NCBI GenBank assembly: GCA_036338595.1
Contig: JAYZBV010000071.1
Coordinates: 18,442-82,441 of the forward strand
Direction: 5' to 3'
Source: Planctomycetota bacterium
Lineage (GTDB): Bacteria > Planctomycetota > UBA8108 > UBA1146
DNA: 64,000 nt
This document shows positions 1 through 64,000 of the stretch, piece after piece. The notes beneath the pieces were generated by a model, which did not search any database, was not told the origin of the DNA, and was given only the letters and a program-made list of their open reading frames with translations. A program made the translations under genes and the position numbers. The first letter of the stretch is position 1; each line of letters starts with the position of its first letter.

Positions 1-1
1 T

Positions 2-895
2 ACCGCCTACTCGATGCCCCCACCCTCCTCGGGGGGGATCTGCCTGGCACAGATGTCGACGATGCTCGATCGGTTCCAGATCGTCGGTACCGATGCGGAA
101 TCCGCACAACTGTATCACTTGCTGGCAGAGGTGATGAGACGCTCCTTTGCAGACCGAAACCAGTATCTGGGCGACCCTGATCATGTCGATTGCCAGCTGG
201 AACTGTTGCAAGATCCGAAACGCCTGGCCTCACGCGCTGCCAGCATCCAACGATCCAAAGTTTCATCCTCCTCGGAGTTTCTCGCTGAGGAACCCGCGGT
301 CAAGGAGAGTGAACAGACAACTCACTACAGCGTCATCGACAAGCATGGAAATGGTGTATCCGTCACCACCACGCTCAATGGCTCATTCGGCAGCAAGGTC
401 GTGGTCCCTGGCACCGGATTCCTTCTCAACAATGAAATGGATGACTTCACGGCCAGGCCCGGAGAACCCAACCTGTTCGGATTGATCCAGGGAGCAGCCA
501 ATGCCGTGGCTCCCGGTAAGCGCCCGCTCTCTTCGATGAGTCCAACAGTACTGCTCGACTCTGCTGGCTCCGTCCGTGCGGTACTGGGAACACCGGGGGG
601 ACCGACCATCATCACAAATGTATTCCAGGTGCTGCTGGGGCTAACCAGGCTGGGGCTCTCTCCAGAAAGTTCTGTCACCGCCCCGAAGATCCATCACCAG
701 TGCCTGCCCGATCGACTCAACCTCGAGTCCACCATTCCGTCATCCACGGCCAGAACTCTCGAGACATTTGGACACTCGATTTCTCGCAGATCTGCGATTG
801 GCGACGTTCAACTGATCGCCACTGCCCCGGGGAGAGGCCTTGTCGGTGTCTGCGATCCGAGAGGCGGCGGCGGAGTCTCCTATACGGATCGGTGA
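2..895 (+). CDS. ggt: Gamma-glutamyltransferase, 5'-truncated by window edge
   Basis: TTHYSVID autoprocessing Thr, LNNEMDDF, KRPLSSMSPT, GTPGG motifs. Confidence 0.95.
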   Translation, partial: TAYSMPPPSSGGICLAQMSTMLDRFQIVGTDAESAQLYHLLAEVMRRSFADRNQYLGDPDHVDCQLELLQDPKRLASRAASIQRSKVSSSSEFLAEEPAVKESEQTTHYSVIDKHGNGVSVTTTLNGSFGSKVVVPGTGFLLNNEMDDFTARPGEPNLFGLIQGAANAVAPGKRPLSSMSPTVLLDSAGSVRAVLGTPGGPTIITNVFQVLLGLTRLGLSPESSVTAPKIHHQCLPDRLNLESTIPSSTARTLETFGHSISRRSAIGDVQLIATAPGRGLVGVCDPRGGGGVSYTDR

Positions 896-937
896 ATAAT
901 ACGGTTAGTTTGTCAGGAAAGTCGGGCGCAGAAGTCT

Positions 938-966
938 TTGCTCCCCAATACTAACAACGCTAACAT
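938..966 (+). promoter_or_regulatory. Putative sigma70 promoter
   Basis: TTGCTC-17 nt-TAACAT in an AT-rich intergenic region. Confidence 0.4.
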
Positions 967-1145
967 TCAAGGGTATTCACACTCCCGATGTATTGTTTGT
1001 GGAGTGGAATCGCATTGAGTTTCTTGTTGAACAGTATATTGCTCAATTGTTCATACTTATTCTTATACGGCTCATCGACTCTGCTTTGAGTGTCGGCGGG
1101 CTGGACGCCTCTGAGCCTTGTGCTCACATTCGGAGGGATGGTGTT

Positions 1146-3014
1146 ATGCGTCCTCTAGTTCTAGTCCTAACCACAGTAATGCTGCTGTTAATCAGCGGTA
1201 TCTCGACAGCACAACAGTCATTGACCATCGGAAGCACCGACATCCTCGGTCTATCGGAGATCACTGTCAGTGTCACAATGGATGCCACGGATGATGTTCA
1301 GGGTTTCGTGCTCGCCATCGGCTATGACGACTCCCTGGTGACAGCCACCGGGCTCGCCCCCGCGGGCCAAGCGTCCGCTGCAGAGTTGCAGGTCCCCGAA
1401 ATCCTCACAGGTGGTGCGACTCTCGGAGTCGTCATGGATGCGAATCCTCCCTACGGCGGATCTACAATTTCCTCCGGCTCGGGAATAGAGATCGCCATCC
1501 TGTCGATCACTCCAAAGGTCGTCGTCACTGCAGACACCACCACGATGCTCACCTTTGCCGATGGGACTCTCAATAGTCCAGCATTGAGCAACATGATCGT
1601 TCAGGGTGGTCTCTCTGTCGGTGCAGGCGAAGGACTGAGCCTGATCAACGGTACGCTGACACTGGTCGAGCCTCCCCCGGCATCGATGACGATGGAGGAT
1701 GGTTCAGCTCCTGCTGATGGACTCGGAACCACGGGAGATTCTAGAGTGATGCTGGATAACAGTATCGGTGGAGTGCAGGGTTTCGTCACCGCAGTGACGC
1801 ATGATCCCGCCACCGTCACCCTGGAATCGATATCCACGGGCTCTGATACAGATGCGGCGAGTGCCGAGTTCGAGATGCCAAACATGTATCCCAACGGCGG
1901 AACCCTCGGAGTAGTCATCGATTTCAATTCGCCTTTTGATGGCCAGACGATTCCGATGGGAACTGGGCTTCACATCGCAACCTACACTTACTCCTGCAAT
2001 AACTCGAACATCTACGTGCTAGGTGATCCTGGTGGAGAACCCGCCGCAGAGACGAGCGCCATCGACCTCGCAGATGACACCCTGGGCGAACCTCGCCTGG
2101 ATAACGTGGTCGTCGTCGCTGGTCTGTCCGTCTCGCCTCTTCTCGCTGGTGGTACCTTCACCTGTGAGCCAGTCGGTGTACCTGCAGAGGACACGACTCT
2201 CTGGATGGAGACCGAGTTCGACGAGGGCTCCGGCAACTACGCCTACCACGGCCAGACCGGAGACCTGTGCTTCTTCTATGCCGACGAGGACGATTACATC
2301 CAGGGCTTCACCTTCACCGTCTGCTACGACTGCAATCTGACGATTCATGAGGACTCCTGGGAGTTCAACGGCTCGATCCTGGATCAGGTCGGTGTTGAGT
2401 ACACCGCAGTACAGGTCGATGACGACCCCGATGACGGGGACGGCTGCGAACTGATTGTTGCGTTACTGCTCGACGCACTGCCGCCTTTCGAGGGCCAGAC
2501 TCTTCCGCAGACGATGTCGACCAGCGGCAACTCCGCAGATGGTCGACTGTTGGTCGGAAAGATGCGAGTCACCGTCGATATGGATGCTGAATGTAATGAG
2601 GATCAGTTGATTGAATGGTGCAATGACATCAACGGTAACGGAAACGTCACGCTCTACAACAACGTGGTCATCGACTTCGAATCGATCCAGACATACGCAC
2701 GTAATGACTCGCTCGTGCATGTCGTGCCGGAAGAAATCTTCCAGCGTGGCGATTGCAATAGCGACGACACCGTCGATCTTGCGGATACCGCAACGATGCT
2801 CGGGAATCAGTTCAATGGTCACCCGATTCTCTGCCCCGATGCTTGCGACTCGAATGATGATGGTCATCTGAACATGGCGGACGCTGTCCACCTGCTCAAC
2901 TGGCTCTTCAAGTTCGGAGATATACCGCCGGCACCAGGCCCCCTCGAAGACGGGCCGGATGCGACTCAAGATGACACGCTACCAGTGTGTGACAGCGACG
3001 ACACGAACTGCTAG
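1146..3014 (+). CDS. Secreted acidic protein with three cohesin-like domains and a C-terminal type I dockerin-like domain
   Basis: Signal peptide MRPLVLVL..STAQQ after GGAGG; three repeats with (V/I)QGF..(Y/H)D; paired EF-hand-like RGDCNSDDTVDLAD and DACDSNDDGHLNMAD. Confidence 0.8.
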   Translation: MRPLVLVLTTVMLLLISGISTAQQSLTIGSTDILGLSEITVSVTMDATDDVQGFVLAIGYDDSLVTATGLAPAGQASAAELQVPEILTGGATLGVVMDANPPYGGSTISSGSGIEIAILSITPKVVVTADTTTMLTFADGTLNSPALSNMIVQGGLSVGAGEGLSLINGTLTLVEPPPASMTMEDGSAPADGLGTTGDSRVMLDNSIGGVQGFVTAVTHDPATVTLESISTGSDTDAASAEFEMPNMYPNGGTLGVVIDFNSPFDGQTIPMGTGLHIATYTYSCNNSNIYVLGDPGGEPAAETSAIDLADDTLGEPRLDNVVVVAGLSVSPLLAGGTFTCEPVGVPAEDTTLWMETEFDEGSGNYAYHGQTGDLCFFYADEDDYIQGFTFTVCYDCNLTIHEDSWEFNGSILDQVGVEYTAVQVDDDPDDGDGCELIVALLLDALPPFEGQTLPQTMSTSGNSADGRLLVGKMRVTVDMDAECNEDQLIEWCNDINGNGNVTLYNNVVIDFESIQTYARNDSLVHVVPEEIFQRGDCNSDDTVDLADTATMLGNQFNGHPILCPDACDSNDDGHLNMADAVHLLNWLFKFGDIPPAPGPLEDGPDATQDDTLPVCDSDDTNC

Positions 3015-3182
3015 GACAATGGCTTGGCGGAGTTGGGAGATCCGATCTCCCTTGTTGAGAAACCGCCAGCCTCGGCTTTCGTCACTGCCACTCCCCTCCG
3101 AGGGCAACGACAGGAGCGTACGCTGGAACTCGTGATCGAACAGAAGATCGTGAAATCGGTGACTGACAACTCCGAAAGAGAC

Positions 3183-3220
3183 AGGGGCTCTGCGATACAT
3201 GATCGCGGAGCCCCTTTTTT
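3183..3220 (+). terminator. Rho-independent terminator
   Basis: AGGGGCTCTGCGAT-ACATG-ATCGCGGAGCCCCT followed by T run. Confidence 0.85.
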
Positions 3221-3303
3221 CTTGTATCGTTTGCCCTTCCCTGCTGATTCCTTGCTCAAACGCACTGCTGCTATCATCCTCTGGGACAATCTCACGGAGG
3301 CTC

Positions 3304-4002
3304 ATGAAAGCGATCCTGTTCGATCTGTTCGGCACGCTGGTTCCCAATCTTCCGCTGGAAACTTGGGAGCAATGCAGTGACCACATCGCCGCGGCTCTGG
3401 AGGTCGAGTGCGACTTGTATCGAAGATTGTCGAGTGCCAGATTCAAGGACCGCATGATCGGGACGATTCCCGATGGGGATGGTCAATTTGATTGCTTGCT
3501 CGAGGAAGCGGGTATCGACACTCCCCTCGAGAAACGCAGGGATGCGGCCAGGATTCACCGCAAACTTCTGAAAGATGTGCTGATTCCAAAACCGGAAGCC
3601 TGCAGGACTCTCGAACAGCTTTCAGACCGGGGAGTCAAACTGGCACTGGTCACCGATTGCTCGACAGCGGCACCCGAATTGCTCGATGAGTCCCCACTGG
3701 GACGGTACTTCCAGATTCGATCGATCTCTGCCTTCCTCGGGGTTCGGAAACCGGACGCACTGATGTACACCCACTGCCTCGATTCACTTGGAATTCCCGC
3801 AGCAGATTGCATCTATGTTGGCGATGGCAACTCAGAGGAACTGATCGGTGCCAGAGAATGCGGACTCACCACCGTCTGGGTCGACAATGGCCTTCAGCAG
3901 CACTGGCACGAGCGATTCGCACCTGACGGAGATCACACCATCCATTCCCTGGAGGAGCTGCTCCCTCTCGTGGACACTCTCGATTCTCGGACAGCTGGAT
4001 AA
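3304..4002 (+). CDS. HAD-superfamily hydrolase
   Basis: ILFDLFGTL motif I, KPD, YVGDG..ELIGA; GGAGG RBS before ATG 3304. Confidence 0.9.
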   Translation: MKAILFDLFGTLVPNLPLETWEQCSDHIAAALEVECDLYRRLSSARFKDRMIGTIPDGDGQFDCLLEEAGIDTPLEKRRDAARIHRKLLKDVLIPKPEACRTLEQLSDRGVKLALVTDCSTAAPELLDESPLGRYFQIRSISAFLGVRKPDALMYTHCLDSLGIPAADCIYVGDGNSEELIGARECGLTTVWVDNGLQQHWHERFAPDGDHTIHSLEELLPLVDTLDSRTAG

Positions 4003-4012
4003 GGAACCATAG

Positions 4013-4669
4013 ATGGAGAGAGTCTCGATTGAAACCGGCTCAGAACCCACGGCGGCAGTGATCTGGCTGCACGGTCTCGGTGCCGATGGGCACGACTTCG
4101 AACCGATCATCCCCGAGTTGAACCTCGGTGCAGTCTGCGACGTGAGATTCATCTTCCCCCATGCCCCGGTGAGACCGGTCACCATCAATAACAACATGGT
4201 GATGCGTGCCTGGTACGACATCCTGGAGATCTCCATCGATCGCAAAGTAGATGAAGCGGGAATTTTCGAAAGCGCAGAGTTGATCCAGCAACTGATCGAT
4301 GAGCAGTTACAGCTGGGAATCGCACCGGAGAGGTTGATCCTGGCCGGTTTCTCCCAGGGTGGTGCCATCGCCTACCATGTTGGCCTGAGACAGCAGCCTG
4401 CACTGGGGGGACTGCTGATCCTCTCTGCATACTTACCCCTGCCGGATGCTCTCGAACTCCTCGATGATCGGATCCCGAGGACCACTCCGGTCCTCTGCTG
4501 TCACGGCGAGCTCGATCCGGTGGTGCCCATCGCTCTGGGCGAATCATCGGCAAGAATGGTGCAGCAAGCCGGATGGCCGCTCCAGTTCAGAAGCTATCCA
4601 GCTCCACACTCGCTTCATCCAGACGAGGTGGAAGAGATAGGAAAGTGGCTGGCAGAACGCCTGGCGTGA
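4013..4669 (+). CDS. Phospholipase/carboxylesterase (alpha/beta hydrolase)
   Basis: WLHGLGADG, GFSQGG nucleophile elbow, HGELDPVV, catalytic His. Confidence 0.93.
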   Translation: MERVSIETGSEPTAAVIWLHGLGADGHDFEPIIPELNLGAVCDVRFIFPHAPVRPVTINNNMVMRAWYDILEISIDRKVDEAGIFESAELIQQLIDEQLQLGIAPERLILAGFSQGGAIAYHVGLRQQPALGGLLILSAYLPLPDALELLDDRIPRTTPVLCCHGELDPVVPIALGESSARMVQQAGWPLQFRSYPAPHSLHPDEVEEIGKWLAERLA

Positions 4670-4853
4670 TGCTGACCAGTTGATCCTGGCCGTGACCCAT
4701 GAGACAGAAGAGAGGATCCGCGGGTAATTGAGTGGCGCATCGCTTTTCGGCCGGATCCTGTTCGTGGTCGCCGAGAAAAAGCCAGGGTAGGGTGCCTGCG
4801 TCGAGCGGCTCCCTTACAATCGCCCCCGGTTCGTTCACCCCCGAAGGAGAGTC

Positions 4854-6899
4854 ATGAGTTCTGAAACGCCGAATATCCACATCCTGGGTCGACCTGTCAC
4901 ACGCATCGGAGTCATCGGCTCGGGCCAGATCGGCCCCGACATCGCCCTTCACTTCTCAAAGGTATTCACTCCGATGGGAACCTCCATCGTGGTCGTGGAT
5001 ATCAGCGAAGAGGCTCTGGAGCAGGGAAAGAAGAAACTCGATCGAAAAATTGACAAGGGCATCGAGTCGAGAGCCTTTCGAGCCGAGCTGGGGCAGGCGA
5101 TGAAAGAAAATGTCCTCTTCACCAGTAACTACGATCAGCTCAAGGGATGTGATCTTGTCGTCGAAGCGGCCACCGAGGACAAGGATCTGAAGCGCCGCAT
5201 CTTCACCCAGGTGGCAGACCTGGTTGCAGCGGAAGCGGTACTCTGCTCCAACTCATCTCATCTGGAGCCCGATGTCATCTTCGAAGGGGTATCTGATCCT
5301 GCTCGAACGATGGTCGTCCACTACTTCTTCCCTGCGGAGCGCAATCCGATAGTGGAGATCGTCCCCGGAGCGGATACCTCCGAGGGGCTGGTTGCCGACA
5401 TGATGGGATTCTACGAGGCGATCGGAAAGGTGCCGATTCAGGTCAAGAGCCGCTATGGCTATGCGCTCGATCCCGTCTTCGAGGGAATGTTTCTCGCCTC
5501 CGCATTGATGGTGGAAGAAGGAATCGCCAGTTGTAAGGAAGTGGACCACGTCGCCTGTGATGTGCTCGGATACACGGTCGGACCCTTCACTGCCATGAAT
5601 CTCACGGGAGGCAACCCGATCACCGCAGTGGGTCTCGACAACTACAACAAGAAGATCAACGGTTGGTACCGTACACCGGAAATACTCCGCAGAGCGGTGG
5701 CTGACGAGAGCTCCTGGGAAGTCCCTGCCAGGGGGGAGTCCATCGACGTTCCCGCTGAAACCTATGCGCAGGTCAGGGATTCCTTGCTCGGAGCGTACTT
5801 TGGCATCGTCGGCGAGATCGTGGATAGCGGCATCTCCTGCATCGACGACATGGATATGGCAGTGGAGACCGCGCTCGATGTGAAGGCTCCTTTTCGCCTG
5901 ATGAACTCGATCGGCGTCGACAAGGCGCTCCACCTGGTCGAGAAGTATGCCGAGCATCACTCCGGCTTCCCGGTTCCACAGTGCATCCAGGATCAGGCTC
6001 GAAAGGGAGCACCCTTCGATATCGCACTGGTCCTCCGACATGACAACGACGGCATCGCACACATCACGATTCGGCGTCCAAAGCAACTCAACGCCCTCAA
6101 CAATGACTCCTTCGACCAGATCGAGCGCCACTTCCAGGACATCGAATCCGACAGCAGCATCGATGGCGTTGTGCTCTCCGGCTTCGGAATCAAGGCCTTT
6201 GTCTCCGGCGCTGATGTTCCCTTTCTCGCCAATATCGATTCGATCGCCATGGGTGAAGAGACCTCTCGCGGGTCACAGAAATCGATCCAGACCATCGAGG
6301 ACTGCACAAAACCAGTGGTCTGCGCCCTCAATGGACTCGCATTTGGTGGTGGCAACGAGATCGCCATGGCCTGTAACGCACGAATAGCACGCACAGGCCA
6401 GCGCGTGCTCGTCGGTCAACCGGAGGTCAATCTCGGAATCATTCCCGGAGCCGGTGGTACCCAGCGGCTACCTCGCTGGATCGGCGTCGAAAAGGCTGCC
6501 GAATTGATGCGAACAGGGCGCCCCGTCTCTTCCTCCGAAGCGCTCGCCATCGGGCTGATCGTGGAGGAGGTGGCTGGAGATCCTCGAGACCTCCGTGCCC
6601 GTGCGGTCGAGCTGATCAGGGCCTACCTGTCAGGCGACGAACCACTCCCGATGATTCCAACGGGACCGATCGAAACCCCCGATTCGTTGCCCGAAGTCGA
6701 CCTCGGACACCTGAGCAGAAGCGTCGATGAGATCCTGCAGAAGGCGATTGTCGAGGGATGTCGGCTGCCTCTGGCGGAAGGAATCGCTCTGGAAGCGCGT
6801 TATTTTGGCGAAGTCTGCGGAACTCAGGACATGCGGATCGGAGTCGCCAACTTCCTCGAAAATGGACCGAGAACCCCTGCCAGATTCGTTCACGCCTAG
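4854..6899 (+). CDS. Bifunctional 3-hydroxyacyl-CoA dehydrogenase (N-term) / enoyl-CoA hydratase (C-term)
   Basis: GVIGSGQIG Rossmann, VEAATED, SNSS; crotonase AFGGGNEIA and QPEVNLGIIPGAGGTQRL. Confidence 0.92.
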   Translation: MSSETPNIHILGRPVTRIGVIGSGQIGPDIALHFSKVFTPMGTSIVVVDISEEALEQGKKKLDRKIDKGIESRAFRAELGQAMKENVLFTSNYDQLKGCDLVVEAATEDKDLKRRIFTQVADLVAAEAVLCSNSSHLEPDVIFEGVSDPARTMVVHYFFPAERNPIVEIVPGADTSEGLVADMMGFYEAIGKVPIQVKSRYGYALDPVFEGMFLASALMVEEGIASCKEVDHVACDVLGYTVGPFTAMNLTGGNPITAVGLDNYNKKINGWYRTPEILRRAVADESSWEVPARGESIDVPAETYAQVRDSLLGAYFGIVGEIVDSGISCIDDMDMAVETALDVKAPFRLMNSIGVDKALHLVEKYAEHHSGFPVPQCIQDQARKGAPFDIALVLRHDNDGIAHITIRRPKQLNALNNDSFDQIERHFQDIESDSSIDGVVLSGFGIKAFVSGADVPFLANIDSIAMGEETSRGSQKSIQTIEDCTKPVVCALNGLAFGGGNEIAMACNARIARTGQRVLVGQPEVNLGIIPGAGGTQRLPRWIGVEKAAELMRTGRPVSSSEALAIGLIVEEVAGDPRDLRARAVELIRAYLSGDEPLPMIPTGPIETPDSLPEVDLGHLSRSVDEILQKAIVEGCRLPLAEGIALEARYFGEVCGTQDMRIGVANFLENGPRTPARFVHA

Positions 6900-6928
6900 T
6901 GTAAGTATCCAATATCAAGATACTTACA
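6900..6928. repeat. Perfect 10-bp AT-rich inverted repeat
   Basis: TGTAAGTATC-9 nt-GATACTTACA. Confidence 0.7.
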
Positions 6929-7253
6929 ATCTGATACCCGGCTCCAGGGATCGAACCCGTGGCAATTTCCGCAACGACCGAGATGGGCCGGAAAAGGTGG
7001 ATACCCCTAGAATTCGGGACTCGCTAGGGAATTTACTGCTTCCCCATCGGGTCAGAAGGTGGCTATCCTTCGGGCAGTGACATTTGAGCCCCTTGCCTGC
7101 ACCGTGGCGGGCTTCATGCCGAGGGGACCAGATTCAGGGCGCTGGCTGGATAATGCGGGAATCCAGGAAGCCAGCATTTGTATTTGCAACGATCAGAAAA
7201 CCCTCGGAGCGCGATCCTGGCAAGGGTCGTATCGGGGTCAGAAAGGGGATTTC

Positions 7254-7445
7254 ATGTCCAATCAACGCGAGATGCTGCTCGTCGGGAGCAAGGCAAAGGC
7301 AGCGCTCAAGCAGCACGATGTGAACGTCGGAGGCGATGCCCTCGACGGTCTCAACGAGATCCTGCACCAGTGCATCGAGCAGGCCGCCAAGCGAGCCAGC
7401 CAGAACGGACGCAAGACCGTTCGTTCCCACGACTTCATCTGCTAG
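7254..7445 (+). CDS. Bacterial histone-fold protein (63 aa)
   Basis: MSNQREMLLVGSKAKAALKQHDVNVGGDALDGLNEILHQCIEQAAKRASQNGRKTVRSHDFIC; LLVxSKxK and A..NGRKTVxxxD signature; GAAAGGGG RBS. Confidence 0.9.
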   Translation: MSNQREMLLVGSKAKAALKQHDVNVGGDALDGLNEILHQCIEQAAKRASQNGRKTVRSHDFIC

Positions 7446-7473
7446 TCGACAAGACACGCATGGTGTCAGATTC

Positions 7474-7514
7474 GTAGGCCTCGTCGCTACCAGCGCCGAG
7501 GCCTACCTTCTTTT
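7474..7514 (+). terminator. Rho-independent terminator of the histone gene
   Basis: GTAGGCCTCG...CGAGGCCTAC stem followed by CTTCTTTT. Confidence 0.75.
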
Positions 7515-7559
7515 AGCACCATGGGTGCGGCGCAGCGGATACATGGGGCACATCTGCAT

Positions 7560-7597
7560 CGTGCCGTTCAGGGAGATCCGTGCCGTTCAGGGAGATC
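7560..7597. repeat. Perfect tandem duplication, 2 x 19 bp
   Basis: CGTGCCGTTCAGGGAGATC twice. Confidence 0.9.
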
Positions 7598-7604
7598 CTG
7601 GAAC

Positions 7605-10600
7605 CTAGTCTGATTTATCCCGGTCCGCTTCGAAGTCTTCCTTGCGGATTTCATGGCGTTTGAGAAGGTTTGATAGTTGAGGTCGATGGATCCCCAGAGC
7701 CTCCGCAGCTCGAGTGATGTTTCCACCACTTCTGAATAGTTCTGCAATGATGTAGCGCCGCTCCAGCGCTGCCTTCGCCTCCTTGAGGGTCAGCTCACCC
7801 GAGGTCAACCGTGCCACTTCCTGATCGAGGTCAGGCTTCTGGGAGGAACGAAAGAGATCGACTCGACCACTTGTGAGTTCCGTGATCTCGACCGAGCCGA
7901 CAGAGTACCAGTGCGGCAATACACTGACGGGGACTTCTACCGGCAATCCGAATTCTTCACGAAGGTCATGAAGGGCATGCTGAAGATCCCTGCTCTTCTT
8001 GCGAAGATCATCTTCCCCTGGCCCGATCATCACGCAAACCAGGTGATCGCCTCCAGTGTAATAGACGCCTGATATCGGCTGCAGGATTTGAAGTAACCGG
8101 TTCACAATGTTTTCGTCTTCACGTTCTCTGAGCAAGATATCAAAACCTGGCAGACTCACTTCCAGAAAGCCCAGCGGCTCCTTTTCTCTGTGGTGGCGCG
8201 ACAGGAAGTAATCGATGTCTGCATCAAAAGCAGCCAGCGACCCGATCTCGCTCTGCTGGTACTCGAGCATCTGCGCATTTTTGGACAGTGCTACCAGCTG
8301 ACCCTGGGCCATCGAGAGTAATCTCTCGACCTCCTCAACATCCCGATCCTGGAACGGGTTCCCTGCTGTGGGACGTTCCAGCACCAGTGCTGCCGAGAGC
8401 ATTCCCTGAGCCGAGAACGGGATCGCCAGCAGGCTCCTACCTCTCACCGAATCACCCTGCGTGTGAGTAGAGATCCATTCATCCCAGGTCTGGGACCCAC
8501 TTCGCATCGGCATCGAGCGTTCGATGCACTCCTGGGCCAGAGCACCGAGCACCTGCGAAGGTGGCAGCCAGTCCTCGGCGAGTCCCATGTCTATGTCGGC
8601 GAGGCTTTGCCACCGTCGCCGCCGTCTTGCCGCGATGAAACCGCGAGGACTGGGGACCAATCTCCGGCATTGCTCCAGCAAGCCTTCAAGGAACGAGCGA
8701 AGTTCATCTCGTTTTCCAAGTTCCGAGATGGCACCGGCAACGGCAGCAAGTCGATCCTGATCGAGAGAGCCGCCGGAGCGTGTCCCTGTTTCAGGATCAG
8801 CGTCGGGGACAGAATACGGCCCCGACCCGGTCACAGCCGGCGGCGGGTAATCTGATTCGCGGCGAAATCGTTGAAGGTCTGCAAAGAAGTTCTTTCGCCT
8901 GCGATCATCCAGATACACGACTCGCATATCTTCTGGCAGTCGTGTAGAGATTCTCTCGATGATGGCAGCAGCTCGATCGTAGTTGACCCTTGCGCCCTGA
9001 AAATCGTGGGATCCTTGCTCGACCCTGGCTATGGCATAATTGATCTGCCACTGGAGCGGCAGCAAGGAATCTGCGCTGATCATCTGGAGAGCTTTCTTGT
9101 AGTACTCGAGAGATTTTTGCTGACCGTCTTCATTACGCTGGCGGCTGATGGCCCCCTTGACCAGCAACCCTCGGACGATCAGGGGTACCGACTGCAAGGA
9201 CTCTGCGATGAGCAGTCCGCGGCTGACGAACTTCAGTGCCTCCTCGAAAGCTTCTCGTTCGGTGCCGAGCTGAGCGCGATCGAACAAGCTGGCGGCAGCG
9301 ACCCGATCCAGCCCCTGCTTCTGTGCAAGATCGAAGGATTTCTTCAACTCTCGATCCGCGGACTTCCAGTCTCCCCGCAACAGCGCCAGATTGCCCTGAA
9401 GCCTGTGCCCCTCTGCCTGGTACCGTGGCAACTCAAATTCCTGGGTCAAGATGAGGATCTGGCGAGCCAGGTTCTCGACCTGCTTCCTCTCTCCGAGCGC
9501 GAACCAGGCCCAGCCCAGGTGCAGGAACGAGCGCACGATCCCCTCTGTATTTCCAAACTTCTCACTGTTGGAGATGCTGCGCTTGAAGAAACGGATCGCC
9601 CTCCCGTAGTCTCCGGAGTGGGCGTGCAGACTTCCGATGGAGTTCAGGGTAGGAGAAATCTGATGGCTGTCTCCGATGCGCTCGCGAAGAGTCAAACAGC
9701 GGCGAAAATGCTCGAGGCTTCGCGAGAAATCGCCACTATTTCGATACACCTTGCCGAGCAATTCATAGGTGGCAGCCAGAGCCCTCACATCCTGCGAGCT
9801 GTCGACAACCTCCAGCGCCCTGAACAGGTAGCGCGCAGCTCTGAAGTGCTTGCCCCGATCGTAATAGACCCTTCCGATGGTGCGCAGCACCGATCCCAGC
9901 GCCACCGGGTCCTGTGATCGTTCGACCCTTTCTAGCAGTGTCTGGTAACTGTTGAGTGCCGCTGCAGAGTCTCCACGTGCGAGATGCGTCTCTGCAAGCG
10001 TCTCCAGGATGCGGCTCGACAACTGGTCAGCTCCGGCTTGCTGTTCGAGCCCGGCCAGTTCCTTTTGCGCCCTCAGGCACAGGCTCATCGCCCTCTTGAT
10101 GTCCCGGCGCTGAAGCCGGAGTTGCGCACGCAGTGAAGTCAACCGAGCGGGTGCCAACGGATCGACCTGTTCAAGATCGGTAGAACTGACCCTGTTCAGC
10201 GCTCTGATCCCCTTGAGCGGCTCCTGCATCAGCAGATAGATCTCACCGAGGAAAAGGCGTGCATCGATGCGATCGGCCGCATCGGTTGCCGGATCTTCGA
10301 GCAACATCTTGATGTGCAATTTTCCCGATTCTGGCTGGCCAGTCTCCACCTCGAGACGAGCCAGTTGCCCGAGGATCTCACTGCGCACCTCCGCATCTCC
10401 ATCGGCTCCTACGAAGTCGAGCATTCTTCTCCCGATACGAATCGCAAGCGGCTCTGCGTAGGCTCCTGCGAAGTACCTCATCGCAATCAGCCCGTAAGGT
10501 ATCGCCAGCATCGGCTCATCGCCGGCAGCGAGAAGTTCGTGCACCTCGAAGGCGCGCACAGGGTCCTGGCTACGGGAATCCTCGGCCAGGGTCTGACCCA

Positions 10601-11942
10601 GTTCCTTCTGCAGATTCCTGGCAACCTCGGGACGGATCGATGATCGGATGCCTTGCATGTGGATTTCATGGCAGATGAGATACCGGATGGCACCGCGGAC
10701 TTCATGGCGATCGACAAACCCGCGATCGATCAGCAACTCCAATGCCTCGGAGAGTCGCTCCTCGGATACCTGGCAGGATCGCACCAGCATCGCCGCCTGA
10801 ATCGGCCTGCGTAACATTGCCAGGTGCTCCAGCACTCGACGCTCGAGCGGTGGCAACGATGCAACCCTGCGGTCGACGAGGACCAGTGGAAGCTCTGCCC
10901 CTCTGGAACTGGCCAGCAATGCCTCGACACTCTCTGCCTCGAGCGGAGAGGCCACTCCACCTTCCTGAAGTAACCGACACATCTCCAGCACCAGGAGTGG
11001 GTTTCCATCACAAGCCTCGGCCATCATCTCGGCGAGTCGAGCATCCGGTTCCCTGCCGAGTTGCTCGCAGACCAATCCACTGACTTCTTCCACCGAAAGG
11101 GCTGGCAGTTCCACGGTTCGGCAAAACGGCTGCCCGGACAGTGCCTCCAGCTCCTCCGGAGCCGCATCGCTGCAGTGGTCTCCGATCACCAGCAACCGAC
11201 CTCGAGCGTGCGACGGGGGCGGCTGGATGCCCTCCTGATTCTCGACCAGGGAACTGGCAAATTCCCCCGATCGACCCTCTCGAGCACGGATCTGTTTCCA
11301 GTCTCGAGAGCCACTCTTCGAATCGTCGCTCTCCGGACCCTGGACCGTCTCTCTGGAGAGGGCTGAATTCCGTGCCAGGTATTCGATGAACTCGATCGTG
11401 CCCGGATCACTGCGGTGAAGATCATGGAGGACCAGCACCAATGTGCGCTCGCTGGCCAGTTCCCAGAGGATTCCCGTCAGCGCCTGATGAAACTGGATCC
11501 GTCCACTCCAACCCGACAGTGGCTCGCGCTGCTGGCCTCGCTCCACCTCCGACTGGAGTTCAGGGAAGACGCGAACCAGCACATGCGCATAGCGGCGCCA
11601 CAGGCCACGTGTTTCGCCATGCTCGACGATGAGATCCTTGACCAGGCGAAGGATGGGCAGGAACGGGATTCCCTGACGCTCGTGGCAATGAACCCGACAA
11701 CTGAGGATGGAGCCGACATCGTCCGGGGGGTCCGCCAGCACCTCTTCGATGAGGCGCGTCTTGCCGCCACCGCTGACGCCGCTGACGAGTGCCAGTGTGC
11801 ACATCGCAGCACCATTTTGGTCGCCTGGATCTGGATCGCTGCCATGGTGAATCCAGGAGCGGAGGGCGTTCAAGGATCGCTGGCGCGGTGCCTGCTGAAG
11901 ATCATCGTGACCCGTCTCGGCCACCGGAGTCTCTCCGTCCAT
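7605..11942 (-). CDS. Large regulator: P-loop NTPase (AAA_16/STAND-like), TPR repeats, GAF, degenerate GGDEF-like region, Fis-type HTH
   Basis: GVSGGGKT Walker A, LVLHDLH Walker B, TPR array, GAF-like SLLAIPF..PFQDRD, YYTGGDHLV, C-terminal GNITRAAEALGIHRPQLSNLLKRH. Confidence 0.85.
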   Translation of the reverse strand: MDGETPVAETGHDDLQQAPRQRSLNALRSWIHHGSDPDPGDQNGAAMCTLALVSGVSGGGKTRLIEEVLADPPDDVGSILSCRVHCHERQGIPFLPILRLVKDLIVEHGETRGLWRRYAHVLVRVFPELQSEVERGQQREPLSGWSGRIQFHQALTGILWELASERTLVLVLHDLHRSDPGTIEFIEYLARNSALSRETVQGPESDDSKSGSRDWKQIRAREGRSGEFASSLVENQEGIQPPPSHARGRLLVIGDHCSDAAPEELEALSGQPFCRTVELPALSVEEVSGLVCEQLGREPDARLAEMMAEACDGNPLLVLEMCRLLQEGGVASPLEAESVEALLASSRGAELPLVLVDRRVASLPPLERRVLEHLAMLRRPIQAAMLVRSCQVSEERLSEALELLIDRGFVDRHEVRGAIRYLICHEIHMQGIRSSIRPEVARNLQKELGQTLAEDSRSQDPVRAFEVHELLAAGDEPMLAIPYGLIAMRYFAGAYAEPLAIRIGRRMLDFVGADGDAEVRSEILGQLARLEVETGQPESGKLHIKMLLEDPATDAADRIDARLFLGEIYLLMQEPLKGIRALNRVSSTDLEQVDPLAPARLTSLRAQLRLQRRDIKRAMSLCLRAQKELAGLEQQAGADQLSSRILETLAETHLARGDSAAALNSYQTLLERVERSQDPVALGSVLRTIGRVYYDRGKHFRAARYLFRALEVVDSSQDVRALAATYELLGKVYRNSGDFSRSLEHFRRCLTLRERIGDSHQISPTLNSIGSLHAHSGDYGRAIRFFKRSISNSEKFGNTEGIVRSFLHLGWAWFALGERKQVENLARQILILTQEFELPRYQAEGHRLQGNLALLRGDWKSADRELKKSFDLAQKQGLDRVAAASLFDRAQLGTEREAFEEALKFVSRGLLIAESLQSVPLIVRGLLVKGAISRQRNEDGQQKSLEYYKKALQMISADSLLPLQWQINYAIARVEQGSHDFQGARVNYDRAAAIIERISTRLPEDMRVVYLDDRRRKNFFADLQRFRRESDYPPPAVTGSGPYSVPDADPETGTRSGGSLDQDRLAAVAGAISELGKRDELRSFLEGLLEQCRRLVPSPRGFIAARRRRRWQSLADIDMGLAEDWLPPSQVLGALAQECIERSMPMRSGSQTWDEWISTHTQGDSVRGRSLLAIPFSAQGMLSAALVLERPTAGNPFQDRDVEEVERLLSMAQGQLVALSKNAQMLEYQQSEIGSLAAFDADIDYFLSRHHREKEPLGFLEVSLPGFDILLREREDENIVNRLLQILQPISGVYYTGGDHLVCVMIGPGEDDLRKKSRDLQHALHDLREEFGLPVEVPVSVLPHWYSVGSVEITELTSGRVDLFRSSQKPDLDQEVARLTSGELTLKEAKAALERRYIIAELFRSGGNITRAAEALGIHRPQLSNLLKRHEIRKEDFEADRDKSD

Positions 11943-11948
11943 CTCATC

Positions 11949-12169
11949 TCTCCTCGCCCCATGGCAGGGGTCGCCATCGCCCGAATGACCGTAATGATTC
12001 CAGACGGATAGGCTATCTCCGGCGGGCTCAGCCGTAAAGATTGTGGACGGTGAATTTCGTGACTTTGAGGCCTCTATATCTCCTCGCCGTCCCTACTCGG
12101 CGAGGAGAAGCTTGGGTCTGAATGTCACTAGGACTGGGTGAAACCTGCCCAGGAAGTGTGTAGGGACGG
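11949..12169 (-). promoter_or_regulatory. Candidate cis-regulatory RNA switch (anti-SD / decoy / SD)
   Basis: 11-bp hairpin 12079-12108; the same 10-mer at the RBS 11949-11958; competing 10-bp complement 12160-12169. Confidence 0.45.
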
Positions 12170-12817
12170 ACAGGCCGATTTGTTCCAGTGGTTGTGTGCT
12201 GTGTCAGCGGCGTGCAGATCGATACGAGATGGGTGAGTCAAATAGGGGAGCGTGCCAGATCCTGATCGGGAGAGGTGCCCACTGGCACGAGGGTACGACA
12301 CCACGGCGAGCGCCACGGGCCGTTTGCCGACCCGGTAACTCGCTCTCTGCAGTGCTTCGCCAGGGCATCCTTGCGGACCGCCACACACCTGGCTCCCTCG
12401 CAACCTGCCCCTGTAAATACACGGACAGGCGCGAACACTTCCGGAGCAACGGCTCCCGATCTGTGATCATTCTGCCTGGATCCCGAGCCGTCGATTTCCG
12501 ATCCCATCCGGAAAATCGAGCGTCGGGCACCTGCTTCCCCACAACTGACCGGACTCCGCCGTTTCCCCCGTCCCGATCTGGCTGCACTGGCGGAGCCACC
12601 GGACTTCCCCCCGAATCTCGATCCAGACCGGATCGAGAAGTGACAGAAAACTCGACACGAATCGACAGATTTCGGTGGCATGATCTCGCCAGGCGAGTGA
12701 AGAGGTGAGCGGGCGAGCACACTCCCGGGAGTCGCAGCAATACCGGATCGACCTCGGCTCGTCGCTCTCCCTCGACCCAGGCGTGGCATCTCGTGCCCGG
12801 CACCCGGGTTTGGCAGG

Positions 12818-12846
12818 AATATGGGGGGACACCCGCATCAGGTCAA
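12818..12846 (-). promoter_or_regulatory. Putative sigma70 promoter reading into the long non-coding region
   Basis: TTGACC-17 nt-CATATT on minus strand. Confidence 0.4.
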
Positions 12847-12859
12847 GTGGGCGATTGTC

Positions 12860-12898
12860 AAAAGAACCGGGGCCGACGGGTATGCCCATCGGCCCCGG
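12860..12898 (-). terminator. Rho-independent terminator
   Basis: CCGGGGCCGATGGG-CATA-CCCGTCGGCCCCGG then TTCTTTT on minus strand. Confidence 0.8.
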
Positions 12899-12917
12899 GG
12901 GGCAAGGGGGGGAAGGC

Positions 12918-13388
12918 TCAGTGGAAGGAAGCCGTTGTGAAGCTCCCGCATGCGGGCTTCTGCAAGATCCAGGCTCCTGCGACATGGACCCTGCGAGGTA
13001 CTTTTCGCATGCGGCCAGGAACACGGATGCGCTCCCGAAACGCTCGTCTCACAGGTACTCCACATCTGAAGACAGTCCTGTAGCGGGTCACGGTCCGGAA
13101 ACGGTCAGGACCACGCACCTTGCAGAACTGGATCCTCGTCGTTGCCGGTCTCCACACCTGGGTCATTCCACTAAAGAATTTCCTCACGCACCCACCGTTG
13201 CGGATGGAGTACTGGACTCCCGGAAGGACATCGTGCTGATGCGAGTGCAGTGTGCATGAAGATGATGCGACCTGCTGATTTCTGGGCAGGCATCGTTGCC
13301 TCAGCGACGAGCGAGGTTCGATCGTGGCGGCGGAGGCCACCATCGGAGAAGACACCAGAACAAGAAGCACCAGGGCTCGGATCGACAT
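12918..13388 (-). CDS. Small secreted Arg/Cys-rich hypothetical protein
   Basis: AAGGAG RBS, signal peptide ending ASA, own terminator. Confidence 0.7.
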   Translation of the reverse strand: MSIRALVLLVLVSSPMVASAATIEPRSSLRQRCLPRNQQVASSSCTLHSHQHDVLPGVQYSIRNGGCVRKFFSGMTQVWRPATTRIQFCKVRGPDRFRTVTRYRTVFRCGVPVRRAFRERIRVPGRMRKVPRRVHVAGAWILQKPACGSFTTASFH

Positions 13389-13470
13389 GACCGACTCCTT
13401 TCTCTTGAGTTTCAGGAAGCGTCGTTGCTTCCTATTGGCTCTCGAGAGGGATGACGATGGCGATCAGAGG

Positions 13471-15222
13471 TTATTCAATGGTTTTCATCGAATCGGGAGG
13501 AGCGGGCGGTCCCAGCAGCAGGTGGGATCGTCCTTCCTCAACAAATCGACCCGCCTCTCGCCACTCCCTGTGGGGCGAGGTCAAGCGTTGCGAGTCCGCT
13601 CTCCGGATCCACTCCTTGCCCCTGGACGGATCGCCCAGACGCGACCACAGCGATCCGATGCGCAGTGCCAATGCTGCAGAGGAGAAGCGTGTCGTCGCTT
13701 CCTCGAGCACCCTGTGCGCCTCTCCATCGCGTCCCTCGCTGTGAGCGATCTCTGCGGAGAGCCAATCGATCCAGCCATCGAACGGGCGAATCCTACGCGA
13801 CCGGGCGAGCGATGCGGATGCAGAGAGCACATCTCCACTGCGCAGAGAAGCGAGGGAGTGATGAAACCATGCATCTGCATCGGAGGGATCCTTCTGCGTG
13901 ATCTTGTCGAAGGTCTCCGCCGCAGAAGTGAAACGAAACAGGTACATCTGGGCAGCTGCGATGCTCCACAGATCAAACCGATCGATCGGTTCCAGATCCA
14001 GACCCACATCGATCTCCAGCAGCCCCGCTGGATCCCCCTGTTCAATCGCTGCAATCCCCAGCACGATCCATGGGCCCGGGCGTGCTGAATCGACCTGAAT
14101 GGCATAGCGAGCAGCGATGCGGGCTGATCGAGGATCCCCCGCCCGCAGCGCAACCCAGGCCAACTGCCTCTGGACTGCAGCATCCTGGCGCAGCGTCATC
14201 GCTCTTTCGCCATGGAGATCGAGAAGAGTCTGCCCGAGCGAGTGGACAGGGGCATCCTCGGCATGAACTGGCAATGGCCTCGCCAACATCGCGGATGAGA
14301 GATCCTGTATCAGATCCGCCGTAGCAGGCCCCGCTGCCGTGGATCTGCCGAGCCATCCAGCGATGATCAGCAGTCCGATCCCCCCCACAACAGGGACCCA
14401 ACGACGGCGAGGAGCTCCAACCTCTCCGGTGCTGTTTCTACGCGCCCGAGGACGAGCTCCATCACGCACCGCATCGAGCATGCTTGCAAATCCACGCAAA
14501 CTGGCAGGACGGGCCTCGCTGTCGAGAGAGAGAGAATCTTCGAGCAATCCGAGTAACCCGGGTAACTCTGAAATACTCTCGCCGACCGTTGAGCCATGAG
14601 ATCTGGACAGCAATCGATCCGCGACCTCTGCAGCCGATCGTCCCGACCAGGGGGGACGGCCGATGGCACACTCATGAATCAACACCGCCAGCGCGTAAAC
14701 GATCTGGCATTCACTGGCAGCGACAGGCTCCTTCGAGAGAAGGATCTCGGGAGCGATTCGACACGCCAACTCATCGAGTCGATCATCGACATCGAGCGCG
14801 AGCCGGTCGATCCTGAGCCGCAAGTGGCCATCTGATCCCAGCACTACTGATTCCGGAGGGAGTGCCTGAAGGGGAACACCCTCATCATTCAGAGTTGCCA
14901 GCATCCTTGCGAGATCCGCAAACTGACCGACGAGTGCTCTCAGGCCTCCCGACAGGATCACCTTCCAGTTCCGTGATGGGGAGGATCTGGCTCTATCGAT
15001 GCAATGATCAAGGGTGGTTCCGGAATAGCTCTCGCTCGTTCCGGACCGATGAGGATCGATCAGCATTTGTCTCGGGAGTCGCATCTCTTCGGGGCTTCGC
15101 AGCAGCAGCGATTCGAGTATCAACTGCCGATGATCTCGATCGCATGCGCCAGCCTCTGCATCCCCAGAGGTCGCTCGCCTCGAATCGAAGTCCTCCCGTG
15201 GCCGCTCGATCATGCCGCCCAT
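13471..15222 (-). CDS. Membrane protein with degenerate Ser/Thr kinase-like domain, TM helix and TPR repeats
   Basis: IAPEILL..VYALAVLIHECAIGRPPW..RP (kinase subdomains VIII-XI); no HRD or DFG; TM WVPVVGGIGLLIIAGWLG; start uncertain. Confidence 0.7.
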   Translation of the reverse strand: MGGMIERPREDFDSRRATSGDAEAGACDRDHRQLILESLLLRSPEEMRLPRQMLIDPHRSGTSESYSGTTLDHCIDRARSSPSRNWKVILSGGLRALVGQFADLARMLATLNDEGVPLQALPPESVVLGSDGHLRLRIDRLALDVDDRLDELACRIAPEILLSKEPVAASECQIVYALAVLIHECAIGRPPWSGRSAAEVADRLLSRSHGSTVGESISELPGLLGLLEDSLSLDSEARPASLRGFASMLDAVRDGARPRARRNSTGEVGAPRRRWVPVVGGIGLLIIAGWLGRSTAAGPATADLIQDLSSAMLARPLPVHAEDAPVHSLGQTLLDLHGERAMTLRQDAAVQRQLAWVALRAGDPRSARIAARYAIQVDSARPGPWIVLGIAAIEQGDPAGLLEIDVGLDLEPIDRFDLWSIAAAQMYLFRFTSAAETFDKITQKDPSDADAWFHHSLASLRSGDVLSASASLARSRRIRPFDGWIDWLSAEIAHSEGRDGEAHRVLEEATTRFSSAALALRIGSLWSRLGDPSRGKEWIRRADSQRLTSPHREWREAGRFVEEGRSHLLLGPPAPPDSMKTIE

Positions 15223-15301
15223 CCCCCCGGGCGATGCTGCCCCCCCTCCAACGAAGGTGCAACCCGCCAGGGCTGAACATCACAGGCGGAAGGGAACTGC
15301 T

Positions 15302-17368
<2,067 letters not shown>

Positions 17369-17468
17369 TTGATCTCCTTGGCAAATGAGTGGTCAGAACA
17401 CCTCCTGCTGGCGGGGCTCCAACTCCATCAACGGGCAACGAATCCGCCGGGTTCCCCCGGTATCGCCA

Positions 17469-19631
17469 CTAATACAATGCCAGATTACGGGCCGCATGTG
17501 CCACATTCTCTGGCTGTGGCAGTATCTTTTCCTCGAGTTGTGGGGCATAGGCAACAAAGCAGTCCATCGCCCCGATACGGCGCACAGGGGCGTCCAGGTG
17601 GTCAAATAGCTCATCCTGGACCCTGGCAGCGATTTCGGCGCCGTATCCCCAGGAAAGAGATTCCTCATGAACGATCAGCAACCTGTGAGTCCTCATCACG
17701 GCCTCCCTGATCGCGTCCCAATCGTAAGGAGCCAGGGTCCTGAGATCGATGATCTCCGCCTCGATGCCCTCCTGCGCCAGCGTCTTTGCAGCGGTGACGC
17801 ATCGATGCACCAGCGCACCATAAGTGAGAATCGTCAGGCGATCCCCCTCACGCACACGAGCGGCCTTCCCGAATGGAATCATGAAGTCCGGTCCAGGATT
17901 GACCCCCTTGTTGTGGGTCTGTCGATAGAGGTGCTTGTGCTCGAGGAAGATGACCGGGTCATCGCACCGAATCGCCGTGCGAAGCAATCCGTTGGCATCC
18001 GTGGCATTACTCGGCATCACGACACGCAATCCGGGTATGTGGGTGAACATCGTCTCAGCGGATTGGCTGTGATAGATCGCCCCTCCACGAAGATAGCCGC
18101 CACTGGCGACCCGGATGACGACGGGACACTTATCGATCCCTGCTGAACGCCATCGAAGCAGTGCAAGCTCCGACCTTATCTGGTGAAAAGCGGGCCATAT
18201 GTAATCGAGGAACTGGATCTCCACCACCGGCTTCAGCCCTCTGACTGCCATTCCGATGGCGCGTCCGACGATATTCGCCTCTGCAAGGGGAGAATTGTAG
18301 ACCCGATCACTTCCGAACTCCCTCTGCAATCCTGCGGTAGCCTTGAAGACTCCGCCTTTCCCCTTCACTTCGGCGAGAACTTCAGCGCGACTCGCATCCG
18401 CAACATCCTCGCCAAACAGATGGACTCTCGGATCGCGACGCATCTCATCTCGCAGTGCTGTGTTGATCAGGTCGATCATCGTGGTGGGTTGAGCCGCCTC
18501 TACCTCGGCAGGGAGAGTCTCGAAATCTGAGCAGGTAGGATCGATCTCCTCCGAATAGAGGTGATCGAGAATCGTATCGGGGTTCGGTTGAGACGTCGCC
18601 ACGGCCTCATCGGAGGCGTTTCGAACCTGTGTGCGAACCTCGCTGCGAATCTGTTCGAGAACCTCCTCGGTCGCCACGCCTTGATCCTTGAGAAATTGTG
18701 GGAAGGTGGTGAGGGGATCCCTGAGAGCATCTGCTTCTCGCTCCTGAGCAGAGCGATAGGAACTCTCGTCATCGGAGAGGCTATGACTGTAGGGCCTCAC
18801 AACATGGGCATGGACAAGGGCTGGGCCGTTTCCATTTCGCATGTCCGAGACGACATCCTTCAGCAGCGAATAACACTCAACAGGATCACAACCATCCACC
18901 TCGTGGACATCTAGACCCGGGAATCCCAGCACCAGTTTCGAGATGGATCCTCCCGGCGTGTTGACCTCGACCGGGACGCTGATGGCATATCCGTTGTCCT
19001 CGACCACGAACAACACGGGAAGATCTAGAGTGCAAGCAGTGCTCAGGGCTTCCCAGAATTCGCCCTCACTCGTGGTTCCATCTCCAACTGAAACAAATGC
19101 AATTTCTCCGTCTGACCAGTTTCGAATCGATGACTGCAGCGGCTCACTGCGAGCACCTTTCATCCATGCTTCTGCACAACCGACTGCATGAAGACATTGA
19201 CTGCCAGTGCAGGAGGACTGATTGACTACCTGCAACCGTTCACTGCCCCAGTGAGATGGCATCTGACGTCCTGCGCCTGCAGGTTCATCACTGGCAGCAG
19301 TCGCCGTCTTCAGCATCTCCACGGGACTCAGGCCGAGTTGCAACATCAAGGCTCTATCCCTGTAGTAGGGAAAGAACCAATCCTTGCCCCCTTCGAGAAC
19401 CATCCCGAGCGCAGTATTCACCGCTTCATGTCCGCAACCGTTGATCTGGAAATAGATCTGCCCCTTGCCCTTGAGGCGGATCTCCTCGTCATCGATCTCT
19501 CGACTGAGAAACATGTTCCGATACAGCGCCAGCAACTCGCTGCGATCGAGTCCGCCGATGCGGATCTGCTCGCTTCTATCCTTGCGAGGCCGTCCTCTTC
19601 GGTTGGCTGGCTGCTGGCTCTGGGTCGACAT
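17469..19631 (-). CDS. 2-oxoacid dehydrogenase E1, fused alpha+beta (branched-chain-like)
   Basis: [14 protein letters not shown] motif, GRQMPSH, GEDV, PVVEIQF, HSQS. Confidence 0.93.
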
Positions 19632-19907
19632 GCTGGTCCTGACCTGTGGAGGAACTCTTCCCGTAGGAGGAGTTCATGGGCTTCCGGGGCCGGGATAGGC
19701 CCCGATAGGAGGCATTCTAGGGGCGAGCGCTGTGCCATTCAACGCGACCCCTCGTTTCCCGCTTTGCTGGATGGCAAAGGGGTTCTCAGGGTATCGTCCC
19801 CTACATCTGCTTGCCGCTGTTGAACCGCTCAAGAAGCGCAAGCGGTGCTACGAGCGCCTCCTGTGGCCGCAGACGAAACATCACTTCTCGAGAAGGGAAA
19901 TCGACAG

Positions 19908-21323
19908 ATGGTCGAGAAGATCGGCAATTTCGATGTGGCGATCATCGGGGGAGGCCCCGGAGGTTATGTCGCCGCCATCCGCGCAGGACAGCTCGGGCTC
20001 AATACCGTACTGGTCGAGAAGGATCCGATGCCGGGGGGAACCTGCTTGCACCGGGGCTGTATCCCGACCAAGGCTCTGCTTCAGAGCGCACATGTACTCG
20101 ACACCGCCAGGGAGAGTTCCTACTTCGGAATTAATATTCCGGAAGCAGAGGTCGATGTCAGTGCGGTTCTTTCATTCCAGAAGCGCGTCGTGACCAAAAA
20201 CGCCAAGGGAGTCCAGTACCTCCTGAAGAAAAATGGGATCACCACGGTGCACGGCACCGGACGACTCGATGGTCTCAACACCGTTCGAGTGGTCATCGAT
20301 GAATCGACTGAGAAGGTGATCGAGGCCAAACACATCATCCTGGCGACCGGCTCTGTGCCGGCGAAGCCCGGTTTCCTGGACTTCTCAAGCCCATTCATCA
20401 TCACCAGTGACGAAGCACTGCGACTCGATCATGTTCCGTCGAAGGTCGTTGTCCTCGGAGCAGGTGCAGTCGGTTCTGAATTTGCCTCGATTCTTTGTTC
20501 CTTCGGCAGCGAGGTAATTCTGGTCGAGATGCTCGACAGGCTGCTTCCCGTCGAGGACCACGATTGCTCTGCAGAGTTACTGAAGGCGTTCAAGAAGCGA
20601 GGCATCGAGAGTCGTGTCTCGACAAGCCTGGAAACAGCCACTGCCACTGACTCCGGGGTCCGGATCGTCGTCAAGGCAGTTTCCGGTGAAGAAGAGACGA
20701 TCGAGGCAGATCTGCTGCTCTGCGCAGTGGGCCGAAAGCCGGTGACCGACTCACTGAAACTGGACCAGGTCGGGATCAAGGTCGATCGCGGCTTCATTCC
20801 CGTCCAACCAGATCAGCGCACATCACGCCCCAATATCTATGCCATCGGTGACATCGTACTCGGCACACCTCAACTCGCTCATGTCGCCAGCGCGGAGGGA
20901 ATCATCGCGGTGGAGAGCATTCATGGCCTCACACCCCAGCCGATCCGAAATGATCGTGTTCCCAACGCAACCTACTGCCACCCGGAAGTGGCGAGCGTTG
21001 GACTGACCGAGCATGCAGCTCGAGAAGCGGGCATCGAGATCAAGGTCTCCAGTTTTCCTCTCTCTGCACTCGGCAAGGCTGGGATCGTCGCCAGGGCTGT
21101 ACCGGGTTTCTTCAAGATCGTCGCCGATGCTCGCTACGGAGAAATCCTCGGTGTACACATCATCGGTCCCCACGCCACCGATCTGATCAGTGAGGGGTGT
21201 GCAATCCTTGGCCTCGAAGGCACCGCGGAAGATCTGGCTCATGTGATCCATCCCCATCCGACTCTCGGGGAAGGAATGATGGAAGCGGCTCACGGACTCG
21301 TTGGCGGCGCCATCCACATGTAG
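19908..21323 (+). CDS. lpdA: Dihydrolipoyl dehydrogenase (E3)
   Basis: GGGPGGY, GGTCLHRGCIPTK, HPHPTLGE. Confidence 0.97.
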   Translation: MVEKIGNFDVAIIGGGPGGYVAAIRAGQLGLNTVLVEKDPMPGGTCLHRGCIPTKALLQSAHVLDTARESSYFGINIPEAEVDVSAVLSFQKRVVTKNAKGVQYLLKKNGITTVHGTGRLDGLNTVRVVIDESTEKVIEAKHIILATGSVPAKPGFLDFSSPFIITSDEALRLDHVPSKVVVLGAGAVGSEFASILCSFGSEVILVEMLDRLLPVEDHDCSAELLKAFKKRGIESRVSTSLETATATDSGVRIVVKAVSGEEETIEADLLLCAVGRKPVTDSLKLDQVGIKVDRGFIPVQPDQRTSRPNIYAIGDIVLGTPQLAHVASAEGIIAVESIHGLTPQPIRNDRVPNATYCHPEVASVGLTEHAAREAGIEIKVSSFPLSALGKAGIVARAVPGFFKIVADARYGEILGVHIIGPHATDLISEGCAILGLEGTAEDLAHVIHPHPTLGEGMMEAAHGLVGGAIHM

Positions 21324-21334
21324 GAAGGGCTCCA

Positions 21335-22312
21335 TTGTCAGAGCAGATCACCTACCTCGAAGCGCTCAGAAAGGCTCTCGAGCACTCCCTCGAGGACGAC
21401 CCACGCGTGGTGCTTCTGGGGGAGGACATCGGCACATATGGCGGTGCCTTCAAGTTGACCCAGGGTTTCTTGCAGCGCTTTGGTCCAGATCGGATCATCG
21501 ACACCCCCATCGTCGAAACGGGCCTTGTAGGAGCAGCGATCGGCTCGGGAATGGCTGGGCTCAGACCCATCGTGGAGATGCAGTTCATCGATTTCATCTC
21601 TTGCGCGTACAACCAGTTGACCAATTTTGCAGCCACCTGCCATTTTCGTTGGGGGCAACCGGTACCGATCGTCATTCGCGGACCATCCGGTGGAGGCGTC
21701 CATGCCGGCCCCTTCCATAGCCAGATGGTGGAATCCTTCTTCCTCAACACTCCTGGATTGAAGGTCGTGGTTCCCTCCACCGTTTCCGATGCCTATACGA
21801 TGCTGCTGGGAGCTATTGAAGATCCAGATCCCGTGATCTTCCTCGAACAGAAAGCTCTCTATCGGACACTCAAGGACACCCTGGATGAAACCGCTGCACC
21901 GGTACCGCCCGGTGTTGCTGCACTGCGGCGAGAAGGTGACCACATTTCCATCTTCACCTGGGGAGCGATGCTGCATCGTTGTAACGCAGCCGCCGACCGC
22001 GCAGAAGAAGATGGAATCCAGTGCGAGATTCTTGACCTCAGATCGCTGTGCCCACTCGACCTGGATGCGATCTATAAAAGCGCAAGGAAAACAGGCAAGG
22101 TTCTCATCGTCCACGAGGACAATCTCACAGGGGGAGCCGGAGCGGAGATCTCGGCTCGGATCGCGGAACATTGCTTCGAGGACCTCGATGCTCCGGTTCG
22201 TAGACTCGCCGCTCTCGATATTCCCATCCCTTACGCTGCCTCGCTCGAGGATGCTTCGTTACCAGGAGAAGACGACATACTCGAGGCGGTGCGCTCCCTC
22301 GCCAGCTGGTAG
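21335..22312 (+). CDS. 2-oxoacid dehydrogenase E1 beta subunit
   Basis: LLGEDIG, DTPIVE, PIVEMQFIDF, HSQ; TTG start after GAAGGG. Confidence 0.93.
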   Translation: MSEQITYLEALRKALEHSLEDDPRVVLLGEDIGTYGGAFKLTQGFLQRFGPDRIIDTPIVETGLVGAAIGSGMAGLRPIVEMQFIDFISCAYNQLTNFAATCHFRWGQPVPIVIRGPSGGGVHAGPFHSQMVESFFLNTPGLKVVVPSTVSDAYTMLLGAIEDPDPVIFLEQKALYRTLKDTLDETAAPVPPGVAALRREGDHISIFTWGAMLHRCNAAADRAEEDGIQCEILDLRSLCPLDLDAIYKSARKTGKVLIVHEDNLTGGAGAEISARIAEHCFEDLDAPVRRLAALDIPIPYAASLEDASLPGEDDILEAVRSLASW

Positions 22313-22526
22313 CGGCCATTCCAGAGGACCGGATGTGCCGTCACCTCGAAGCCCTGACCATCGAGGCGATGCGGCTCGTTCCCGTCCGAGGTCAGGATCT
22401 GGATGATGACCGCCGTCGTGCTGTGGATCCTTCCCCCTCTGCGTCAGTGGAAATCCCCGAACAGGCGCCTTCTCGCCTTTCAGAGGCCCTCACGCCACGG
22501 GGTTCACTTCATCGAACCTCACTTCC

Positions 22527-22560
22527 CGTGTAGACTTCTCAATCGTGTAGACTTCTCAAT
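22527..22560. repeat. Perfect tandem duplication, 2 x 17 bp
   Basis: CGTGTAGACTTCTCAAT twice. Confidence 0.9.
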
Positions 22561-22605
22561 TCCGTGGCGTGGGGCCACGCTCCCTCAGTAGGAGGAACTA
22601 CGCCG

Positions 22606-24354
22606 ATGGCAATCGAAGTCACGATGCCTCAGATGGGGGAATCCATCGCCGAAGGCACTCTGACCCGCTGGTTCAAAAAACCTGGCGACAAGGTGGTCAG
22701 AGATGAGCCGCTGTTCGAAATCTCCACCGACAAGGTCGATGCAGAGGTTCCTGCACCTGCAGATGGTGTGCTGGAGAAGGTGCTGGTCGAGGAGGGTAGC
22801 ACCGTCGAGGTCAATACCATCGTCGCTCTGCTCAGCGACGGATCCGATGTCGCCATCGACGAGACGGCGGATGCCAGCGACATCGTGAATCCAGTCGAAG
22901 AGATCCCCCCGCAGCCCGCCTCGGATCTCACACAGGAAGCAGAGCCAGAAGTAGCGATGGAACAGGCACCCTCGGCAGAGCCTGCCGTGGCGGCGGTTGA
23001 AACTGCTGCGGTAGGTGGCGCCGAGTTGATCGATGTTCCGATGCCACAGATGGGTGAGTCGATTGCCGAGGGAACCTTGACTCGATGGTTCAAGAAGCCC
23101 GGCGACAGCATCTCTCGAGACGAACCGCTCTTCGAGATCTCCACCGACAAGGTGGATGCAGAGGTCCCCTCCCCTTCAGATGGCGTGCTTGCGGAGGTTC
23201 TGGTTGCAGAGGGATCCACCGTCGAGGTCAACACCATCGTGGCCCGGATCGGATCGGGTGCGACTGCGCCCACTTCGCCGACCACTCCGGTCCCACCCCC
23301 TGTAGCCTCGTCCGCCGATGCTGCCTCACAGAGCCCTCCGGATACACCCTCCTCAGCGAGTGAAGTCGTCGCCACACAGACCCCTGCTGTGGCGATTCCG
23401 TCACCAGCAACGGCCTCGGCCAATGGAGATGCACGTAGCGTGCGCTCTTCTCCGCTCGTGCGGAAGATCGCAAGGGAACACGGTATCTCGGATCTCTCGG
23501 TCATCACGGGAACTGGCGCCGGTGGCCGGGTGACGAAGGGTGATATCCTGGGCTTCATCAGTGATCCATCGGCACCCCAGGTCAAAAAGGTGCAACAGGA
23601 TGATGCCGCTGGATTGCCGGCAGCGGGTCAACCGGCGACTCGCTCTACCACTCCTGGGGGAGTCACCGTCGAGAAGATGTCGGTGATGCGTCGAAAGATC
23701 GCCGAGCACATGATCGACTCGCGCCGCACCTCGGCTCATGTGCACTCGGTCTTCGAGGCTGACATGACAGAGATCGTCTCGATGCGAGCTCGCAAGAAAA
23801 CCGAATTCCTGAACGCCAATGGTACCAAACTCACCGTCATGCCCTTCTTCATCAAGGCTTGTAGCGATGCGCTTCGGATCTTTCCTCATGTCAACGCATC
23901 CATCGATGGAGATGAGATTCTGGTCCACCACTCCGTCAACATCGGCATCGCCGTGGCACTCGATAACGGCCTGATCGTCCCCGTCATCAAGGATGTTCAG
24001 GACCTTTCCATCTCGGGGATCCAGAAATCAGTCACCGACCTTGCAAGTCGCGCACGGGGCAAGCAACTGCTTCCCGATGAGGTCACCGGCGGCACCTTCA
24101 CCATCACTAACCCCGGACAGTTCGGAGGCCTCTTCGGCATTCCGATCATCAATCAGCCCCAGGTGGCGATCCTCGGGATCGGTGGAATCGAGAAGCGTCC
24201 AGTTGTCGTCGATGAAGACAAGATCGCGATCCGAGACATGACATACATGTGCCTTTCCTATGACCACAGGCTCGTCGATGGGGCCATTGCGGATCAGTTC
24301 ATGGCCCAGGTGAAGAAGAACCTCGAGAACTTCGAGGAATACTCGCTGGTATAG
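22606..24354 (+). CDS. Dihydrolipoamide acyltransferase (E2) with two lipoyl domains
   Basis: Two ISTDKVDAEV lipoyl motifs, SPLVRKIA..GRVTKGDI E3-binding domain, YDHRLVDG; AGGAGG RBS. Confidence 0.96.
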   Translation: MAIEVTMPQMGESIAEGTLTRWFKKPGDKVVRDEPLFEISTDKVDAEVPAPADGVLEKVLVEEGSTVEVNTIVALLSDGSDVAIDETADASDIVNPVEEIPPQPASDLTQEAEPEVAMEQAPSAEPAVAAVETAAVGGAELIDVPMPQMGESIAEGTLTRWFKKPGDSISRDEPLFEISTDKVDAEVPSPSDGVLAEVLVAEGSTVEVNTIVARIGSGATAPTSPTTPVPPPVASSADAASQSPPDTPSSASEVVATQTPAVAIPSPATASANGDARSVRSSPLVRKIAREHGISDLSVITGTGAGGRVTKGDILGFISDPSAPQVKKVQQDDAAGLPAAGQPATRSTTPGGVTVEKMSVMRRKIAEHMIDSRRTSAHVHSVFEADMTEIVSMRARKKTEFLNANGTKLTVMPFFIKACSDALRIFPHVNASIDGDEILVHHSVNIGIAVALDNGLIVPVIKDVQDLSISGIQKSVTDLASRARGKQLLPDEVTGGTFTITNPGQFGGLFGIPIINQPQVAILGIGGIEKRPVVVDEDKIAIRDMTYMCLSYDHRLVDGAIADQFMAQVKKNLENFEEYSLV

Positions 24355-24356
24355 TC

Positions 24357-25040
24357 ATGGATGTCAGTGGTTCGCAATCAGTGGTGCTGCAGCCGGTCGC
24401 GGTCCAACATCTCGGGCCCAGAGCTTTCGAGGATGCCCATCAACAGATGCTGAAATTGCAGGGTCAGTTGGCCGATTCTCGATCAGATGCGGTGGAAACC
24501 CTGATGCTGTTCGAGCCCTCTCCCGTGATCACTCTCGGCAGCAAGAGTTCTGACATCGACTTGCTCGCGGATGAGGAGACCTTGAGGGCGCGGGGAGTGG
24601 CGATCCAATCGGTCGACCGCGGTGGCCACACTACCTATCACGGACCTGGCCAGTTGATCGCCTATCCAGTGCTTCGCCTGATGCCACAGGAGCGCGATCT
24701 GCACCTTCTGCTTCGGGCACTGGAAATTGCCATCGTCAGAACTCTCGAGCAGTGGGGCATCGAATCCAGAACGGATTCCGATCACACAGGGGTCTGGGTC
24801 CAGCACAGGAAGATTGCCTCCATCGGGATGAGCGTTCGTCGCTGGGTCACCGGTCACGGATCGTCGCTTTGCATCTCTGGCGACCTGTCGCCGTTTCGCT
24901 GGATCGTTCCGTGCGGGATCCACGACTGCCCCTTCACTTCCATGGAGCAGGAACTGGGCACAGCACCTCGTTTCGATGAGGTGGAAACCGCGCTCTCTTC
25001 AAACCTACTCGAGGTCTTCAACAGAAAGGCCTCCTCATGA
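24357..25040 (+). CDS. lipB: Octanoyltransferase LipB
   Basis: DRGGHTTYHGPGQL, KIASIG, IVPCGI. Confidence 0.93.
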   Translation: MDVSGSQSVVLQPVAVQHLGPRAFEDAHQQMLKLQGQLADSRSDAVETLMLFEPSPVITLGSKSSDIDLLADEETLRARGVAIQSVDRGGHTTYHGPGQLIAYPVLRLMPQERDLHLLLRALEIAIVRTLEQWGIESRTDSDHTGVWVQHRKIASIGMSVRRWVTGHGSSLCISGDLSPFRWIVPCGIHDCPFTSMEQELGTAPRFDEVETALSSNLLEVFNRKASS

Positions 25041-25918
25041 GTACCGATGAAGGTCTCCGGCAGAACAAGCCCACCGCCCCACTTCAAAGACCACCATGGA
25101 TCAGGGTTTCCGTGCCCGAGAAGGATTCCCTGGAGCGAGTAGGGAGCCTGATGAAGAGCGGCGGGCTGCACACCGTCTGTCAGGAAGCTCACTGCCCCAA
25201 CATCTACGAGTGCTGGCAGATGGGTACCGCCACATTCTTGATTCTGGGGGAAGTCTGCACACGAAAGTGTGGATTCTGTGCCGTGAGTAAAGGTCGTCCA
25301 TCTCCCGTCGATGAGGATGAGCCGCTTCAACTCGCTGAAGCGGCTGCTCAGCTTGAATTGAAACACGTCGTGATCACCAGCGTCGATCGCGACGATCTTC
25401 CGGATGGAGGAGCTGGTCAGTTCGCGTTGTGCCTCGAGGCACTACGCAAAAAAGCCCCTACCGTCACCACGGAGATCCTGGTGCCCGACTTCCGACCTGA
25501 CCCTCAACGCGGACTCGACATCGTACTCGAGGCAAACCCCACCATTTTTTCCCACAATGTCGAGACGGTCAGAAGGCTCTACCCGGCGGCACGACCTGGT
25601 TCCGATTACGACCATTCCATCTCATTACTGCGAGATGCCTCCCGGCGGATCGGCCCCGATAGAGTCAAGTCGAGCCTCATCCTCGGGCTGGGAGAAAGAG
25701 AGGATGAGATCCGGGAGACGATCCAGGATCTCCACGAAGCGGGAATACGGCGGCTCAACATGGGGCAGTACCTGGCTCCGTCGAGACGCCATATCCCGGT
25801 GAAGCGCTACTGGACTCCTCAGGAGTTTCAGGATCTCGGTCAGTTTGCTCGCGAGATGGGTTTCATCCGGGTCGAATCGGCGCCGCTGGTCCGTTCCTCC
25901 TATCACGCCAGCGTTTGA
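25037..25918 (+). CDS. lipA: Lipoyl synthase LipA
   Basis: CQEAHCPNIYEC, CTRKCGFC, VRSSYHA. Confidence 0.97.
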   Translation: MSTDEGLRQNKPTAPLQRPPWIRVSVPEKDSLERVGSLMKSGGLHTVCQEAHCPNIYECWQMGTATFLILGEVCTRKCGFCAVSKGRPSPVDEDEPLQLAEAAAQLELKHVVITSVDRDDLPDGGAGQFALCLEALRKKAPTVTTEILVPDFRPDPQRGLDIVLEANPTIFSHNVETVRRLYPAARPGSDYDHSISLLRDASRRIGPDRVKSSLILGLGEREDEIRETIQDLHEAGIRRLNMGQYLAPSRRHIPVKRYWTPQEFQDLGQFAREMGFIRVESAPLVRSSYHASV

Positions 25919-25999
25919 CCCCGACCATCGACGGTGGCACCATGCCCACCCGGTCAAGGGTGGAGGGCACAACAGCGGTCCACTTCCTCACTCACCAGG

Positions 26000-27079
26000 A
26001 TGGAGTTGAGTTTGCCGATCCAGATCATCTCCATCGATGGGGAACATGCTGCTGAAGAGGAGATCCAGCGAGCGTCCGATGCCCTCTCCAACGATGAACT
26101 GGTAATTTTCCCCACCGAAACGGTGTACGGAATCGGTGCCAACGCCACTTCGGAAGTGGCCAGGAGCAGGCTTCAGGAGGCCAAGGGGCGCGACCCCGAC
26201 AAACCGATGACGCTTCACATCTCGGACCTCGATCAGCTCAGCGCCTGGATTCAAGAACCAGGCGCGCACGCCGAGCGAATGATGAACGCCTTCTGGCCTG
26301 GACCGCTCACGATCGTATTTCCGGTCGGCGATGAAGGCCTGGGTGTCCGGTTGCCCTCCCATCCCATCGCTCAGCAGTTGATTCGAAAGTGCGGTCCGAT
26401 CGTGGCCACCAGTGCCAATCTCAGTGGTGACCCCGCCAGCACCGATGCGGCAGCTGCGATCGCAGCGATCGGGGACCATGCAACCATCGCACTCGACTCG
26501 GGTCCTTCTCCGCTGGGAGAATCGTCAACGGTGATCCGGCTCTCGCAGGGCGGCGAATTCGAGGTGTTGAGAGAAGGCTTGATCTCTGCCTCGATGATTC
26601 GAAAGGCGGTCCGCGGCTTTCGATCGATATTATTCGTTTGCACCGGCAATACCTGTCGCAGTCCGATGGCTCAGACGATCTGCCAGGATCTGCTGGCAAA
26701 ACATCTCGATTGCTCCATCGATGACCTCAAGGATCGAGGATTCCATGTTCACAGTTCGGGAATCGCTTCTGGAGGGGGACTCGCAACGGAGCAAGCGCGC
26801 CTGACGATGGGGAAGATGGGGCTGTCCGTGGATGATCATCACTCCCGACAGCTCGCCAGTGAAGACGTCGAGGATGCAGATCTCATCATCGCCCTCTCCA
26901 GGTCACACATGGATGTGATTCGTAGTCACTTCCCCGAGGCGGCTAACCGTGTTCACCTGATCAACGATACAGGTATCAGTGATCCCATCGGAGGCGGCGA
27001 AGATGTATACAGACGATGCGCTGAAGAGATCAAACTCGCCCTGGAAAACCGATGGATGAAAGGAATCATCTCGAAATGA
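26000..27079 (+). CDS. tsaC: TsaC/Sua5 threonylcarbamoyl-AMP synthase fused to low-molecular-weight (YwlE-like) protein phosphatase
   Basis: FPTETVYGIG, KGR, TSANLSG; C-terminal FVCTGNTCRSPMA and DPIGG. Confidence 0.9.
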   Translation: MELSLPIQIISIDGEHAAEEEIQRASDALSNDELVIFPTETVYGIGANATSEVARSRLQEAKGRDPDKPMTLHISDLDQLSAWIQEPGAHAERMMNAFWPGPLTIVFPVGDEGLGVRLPSHPIAQQLIRKCGPIVATSANLSGDPASTDAAAAIAAIGDHATIALDSGPSPLGESSTVIRLSQGGEFEVLREGLISASMIRKAVRGFRSILFVCTGNTCRSPMAQTICQDLLAKHLDCSIDDLKDRGFHVHSSGIASGGGLATEQARLTMGKMGLSVDDHHSRQLASEDVEDADLIIALSRSHMDVIRSHFPEAANRVHLINDTGISDPIGGGEDVYRRCAEEIKLALENRWMKGIISK

Positions 27080-27522
27080 AAGCGATCATTGGCTCGGACC
27101 ACGCCGGCATCTCGGGAAGAAAAGAAGCGGCACGAGTGTTCCTGGAACGAGGCTGGGAAGTACAGGAAAAGGGACCTGAAGGGGATTCCGAGAAGGCGGA
27201 TTACCCCGATATCGCTCACCTCATCGCCCAGTCTGTCACCTCGGGTGAATCGATGTTTGGTGTGCTGGTCTGCGGCACCGGGCAAGGAATGGCGATGACC
27301 GCTAACCGCTACCAGGGTGCAAGAGCTGCAGTGATCACCGATACATTCACCGCCGAGATGTCGAGAGCCCATAATGATGCCAACATCGCATGTTTTGGCG
27401 AACGCGTGGTTGGCGCCGCTGCCGTCGCCGATCTCCTGGGCACCTTTCTCGATACCCCATTCGAGGAGGGTCGTCACCTGAAGAGGGTCGACAAGATCGA
27501 CAAGGTCACTGGCGAGGCGTGA
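27076..27522 (+). CDS. rpiB: Ribose-5-phosphate isomerase B
   Basis: GSDHAG, DYPD, CGTGQG, HNDAN, FEEGRH; ATGA overlap. Confidence 0.95.
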   Translation: MKAIIGSDHAGISGRKEAARVFLERGWEVQEKGPEGDSEKADYPDIAHLIAQSVTSGESMFGVLVCGTGQGMAMTANRYQGARAAVITDTFTAEMSRAHNDANIACFGERVVGAAAVADLLGTFLDTPFEEGRHLKRVDKIDKVTGEA

Positions 27523-27551
27523 TCACAACTTGTACTTGGCATCAGAAGAAA

Positions 27552-27595
27552 CATCCCGTGCCTGCTCACCGCGATGCGGCAGCGGACACGGGATG
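27552..27595. terminator. Hairpin between convergent genes, possible bidirectional terminator
   Basis: CATCCCGTG...CACGGGATG. Confidence 0.6.
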
Positions 27596-27621
27596 CTGTT
27601 TCATCGCTATTAATTTCCGGG

Positions 27622-29502
27622 TCAGGGAGATGTAGTACTCTCGGGATCCTGCTCGGCGTTCTGAATCAGATCATCACGAGGAACCGCTGGGCCCTCATCC
27701 TGAAAGACCTTGATGTCTGCGGCAGCCATCCGATCGATCTCGTAGGCATCGAGGAGAGCCTGCTGCTTGGCACGTATTAGCCTGTTCTCGGTTCCTATTC
27801 GAAGCACATCGAACAGTTCCATGTCTGGCGCCTCGATGCCTTTGAGGCGGATGACGTACCCTGATACTGCCAGATCGCTCGTCACGGGGCCAACCACATC
27901 GCCTTGCTCTTCAATCATGAAGGCATCGGCGATCACCTCTACCCTGGCATCGATCACACGATTATCGATCTTCAGGTTGAAGGACTGACTGCGAGAAACG
28001 GGCTCCATTTCATGAATCGTGAGGTTCAGATCCTGAGCCATTTCTTCTAGTGTCACCTCTTCATCTCGAACTCTTTGCAACCAAACCTCGACACCCTCCG
28101 CCATCAATTTCTTGGCCTGTGTCTCTTCCGAAACCTTCAGCGCATCTTCTATCGCCTCATCAAAAGTCATCGTTCGCTCCGGTAGCATCTCGATGACGCG
28201 GATGATGAACTTGCCCTGGCTATTCTCTGCGATCGAATCGTAGAGATCACCCGGCTTTACTGACCCTGGTAAAGCTCGCTCTTGCAGAAAGAAAGTCGCA
28301 TAGGCAGCTGGATTCTTGACCTCGTCATCGAGCAAGCTCACTTCTCGCTGCACGAACGGAGCTAGTTGACGGATCTGGATGTACTCCAGCCCATCGGGGA
28401 AGGCCTGCTCCATCGGAACAGATTCACCCAGGTCCTTCATCGCATTGAGTTGGTCGAGAGCATCCTGGAGCAATCTTGCTTCTTCTACCGTCGCATGGTC
28501 CCGCGTCACTGCCCGCACCACAGCATCGAATACATCGATCAGTGGACGGTAGTCGTCCTCGGGAGTTGCGTCCTCCGGGGCAACATAGTTCTCGGGGCGG
28601 CGAACCCTCCAGAGAGTGTCCTTGTCCTTCTCGTAACGGGCCTCAACTTCTTCCGCCGTTGGCTCGTAGGAGGTCAACCGCTGGAGGGCTGCCCGGTCGA
28701 TGCGCGCCACCTCGACCGACAATCGATTCTGGAGCACGAAACGTTCCGGATTTTCGTTGTAGGTCGCCTCGATATCATCCGGGGTGACCAGTTCCCTGGC
28801 CTCCTCCATGTACATCTCTATCGGCACCTGGATCAGATCGAGCACCCGACGTTCGTTCTGGGTCGAGTACTCGTCGAAGATCTCCTTCTCGGTCACCACT
28901 GCTGCAGACACGACCGACCTGACCAGTTCCTGAATCCTCAGGCTACCGATGACCGTCTCCTCGAACTCCTTTTTAGACATCTTGATGCCGAAGTTCGGAC
29001 TCTTGAGGGCCTCGGTGTAGGTCGCCATATCGATGCGGGCAATTGGCCTCATGCTATTGAAGTCGGGAAGACGCTCCTGATATGTTCCGGTCCAGCCAGA
29101 GAGTTCCATGACTCGAAACCAGGTCGTGATATCGAGGACCGCTTCACGAACTGCGTCCGTCTTGGACTGATCGCTGGGTTCGATCCCTATTCGAGCGATC
29201 TCATCCTCGAACACCAGTTGCTTGAGCACATCCGGAGTCTTGGCCAGGCGGAAGCGATCAAATCGGGCAGCCTGCCAGCCAAAGCGGCAGACATTCGTGA
29301 GCCACAGAGACTTCGAAAGTTCTTGGCGTGTTTCCTCGAACTTGTCCCGGCTCACTGTTTCACCGTTGATCTCGTAGTAAGCCACGGCTGAGTTCCCGAA
29401 CCACCAGCTGACGAGGCCAGTGGCGGCAAATGTGGGGGCAATCAGAATCAACAACAGGGTCATGACGACCCTCTCGTTACGCTTGAAAAAGCCAGTCGAC
29501 AT
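27622..29502 (-). CDS. Membrane-anchored periplasmic chaperone, PpiD/SurA-N-like
   Basis: N-terminal TM, EINGETVS, VTEKEIFDEY..ERR, VTPDDIEATYNENPERF patterns typical of PpiD. Confidence 0.65.
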   Translation of the reverse strand: MSTGFFKRNERVVMTLLLILIAPTFAATGLVSWWFGNSAVAYYEINGETVSRDKFEETRQELSKSLWLTNVCRFGWQAARFDRFRLAKTPDVLKQLVFEDEIARIGIEPSDQSKTDAVREAVLDITTWFRVMELSGWTGTYQERLPDFNSMRPIARIDMATYTEALKSPNFGIKMSKKEFEETVIGSLRIQELVRSVVSAAVVTEKEIFDEYSTQNERRVLDLIQVPIEMYMEEARELVTPDDIEATYNENPERFVLQNRLSVEVARIDRAALQRLTSYEPTAEEVEARYEKDKDTLWRVRRPENYVAPEDATPEDDYRPLIDVFDAVVRAVTRDHATVEEARLLQDALDQLNAMKDLGESVPMEQAFPDGLEYIQIRQLAPFVQREVSLLDDEVKNPAAYATFFLQERALPGSVKPGDLYDSIAENSQGKFIIRVIEMLPERTMTFDEAIEDALKVSEETQAKKLMAEGVEVWLQRVRDEEVTLEEMAQDLNLTIHEMEPVSRSQSFNLKIDNRVIDARVEVIADAFMIEEQGDVVGPVTSDLAVSGYVIRLKGIEAPDMELFDVLRIGTENRLIRAKQQALLDAYEIDRMAAADIKVFQDEGPAVPRDDLIQNAEQDPESTTSP

Positions 29503-29686
29503 CGATGGGACCTACCTCTCGGGTAGAACTGTCTGGACCATCTCGAGTAGTCACTATGAACTGAACAGAATCAGGGATTCTAGGACTCGATGGCTTGGTC
29601 TGCAACGAGACGATGACACCGAAATCCCTCCTCTACCACAGGATACGATGGGACTCCGGGTCAGGCACCAGCCCTGCAGCACCCCA

Positions 29687-30379
29687 TCATTGGCTCTTGG
29701 GCACGATTTCCAGTAGCTCGACGTCAAAAATCAGCGTCGCCCCCCCCGGGATGGTAGGAGGACGCCCCTGGGGGCCATATCCAAGCGATGAAGGGATGAT
29801 CAATTTCCTCGTCCCCCCCACCTTCATCGAGCCGACCCCCTCGGTCCAGCCGGAGATCACTCGATTGAGCGGAAATGTGGCTGGCTGACCCCGATCGACA
29901 CTGCTGTCGAACTTGGAGCCATCATTGAGGTAACCGGTGTAGTGAACCGTGACGCTGCTGGTCGCATCCGGTGGGCTCTCGCCGGTCCCCTCGACGATGT
30001 CGATGTAGTGAAGGCCAGTGGTGGTGATTTGCATCTCACCTGTTGCCTTCTGTCCGGGGAACCGAGGAATCACGACCCTTTCGACGACGGTACCATCACC
30101 CTGGAGCACGATTCGCTCGACCTTTTCGGGAGTGACCGTCTCCACTTCGATCACGATACTGGCATTGCCGTGCTTGATCGTGGCATTTCGAGCGATTCCA
30201 CCGGTGACTTCCACGGCTCTCGCCACCGCTTCCTGAAGAGTCACCTCGGACCTGGAGAGAACTTCATGGAGGTCCTTGGGTGCTGGCGGAATCGATTGGT
30301 AATCATTCATCATCGTTGCTGTGGCCACTCCTGCGAGGAGAACCACTACCATTACCATGATAGCTTCTCTGTTTCTCAT
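29687..30379 (-). CDS. Exported FKBP-type PPIase with N-terminal PepSY-like domain
   Basis: VHYTGYLNDGSKFDSS, VISGWTEG, LGYG, LIFDVELL; signal peptide. Confidence 0.93.
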   Translation of the reverse strand: MRNREAIMVMVVVLLAGVATATMMNDYQSIPPAPKDLHEVLSRSEVTLQEAVARAVEVTGGIARNATIKHGNASIVIEVETVTPEKVERIVLQGDGTVVERVVIPRFPGQKATGEMQITTTGLHYIDIVEGTGESPPDATSSVTVHYTGYLNDGSKFDSSVDRGQPATFPLNRVISGWTEGVGSMKVGGTRKLIIPSSLGYGPQGRPPTIPGGATLIFDVELLEIVPKSQ

Positions 30380-30400
30380 CCTGTTTTCCTCTCGGGATAC

Positions 30401-30847
30401 TCAACATGCCTCATCGATGGCTCGGTTGGCGAGCGCATCGCATCGTTCGTTTTGCTCCTGGCCCGCATGGCCCTCTACCCATTCCCAATGAATTTCTCGG
30501 GTCCCATCTACGGCTACCAGTTGTTTCCAGATGTCATCGTTCAATACTGGCTTTCCATCGGATTTTCGCCAGTTCCTGCGCTTCCAGCCAGAGATCCATT
30601 CGCTCATCCCCTTCACCACATACTGCGAGTCGCTGTAGAGTGTCGCCTGCGACCCTTCCGGTATCGATCTTAACGCCTCCAGCGCCGCGGTGAGTTCCAT
30701 ACGGTTATTGGTGGTGGATGCGTCATGATCGTAACAGACTTCCTCGATACCATCTTGGCCCAGGACGATGTAGGCCCAGCCTCCGGGGCCCGGATTGCCT
30801 CTGCAGGCCCCATCTGTCCAGATCTGATAGCCTCCCTCGGTCGTCAT
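30401..30847 (-). CDS. rnhA: Ribonuclease HI
   Basis: TDGACRGNPGPGGW, TTNNRMEL, DSQY, WVEGHAG..NERCD. Confidence 0.97.
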   Translation of the reverse strand: MTTEGGYQIWTDGACRGNPGPGGWAYIVLGQDGIEEVCYDHDASTTNNRMELTAALEALRSIPEGSQATLYSDSQYVVKGMSEWISGWKRRNWRKSDGKPVLNDDIWKQLVAVDGTREIHWEWVEGHAGQEQNERCDALANRAIDEAC

Positions 30848-33234
30848 CTTGTCCTCCGGCTGCCTTTTCCTGGTCTCCCTTTTCGTTTTCCAGTCGCAGG
30901 TCGCACCCTCGACCCCTCGCCATTCGATCGTTTTCGAGACGGTCGCTGACGCGGCTCCTTTCGATCCTTCTCCGGTCGACGCTTCGAGACCCGTTTTCCC
31001 GGATGGGCGCCGGATCCTCGCCCCCGCCTGGCTCCAGGCCGGGTGTGAAGGTACCTCAAATCGATGTCTCGGTGGAGCGGATCTACCGCCTCCAGTTCAA
31101 CTTCAACAGGATCGCCAAGACGGATCATGTTTCCAGCATTGACACCGCGCAGCGCAAACTGAGTCTCGTTGAAGATATAGGTGTCATCGATCAACTTCGA
31201 AACATGGACGAAGCCGTCGATCAGTACACCATCGAGACGAACATGAAATCCCTGGTTTCGGACCGATGTCACGACTCCCGTGAAGCGCTCCCCGACGCGG
31301 TGCCTCAACCAGGAAATCGCCCGAAGACGAGCCATGTCTCTTTCTGCGGCCTCGGCAGTCCTCTCGCGGGTACTACACGTCTCGGCCATCTCGAGCAAGG
31401 AAGCCGTGGCAGCATCGGTTCTTGGATCGACCCCATCGAAGATGTGCCGATCGATCGCACGGTGCACCTGCAGATCAGGATACCTTCGAATCGGTGAGGT
31501 GAAGTGACAGTACTCATCCTTTCGCAAAGCAAAATGAGGCTCTCGAAGAGGACTGTATTCGGCGCGGCTGAGGGTTTTTAGCAGTGCGAATGAAACTACG
31601 GGCGCCGCTGCTGATCCTCGCACCGCATCGATCACTGCGGGCAGGTCATCGACTCCTCGCACGATCGCCTCCGGGGCCAGCACCCGGCACAGGCGCGCGA
31701 ATCGGTCCAGGTCCTCCGGAATAGGGGGTGCATGGACGCGGCGAAGAACGGGGATTTCTTTCTCGGTGGCGATGCTGGCCACAGCTTCGTTCGCGATCAG
31801 CATGCACTCCTCGACAAGATTGTGAGCCACGAGTCGCTCCCTGGCTGCTACCTCGATCACTTCCCCTTCGTCATCGAGGATCAACTTCATCTCGTCCAGG
31901 TCCAGATCCAGACAACCCGCTGCCAATCTCCGGTCACGCAGAAGTGAACGAACCTGCGCCAGCTCTTTCAGCATCGCCTCGATGGCATCCGTGGTGATCC
32001 TGTCCCTATCTTCTCCCGCATCGAGAAGCGTCTGGACCTGCTGGTAGGTGAAGCGCTGAGCACTTCGGATCACCGCCTTCTCGATGGTGGCGTCGAGGAT
32101 CTCGCCCGATTCCCCGACATCGACCCAGACCACCTTGGCCAGTCGATCTTCACCGGGCCTCAGTGAGCAGAGCCCATTACTGAGCCGCTCGGGAAGCATC
32201 GGAATCGTCTTTCCCGGGATGTAAACACTGCAACTGCGTAGCAACGCTTCGCCGTCGATGGGGTCACCTTGCTCGACATAGTGGCTCACGTCTGCAATGG
32301 CGATTCCCAATCTCTTGCCGCCCCCTGGAGCTTCGATGAGAACGATCGCATCGTCGAAATCCTTGGCATCTTCCGGGTCGATGGTGACGAAGGGAGTTGC
32401 TCTGAGATCGGTGCGCCGGGAGATTTCGGTGGCAGGAATCTGATCTGGAAAATTATTGGCCTGCTGCAACGCTTCCTCGGGAAACTCATCTCTCAGTTGA
32501 TGTTCAGCACAAACCAGCTGGAGATCTGCACGCCATGTCCCTTCGGCAGCCCACAGGCACACGACTTCTCCCGGAGGCATGCCATTGACTGTATTTCCGT
32601 CGCGCAGACGAGCCAGCACGCGATCTCCATCGCTGACACCCTGTTGATAGGCGGGGTCGATCCACAACTGTCGAAGGCTGTCGTGGCGCATCGGCTCCAC
32701 CACACCGCCACCATCTCGCTGTTGCCAGAACAGGCCCGGGATGACGCGGGGGCTACGCTGCAAGACCTCCAGGACCTTGCCACTTCGCCCCTCACGGGAG
32801 GCACCAGGTCGACCACGATCGGTCCGAGAGAGTCCGGCGAGCACTCGATCACCGTGGTGAGCATCTTTGAGACGGCGAGCGGGGATGAACACATCCCCCT
32901 CGGGATCCTCTACCAGTGGTCGAACAAAACCGAATCCTCGACGAGTGACGGAAAGTGTACCGACCAACCAGTGCTCGCGATGTGGAACAAACCAACCACG
33001 AGCCAGCAGGAAAACCGTCTCGCCCTGCTCCTCCAGTTGCTCCAGCAGTTCCTTCAGCCTCGGCTGATCCTCGGGCTTCAGTCCGATGGCCTCAGCGATG
33101 GCTTCGAGGGAGGAATGTCGGTAATCCGGTCCATGACTCCAGACGCGAAAGGCGTTGAGCCACTGCTGATCACGCTCCGATCGCAATGCTCCCCCTCCCG
33201 ACGATGCACGAGGGCTGTGATGGGGCAATGTCAT
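30844..33234 (-). CDS. rnr: Ribonuclease R
   Basis: Cold-shock domains, TIDPEDAKDFDDA, HFTSPIRRYPDL, S1 domain, basic tail. Confidence 0.95.
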   Translation of the reverse strand: MTLPHHSPRASSGGGALRSERDQQWLNAFRVWSHGPDYRHSSLEAIAEAIGLKPEDQPRLKELLEQLEEQGETVFLLARGWFVPHREHWLVGTLSVTRRGFGFVRPLVEDPEGDVFIPARRLKDAHHGDRVLAGLSRTDRGRPGASREGRSGKVLEVLQRSPRVIPGLFWQQRDGGGVVEPMRHDSLRQLWIDPAYQQGVSDGDRVLARLRDGNTVNGMPPGEVVCLWAAEGTWRADLQLVCAEHQLRDEFPEEALQQANNFPDQIPATEISRRTDLRATPFVTIDPEDAKDFDDAIVLIEAPGGGKRLGIAIADVSHYVEQGDPIDGEALLRSCSVYIPGKTIPMLPERLSNGLCSLRPGEDRLAKVVWVDVGESGEILDATIEKAVIRSAQRFTYQQVQTLLDAGEDRDRITTDAIEAMLKELAQVRSLLRDRRLAAGCLDLDLDEMKLILDDEGEVIEVAARERLVAHNLVEECMLIANEAVASIATEKEIPVLRRVHAPPIPEDLDRFARLCRVLAPEAIVRGVDDLPAVIDAVRGSAAAPVVSFALLKTLSRAEYSPLREPHFALRKDEYCHFTSPIRRYPDLQVHRAIDRHIFDGVDPRTDAATASLLEMAETCSTRERTAEAAERDMARLRAISWLRHRVGERFTGVVTSVRNQGFHVRLDGVLIDGFVHVSKLIDDTYIFNETQFALRGVNAGNMIRLGDPVEVELEAVDPLHRDIDLRYLHTRPGARRGRGSGAHPGKRVSKRRPEKDRKEPRQRPSRKRSNGEGSRVRPATGKRKGRPGKGSRRTR

Positions 33235-33290
33235 GCCCCATCACGGCCCGGTACAGCTTCTGGTCACGCATCTCGCCTTTTCGGATCGGT

Positions 33291-34529
33291 CTAGCCGACG
33301 GTCTGGATGATCGAGAGTAGCGGCATGAACAGTGCGACGACGATGAATCCAACCGCACCTCCCATGCCCACGATCAATAGTGGCTCGAGTAGGCTTGAGA
33401 GAGATTCCACGAGCACGTCCACATCGAGATCGTAGTTGTCGGAAATCTTGTTGAGCATCTTGTCGAGTTCGCCAGTTTCCTCACCGATGTCGATCATGTT
33501 GACGAGCAACGGGTCGAACACGCCGGAAGCTCCCAGTGGCTCGGCGATGGTTTCACCCTCGCGGATCGATCCACAGACCTGCTCGATCGCGTCCGAGATG
33601 ACCCGGTTTCCCACCGCAGCCCTGACGATATCGAGCGCCTCAAGAATCGGAACGCCGGACTGGATCAAGGTGCCCAGGGTACGGCAGAAGCGCGAGATCG
33701 TCGATTTCCTGACGATCTGGCCGAAGATCGGTGCTCTCAATTTCGACTTGTCGATCATCAATTCACCAGTGTTGGTTTTTGCGAGGCCCTTCATCGCCGC
33801 GTAGCCACCAAACACCACCAGCGGAGCCAGGAACCAGTAGGACTGCACTGCGTTGGCAAAGGCCAGCAGTGCCAGGGTGGGAGTGGGTAATGTAGTGTTC
33901 ATGTCGGCGAACATCTTCTCGAACTGCGGAATCACCTTGGTCATGATGAAGCCAAGGATCAGGGCGGCGACACAGATGACCGCGATCGGGTACACCATGG
34001 CGCCCTGGACCTTCTTACGCAGTTTCATCGACTTTTCCTGAAAGTCTGAAAGACGCTGCAAGATGGTGTCCAGAACTCCACCGATTTCTCCTGCCTTGAC
34101 CATGGCGACGAACAGGTGGTTGAAAGTTTTGGGGAACTTCTCAAGAGCCTCCGAGAAGGTGGCTCCCCCCTCGACATCATCCGTCACCTTGTTCAGTTGA
34201 TCCTGAAAGGTACCTGGTTTCATCTGGTCGGCGAGGATCTTCAGCGAGCGCACGATGGGGAGACCTGCATCCTGAAGGGTCGCGAGCTGCTGTGTGAATT
34301 GCACCATTTCAGTCTGAGAGACTCTGCCGCCGAAGAGTTTGAAGCCGCGTTTCTTCTTCTTTGCAACTCCGGCGCCGATAGAACCACCGCCCTTGCTCTC
34401 GCGAATCTTCGTGGGCTTCAGTCCGCGAGACCGCAGTTGCTTGATCGCCTCCTGCTGCGTCCCGGCCTCGATGGTACTGCGCTTTTTCTGGCCGCCTGGG
34501 CCGATCGCCTCGTACTCGAATACCGCCAT
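33291..34529 (-). CDS. pilC: Type IV pilus / T2SS platform protein PilC (GspF family)
   Basis: FTQQLATLQDAGLPI, GEIGGVLD, GEETGELD, LLEPLLI. Confidence 0.93.
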   Translation of the reverse strand: MAVFEYEAIGPGGQKKRSTIEAGTQQEAIKQLRSRGLKPTKIRESKGGGSIGAGVAKKKKRGFKLFGGRVSQTEMVQFTQQLATLQDAGLPIVRSLKILADQMKPGTFQDQLNKVTDDVEGGATFSEALEKFPKTFNHLFVAMVKAGEIGGVLDTILQRLSDFQEKSMKLRKKVQGAMVYPIAVICVAALILGFIMTKVIPQFEKMFADMNTTLPTPTLALLAFANAVQSYWFLAPLVVFGGYAAMKGLAKTNTGELMIDKSKLRAPIFGQIVRKSTISRFCRTLGTLIQSGVPILEALDIVRAAVGNRVISDAIEQVCGSIREGETIAEPLGASGVFDPLLVNMIDIGEETGELDKMLNKISDNYDLDVDVLVESLSSLLEPLLIVGMGGAVGFIVVALFMPLLSIIQTVG

Positions 34530-34595
34530 CTTCTCTGCTCCTTCTGGGCGGCTTCCCTCCCGGGACTCCGCAATCACATCCTAGGCGATGAACAC

Positions 34596-36305
34596 CTAGG
34601 CGACGATGGTCTCCTTGACCACCTCCTCGATGGTGGTGATTCCGTCGTAAATGTGGATCAGGCCCGAATCTCTGAGGGTATTCATCCCCTCCTCGCGGGC
34701 CATCGCCTGAATTTCCTGGGTACTGGCTCCGGTCATGATCAGGTCTCGCAATCGGTCCGTCATCTGCATGATCTCGAACAGGGCGATCCGTCCCTTGTAT
34801 CCCGAGTTGTTACATTCCTTGCAACCCTTGCCGTAGAAGAATGTGCGCCCCTGAACATCGGACGGGGTCAAGTCCAGTTCCATCAGCATCTCATCTGTGG
34901 GCTCATACTCGACCTTGCATTCAGAGCAAACCCTTCGCACCAGCCGCTGCGCTACCACCGCTTCAACAGTTGCAGTGAGCAGGAACGATTCGATTCCCAG
35001 ATCGATCAATCGAATCATCGAGGAGGGTGCATCATTGGTGTGCAGAGTGGAGAAAACGATGTGACCGGTCAAACTCGCTTCGACCGCAATCTGAGCAGTT
35101 TCGAGGTCCCGGATCTCACCGACGAGGATCTTGTCAGGGTCCTGACGCAGGATCGCCCGCAAACATAAGGCGTATGTGACATTGATCTCATCATTGATGG
35201 GGATCTGGACAATTCCGTCGATGTTGTATTCGACAGGATCCTCGGTCGTGATGATCTTCGTCATCGGATTGTTCGCCTCATTGAGGCATGAGTACAACGT
35301 CGTCGTTTTTCCAGATCCTGTCGGACCAGTGACAAGGATGATCCCGTTTGGCTTGAGGATCAGCTTTCTCAACATATCGAGATCTCGCTGGCGCAAGCCG
35401 ATCTGTTCCAGGTCGAGTGATACCTGACCACGGTCTAGTACCCTCATCACCACTGACTCGCCATGCATCGTCGGCAATGTCGAGACACGAAGGTCTACCG
35501 GACGTCCTGCAATGTTGAGTTCGATCCTGCCATCCTGAGGAAGACGCGTCTCTGCGATATCGAGGTTCGACATCACCTTTACTCTCGAGATCACCGCACG
35601 CGCCAGTTGGATCGGGGGAGGCATCATCTCGTAGAGGACGCCGTCTACCCTGTAGCGGATCTTGAATTCCTTCTCGAACGGTTCGAGGTGAATATCGGAG
35701 GCTCGATCCTTGATCGCGGACAGCAGCACCATGTTGAGCAATTTGACCACGGGAGCGGCGTTGACGTCCTTTTCCAGCTGGTCCATATCCATCATGTCGT
35801 GACGATTATCGTCGAGAACCTCGATGTCGTCCTGGTCCATCGAGCCGAGCAAGCTCTCCATCGATTCCGAACGGTCGGCGTAATACTTGGTCATGGCGCG
35901 CTCGATCGCTTCCGGATCGCTGAGGGCACCCTTCACCTCGATGTTGAGCATGAATTTCATGTCGTCGAGAGCGCTGATGTTCTGCGGATCCGCCAGCGCC
36001 AGGGTCAATACCTTGCCGTCAAACTCGACGGGGACGACCTGGTAGGTTTCTGCAACATGGGGAGGAACCATATCGAGGAGATCCGCAGTCACGACCGTTT
36101 CATCAAGATCGACCGGCTCCATGCCCGCCTGCTTTGCGATGGCGACACGGAGGTCTGCATCGGTCACGAGCCCCTTTTCAGAAAGGATCCTCCCGAGTGC
36201 ACCGCCCTTGGACTTCTGTTCCTGAAGAGCTTCCTGGATGTCGAGTTCCGTGATCAGATCCATATCCTTGAGGATCTGACCGATCGGCTTCGCGGCCAGC
36301 GCCAT
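34596..36305 (-). CDS. pilB: Type IV pilus assembly ATPase PilB/GspE (copy 1)
   Basis: MshEN-like N-terminus, GPTGSGKT, LRQDPD..GEIRD, TGH..STLH, tetra-Cys Zn motif. Confidence 0.93.
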   Translation of the reverse strand: MALAAKPIGQILKDMDLITELDIQEALQEQKSKGGALGRILSEKGLVTDADLRVAIAKQAGMEPVDLDETVVTADLLDMVPPHVAETYQVVPVEFDGKVLTLALADPQNISALDDMKFMLNIEVKGALSDPEAIERAMTKYYADRSESMESLLGSMDQDDIEVLDDNRHDMMDMDQLEKDVNAAPVVKLLNMVLLSAIKDRASDIHLEPFEKEFKIRYRVDGVLYEMMPPPIQLARAVISRVKVMSNLDIAETRLPQDGRIELNIAGRPVDLRVSTLPTMHGESVVMRVLDRGQVSLDLEQIGLRQRDLDMLRKLILKPNGIILVTGPTGSGKTTTLYSCLNEANNPMTKIITTEDPVEYNIDGIVQIPINDEINVTYALCLRAILRQDPDKILVGEIRDLETAQIAVEASLTGHIVFSTLHTNDAPSSMIRLIDLGIESFLLTATVEAVVAQRLVRRVCSECKVEYEPTDEMLMELDLTPSDVQGRTFFYGKGCKECNNSGYKGRIALFEIMQMTDRLRDLIMTGASTQEIQAMAREEGMNTLRDSGLIHIYDGITTIEEVVKETIVA

Positions 36306-36357
36306 GTCTCACCTCACCGCCAGTTTCTCCGGGGCGGTACCGGATCAAGTGTTCAAA

Positions 36358-38052
<1,695 letters not shown>

Positions 38053-38184
38053 GCAACACCTTTCCTGCTCGTCCGGGAGTCACCCCCTGAACCGGAGCGG
38101 AAATTAAAGCGCATCGGGCTGCTCGTTGATTTGAGCTGGCCGTCAACTTACCTGGAGAGGAAGTGGCTGTCGGGAGAGAAGTTC

Positions 38185-38290
38185 GAGCGACCGAAGCGCT
38201 CCTGTTGACTTCTTTCCGAGTGGCGCAGCACGTCTCTCCTGAGATCGCTCGCAATAACTGCAGCGTCGCCCATTTCGGGCACCCCTGCGC
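38185..38290 (-). ncRNA. Candidate structured leader RNA (four-way junction plus cUUCGg hairpin)
   Basis: GCGCAG/CUGCGC closing three hairpins; GAGCG-CUUCGG-U-CGCUC downstream. Confidence 0.4.
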
Positions 38291-38436
38291 AACAGTCGTC
38301 ACCTGATTACAAACCAGATTCCAGGCACCCATGACCCCATCGATGAAGATCGAGATCCGGCGTACCTGCAGGTCAGCCTCTTGAAGTGGGTATTCCTGGG
38401 ACAGGATCACCCCCGGGAACGAACCCGGAAACCTGA

Positions 38437-38464
38437 ATCCTACGAGATGGCCGTTGGGAGTCAA
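38437..38464 (-). promoter_or_regulatory. Putative sigma70 promoter of pil operon
   Basis: TTGACT-16 nt-TAGGAT on minus strand. Confidence 0.5.
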
Positions 38465-38546
38465 GGATAGCCCGGTTGTAGCGACTTCAGGGCGGGTCCC
38501 CGATCCCATGGATTCGGGCCATCCAGGTTCGCCTTTCGAGGGTCTC

Positions 38547-38575
38547 TTGCCGCTGCAAGTCCCCCGGTCTAGAAT
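38547..38575 (+). promoter_or_regulatory. Putative sigma70 promoter, divergent
   Basis: TTGCCG-17 nt-TAGAAT. Confidence 0.5.
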
Positions 38576-38739
38576 CCCGCCTTCCCCATCCCGGTCATGT
38601 CCCCGGTGGTGTCGGTCCCAGGATCACCGGATTGTCCATGAGCGACCAGGATGGAGCCCCGGAGTCGCCGGGAAGCGGAAAGGTGTGATTCCGATTGTGG
38701 AGTCCAATCAACCATAGCCCTTTGAATTGGAGACCAAAC

Positions 38740-39366
38740 GTGTGGAGTCTCAGAGCCCTGGTTCTACCCCTGTTGTCCCTGTTGCTTTTTTCCGGCTGCG
38801 CTGGAAATAGCGACTGGGTACGCTTTCGTCCCGATGCAACATCTCCATTCTCAGGAGTGGAGCAACCTCACGCCAAACCCTACTCCGGTCAGGTGAGTTT
38901 CACCCGAGGGATGTATGACCTCGGAGCTTCCTCCGCCGTGATCGCAGCGAATCAGCTCGACGACATCGACGGATATGGACTGTGGATCAGCGCCCGCCCC
39001 AGTGAATGGTACATCGCTCCCGAGGTGGGTTTCATCGGTTCGAAGGAAACGAATGGCGCACTGGGCAAGATTCGCTTTTCTGAGTTTTTTGCCGGAGGCC
39101 GTGTCATCGCGGAGTTGCCGTTCACGCCACTCTCCCTCATTGCAGGAGCGGGCATCAGTTCGGTGGATGGAGAAATCTACACCGTGGATGTCGCAGAAAG
39201 CGGAGTCTACTTCCACGGGGGAGCGATACTCCATATGGGAGACAACGCGCACCTGACACTGGACTATCGAAATGTCGGTTTCTCGAACGACATCACGGTT
39301 GACACCCTCGGCAACACCGCTGATTCCATGGACGTGATCTCCGTGATGCTTGGATTCAACTGGTAG
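38740..39366 (+). CDS. Outer-membrane beta-barrel-like protein with lipobox
   Basis: LLLFSGC lipobox, amphipathic beta strands, C-terminal GFNW. Confidence 0.7.
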   Translation: MWSLRALVLPLLSLLLFSGCAGNSDWVRFRPDATSPFSGVEQPHAKPYSGQVSFTRGMYDLGASSAVIAANQLDDIDGYGLWISARPSEWYIAPEVGFIGSKETNGALGKIRFSEFFAGGRVIAELPFTPLSLIAGAGISSVDGEIYTVDVAESGVYFHGGAILHMGDNAHLTLDYRNVGFSNDITVDTLGNTADSMDVISVMLGFNW

Positions 39367-39419
39367 AATCGGCCTCAAGACCCGTTCTTGAATTCTCATC
39401 GCCTGCCATCTGATCGATG

Positions 39420-40823
39420 TCAGGCGATGATTTTTTGGACCACCCGGCCAGCCACATCGGTGAGGCGGAAATCTCTCCCCGCGTGGCGGTAGGTCAGCCT
39501 CTCGTGGTCGATGCCCAGCAGGTGCAAGATCGTCGCGTGCAGATCGTTGACATGGACCTTGTCGACCACCGCGTGATAACCGTAGTCATCGGTTTCACCA
39601 TAGGACAAGCCACCTCGGACACCGCCGCCCGCCATCCAGATCGTGAACCCATGGGGATTGTGGTCGCGCCCATTGCCATCCTGAGCAGTGGGAGTCCTGC
39701 CGAACTCTCCTCCCCAGATCACCAGTGTGTCTTCCAGTAGTCCCCTCGTCTTCAGATCCTTCAACAACCCGGCTATCGGTTTATCGACCTCGAGCGCATT
39801 CTTGGAATGCCCTCCCTTGAGATTGCTGTGCTGATCCCACTTGTAGGAATGGGTGCACTGGATGAATCGAACTCCTGCTTCTGCGAAGCGACGAGCCATC
39901 AGGCACTGACGGCCAAAGTTGTCGGTGTTTGGCTCATCTATTCCGTACATCTCCATCGTCGTCTTCGTCTCGCCGGCAAGGTCCATCACCTCGGGGGCTT
40001 CCGTTTGCATCTGAAAAGCCATCTCGAAGGAACGGATCCGAGCATCCAGTGAGTCGTCAGTAGCTCGATCCCCCAGGTGCTCCAGATTGATCTCATCGAG
40101 AAGCCCCAGTTGCATCCGCTGCAGACCTTCATTCCAGTGATCATTCTTCAGGTGATGAATGGTCGCGTCTCTCGCCTTTACACCTGCGTGCCCGATGGGA
40201 GTTCCCTGGTAGCGAGCAGGCAAAAATGCACTGGACCAATTATTGACACCACCATGGCCCAGAGTCGGACAGATGGTGATGAACCCGGGCAGATTTGAAT
40301 TCTCCTCGCCCAGTCCATAGAGAACCCAGGAGCCGATGCTGGGCCTGACAAAGGTGTCACTGCCGGTGTGCAGCGCCAGCAATGCACCGCCATGTGCATC
40401 GTTGGTTCCATGCATACTCTTGACGAAACAGATGTCATCGACCATTCCTGCGACATGTGGGAACAGCTCGCTGACCCACTGCCCTGATTCTCCATACTGC
40501 TTGAACTTCCACGGCGACTGCATGACTCCACCATATTGCTTTGGGTCCGCAAAGGTCACACGGGGCAGCGGGTAGGGAAGTGGCTTGCCGTCATCCTGAA
40601 TCAACCTCGGCTTGTAATCGAAGGTATCCACCTGAGAAGGTCCACCATGCATGAACAGGAAAATGGCCCGCTTCGCACGCGGCGCAAAGTGCGGACCGAC
40701 GGGAAGCCCCGCAAAACCAGCGGTGCTACCCAACAATCCGTCGAGGGCCAGCGCACCGAAACCTGCGCAACAACCCTTGAGCATCTTCCGCCTCGAGATG
40801 GCACTCATCGGATCAATATTCAC
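39420..40823 (-). CDS. DUF1501 family protein
   Basis: SRRKML Tat-like leader, IFLFMHGGPSQVDTFDYKP, WDQH, GEFGRTP, GRDH. Confidence 0.93.
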   Translation of the reverse strand: MNIDPMSAISRRKMLKGCCAGFGALALDGLLGSTAGFAGLPVGPHFAPRAKRAIFLFMHGGPSQVDTFDYKPRLIQDDGKPLPYPLPRVTFADPKQYGGVMQSPWKFKQYGESGQWVSELFPHVAGMVDDICFVKSMHGTNDAHGGALLALHTGSDTFVRPSIGSWVLYGLGEENSNLPGFITICPTLGHGGVNNWSSAFLPARYQGTPIGHAGVKARDATIHHLKNDHWNEGLQRMQLGLLDEINLEHLGDRATDDSLDARIRSFEMAFQMQTEAPEVMDLAGETKTTMEMYGIDEPNTDNFGRQCLMARRFAEAGVRFIQCTHSYKWDQHSNLKGGHSKNALEVDKPIAGLLKDLKTRGLLEDTLVIWGGEFGRTPTAQDGNGRDHNPHGFTIWMAGGGVRGGLSYGETDDYGYHAVVDKVHVNDLHATILHLLGIDHERLTYRHAGRDFRLTDVAGRVVQKIIA

Positions 40824-40867
40824 TGCAACTCCTGTATCTCATGCTGGTCGTGCTCCACTTTCAATCG

Positions 40868-43800
40868 TCAGTCCAGGTAAAGAAACTCACTCGATGCCAG
40901 TAATGCCTGACTGAAAGCCTGCCATGAGGACTCCACCGGATCCCCCGGGCGTTCCTCTTCCGGTGAGGCCAGGAAGTACTCCACGGCGCGATTCACGAAT
41001 TCAATCGACCGCTCCACTTCTTCATCTGTGGCCTCACGACACAAAATTATCCTGTGAATCTCCTGAACTCGACCTTGCTCCGAAAGGTCCATGGCGAGGA
41101 CCTGTCGCGTGATCGCCAGAGCAGCATCCAGCACCATCGGCGAGTTGAGAAAGAAGAGTGCCTGATGAGGAACCACTGTCGAATACCGCTTCGAGATCGG
41201 CGCTGAAGGATCATTGTAATCGAAGGCACTGAAGAGTTCGTACATCGCATTGCGAATCACCGGCAAGTAGATGGATCGGCGAGGCAGATCATAGCGGGCC
41301 TGGTTATTGGACTGGTCGTTGGTGACATACCCTCGATTCCCTGTCATCAGCAAGGTACCACCCATCTCCCTGTCCAGTACCTGGCTCACTGACAGCACCG
41401 AGTCCCGAACCGCCTCTGCACGCAGTCGGTGTCGATTCTGTCGCCAGAGAAGTCTGTTCTCCGGGTCCAGTTCTGCAGCCGCGGGATCCTCGATGACCTG
41501 TTGCCGCCAGGTCGAGGTAGACAGGATTCGGCGGATCATCTGCTTCGTGGACCAGCCGTTTGCAACGAAGTCGTGGGCGAGGCGATCGAGCAGTTCTGGA
41601 TGACTCGGTCGTTCACCGCTGTAACCAAAGTTGGACGGAGTGGCCACCAGTGCCTCCCCGAACAGTTCCTGCCAGATCCGGTTCACTGCCACACGTGAGG
41701 TCAACGGGTGATCCTCATCGGTCATCCAGCGGGCGAGCTCCAGTCGACCGCTGCTTCCTTCTTCCACCTGAATCGGTGGAACCAGGTTCTCGGTGACCTG
41801 CATCGCTCCTCTTGGCACGGCTTCGCTGGCCAGCCTCAGATGACTTCCACGGATATGGATCGGTAGATCTGCGATCTTTCCATCCTGAACCCCCATCGCC
41901 AGCACGGCTGCCGGTGGTTTTTCTTCGTCCTTGGTCGCCAGCGAGGCGATGATCTGATCGACGGGTTCCCGCAGTGCCTCGGGGGCGGATTTCTCGGCCA
42001 GAAGCAGCGGCTCGAACCAGGGACCCGCCGTCGACCGCAATTGATCCGAGATCGGTTTCAATGCCGCAACGCTTCCCGCGCCCGATGCCTCTGCGGCTTC
42101 CACAAGCGTCTGGTAGATGGCGGCGACCGACGCCCGATCGCTCGGCTTCGACTGCGACAGAATCGCCCTCGCCTCTTCCGAGAGGGAGAGGGTCTTCTCG
42201 TCGGCCAGTGTCTCCTCCCACCAGGCAGACACCTGCTCGGGTGCATCGATCCGCAATGTCATGAACTCGATCCAGGGGCCCCAGAGCGGATCCTGCTGCA
42301 GAGTGGGCCGGGTCAGGAAATCGACCCAGCCGGAGACGATCATCGGATCTCGAGGTGTCGGCCATCCCCGGGCGGGAACCAACCGCACTCGATCGAGGTG
42401 AGGGACGGCGCCATCTCTTTCGAGACGGATCTCGACTTCTCCCGCATCGAGTTGTATCTCGGCCTGGGCTTCCCAGAAGAGGTGGGTGGTGGTCCAACCA
42501 CCGGTGACGGTTGCCAGTGCTTCCCTGGAAACCTCTTCGCCGTTGACGATCAATCGCATCGGGCGACGCTCCTTGGCCGAATAACGCACCTCGAGGGACC
42601 AGAGTCCGGGATCGGGAACCTGCAACTTCCATGTCGCTTGCTGGATCCCTCCCTTGACCGAATGCAGTACCGGAATCTGTTGCGTTCCGTAGTTGGTGCG
42701 ATTTTCGCCGAGTGTCGTGGATGAGGTCTCGGTGACTCCGGAGATGGCGATCCGTTGCAGAGCATCCTGAGCGGCAAGCAAATGCTGACCGACGCCGACA
42801 GAGAGATCTTCTTCGAGGCTTTCCCTGAGTTTCTTCTTGGCGGATTCCAGTTCCTTGGCGATGGATGCGCGCTGCGACTGCCACTTCTCACGCAGTTGCT
42901 TTTCCGGAGCAGTTTCCAGCGAGATCTCACGCCATTTTGCAACGGTCTTCAGGTTCTCCATCGTACTTGTAGATCGAAATATTCCAGCCATTGCGTAATA
43001 GTCTCGCGCAGGAATGGGATCGAATTTGTGGTCATGGCAACGAGCACAACCCACGGTCATTCCCAGGAATGCCCGAGAGACAACATCGAGTTGTTCATCG
43101 ACGACATCGATGGCCAATTTCGCTTCGTCCTGTTCAGCGAGCATCTTCGGACCGAGTACAAGAAATCCGGTAGCGATGCGCTGGTCGCGCCAGGCCAGCT
43201 GGTCTTCCGTTGCTGGAAGTAAATCCCCGGCGATCTGCTCGATGAGGAACTGGTCGTAAGGCTTATCAGAATTGAAGGCACGAATCACATAATCGCGGTA
43301 ACGCCAGGCGTTACCGAATGCCAGGTTTTCATCGAGACCGTTGGAATCGGCATAGCGCACAATATCTAGCCAAGATCTCGCCCACCGCTCACCGAATTCA
43401 GGGGACTCCAGCAATTCATCTACGAACTGCTCGAAGGCCTCTGGATCATCGGAAGCCCCCAGCTGCTGGAGACGAGTCCACGGCAGGGGAAGCCCCGTGA
43501 GCATCTGATGAGCCCGCTTGGCGAGGATCTGTAGGCTGGCTTCGGGGGCAAGACCGAGGTCCTGCTCTTCCAGAGCAGCGAGGATGAAAGCATCGATGGG
43601 ATCGCGTACCCGATCTCTGTCCTTGACCTCGGGTGGCTTCGGATCAGAGACGGGGAGAAACGCCCAGTGCCCCCTCGATTCTTCCATCGAGCGCGACTTC
43701 AGACGCTCGTCCTCCGGTGCTGCCAATCCCGACGGTTCATCCCGGGGATCTGCGGCGCCGGTTCGAATCCACTGGGCCAGCGATTGGATCTCCAGCGTCG

Positions 43801-44167
43801 ACAGCGTCTCCCCGGGAGGCATCGAGAGCCCCGGCTCGGTGCCGTTGACCGCTCTCATCAGCAAGGAACCCTCAGGATCTCCAGGTACCAGCGCCGGTCC
43901 ACGATCTCCCCCGGTTCGAATACCCTCTCGAAAATCGACTCGCAAGCCACTCTTGAGTTCCTTCGCAGAGGCACTGTGGCAGGAGTAGCATCTCTGGACC
44001 AGCAAGGGACGGATCTCGTTTTCGAATGGCTCCAGCAATTCCAGCGGAATCTCTTCCTCCTCGCCGGCCGCTTGCAGTGGCGAAGCCAGAGAGAGGTGCA
44101 CTCCGAGGAAGCCGAGGAGAGCAACCCAGATGAGGGTTTCCGAGCCGTTGTGATTCGCCAATGGCAC
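40868..44167 (-). CDS. Planctomycete cytochrome c / DUF1549 / DUF1553 (PSD1) protein with CBM-like insert
   Basis: CYSCH, CARCHDHKFDP, WLDIVRYADS, VNRIWQ..PSHPELLDRLA; GGAGGAGG RBS before GTG 44167. Confidence 0.92.
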   Translation of the reverse strand: MPLANHNGSETLIWVALLGFLGVHLSLASPLQAAGEEEEIPLELLEPFENEIRPLLVQRCYSCHSASAKELKSGLRVDFREGIRTGGDRGPALVPGDPEGSLLMRAVNGTEPGLSMPPGETLSTLEIQSLAQWIRTGAADPRDEPSGLAAPEDERLKSRSMEESRGHWAFLPVSDPKPPEVKDRDRVRDPIDAFILAALEEQDLGLAPEASLQILAKRAHQMLTGLPLPWTRLQQLGASDDPEAFEQFVDELLESPEFGERWARSWLDIVRYADSNGLDENLAFGNAWRYRDYVIRAFNSDKPYDQFLIEQIAGDLLPATEDQLAWRDQRIATGFLVLGPKMLAEQDEAKLAIDVVDEQLDVVSRAFLGMTVGCARCHDHKFDPIPARDYYAMAGIFRSTSTMENLKTVAKWREISLETAPEKQLREKWQSQRASIAKELESAKKKLRESLEEDLSVGVGQHLLAAQDALQRIAISGVTETSSTTLGENRTNYGTQQIPVLHSVKGGIQQATWKLQVPDPGLWSLEVRYSAKERRPMRLIVNGEEVSREALATVTGGWTTTHLFWEAQAEIQLDAGEVEIRLERDGAVPHLDRVRLVPARGWPTPRDPMIVSGWVDFLTRPTLQQDPLWGPWIEFMTLRIDAPEQVSAWWEETLADEKTLSLSEEARAILSQSKPSDRASVAAIYQTLVEAAEASGAGSVAALKPISDQLRSTAGPWFEPLLLAEKSAPEALREPVDQIIASLATKDEEKPPAAVLAMGVQDGKIADLPIHIRGSHLRLASEAVPRGAMQVTENLVPPIQVEEGSSGRLELARWMTDEDHPLTSRVAVNRIWQELFGEALVATPSNFGYSGERPSHPELLDRLAHDFVANGWSTKQMIRRILSTSTWRQQVIEDPAAAELDPENRLLWRQNRHRLRAEAVRDSVLSVSQVLDREMGGTLLMTGNRGYVTNDQSNNQARYDLPRRSIYLPVIRNAMYELFSAFDYNDPSAPISKRYSTVVPHQALFFLNSPMVLDAALAITRQVLAMDLSEQGRVQEIHRIILCREATDEEVERSIEFVNRAVEYFLASPEEERPGDPVESSWQAFSQALLASSEFLYLD

Positions 44168-44306
44168 TGATATCACCTCCTCCGGTGCATGCCGACCTTG
44201 CAGATCCATCCTAGCCTGTCCAGGGGCACCGAACCACCTCGGGCGCAGGTGTTGCGGAGGACTCAGGAACGGGCACAATCGACAACAGACAGGAAAGTAA
44301 CCGACC

Positions 44307-45173
44307 ATGATTCCGAGCCCAGAACAGCATCACCGATCGTGTGTTGCGCCACCGATGAGCCCATCATCCTGGACCACGGGTTGGATACTGTTCTCCTCGC
44401 TACTGCTGGCAATGGCTCCCTCCGGCTGCTCCATATCTTCGCAGTTTCAGCACAATCTGGAGGTCCACGCACAACTGTCTGCTGCCAGAACCGCTCCCGT
44501 AGGATCGATGACCACCGATTCCGGAGGCTCCGTCACACCGTTCGACTTCGACGACATCGGGCTCTCTGAATCCTCCCTTTCTGTCGGCACCCGGATCCAG
44601 CTGGATCATGGTCCCCTTCGATTCCTGATCGATAGTATCGAAACTTCTGGTTCTTCCGTGGGCTCCTTTTCAGGAGCATTCGGAGGAGCGGATTTGCCCG
44701 CAGACAACTACGGGGCCGAGGTCGACATCGTTGATTATCGCGTGCTGATGGCATTTCCCATCAGTGCTGCAGCCAGGGGTGAGGGTGGCATTCTCGATAC
44801 CCGGTTACTGGCCGGGCTGGATATGACTGCGATCCGGATCAACATGGTTTCGACATCGGATCCTGCTGTTTTTGCGGAGTTCGATGAACTCGCTCCCGCT
44901 CCCGTTCTCGGATTGCAATCCAAGCTTGAAATCGCACCATCCTGGAATGTTGAGGGGATTCTCACGGTGCTGCCGCTTTCCGAGATTACCGGGTACGACG
45001 CAAAGTGCATCGATGGTTCGATTCGAATTGAATGGGAGGCGGATCCGCAGTGGAACATCTTTGCAGGGGTGAGAGACCATTCCATTCAACTGTCCAGAAC
45101 AGCAGATGGGCGCTTGATCGATCTGGATCTTGCGATTGAGTTGGTCGAGTTCGGTGTCATTTTCCGGTTTTGA
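44307..45173 (+). CDS. Putative outer-membrane beta-barrel protein (start uncertain)
   Basis: Signal/lipobox-like APSGC, alternating beta pattern, C-terminal GVIFRF. Confidence 0.6.
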   Translation: MIPSPEQHHRSCVAPPMSPSSWTTGWILFSSLLLAMAPSGCSISSQFQHNLEVHAQLSAARTAPVGSMTTDSGGSVTPFDFDDIGLSESSLSVGTRIQLDHGPLRFLIDSIETSGSSVGSFSGAFGGADLPADNYGAEVDIVDYRVLMAFPISAAARGEGGILDTRLLAGLDMTAIRINMVSTSDPAVFAEFDELAPAPVLGLQSKLEIAPSWNVEGILTVLPLSEITGYDAKCIDGSIRIEWEADPQWNIFAGVRDHSIQLSRTADGRLIDLDLAIELVEFGVIFRF

Positions 45174-45201
45174 AGCGAGCGTCCACCGAGTGAAGTTCGC
45201 T

Positions 45202-46557
45202 CTAGATCTTCAATCTCAGGGAGAGTTCGGAGTTCAACTTTCGCTGTGGATCGAACTGTTGCCGGATTTGTTGAAATTTTCCGAGATCAGGATACATCGC
45301 CCTGAATAATTCCGGCGTCAATGTAGAGTCCTTCGCCAGATAAACCCTTCCCTCTTCCTGAGCGACCCTCTCGTCGAGCTGGCGCAACAGTTCAACAGTC
45401 CCCGCCTCGGAGCGAAAATCCATCGACAGCGTCATCCCATCGTCGGGAAAGGAGAGCCAACCAGAGCCTTGACGCATCATCTTGAGAACCACCAGCGTGG
45501 GCGGGCAAGCGCCGGAAACTGACATCTCCAGCAGTTGTCGGATCACCACATCACATCGAGGGGCGGGAACCAATGACTGGTGCTGGTGAAACCCCTTCGG
45601 GTTGTAGATCTGCTTCCAGTTCTTCCACCTCTCCAGCGGAAACAGAAGTCGGTCCAGTTTCCAGGTCGATGTTCCTCGCCAGAATCGAGCTCGAAGGTGA
45701 CGAAGGGTGTTGTGACACGTGATGCCCACTGGCGTCACGAGAGCACCCACCAGAGGTGGCAGCGCACTTCCGGGGTTCAGATCCCATCTCCCCTGCTGCA
45801 CCATCTGAGGTTGCTGACTCTCAAGTAATGGGCTCCCCGCCACGACGATTCCGCGTCCAAATGCGGCTCCTCTTGGAGTCGGATCGAGCCAGGCAGCAAC
45901 ATGCTCATGATGCTGTGACAGGAGACGCAGTTGATTGAGCGACGATTCCAGATCCGAGGTGGCAATTTGCTCGACGCGAACAGTTCTGGCGCTCAATGGA
46001 ATCACCTGCAGTTCTACCTCGGTGATCATTCCCGTCAGCCCCATACCGCCGATGGTCGCCTCGAATAGATCCGTTTCGGCCGTGCGATCGCAATCGACCA
46101 GTTCCCCCGAGGGCAGCATCAGTTTCAGGGAGTCCGTCACATCTCGAATCGATCCTCTCGTCAGATGGTTCTTTCCGTGAACATCCGCCGCAACGATGCC
46201 ACCGATCGTGGCATCGAGGACACCTGGAACCACCGGCAAGGTCAAACCCCGAGTGGCCAGCTCGGACAACAGAGCCCGGAGTGTCACCGCAGCGGATACC
46301 GTGATGCTGCCAGAGCTCGGCTGCTCAATCTCGCCAGCGGCCTCATCGTCGAGATGAACCAGACGGCCCTCTTCCAGGAGGGCTGCATCTCCATAGGAAC
46401 AGCCTGCGCCGCGAGGGAGCCAGCGGCCCGGCATCTGGATGCTGGTGCGGAGATCATCGATGTTCGAACAACGAATCAACCGTGATCGGGATCGACAATT
46501 GCCCGTCCAGCCGGAGACGGTGCTCCACGGCTGTGGCGCTTCATCGCCTGTGGACAC
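45202..46557 (-). CDS. FAD-binding oxidoreductase, DprE1-like
   Basis: RGAGCSYGDAA, PVVPG..TIGG..ADVHGKNH, GGMGLTG, GRVYLAKDS. Confidence 0.85.
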   Translation of the reverse strand: MSTGDEAPQPWSTVSGWTGNCRSRSRLIRCSNIDDLRTSIQMPGRWLPRGAGCSYGDAALLEEGRLVHLDDEAAGEIEQPSSGSITVSAAVTLRALLSELATRGLTLPVVPGVLDATIGGIVAADVHGKNHLTRGSIRDVTDSLKLMLPSGELVDCDRTAETDLFEATIGGMGLTGMITEVELQVIPLSARTVRVEQIATSDLESSLNQLRLLSQHHEHVAAWLDPTPRGAAFGRGIVVAGSPLLESQQPQMVQQGRWDLNPGSALPPLVGALVTPVGITCHNTLRHLRARFWRGTSTWKLDRLLFPLERWKNWKQIYNPKGFHQHQSLVPAPRCDVVIRQLLEMSVSGACPPTLVVLKMMRQGSGWLSFPDDGMTLSMDFRSEAGTVELLRQLDERVAQEEGRVYLAKDSTLTPELFRAMYPDLGKFQQIRQQFDPQRKLNSELSLRLKI

Positions 46558-46611
46558 CTGGGCTACCTCCTCCCCCTGGTCGACAGGGGCGCTCAGGAGA
46601 GTTGCGATCGG

Positions 46612-47442
46612 TCAGGCGATGAACTCCGGTTCTTGAATTTCCGGGACGACCCCCGTACCTGCACCCATGCGCAGGAACCGGCATACCGCCTCACGACCAT
46701 CTTCACCGTAATCGAGGGTGCGCTGGTTGACGTACATTCCGACGAATCGATCGGTTTGCTCACGAGTGAGTCCTCGGTTGTACTGTTCTGCATAGTTGAG
46801 CGCCTCTTCCCTGTGGTCCAGGGCGTAGGCGATGCTCTCCCGCAGAATCCTCGAAATCTCGCGAATGTGTTTCTCGCCAAGATCTCTTCGGATGGCGTTT
46901 CCTCCCAGCGGTAGCGGAAGCCCGTCCTGTGTCCTGGCCCACCATTCACCGAGATCAACCACCTGGTGGTATCCCTCTTCTTCATAGGTAACCTGACCCT
47001 CGTGAATGATCACGCCCGCTTCGAATTCTCCCGAGTCGATCCTCTGCATGATCTCATCAAATGGAACCACCTGCGTCTTTGCCTCGGGCATCCAGAGTTT
47101 CAATGCGAGGGCTGCACTGGTCCATTCTCCCGGAACGGCAATGATGCCATCCTCAAGATCTTCCCTGGATCTCGGTTCACGGGTGATCAATACCGGACCG
47201 TATCCTTCACCCATACTCGCACCGTGATTGAGCAGAGCGTACCGGTCGGCAAGGTGCGCGTAGGCGTGAATGGAGATGGCAGTCACCTCGTGCCGCCCCT
47301 CGACCGCATGACGGTTGAGAGTCTCGATGTCGGCCATCTCGTGCTCGAATTGATACTCTCCTGTGTCCACCTTGCCCTCTCCGATGGCAAAGTGCATGAA
47401 TGCATCATCCGAATCGGGTGAGTGTGCGATGACGACCTTCAC
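46612..47442 (-). CDS. mqnD: 1,4-dihydroxy-6-naphthoate synthase (futalosine menaquinone pathway)
   Basis: AHSPDSDDAFM, DIETLN, GEGYGP, IIHEG, LPLPLG, MYVN. Confidence 0.9.
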   Translation of the reverse strand: MKVVIAHSPDSDDAFMHFAIGEGKVDTGEYQFEHEMADIETLNRHAVEGRHEVTAISIHAYAHLADRYALLNHGASMGEGYGPVLITREPRSREDLEDGIIAVPGEWTSAALALKLWMPEAKTQVVPFDEIMQRIDSGEFEAGVIIHEGQVTYEEEGYHQVVDLGEWWARTQDGLPLPLGGNAIRRDLGEKHIREISRILRESIAYALDHREEALNYAEQYNRGLTREQTDRFVGMYVNQRTLDYGEDGREAVCRFLRMGAGTGVVPEIQEPEFIA

Positions 47443-47678
47443 GGGTGCTCCTTCCGCCTCGTCTCCAATACTGCCTATTTGCCCTGGATCAGCGAGTTAG
47501 CGGCCTGCTAGCCGCAACAGGGAGAATATCCGCTAGCACCAGGCGCCGCCAGCAGACCAGAGAATCGGTTCACTTGCAGGAAATAGTCGGTAATTCTATT
47601 CTCATACGCATGGAGGTTCGTTCCCGAGCGGCGGTGTATCGCCCAGAAGACGTACCTCTCAGGACTTGGAGAGATCTC

Positions 47679-47912
47679 ATGGCAGACCCGGCGAACAAGG
47701 TCGAAAGCAATGTGCCTGGAAAATGGTATGTCGATGAGGAGTGCATCGACTGCGACCTGTGTCGCACCACAGCGCCAGACAACTTCCGCGCCAACGAGGA
47801 CGAGGGCTATTCCTATGTCTTCAAGCAGCCGCAGACTCCTGAAGAAATTGAACTCAGCGAGCAAGCGAAAGAGGAGTGCCCCGTCGAGGCGATCGGCGAC
47901 GACTCTTCCTGA
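47679..47912 (+). CDS. Ferredoxin, single cluster
   Basis: CIDCDLC...CPVEAIG; GGAG RBS. Confidence 0.93.
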   Translation: MADPANKVESNVPGKWYVDEECIDCDLCRTTAPDNFRANEDEGYSYVFKQPQTPEEIELSEQAKEECPVEAIGDDSS

Positions 47913-47991
47913 TCAGCATACGTCCCACAGAGGATGCACCGACGCCCTGTTGAATCAATTCGGACCTGGCTTCGGTTCGTCGCTCAGAATC

Positions 47992-50862
47992 TCAGTGGCT
48001 GTGCGCCAGCACGACGGTCGGACTCGGAAGCAAGCGCCTGCGAATCACCTGCGTCGATGCAGGCACCACACCATCGAAGAGTTTGACCAGTACCTCTTCC
48101 GGCTTCGTCTGGTGATCGCCCTGCAGACAGATTCTCATGTGGAGAATCTTCTCGTCCGGCCTCACGGCGAGTAGATCAGCGCAATCTGCCGGGATCTCGT
48201 CAAACCAACCGAGGTCTGCGATACCAGGACGGATATCCACCATCCTTCGCTTCCCCTTCTTGGTGAACTTCTCGACCAGAATCTCCTGCAACTCCATCAG
48301 TTGATCGATGACTCCGGCGCTCATCCCCTGAACCGAATCTTCGGGGAGCAGGATCAGGTAATCAGCCCAGTTGCTCACCAGTGACAACTTCGGGGCTGCG
48401 GTTCCGATGGCGTGTACCGATCGGATCTCCAGTCCCTCGGGAAACTGATTGGCCAGCTCACATCTGAGTGTCTCGGGATCCAGTTGATCTTGCAGGTGAA
48501 GGTCCATCACTTCACTCAGTCCTGCCATGCCAAGGCGAAGCGGTGGACCAAATGACATCTGCGGGATCGGATGAAATCCCATCGAATAGGCTGGAGCAAA
48601 TCCCGCTCGACGTACCGCTCGCGGAATCATCCGGTTCAGATCGAGATGGCCCATGAAGCGTGAGCAACCGACCTTGGCGTACCGAACCCTGTAGGAGTAG
48701 CGAACTCGATCGAGTTCCTTCCGCTCAGGAGGCCGATTGTGATTCTCCTGGGCGAGCCATCTCTCCTTCGAGGCGGTGCGCACGGAGTCCAGGTCAGCAT
48801 CTCTTTGAGACGAGTCGCTGACCATGTCCTGGTGGGCATCGAGGTACTCCAGGTGATCGATCCTCTCGGATTTCATCTGTGTCAGGTCGCATACGATCCC
48901 GCAGTCGTAGCAGACCAGCCTTCGCTTGTCCTCGCTCGCCTCCTCGATGTTGTTGTAGTGCGTCAATCGCTTGCCCGGCTTCCCGCAAGGGTGCGAGGTG
49001 CGATCCTTGAGCGATCTGCGGTACTCTCGTTTCAGAAACTCATCTTCGACTCCACAGTCGATGTGGTCCCAGGCCAGGCGAGCATCCAATGGGATCGTGC
49101 CAAGGTAGCGATACCGATCGATTTCGCACTCCTCGATCGCTTCCATCCAGAGGTCAAATCTCATCCGGTCGGACCAGCCATCGAAGCGGCACCCCTTTCG
49201 CCAGGCGGTCTCGACCACTTCACAGAGCACCCGGTCACCGCGGCTCAGGATTCCCTCGATGTGGCTGGTGGTCGGATCATGCCACTTCAATTTCATGCCC
49301 GGTATACGAGTCCATTTGCGCAGAGCATCGTGCTTGCGCTCGATCTCGGGAATATCGTCCATTGCAGCCCACTGAAAGGGAGTGAATGGCTTCGGCACAT
49401 GACTCGACACCGACACCGTGACTCCGGCTCTCCCCTTCGGCAGATACTCATTGGCGATTTCCAGCATTCGCCTGCCGGTATCGGCAATGCCACGGACATC
49501 CGATTCATCTTCGGTGGGTAGTCCGATCATGAAGTAGAGTTTCATCTTGCGCCAACCACGAGAAAAGATCCTGTGAGCACTCTTTGCGATGTCCTCCTCG
49601 GTGATGTTCTTGTTGACGACATCCCTCATCCGTTGCGTGCCTGCCTCGGGGGCAAATGTCAGCGACGTATTTCGGACGCTGGCCATTTCATCGAGCATCG
49701 AATCAGTGAGGCCGTAGGCTCGCAATGAGGAGACGGAAAGTGAGATGTTTTTCTCTCGAAGTTCGGGCATCACACTCTTCACCAGCGGCTCGATGGCGCT
49801 GTAATCCGCCGTCGAGAGGCTCGTCAGTGAAACCTCGTCAAAGCCTCCACATCGAATCGAGTCCTTGACGGTCTTCTGGATCTCCTCGGGCGATCTCTCC
49901 CTGACGGGGCGATAGATCATTCCCGCCTGGCAGAATCTGCACCCTTCGGTGCATCCTCTCGCGACCTCGATACTGGCGCGGTCAAAGACCACTTCCGTGT
50001 TGGGAATCGGTGAGGCGCTGGGAAACGGATACTCTCCCAGATCGGGGACATGAGCCCTGGAAACCCGTGCGGGTACGCGCTCATCGAGCGGAGCATCCAC
50101 GACCGTGACCCCGGTCAAGGGTTCGATCCGGGTGCTGTATAGAGAAGGCACGTAAACACCATCGAGCTGGCTGATGGCGATCAATCGCTCGCGACGACTG
50201 ATTCCCTGGCCTGCGAGTTGACTCCAGAGTTTGACGACGGAGTGGAAGAAGCCCTCACCATCGCCGATCAGAAATGCGTCGATGAACGCACTCATCGGCT
50301 CCGGCTGAAATGCCACGGGTCCGCCTGCCATCACCAGCGGGCAGTCGTCATCTCGTTGCTCGGATCGAATCGGGATTCCCCCGAGATCGAGCATCGTCAG
50401 TACATTGGTAAATGTGAGTTCGTACTGGAGTGAAAATCCGATCACATCGAAGTCGGACATCGGCTGCCAGGATTCGATGCTCACGAGAGGAATCCCTCGA
50501 TCCCGGAGTTCCTTCTCACAATCGATCCAGGGGGCATACATCCGCTCTGCTCGAACGCCCTCCAGCGAGTTGAGATGGGAATACAGGATCTTGAAGCCAA
50601 GGTGGCTCATTCCGATCTCGTAAACATCTGGAAATGCGAGCAGGAACGAAAGGTCTGCAGTCTTTTTTCTGACCGAATGAAGTTCACCGCCGGTATAACG
50701 TCCAGGCTTTTCGAGTCGATGAAGAAAGGCGGCATACGGGTGAGAGCCCAGATCCCCTCTGTCAGGAATTTTGTCCAGATCTTCGCCATCGGCAGCCGTG
50801 GAGGGTCCACTGCGAAACCCCACCTTGCCCATCGAATCCCAGAGAGAATCCTGATCCGTCAT
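47992..50862 (-). CDS. TIGR03960-type radical SAM protein fused to DUF2344/TIGR03936 domain
   Basis: KPGRYTGGE, FPDVYEIGMSHLG, RGCTEGCRFC; C-terminal FMGHLDL..YSMGFHP. Confidence 0.88.
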   Translation of the reverse strand: MTDQDSLWDSMGKVGFRSGPSTAADGEDLDKIPDRGDLGSHPYAAFLHRLEKPGRYTGGELHSVRKKTADLSFLLAFPDVYEIGMSHLGFKILYSHLNSLEGVRAERMYAPWIDCEKELRDRGIPLVSIESWQPMSDFDVIGFSLQYELTFTNVLTMLDLGGIPIRSEQRDDDCPLVMAGGPVAFQPEPMSAFIDAFLIGDGEGFFHSVVKLWSQLAGQGISRRERLIAISQLDGVYVPSLYSTRIEPLTGVTVVDAPLDERVPARVSRAHVPDLGEYPFPSASPIPNTEVVFDRASIEVARGCTEGCRFCQAGMIYRPVRERSPEEIQKTVKDSIRCGGFDEVSLTSLSTADYSAIEPLVKSVMPELREKNISLSVSSLRAYGLTDSMLDEMASVRNTSLTFAPEAGTQRMRDVVNKNITEEDIAKSAHRIFSRGWRKMKLYFMIGLPTEDESDVRGIADTGRRMLEIANEYLPKGRAGVTVSVSSHVPKPFTPFQWAAMDDIPEIERKHDALRKWTRIPGMKLKWHDPTTSHIEGILSRGDRVLCEVVETAWRKGCRFDGWSDRMRFDLWMEAIEECEIDRYRYLGTIPLDARLAWDHIDCGVEDEFLKREYRRSLKDRTSHPCGKPGKRLTHYNNIEEASEDKRRLVCYDCGIVCDLTQMKSERIDHLEYLDAHQDMVSDSSQRDADLDSVRTASKERWLAQENHNRPPERKELDRVRYSYRVRYAKVGCSRFMGHLDLNRMIPRAVRRAGFAPAYSMGFHPIPQMSFGPPLRLGMAGLSEVMDLHLQDQLDPETLRCELANQFPEGLEIRSVHAIGTAAPKLSLVSNWADYLILLPEDSVQGMSAGVIDQLMELQEILVEKFTKKGKRRMVDIRPGIADLGWFDEIPADCADLLAVRPDEKILHMRICLQGDHQTKPEEVLVKLFDGVVPASTQVIRRRLLPSPTVVLAHSH

Positions 50863-51009
50863 CCTGTTACTCCTGCTTGATCCAGCGACCCCATGGCAAC
50901 ACGGTACAGATCCCCATGCTGAACGCATTCGATCTATGAGGAGCGAATCATAGCACAGGCAAGTGCTCGTGCTCTCAACTGAGGTGGCGAGAATCGACGA
51001 TGAAGGTCG

Positions 51010-51387
51010 TCAATTGGCCGATTCTTGCTCCGGATCCGGGGACACCACCTGGTCCTGATCGGCCTGCATCTCATCGACCTCGATGGAGCTCAGCAGCGCC
51101 CCGTGATGCGAAAGGACGCTGGAGATCGCATCATGGAAGCGAGTCCTGGCTTCCGTGATCTGGAGCTGGAGTTCGGAATCGAGCTCCAAACTGATCCCTT
51201 CACCCGCTTCGATGGCATCGATCACCTGTGCCTGGATCTCAGCGACACGCTGACGAGATTCTTGCGCGAGCCTCGCCAGGGTTGAGGCATCCACGCCATC
51301 TTCCTGACATCGATCCAGCAATTGCTCGTAGATACTGGCCTGTTCCAGGACGCCTGCTAGCAGCCTCCTCGCTGATGATTCGGGCAT
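51010..51387 (-). CDS. Hypothetical helical protein
   Basis: Co-oriented ORF with AAGGA RBS, acidic coiled-coil composition. Confidence 0.55.
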   Translation of the reverse strand: MPESSARRLLAGVLEQASIYEQLLDRCQEDGVDASTLARLAQESRQRVAEIQAQVIDAIEAGEGISLELDSELQLQITEARTRFHDAISSVLSHHGALLSSIEVDEMQADQDQVVSPDPEQESAN

Positions 51388-51536
51388 CTTCAATCCTTCC
51401 GGATCCGTGATCGGATGCTCACACACCGCTTCAGGACACCGTTGCGTCGCAGCGCATCCGAAGCTGCAGGGATCCACTGGATGGCGGCCGCCACGAGCAG
51501 TGCAGAGGTCAGAATCTGAGGTTCCGTCCAGTTCAT

Positions 51537-51794
51537 CTAGATCTTTTTCTCGTCGATCAACTGCTTGATCTTCTTCAAGGAGAGCCCCTCTTCCTGAAGT
51601 TCTTTAATCCTGGCGAGACGTTCAAAGACCCACTCCCCATAGAGGCGATGCTTCGAAGGTGTTCGCGCATCCTCCTCGATAAAACCACCGACAGTGTAAT
51701 CATGGATCGTCTGACGCGAGATCCCGGTATGGGACATCACCTCTCCGATCTTGAACAATTTCGGTGGCACCTTGCCCACCCGCGACTCCGCCAC
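51537..51794 (-). CDS. Short MerR-type HTH protein
   Basis: FKIGEVMSHTGISRQTIHDY..HRLY..GLSLKKIK; AGGAG RBS. Confidence 0.85.
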   Translation of the reverse strand: MAESRVGKVPPKLFKIGEVMSHTGISRQTIHDYTVGGFIEEDARTPSKHRLYGEWVFERLARIKELQEEGLSLKKIKQLIDEKKI

Positions 51795-51914
51795 GGCGAT
51801 CTCTCCTAGCCAGGGCTTCCCCCAACTGCGAGGCAACCCTCGAAGACTCGATGCACTTTACACTTTATAAAGCATCCTGCAACAGCAGTTGCCGCTTCGC
51901 CGCCGAGAAGCGGT

Positions 51915-52193
51915 TCAGGACCTGTCGTTGGAAGCGCTCGTGGGAACCGGATCGTAGCCGCCACGACTGAAGGGGTGGCACCGCATCAATCGACCGATGG
52001 TCAGCCAACCACCTCGCCATGCCCCGTGTCGACGGAGCGCCTCGATCCCGAAGTGGCTGCAACTGGGCTCGAACCGACACATCGGTGGGAGCCAACCTGA
52101 GATCCCGCGCTGATACAAGCGCACAGATGCCATCAGAACTCTTGTGACGACACCGGGTTTCGGGTGATCTGCGCTCGGGTCACCGTTACTCAT
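51915..52193 (-). CDS. yidD: Membrane protein insertion efficiency factor YidD
   Basis: CRFEPSCS, RCHPF..GGYDPVP. Confidence 0.95.
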   Translation of the reverse strand: MSNGDPSADHPKPGVVTRVLMASVRLYQRGISGWLPPMCRFEPSCSHFGIEALRRHGAWRGGWLTIGRLMRCHPFSRGGYDPVPTSASNDRS

Positions 52194-52561
52194 CGTGACC
52201 TCTGTGCCAACTCGATGGCGATCAATGATTGCGCTTCCTCTGCAAGAGTTTCAAAGGCCAGCGATGCACATCCTGGTCTTGGGATGAAGATGATATCCCG
52301 CACCTCTGGGGCAAGATCGCGATGCAGTCGAAAAATCTCGCGCAAGCGGCGCTTGAGACGATTTCTCTGCACGGCATTGCCAACCTTGCGGCTCACCGCA
52401 AGGCCGATCCGCGACCACTCGCCCCCATTCGGGAAGATCACAGCTTTTAGATGCTGCGACTTTCGAGTGAACCCCTTGGAAAAGGCCTGCTGAAAGTCTG
52501 CTTTTTTTACAATCCGGCAATGTCGGGGAAGACGATTCCCGATCGGCGAGAGGAATCCCAT
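52190..52561 (-). CDS. rnpA: Ribonuclease P protein component
   Basis: RIGLAVSRKVGNAVQRNRLKRRLRE. Confidence 0.95.
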   Translation of the reverse strand: MGFLSPIGNRLPRHCRIVKKADFQQAFSKGFTRKSQHLKAVIFPNGGEWSRIGLAVSRKVGNAVQRNRLKRRLREIFRLHRDLAPEVRDIIFIPRPGCASLAFETLAEEAQSLIAIELAQRSR

Positions 52562-53649
52562 CAGCAGTTTGGTGCCGTATCCGAGACGGGACTCCCGTTG
52601 CGATTGCGCGCCTGCTCCAGGCGATACTCGGCAACCCGGTCTGCAGCTTCTGCAGGAGTGAGGTCCTCTCTACGGGCGGTCTCGAACACCTCTCGCAAAC
52701 CGTCATAGATGTTCTCTATTTTCCGCACTGCAGTTCTCTCGTCGTATCCCTGTTCACGAATTTCCACGGAAACATTGATGATTCCGCCAGCATTGATGAT
52801 GAAATCAGGAGCGTAGAGAATCCCACGTGAGTGCAGCGAATCAGCATGATCATCCCTGAGCAACTGGTTATTGGCGCAACCCGCCACCACCTGCGCCTTG
52901 AGCTCGGGAATCGTCTCGTCGTTGAGAACCCCACCCAGCGCGCACGGCATGAACACATCGCAATCCACCGAATAGATCTCCTCGGTCGGTAACACCTCGA
53001 CTCCAGGTAATGCGGCAAATTCTTCGCATCGCTCCTCGTTGATGTCGGTGACAGTGATGGTTGCACCTAACATCGATAGACAACGCACCACATCACCACC
53101 TACTTGTCCAAGACCCTGTACTGCGTAGCGCAAGCGATCTAGATGACTGGTTCCGAACCGCTCTTCCGCACAGGCAAATAGCCCCCGGATGACTCCCCTG
53201 GCGGTGAAAGGGGATGGGTTACCGCTGGAGCCGACACGACGCGATAGCCCCGTGACATATCTGGTCTCCTGGCGAAGCCATTCCAGTTCTCGGATGCCGA
53301 TGCCAACATCTTCAGCAGTGATGTATCTTCCGCCGAGAGTCTCCACGAATCGGCCCATCGCTCGAAACCGTGCCTCTGTCAGGTCCGTTTCGCTATCTCC
53401 GATGATGACTGCTTTGCCGCCACCGAGGCCTGTATTTGCACAGGCGCTCTTGTAGGTCATACCTCGCGCGAGTCTCAGGACATCGGTCAGGGCGTCTTCC
53501 TCGGAGTCGTACTTCCACAGGCGCAGCCCACCGAGAGCCGGACCCAGGGTGGTGTCATGGATTGCGATGATCGCATGAAGGCTAGATTCAGAGTCTTCCG
53601 CCACGACGACAGTCTCGTATCCGTCGACGGGGACTTCGCGGATTTTCAA
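52561..53649 (-). CDS. Leu/Phe/Val dehydrogenase
   Basis: GPALGGLR, GMTYK, GGGKAV, TAEDVG, QGLGQVG, NAGG. Confidence 0.93.
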   Translation of the reverse strand: MKIREVPVDGYETVVVAEDSESSLHAIIAIHDTTLGPALGGLRLWKYDSEEDALTDVLRLARGMTYKSACANTGLGGGKAVIIGDSETDLTEARFRAMGRFVETLGGRYITAEDVGIGIRELEWLRQETRYVTGLSRRVGSSGNPSPFTARGVIRGLFACAEERFGTSHLDRLRYAVQGLGQVGGDVVRCLSMLGATITVTDINEERCEEFAALPGVEVLPTEEIYSVDCDVFMPCALGGVLNDETIPELKAQVVAGCANNQLLRDDHADSLHSRGILYAPDFIINAGGIINVSVEIREQGYDERTAVRKIENIYDGLREVFETARREDLTPAEAADRVAEYRLEQARNRNGSPVSDTAPNC

Positions 53650-54037
53650 GATCTCACCTCAATTTCTTCACTATCAGATCTGACTCTTCCGGACGACCAG
53701 TGCCAGGGGCAGGATCGATGTCGAGAACTCAACCGGCTCACGGTCACCGTCAATTATTTCTGCTGACAGTAGCCAGAGGTTGAATAAAACCACTGATCGA
53801 TCTCGCTGCTTGGATCGGGATTGTCGTGTCCGCAGTATCGCGAACAGGCTCCTGTCTCCCCTTACCGACACCCCACATTCTAACCTCGGCACGATGGCCT
53901 CTACAGTGATAATGGCACCAAAAGTTATCTAGTTGAAGAGATCCAACCCCTTATCTCATGGTGTGTTGTGTACTGAAATGAAATGGAATGCGCCCCTTGC
54001 TTCCTCCACTGCTGGAGGGTAGATCGAGGGGATTCCC

Positions 54038-55468
54038 GTGCCACTGGAGCCATCGATGCAGTACCAGAAGTTCCTCTCGAAGCGATACCTGAAACGCCGC
54101 TGGGCTCCCTGGGCCGCCACCCTGGCGGTCGCCCTGGGCGTCTTCTCGCTGCTTTCGGTTCTCGCAGTGATGGAGGGATTCAAGGTCGAGATGAAGGAGC
54201 GGATCCGCGGAAGCCTCTCTCACCTGGTGGTCGAGGGGATCGCCACTCGCCAGCTGGTTGGCGAGGATTCTTTGCTCGATGCTGCACGAGCCACCCCGGG
54301 TGTAGAGGCTGCCAGCCCCTTCATCGAAACCCTCGCCATCTACCGGTCAGCAGTACTCGATTACTGCATCCTGAGGGGAGTCGATCCCGTCTCCGAAGCG
54401 GAAGTCTCCGACTTCGACCTCTATCTCCTCAGTGATGAGGAGATCGAAGAATTGCTTGCCGACCCCTACATGATGCTACCAGAAGACCGTCCTCCACCCG
54501 ATGCGGCTCGAGTCGTCGAGGTCTTCTCGCTCGAAAGACGACGCCAGCTGCTGCGCTCTCGCCTGAGGAGGGACGATGTCGGGTTTGACGAGGAGGCGCC
54601 ACCTCAAGGACTGGTCGTTGGAATCGAGTCACTTCGCAGCGGTCGTCTCGCGATGGGAGACACCGTTCAACTCTCATCCTACTCACCGGTCACCTTCGAG
54701 CCGAGGATCGGCAATTTCATCATCGTCGGGGCATTCCAGTCGGGAGTCTACGAGCAGGACCAACGCTGGGCATACTCCGACATCCGTGCCCTTCAACAGG
54801 TGCTCGATCTCTGGGACGAAGACGCTCAGGATATGGGGATATCCGGCATCGCACTGCGATTGACGGATTACTCCCAGGCACAAGAGGTCAAGCAAGATCT
54901 CTACCGGGAAATTTCACGCAGGATGGACCTCCCGGCTGCCGATGCAGGCGCCATTCCCTGGCGATCGATGGAGATCAACACATGGGAAAGTCAGCGCGAC
55001 AATCTGCTTCAGGCGGTGGAGATCGAGAAGCGCATCATCGCCGCCATGATGCTTCTCATCGTCGCTTTTGCTGCTGCCATGATCTTCCTGATCCTGATGC
55101 TGCTGGTCATCGAGAAGAACCGCGATCTGGGTGTTCTTCGCGCTCTCGGAGCGACCAGGGGTGGTGTCATCCAGCTGGTGCTGGCGCAGGGGATGTTTCT
55201 CTGCATCACGGGAGCCATCATCGGCCTGTTCGGTGGCTGGATCCTGACCGAGAACATCAATGAGGCTCACGATGCAATATATCGTGCAACGGGGTTGAGA
55301 TTGTTTCCTCCAGACATCTACTACCTCGAACGGATCCCGGCGGTCCTACGCTGGCAAGATATGATGCTCGTTTGTGCACCTACCATCCTTTTTGGATTCC
55401 TCGGCAGTCTGTTCCCGGCACTCTGGGCGGGACGCCGAGATCCGATCAGGGCGTTGCACCATGAATGA
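54038..55468 (+). CDS. lolC: Lipoprotein-releasing ABC permease LolC/E
   Basis: [41 protein letters not shown]. Confidence 0.85.
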   Translation: MPLEPSMQYQKFLSKRYLKRRWAPWAATLAVALGVFSLLSVLAVMEGFKVEMKERIRGSLSHLVVEGIATRQLVGEDSLLDAARATPGVEAASPFIETLAIYRSAVLDYCILRGVDPVSEAEVSDFDLYLLSDEEIEELLADPYMMLPEDRPPPDAARVVEVFSLERRRQLLRSRLRRDDVGFDEEAPPQGLVVGIESLRSGRLAMGDTVQLSSYSPVTFEPRIGNFIIVGAFQSGVYEQDQRWAYSDIRALQQVLDLWDEDAQDMGISGIALRLTDYSQAQEVKQDLYREISRRMDLPAADAGAIPWRSMEINTWESQRDNLLQAVEIEKRIIAAMMLLIVAFAAAMIFLILMLLVIEKNRDLGVLRALGATRGGVIQLVLAQGMFLCITGAIIGLFGGWILTENINEAHDAIYRATGLRLFPPDIYYLERIPAVLRWQDMMLVCAPTILFGFLGSLFPALWAGRRDPIRALHHE

Positions 55469-56204
55469 TGCCCGGCCATCACTCCCTGTTCTCACCGCTC
55501 GAGGACTGCACAGAGAGTTTCTACTCGCCAATGGCCAGCGCCTGGAGGTGTTGAGGGGAGTGGATCTCGATATCCACGAGGCAGAGATGGTGGCCATCGT
55601 TGGCCTCAGTGGAGTCGGAAAGAGCACCCTGCTGCACTGCATCGGGCTCCTCGACACTCCCTCATCGGGACAGATCATCTACAGAGATGACGAGCAGGTT
55701 TCCCAATCCCCCGGCCTCAGCGAAGCGCACAGGTGCGCACTACGAAATCGATTCATCGGTTTCGTCTTCCAGTTCTTTCACCTGCTCAACGACCTCGATG
55801 TGCTTGAAAATGTCATGCTGCCAGCGATCGTCGGAAGTTCGAGGAGCCAGTGGCGGAAAACCCGACATGAAGTGGAAGCGTACGCCCGTTCACTGCTGAA
55901 GAGGGTGGGCCTGGAAGGCCGGGAGCTGCAGGCACCTGGCACCTTGTCGGGAGGAGAGCGCCAGCGTGTCGCCATCGCCAGGGCACTCATCAACAGACCA
56001 TTGCTGCTTCTGTGCGATGAGCCGACAGGCAACCTGGATTCCCATACCAGCGAGAAAATTCACACCCTGCTCAGGGAACTTCATGAACAGCTGGGCACCT
56101 CCATCCTGGTAGTGACCCACGATCCGGATCTCGCTGCACGTGCCGATCGGCGCCTGGCGATGATCGACGGGCGTTTCGAGGCGGAACTGAACCCACTGGG
56201 ATGA
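55461..56204 (+). CDS. lolD: Lipoprotein-releasing ABC ATPase LolD
   Basis: [34 protein letters not shown]. Confidence 0.88.
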
Positions 56205-56834
56205 TCAGGTTGTAGCTGGAATCTCCACCGATTCGATTTCCTCTTTCGTGTCGTGCAACGCCAGCAGCAGCGTCTTCCCCTGCTCGCATTCCCGATCGAG
56301 CACCTGCTTCATCAATCCTCGCCCCTCCTCGTTCTGGGCAGAGTAGGGTTCATCGAGAATCAGCAGAGAGCCGGGCGAAGATACGGCTCGTAACAGTTCC
56401 GCTCGCTGAGCCTCCCCTCCGGAGAGTTGCCCAGGTCGACGATCGATCCGGTCTGAGATGGCAAGATCTGCTGCCAGTGTTCGGATCTGCTCTCGATTCT
56501 TGCCCGCCGATCCCGCGGCCAGCAGACACTGCGCTTCCACGGTGAGGTGTGGCCACAGGCCCCGTTCCTGCCCGAGCCAGCCAATGCCACGCTGCCACGG
56601 CTCAACGACGCTGCCGTCTTCCATCATCGACCTGCCGTGGATGACCACCGATCCCGACCGAATCGGCAGCAAGCCAGCCACCGCCAGCAACACACTACTC
56701 TTTCCAGCTCCTGTTGGCCCGGTCAAGGCGAGGCGGGATCCGCAACCAATCTGCAGTGTCACCGGACCGATTTGCATCGATCCTCGTTGCACCACGAGTT
56801 GATCCACTTCGAGCGCAGGAGCCCGTTCGATCAT
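56205..56834 (-). CDS. ABC importer ATP-binding protein
   Basis: GPTGAGKS, LSGGE, LILDEP; TGATG overlap with permease. Confidence 0.85.
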   Translation of the reverse strand: MIERAPALEVDQLVVQRGSMQIGPVTLQIGCGSRLALTGPTGAGKSSVLLAVAGLLPIRSGSVVIHGRSMMEDGSVVEPWQRGIGWLGQERGLWPHLTVEAQCLLAAGSAGKNREQIRTLAADLAISDRIDRRPGQLSGGEAQRAELLRAVSSPGSLLILDEPYSAQNEEGRGLMKQVLDRECEQGKTLLLALHDTKEEIESVEIPATT

Positions 56835-58312
56835 CACTTTCCCCTTCGCCACGGCTTCACGACCAGCGCCGACATCGCTGCCCCGAGCAGAGCCAGCATC
56901 AACGCCAATCTCGCAGCTTGCTCATCATTTCGAAAGTGCAGCAACTGATGCAACTCCAGCGCAGTGGACGGGTGACCAGGCGGCGCCAGTAACAGCGTCG
57001 ATTCCACCTCTCCCATCACCAGGGCAATACCGATCACAACAGCCGGCACAAGCACCGGCAACGCCCGCGGAAACCTGACCCTCCAGCGAGCGGGCGTCGG
57101 AGCTATCAAGTTTGCAGCATCTCGCTCGGAAGCTGGCAGTACCTTTGTGGCGACAAACCCGGCAACTGCTGCCAGCGCTCCCAGCTTGCAAGTCTGCGCA
57201 ACCGTCAACAGAAATGGAAGATCATCGAGAAACGGCGGCAACATCGGGCGAACAATTCTCACCAGAGCGATGGCCCCCAGACTACCTGGCAGCAGTGTTG
57301 GCAAGCAAAGCAGCAGCAGTCCGATGCGATGCCCGCCATCCGCGAGACGCCAACCGCAAAGGACCGCCAGCATCGATGCGATCATCGCTCTCGGCAATTC
57401 CTGGCCGATGGCTGCGGCAGCGGAGAGCAGTTCATCCCCGGCGATGATCATCTGGCTGGCCCGTGGCCAGGCAGTGAAGGCGAGAATCAGCATCAATGCC
57501 ACCGCTGGAAGCACCCTCACCAGCAATAGTCGGTCTGCCCAGCGCATCCTGGGTAAGCCCTCGATCCCACCTCCGAGTCGTGCGCGGGAGGGATCCTCGG
57601 TGGATCGGGTGAGCAGGAAGATCGCCGGAGATACCAGGACCACCAGCAACAGTGCCAGGTGCCAGCCTGCTGCCGGATCTCCGACGGTCAACCGGATCAA
57701 TATCCTCTGGGAGACCGTCTCCACACCGGCGTAGGAAGGCAACTCTGCAGCGGGTATCAACAGCAACAGGAGTAACCCTGCACAACGAAACGCCCCCGGC
57801 ATCATCGCACGTGCACGCGTCGTCAGTGCGGTCAGTGGAGGCAACGTTCTCAACGATCGCTCCTGTGCCAGGGGCCACATCGTTGCCGCTCCCAGTAGCA
57901 TTGCTGCAGCCATGGGGGCCCAGCGAACCGCCAGCATCAGCACTGCACCGAGTTCATCCCTGACCGTTGCTCGCAATGAAGAGGAACCGATACAGGCCTG
58001 CACAGCAGATGCAAGTGCTGCCGGTGGTATCAAGAAGGACGCCAGTAACAGCATCAACACGATCGATCGCCATCGACCGCGGGTTCCTGCCAGCAGAACT
58101 GCATCCAACCATCCGACAGCAGTCGCTAGCAGCGCTGCCAGAGCCGCGACACGAATCGTCGCCAGAATCACGGGAGCGTCTCCGAATCCTGACAGCGCAT
58201 TGACTCCATCGAGAGCCAGCGCCCCATCCTCGATGGCGACCCAGATGATCGGGATGTAGAACCCGAACATCACCAGCACCAATGGCAATAGCAGCCCGAC
58301 GAGTCGATTCAT
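56834..58312 (-). CDS. ABC importer permease, Fe3+/thiamine type (divergent)
   Basis: Very hydrophobic, two-fold repeat, EAA-like ERDAANL. Confidence 0.75.
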   Translation of the reverse strand: MNRLVGLLLPLVLVMFGFYIPIIWVAIEDGALALDGVNALSGFGDAPVILATIRVAALAALLATAVGWLDAVLLAGTRGRWRSIVLMLLLASFLIPPAALASAVQACIGSSSLRATVRDELGAVLMLAVRWAPMAAAMLLGAATMWPLAQERSLRTLPPLTALTTRARAMMPGAFRCAGLLLLLLIPAAELPSYAGVETVSQRILIRLTVGDPAAGWHLALLLVVLVSPAIFLLTRSTEDPSRARLGGGIEGLPRMRWADRLLLVRVLPAVALMLILAFTAWPRASQMIIAGDELLSAAAAIGQELPRAMIASMLAVLCGWRLADGGHRIGLLLLCLPTLLPGSLGAIALVRIVRPMLPPFLDDLPFLLTVAQTCKLGALAAVAGFVATKVLPASERDAANLIAPTPARWRVRFPRALPVLVPAVVIGIALVMGEVESTLLLAPPGHPSTALELHQLLHFRNDEQAARLALMLALLGAAMSALVVKPWRRGK

Positions 58313-59304
58313 CAAGGGTTCAGCAAGATCCTCTCTGCCTCCGAAACTGCATCTCGAAGCTGGCTTGCCGCATCGATCCAATCGATCTCGATGGGATCGA
58401 GTTGCGAGATGGAAAGACCGCCCTCTGGCACCACCGCATCGTGACTGAGCGCTATCTGACGGCTCGAAGAAGCAGCCAGCCACTCCTCCACTTCACTTCG
58501 AAGCAACCAGCTGGCCAGTTTCTCGGCCTCCACTGGATGAGGAGATCCTTCCACGAGCGCGATCACATTTGGAAGCAGGATGACCCCATCTCCGATCAGG
58601 AATCCCTCGCCGATATCTACTCCTCTTCGGCGCACCACCTCGATGTCATCTGTATCCGTGAGCCCGATCCACGCCTCGCCGGAGATCACGCGATCCCGAC
58701 TCGCGGAATTCGAGGAAGCGACCTGGATCTGATTCGTCTTCCAGGACTGGAGCAATCGCCGGAACCCATCGGGTCCGATTCTCGCTCGTAGTATTGCGAG
58801 ATGACTGCCCGAGGTGCCAAATCTCGGATCGGCGATCACCACCTTGCCCAGCAGGCCTGGATCGGCCAGTTGCTGCACCGAATCTGGCACATCGACTCGT
58901 GTTTTCGAGGGAGGATAGATCGCCACCACCCGTGCTCTCGCCGCGAACCCGCACCAGCGGTTCTTCGGATCGCGCCAACGAGCATCGATACTGGATCCTG
59001 CCGATGAAGGTAGCGACCGATATAGACCCTCCTGCGCCAGCAGGACCGCCCTCAAGGGTTCGTTGGACCAGTGCACATCGCAACGGGGTCGCTTCTGCTC
59101 GCTGCGGATTCTCTGGGCCAGTCCGACCGTCTTCGTCGCCTCGGTATCGAAAATGGCATCGACTCGGATTCCTGTTTCCAGTTCGAACTGATCGAGGATC
59201 TTCTCCGAGTGACTCCTGTCGTGTGAGCAATATACCGTCACGCTGCGTACACCATCTGAACTGCACCCTGCGATCACCAGCAGCACACAGACCCACCACC
59301 GCAT
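58312..59304 (-). CDS. Fe3+-family ABC substrate-binding lipoprotein
   Basis: IAGC lipobox, VTVYCSHD, FELETGIRV, DPRFGTSG, LTDTDD. Confidence 0.87.
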   Translation of the reverse strand: MRWWVCVLLVIAGCSSDGVRSVTVYCSHDRSHSEKILDQFELETGIRVDAIFDTEATKTVGLAQRIRSEQKRPRCDVHWSNEPLRAVLLAQEGLYRSLPSSAGSSIDARWRDPKNRWCGFAARARVVAIYPPSKTRVDVPDSVQQLADPGLLGKVVIADPRFGTSGSHLAILRARIGPDGFRRLLQSWKTNQIQVASSNSASRDRVISGEAWIGLTDTDDIEVVRRRGVDIGEGFLIGDGVILLPNVIALVEGSPHPVEAEKLASWLLRSEVEEWLAASSSRQIALSHDAVVPEGGLSISQLDPIEIDWIDAASQLRDAVSEAERILLNP

Positions 59305-59963
59305 CACTGCCACCGGCCATCCATCATCGAGAGTACCCGGTCTGCCCTGCTCGCAACTTCCTGATCGTGAGTGACCAGCACCAGTGTCGTATTCAACTCT
59401 TCTCGCAGTTCGGCGAGCAGGGTGAGCAACTGTTCTCCACTGGCGCTATCGAGATTGCCGGTCGGTTCATCGCACAGCAACAAGTCCGGCTCCTTGACGA
59501 GCGCTCTTGCAATGGCGACTCGTTGCCGCTCACCTCCACTCAGCTCAGAAGGCTTGTGAGAGATCCGGTCGAGCAGACCGACTCGATCCAGTACCTGACG
59601 CGGAGTCGTTTCGGGCAACCTGGAGCGGCGGTACTGCAGGGGCAAGGTGACATTTTCGAGCGCATCACGATCTCCTAGCAGGTGAAAGGACTGGAACACG
59701 AATCCAATCTTCTCGTTGCGCACACGCGCCATCTCGGCTCCCGTGAGTGAAAGAACGTCACGCCCATCGAGGTGATAGGAACCTGATTCAGCACGATCGA
59801 GACAGCCCAGGATCTGCAATAACGTGCTCTTTCCGCTGCCTGAAGCTCCGACGATGGCGATGAACTCGCCCTTCTCCACCTTCAGATCCACGCCGTCGAG
59901 GGCACAGATGAGGCCATCTCCCTCGCCGTAGGTCCTGCGAATCCCTTCCATCTCGATGAACAT
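59304..59963 (-). CDS. MacB/LolD-like ABC ATPase
   Basis: [33 protein letters not shown]. Confidence 0.92.
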
Positions 59964-60016
59964 CCAGCATTCCCTCTTTCAGCCAACTGCAGCGGTATCC
60001 GCGTCCTTGAATCGGA

Positions 60017-61288
60017 TCAGAGATCACTCCGACCACAAAGCACCGTGGCAGGTTCCAAACTTGCGACCCTCCACGCAGGCAACAACGATCCCAGCAACGC
60101 CGTGACCAGCAGTGCCAGGCAGGTGCCTCCGATCATCGTTGGAGGAAGCCACGAGGGCCAGCCGAGTATCGGTTCGATCCCGTACTCGAGGATCTTCATG
60201 CCCAGCACGATCCCAGGCACCATCGCAGCCATCGACAGCCATACCCCCTCGAGCAGCACCGGCATCACAACCTGGGACACCGTAGCACCTTCTGCCCTGC
60301 GAAGGGCCACCTCCTGGATACTCTCGTCAATCGCCAGTAACGAGATGGTCCCCGCCAGGATCAGCACCACGAGCAGATCGAGAAGCCAGACGAAGTGACC
60401 CAGCCCGACGAACCTATCGATGATTCCCAGCACCACGGCGACCCATCTTTTCTGCACATGCAGAAAAACACCCAGCTTCTCGCTGGCGATGAACTGTTCC
60501 ACCTGTTCCACAACTTCTTCAACCTGATCGAGCCCAGGTGTGTCGATCAACAACAGCATCGGTTGGTCCTGGTCATGCTTCCAGGGCAAGTAAAGATTGA
60601 GAAACTGCAATCGGCGAGCGGGAATGGATCTGGCGCTGGATGTCGCATCGAAGGAACTCATGTACTGGCGCAACAGCAACGGATCCTTGACCACTCCGAT
60701 GATCTGAACGGTGAACGCTCGGCCTTCCCGGATCGATCGAAGTTCCTGCCCCATCGCAGAAACAGGATCTCCAAACATCTCAGCCGCCAGTGCCTCATCG
60801 ATGGCAGCCGGTGTCGGCTCATCCGGATTCGAGGTCCAGCGATCCTGTTGCGTGAGAAACCTGCCCGCCAGCATCCCGGGTCTCAATACCGATCGAAACC
60901 CCGGAGTGGTCGAGATCATCGTGTGTCGCCACGTTCCATTCGCTGTACTGGTCAATCCAAGGTCCACCCGCACCGGAGAAACAGAGTCCACATCACCGCG
61001 TAACTTCTCTCGGATCGATTCGACGTCACTCCTATCCAGCGGCCTTCCCGTGGTCGCCACACCCACAGCCAGGCTCCCCAGTCGCAGAGGATTGATCACG
61101 GCAACCAGGTCAGAGCCGAGAGCATCGAGGTCATGAGCGATCGCTCGTCGCCCCCCCTCGATGGTTCCGACGATCGACACCACCGACGCCAACCCGAGGG
61201 CGAAGGTGGCCGTGACCAGGAAGGAACGCATCGGATGCCGCACAATCGCCATCATCGAGTTGTGAAGTGCCCCGCCTCGACGGCTCAT
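60017..61288 (-). CDS. MacB/FtsX-like ABC permease
   Basis: RSFLVT TM1, periplasmic domain, EVALRRAEGAT, PAWRVASLEP. Confidence 0.85.
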   Translation of the reverse strand: MSRRGGALHNSMMAIVRHPMRSFLVTATFALGLASVVSIVGTIEGGRRAIAHDLDALGSDLVAVINPLRLGSLAVGVATTGRPLDRSDVESIREKLRGDVDSVSPVRVDLGLTSTANGTWRHTMISTTPGFRSVLRPGMLAGRFLTQQDRWTSNPDEPTPAAIDEALAAEMFGDPVSAMGQELRSIREGRAFTVQIIGVVKDPLLLRQYMSSFDATSSARSIPARRLQFLNLYLPWKHDQDQPMLLLIDTPGLDQVEEVVEQVEQFIASEKLGVFLHVQKRWVAVVLGIIDRFVGLGHFVWLLDLLVVLILAGTISLLAIDESIQEVALRRAEGATVSQVVMPVLLEGVWLSMAAMVPGIVLGMKILEYGIEPILGWPSWLPPTMIGGTCLALLVTALLGSLLPAWRVASLEPATVLCGRSDL

Positions 61289-62607
61289 CGGCCCTCTCTC
61301 AGCAGGATCGCAGGATCGGTATCACTCACCGCCCAGGCGGGCCCTGCACAGGCGACTGCCGCCCCGGTGACCACGATCAATATCGCCTTGAAGATCGTTC
61401 CCCATGGCCAGGTTGCCGTCAGCACTGCTGACGGATCGAGATTCGCTCGAATGGTAGCAATCAGAACTCCTACCAGCATGCCAAGTGCTGCTCCGACCAG
61501 GGAGATCAGTACACCCTCCCAGAGGAACTGCCAGAAGATATCAGCTCTGGTGGCTCCCTCTGCACGACGCAACCCTACTTCTGCCCGGCGACGGCGACCG
61601 GTCAAGAGCAACAGGTTGATCAGAACCAGCAAACCGATGGCCACCGTGACGACAAAGAAGATGTCGTGGAGCACCAGATATCCATCCAGTTCGGGTGAGG
61701 CCAGGATCGACCACGCAGCATTGGCGTACAACAGAGGAGCCTTGCCGCGCCGTATCAGCGTATTCTCGACGGTGCTCTTTGCCTCGTTGATTCGCACGGG
61801 GTCGACCGATACCACGATCCAGTCGACGGGCCCAGGTTCCAGTTCGCTCCGATCCACGTGGAGCGACTTGCCATCCGTCATCCAGGGTGCTGAAACCGGG
61901 GCGACACCCAGCATCTTCAGCGCTGCCTCGACCAGGTTGGAAAATTGGTGGTCCTTGCCGAAGCCGAGTGGATCCACTGCAACCTCCCCGGGAGACTGGA
62001 TGACCCCGACCACCTTCCATCTCCGGGCCTGTTCGGGAATGTCACCACCTGTGGCGACTCGACCCAGCCGAGAAGTGGTTGGATCGATCCACAACTGCTC
62101 CCCGACCAGAGAGCTGTCGATCTCATGACTGGCCAGTTCGTCAGCGAGCGGTTGCTCCAGAACCACCTCCGGCGGCACCGAACCGGGCACGAACCAGCGA
62201 CCCTCGATCAATTGCAACGAACGCGCAGACAGTTCGCTCACATCCGACCCGACCAGATAAGCTCTTCCTGTGTCGGGGTTCACCAGTCTTTGGGCGACAG
62301 CCTGGCCGCTGACCACAGCAGCCGGGTAATCCGCCGCCAGAGCGGACTCGATCGCCTTCAGATCACCGGTGCCCAGTTCCGCGGAAGCGCCCGGTTCCAC
62401 CTCGATCTGAATGCGGTCGGTTCCGAGTTCCCTGGCCCGCTCGACGGCAGCACCCCTGGACCCCTCGAGCAGTGCTGCAGGGCCAACCATCAGCGCCACC
62501 GCCCACAGGATTCCCTGACAGATCAACAACGTTCTCCCCGGATGTCGTCCCAGCTCCTCCGCCGCCCCCCGGATGGAGCCAGGAATCAAGATCCCCCGGT
62601 GAGACAT
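61285..62607 (-). CDS. MacB/FtsX-like ABC permease
   Basis: RTLLI TM1, EVGLRRAEGAT..QFLWEG, PAWAVSDTDP. Confidence 0.85.
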   Translation of the reverse strand: MSHRGILIPGSIRGAAEELGRHPGRTLLICQGILWAVALMVGPAALLEGSRGAAVERARELGTDRIQIEVEPGASAELGTGDLKAIESALAADYPAAVVSGQAVAQRLVNPDTGRAYLVGSDVSELSARSLQLIEGRWFVPGSVPPEVVLEQPLADELASHEIDSSLVGEQLWIDPTTSRLGRVATGGDIPEQARRWKVVGVIQSPGEVAVDPLGFGKDHQFSNLVEAALKMLGVAPVSAPWMTDGKSLHVDRSELEPGPVDWIVVSVDPVRINEAKSTVENTLIRRGKAPLLYANAAWSILASPELDGYLVLHDIFFVVTVAIGLLVLINLLLLTGRRRRAEVGLRRAEGATRADIFWQFLWEGVLISLVGAALGMLVGVLIATIRANLDPSAVLTATWPWGTIFKAILIVVTGAAVACAGPAWAVSDTDPAILLREGR

Positions 62608-62761
62608 TGGCTCTCCTCCTAATTTCAGGATGAATACCCGACAGATATCGTCGACTACTCGCCTCGGGCGCGTGAGGGGATTATGCTGGCGGGACCGTCG
62701 GGGGCAACCGTCATCGGTAAGTCAGAGTCAGGGATGCCCTCGCCCGGGCAGGAGGTTTGAG

Positions 62762-63238
62762 ATGTTGAAACAGATTTTCCATTCCAGCGCTTCAAGGCCA
62801 GCATTCTTCTGCTCCTTGCTGGGGATCACTGCCCTGCTGCTATTGCCGCAGGTTGGCTGTCAGGGTCTTGTTCCATTCGAAGACCCGGTACCACTGGTTG
62901 AGAAACATCAACCCGATGACATTCCAGCTCCACTTGGATTTGAACTCGACGATGAGTCCTGGTCATATCTCAAATTTGAGCATGCTCCACTGCCGATGCG
63001 AACCGTGGAAGTCATCTACTGGGGGGATCGCCCCGTCTCCGAGTTGAGCAGCTGGTACCAGGATCAGATGCCCATCCATGGCTGGGAGTATGTCTCCACC
63101 ATCGATGATTTCGGAGAACACCAACTTCGCTATCGCAAGGGAGACGAATATGCAGAGGTTCTCATCAGGAGAACTCCGGATGACAATGGTCAACATTATG
63201 TGACCCGACTGATCGTGAGGATCGGTGTAGAATCCTGA
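62762..63238 (+). CDS. Hypothetical lipoprotein
   Basis: GGAGG RBS, hydrophobic stretch plus QVGC lipobox. Confidence 0.7.
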   Translation: MLKQIFHSSASRPAFFCSLLGITALLLLPQVGCQGLVPFEDPVPLVEKHQPDDIPAPLGFELDDESWSYLKFEHAPLPMRTVEVIYWGDRPVSELSSWYQDQMPIHGWEYVSTIDDFGEHQLRYRKGDEYAEVLIRRTPDDNGQHYVTRLIVRIGVES

Positions 63239-63291
63239 ACAAGTCGCTGCTTTCGAGTAGCCCTGCAAAATAATAGGGAGAGCACCAAAAG

Positions 63292-63933
63292 ATGGCCAAG
63301 ATCGGTCCAGCACGTCCACAGGATCACAAGAGTACGGAAGATCAGGAATCCGAGGAGATCGACACAAAGATCGAGAATCTCACTCTCGAGGTGGCCAAGG
63401 CTGCAAGAATCAACAAGACTCCTATCTTCGTCGCCTTGATCATCACTGTCCTCGTGATTTCCAGTCCGTCGATTCTTGATTCGATGAAGACTCGCGAAAT
63501 ACAAGCCTGGAATAACAAGATCGATACCACCCTGACCGGGGATGCCGATCAGGTTCGCATCGCCTATCCGCAACTGCTCGAGGAAGTCGAGGGTCAAGTT
63601 GTTGAGGTGGTGGCCATCGAGAGAATCGCTCGCTGGCTGTGGGATCAGGACACCGATGCGGATCGCCAGCAGGCGATCGGGCTGCTCGAGGAGAGCCAGA
63701 ACCGCTTTCCTGACAGTTACCTGATCCGCAGCTACCTGCAGGAGTTCCGCACCACCCACGAGAACAGTCTCGGATTCGTGCTGCCGGAGCCGCCACCGCC
63801 GGTTGTGGTGCCGCCACTGATCGCCGCACCACAACCGGTCGGTGACGCGCCCGATGCCACCAGCGAGAACACGGCCAACCCACCGGAGGATCCCGACGCA
63901 GCAGCAGATCCTGCACCCGAGCCTGCGGTGTAA
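63292..63933 (+). CDS. Single-pass membrane protein with helical domain and Pro-rich tail, possibly prematurely terminated
   Basis: GGGAG RBS, TM IFVALIITVLVI, Pro/Ala/Glu tail. Confidence 0.75.
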   Translation: MAKIGPARPQDHKSTEDQESEEIDTKIENLTLEVAKAARINKTPIFVALIITVLVISSPSILDSMKTREIQAWNNKIDTTLTGDADQVRIAYPQLLEEVEGQVVEVVAIERIARWLWDQDTDADRQQAIGLLEESQNRFPDSYLIRSYLQEFRTTHENSLGFVLPEPPPPVVVPPLIAAPQPVGDAPDATSENTANPPEDPDAAADPAPEPAV

Positions 63934-64000
63934 CCGACGCCCGCGCCTGAGCCGGCGCCGGAATCGGCGCCCGAGCCTGCGCCTGCGCCGGAATCGGCGC
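63910..64000 (+). repeat. Low-complexity repeat encoding (P/S)APE units, spanning the stop codon
   Basis: GCGCCGGAATCGGCGC and CCCGAGCCTGCG units repeated. Confidence 0.8.

Follow-up and report, generated by a model that had tools for sequence, protein, structure and literature searches.

The closest solved relative of the protein described here is HLp of Leptospira perolatii (9QT0, 9QT1, and 9QT2), which forms a stable tetramer, held together by R49, N53, and R55, around which about 60 bp of DNA is wrapped (PMC12701072). HTkC of Thermococcus kodakarensis (9F2C) belongs to the same face-to-face (FtF) class, and its ring tetramer wraps DNA (bioRxiv 10.64898/2025.12.06.692711). FtF histones are defined by the ring tetramer and its interface residues; in the published FtF model the carboxyl group of the residue that follows the clamp aspartate pairs with the interface arginine, and dimer histones are described as lacking the tetramer-interface arginine and asparagine (PMC11390915). 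According to the same paper, Planctomycetota are a main bacterial host of FtF histones. DUF1931 proteins are placed in a separate class, the two-fold pseudodimers (PMC12701072).

Histones of the phylum have been tabulated. Orthologs from TMED53 (OUU22788.1) and UBA1146, 79% and 87% identical to the protein considered here, were already listed, as sequences only, in Table S1 of PMC10627809 (2023). The genome list of that survey includes Pirellula, Isosphaera, Rubinisphaera, and Rhodopirellula, but its histone list does not, so that within this survey the best-known cultured planctomycetes checked are without such a histone. No entry for Gemmata was seen in the files of PMC10627809 that were searched (those other than files 6, 7, and 9), and a search of the supplements of PMC11390915, one file excepted, gave no match to any of five taxon names. 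A literature search yielded no experiments on any planctomycete histone, in agreement with a first-pass annotation of this DNA, made from the sequence alone, which had considered such histones experimentally uncharacterized; by a term search, the word "histone" does not occur in a 2025 review of the phylum.

The gene studied here lies in a 64,000-nucleotide stretch of Planctomycetota DNA (the window) and was found in a single copy in its own genome (assembly 88% complete). In the AlphaFold model (66-sequence alignment; mean pLDDT, 91), helices are predicted at residues 11 to 19, 29 to 50, and 59 to 62, forming one histone fold with no further domain, and the second and third of these, in an ungapped alignment with HLp, correspond to the short alpha2 and truncated alpha3. 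HLp, HBb, and HTkC were the top Foldseek matches, with HLp ranked first (48% identity; rmsd, 0.8 to 0.9 Å) and HTkC at 32 to 34% identity (rmsd, 1.0 to 1.1 Å). 9QT0 was also the best PDB match by sequence (E = 1.5e-10, ungapped over 58 residues), and HBb was matched at E = 1.9e-4. Thus, the stand-alone bacterial histone proposed in the first-pass annotation is borne out by its closest solved relative and by the confidently modeled fold.

The annotation had also placed the protein nearer a "face-to-face/DUF1931-like" class and had proposed profile searches for DUF1931 and for the Pfam histone family. The face-to-face half of this assignment stands, with HLp ranked over HBb and R47 and N51 invariant. 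The DUF1931 half falls: PF09123 matched neither the protein, nor the 66 aligned homologs, nor the genome (a genome search in which controls matched in 3 of 14), and the chain of 63 amino acids holds one fold. The DUF1931 label was traced to the PDB name of HLp. The Pfam histone family did match, at a level below threshold (E = 0.11), as did an NCBIfam model beneath its cutoff (E = 2e-5).

Residue conservation was counted over 120 homologs listed, query included; all 318 of 318 candidates passed an E value of 0.001. R49, N53, R55, and the clamp residue D62 of HLp correspond, with an offset of two, to R47, N51, R53, and D60, and R47, N51, and R53 are present in 120/120 of the homologs listed. 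Because these tetramer residues are kept throughout, the protein is assigned to the FtF alpha3 class and not to DUF1931. In the RxTxxxxD motif (the RD clamp), R53 and T55 are likewise present in 120/120, and D60 is present in 118/120. The exposed lysines of alpha1 are nearly as constant (K13 in 120, K15 in 118, and K19 in 113 of the 120 homologs listed). Seven DNA-contact residues of HLp (S14, K15, K17, K21, G29, T57, and R59) are matched by identical residues here, and four (A13, T27, K54, and T56) by differing ones. The chain continues two residues beyond F61 (I62-C63), and every one of the 120 homologs listed has an extension of 2 to 9 residues past this position. By every sequence feature checked the protein is an FtF alpha3 histone, for which the ring is a prediction.

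Some parts of the protein are less constant. The suggestion in the annotation that two cysteines may allow redox or metal control finds no support in the family, since Cys40 occurs in 2/120 and Cys63 in 12/120 of the homologs listed; control based on Cys40 was rejected on that count. A basic N-terminal tail is present in 62 of the 120 homologs listed and absent here. In a subgroup of homologs (P0075, P0095, P0109, and P0120; L141, L142, and L160) the N-terminal tail is acidic and carries two Trp-Asp-Ser repeats in place of the usual Lys/Ala-rich sequence.

The histone gene is real and conserved. As first annotated, a 63-amino-acid open reading frame lies inside a longer called one, with a ribosome-binding site and its own terminator, and each of these was found, with the motifs as quoted (Table 1). 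The enclosing GTG frame (7059 to 7445, 128 codons) was rejected as a gene: across 20 loci the frame open 5′ of the conserved core varies from 5 to 88 codons, and because of this variation the 128-codon extension is considered accidental in this genome. A longer upstream start was also miscalled for HLp (PMC12701072). When 54 codons of the window were compared with those of 19 relatives, differences at codon positions 1, 2, and 3 numbered 85, 57, and 433, and 373 codon differences were synonymous versus 112 nonsynonymous, which indicates purifying selection. The region from 7446 to 7520 folds at −32.7 kcal/mol (z = −5.4), a stability that 0 of 200 shuffles equaled. Its terminator hairpin was not listed by the pattern scanner of the window, and the histone genes of relatives are followed by comparable hairpins of different letters. 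A small hairpin separates the stop codon from the terminator (7453 to 7467, plus strand), and several relatives have hairpin-like sequences, again of other letters, in the same place. No clear 3′ end of the 16S rRNA was identified in the assembly.

Table 1. Features of the histone locus and its surroundings (positions in the window)
Feature	Position	Strand	Remarks
Acidic, likely secreted protein, 673 aa	993-3014	+	Weak C-terminal dockerin-like match, E = 0.024
Predicted −10 box, TATCCT	7064-7069	+	Conserved in 21-leader alignment (one row cut by contig end)
Conserved ~180-nt 5′ leader, predicted structured RNA	7076-7253	+	Alignment, covariance model, pair counts
Domain 1, stem P1	7089-7094 with 7121-7126	+	Encloses P2 and CATGCC
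Hairpin P2	7095-7100 with 7107-7112, loop 7101-7106	+	Pairs kept in 24 to 27 of 27 leaders (register picked per sequence from two options)
Invariant unpaired CATGCC (CAUGCC bulge)	7115-7120	+	In domain 1
Domain 2, stem P3a	7141-7146 with 7170-7175	+	98.4% of cells paired
Inner stem P3b	7147-7151 with 7161-7165	+	Within domain 2
P3 loop	7152-7160	+	Complementary to P2 loop; predicted kissing pair
Hairpin P4	7201-7240	+	Ends right before Shine-Dalgarno site
Shine-Dalgarno site	7241-7249	+	Purine-rich; purine block conserved in leader alignment
Histone gene, 63 aa plus stop	7254-7445	+	FtF alpha3 class, no N-terminal tail (P0001)
Intrinsic terminator	7474-7514	+	10-bp GC-rich hairpin plus U-tract; folding z = −5.4
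Regulator, 1,445 aa	7605-11942	−	AAA_16 ATPase, many TPRs, weak GAF match, C-terminal Fis-type HTH

The gene was found in 34 of 41 relatives, including 23/24 in the family and 5/5 in a sister family, and an alpha3-type histone was detected in 148 of the 301 genomes sampled across the phylum by a profile search that pools FtF and dimer types. Among the best 80 of 221 relatives, those named are uncultured marine Planctomycetota (UBA1146 and TMED53), followed by Acidobacteriota, Bdellovibrionota, Myxococcota, Krumholzibacteriota, and Elusimicrobiota; the organism itself groups with uncultured marine lineages. One locus titled "Bacillota bacterium" (L036) encodes an identical protein amid Planctomycetota-titled relatives, and its title is probably wrong. 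A second histone gene, HBb-like and without the interface arginine, occurs in a genome of the same order (L033:1656-1985, minus strand, plus the following gene; G029) that also has an FtF gene. The upstream neighbor, a fatty acid oxidation gene, is kept in 18/20 close loci. The AAA/TPR/Fis regulator, which is convergent with the histone gene, is kept in 19/20 close loci, 4/4 further loci of the family, and 4/11 loci of the order or class, a wider range than that of the leader described below. There are two HU/IHF genes in the genome. The link to condensed nucleoids raised in the first-pass annotation is unsupported, given these two genes and the absence of the four cultured budding genera from the histone list of PMC10627809.

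Sequences from RNA libraries cover the locus. Of the 23 runs listed, 20 contain part of the region from 6900 to 7620, 18 of them recorded as RNA, from 16 studies. In all four runs examined, each from a different study, one contig bridges the leader and the coding region (7122 to 7497, 7099 to 7453, 7104 to 7363, and 7131 to 7373), such contigs indicating presence and not strand, ends, or level. In the same four runs nothing covered the neighboring genes save a single piece of 132 bases, 11 of whose letters differed. As runs had been selected for containing this stretch, no ranking of expression follows from them; the histone may be abundant.

The conserved stretch upstream of the gene is laid out as domain 1, in which P1 surrounds P2 and CAUGCC, followed by P3, an A/U-rich linker, P4, and the Shine-Dalgarno site. 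Its 5′ end is placed from the TATCCT sequence, probably a promoter box, whose distance to the ATG is nearly constant (varying by about 10 nt) and which the sigma-70 scanner of the window did not list. In a model-fitted alignment (A3; 22 rows, one of them a chance match that is nearly all gaps), double changes were found at 19 of 31 pairs, and 85% of cells were paired, compared to 76.5 ± 0.8% in shuffled controls and 35 to 54% when the pairing was slid. Double changes affect 5 of the 6 pairs of P3a, which RNAalifold recovered on the unfitted alignment too, and 3 of the 6 pairs of the P4 inner helix (83% paired); they are also present in P2. P1 is more uneven: its first two pairs occur in 26 and 27 of 27 leaders, all from close kin, and its outer pairs occur in 7 to 22 of 27, and its probability exceeds 0.5 in 6/27 single-sequence folds. 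The outer-stem motifs of P4 occur in 21/27 leaders; a three-pair outer P4 helix was rejected as out of register, with one pair in 3/21. Also rejected was an upstream open reading frame from the AUG in CAUGCC, which runs for 7 to 109 codons and in all three frames among the 27 leaders (in one row the frame leaves the contig). The leader is very probably a real RNA fold.

The loops of P2 and P3 share 5 to 6 contiguous complementary bases in 27/27 leaders. Three pairs of this predicted kissing core are invariant and were used as anchors. The one variable pair is U-G in 11 leaders, C-G in 10, U-A in 6, and C-A in none; it is never mismatched, simultaneous changes on the tree are absent, and the distribution has a P value of about 0.08 under independent change. 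Pairing between the two loops is likely, with weak statistics.

The leader appears to belong to this one gene. The covariance model matched 19 of 41 relatives, once in each genome, and these come from three genera; 18 of the 19 genomes were in the training set, and the sole held-out genome, G002, was matched at E = 8e-27. Each match adjoins the histone gene, the one in G002 running into the first codons at a contig end. The leader was not seen at a second gene (the model matched once per genome, and the pattern matched once in the window's own genome), and a regulon or multicopy element was rejected on these grounds. For histone genes outside the three genera the model had no clear match (E below 0.1); weak matches at L160, L142, and L141 (E = 0.13 to 1.1) overlap gene starts and align unconvincingly. 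In two loci missed by the model, L020:1690-1884 (minus strand) and L133, a divergent leader has an inserted hairpin, and in L020 CAUGCC and a 6-bp loop complement are kept with unchanged spacing. Other genera of the family have leaders that are just as long but different, after a CACAAT box (L022:1270-1520 and L023:1270-1515, plus strand; L024:1715-1960, minus strand), and the hairpin-like blocks that these share possibly represent a second type of structured leader for the same gene.

No Rfam 15 family matched the leader at a score close to its gathering threshold (window and six related loci searched), and no published description of it was found in mostly open-access literature, supplements of RNA motif surveys aside. 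The leader is the undescribed part of this locus, and the histone itself belongs to a described class. The protein alone adds little, because its class has been solved, its presence in Planctomycetota is reported in three papers, and near-identical orthologs have been tabulated.

What the leader does is most likely gene-specific posttranscriptional control. It could instead be a fold that stabilizes an abundant, constitutive mRNA or enhances its translation and binds no ligand, a real possibility that we place somewhat below even odds. Such a role would suit a leader that contains no terminator and occurs in one copy per genome, and distant histone genes carry other or shorter leaders. Pairing between the 5′ strand of P1 and the Shine-Dalgarno site, moreover, amounts to at least 1 bp in just 6 of 21 validly anchored rows (6 of 27 were dropped for a misplaced anchor). 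However, an invariant unpaired hexamer and a conserved loop-loop complement exceed what a plain protective hairpin needs.

The same pairing bears on whether the leader is a riboswitch that senses a metabolite or ion and gates access to the Shine-Dalgarno site. On the raw alignment, where RNAalifold missed both P1 and the proposed register of P2, it paired the 5′ strand of P1 to the Shine-Dalgarno site, and this pairing, which shows covariation, would be an alternative state. Such a sensor would also fit the compact multistem fold, its conserved unpaired bases, and its likely tertiary contact. Yet this alternative pairing is weaker than P1 in every row, and an element that belongs to no Rfam family, never stands at a second gene, and is confined to three genera is very unlikely to be a riboswitch.

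It is still less probable that the upstream conservation reflects promoter or operator sites in the DNA, or shared descent, and not RNA structure. The leaders do come from close kin, part of the proposed structure was modeled on the sequence of the window itself, and the window's leader, folded singly, is no better than shuffles (z = −0.81). Against this stand the double changes in P2 and in P3a, the latter on an unfitted alignment, the drop in pairing in the slid controls, and the location of the stretch, which follows the −10 box and is continuous with the coding region in contigs from RNA libraries.

That the protein is an HBb-like dimer, bending or coating DNA but forming no ring, is most improbable, for although the HBb fold is nearly as similar (30% identity; TM, 0.85; rmsd, 1.2 to 1.3 Å), the lysine of the RKT motif is reported as typical of dimers (PMC11390915), and the C terminus extends beyond F61, where HLp ends, the interface arginine and asparagine that dimers lack are present in 120/120 homologs listed, identity is 48% to HLp versus 30% to HBb, and a genome of the same order has a separate HBb-like gene without the interface arginine.

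The reading that we prefer, with a probability of about 0.78, is that an FtF histone ring wrapping ~60 bp of DNA is produced from its own short mRNA, with a folded leader setting its output. By analogy with HLp and HTkC, four subunits would form the ring as two head-to-tail dimers joined via R47, N51, and R53, with K13, K15, K19, S12, G27, T55, and R57 contacting the DNA backbone. The ring would wrap about 60 bp without sequence preference, and the histone would act as a nucleoid protein alongside HU/IHF. The mRNA would carry a single gene and be about 430 nt long, and its ~180-nt folded leader would set histone output after transcription.

For the role of the leader we favor control through a bound protein, with the histone itself as the leading candidate, which would provide feedback when DNA sites are full. 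This is the least supported step of the scheme; feedback by the histone on its own leader is tentative, less likely than not, and close in probability to a plain stabilizing fold. The more specific proposal of a pseudoknotted leader through which bound histone represses translation or which, failing that, founds a new riboswitch class linking histone level to a metabolite is doubtful. If the feedback is real, this would be a bacterial histone with RNA-based control of its own dose; in the riboswitch variant, the level of a chromatin protein would be tied to a metabolite. How the dose of bacterial histones is set is not addressed in those portions of the histone literature that were available, and a short leader with covarying stems offers a direct handle on it.

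Autoregulatory leaders of ribosomal proteins are mRNA leaders that bind protein. The leader described here is likewise probably structured, limited to a lineage, and placed before a single gene for a presumably abundant nucleic acid-binding protein, a resemblance that is an analogy only, and it differs from them in having no Rfam match. The available portions of PMC12701072 do not mention a structured leader for HLp, nor do those of PMC10627809 for the singlet histones of TMED53 and UBA1146.

Among the known histones, HBb (Bd0055) of Bdellovibrio bacteriovorus (8CMP and 8FVX) shares the short alpha2, the truncated alpha3, and the RKTV motif with the protein described here but lacks the interface arginine and asparagine and remains a dimer. 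HTkC is archaeal and acts beside nucleosomal histones (bioRxiv 10.64898/2025.12.06.692711), unlike the histone of this host. HLp is the closest: it is also 63 amino acids long, with the same tetramer residues and RD clamp (PMC12701072). It differs in that the protein here has two additional C-terminal residues, the last of which is cysteine, and Gly-Arg-Lys-Thr in loop 2 in place of Lys-Arg-Thr-Thr. The neighboring genes encode a fatty acid oxidation enzyme and a large regulator rather than SMC and MAP, and this host, unlike Leptospira, has two HU/IHF genes. Because 62 of the 120 relatives listed have a basic tail and 148 of 301 genomes carry an alpha3-type histone, this protein is a useful test case of a tail-less histone that coexists with HU.
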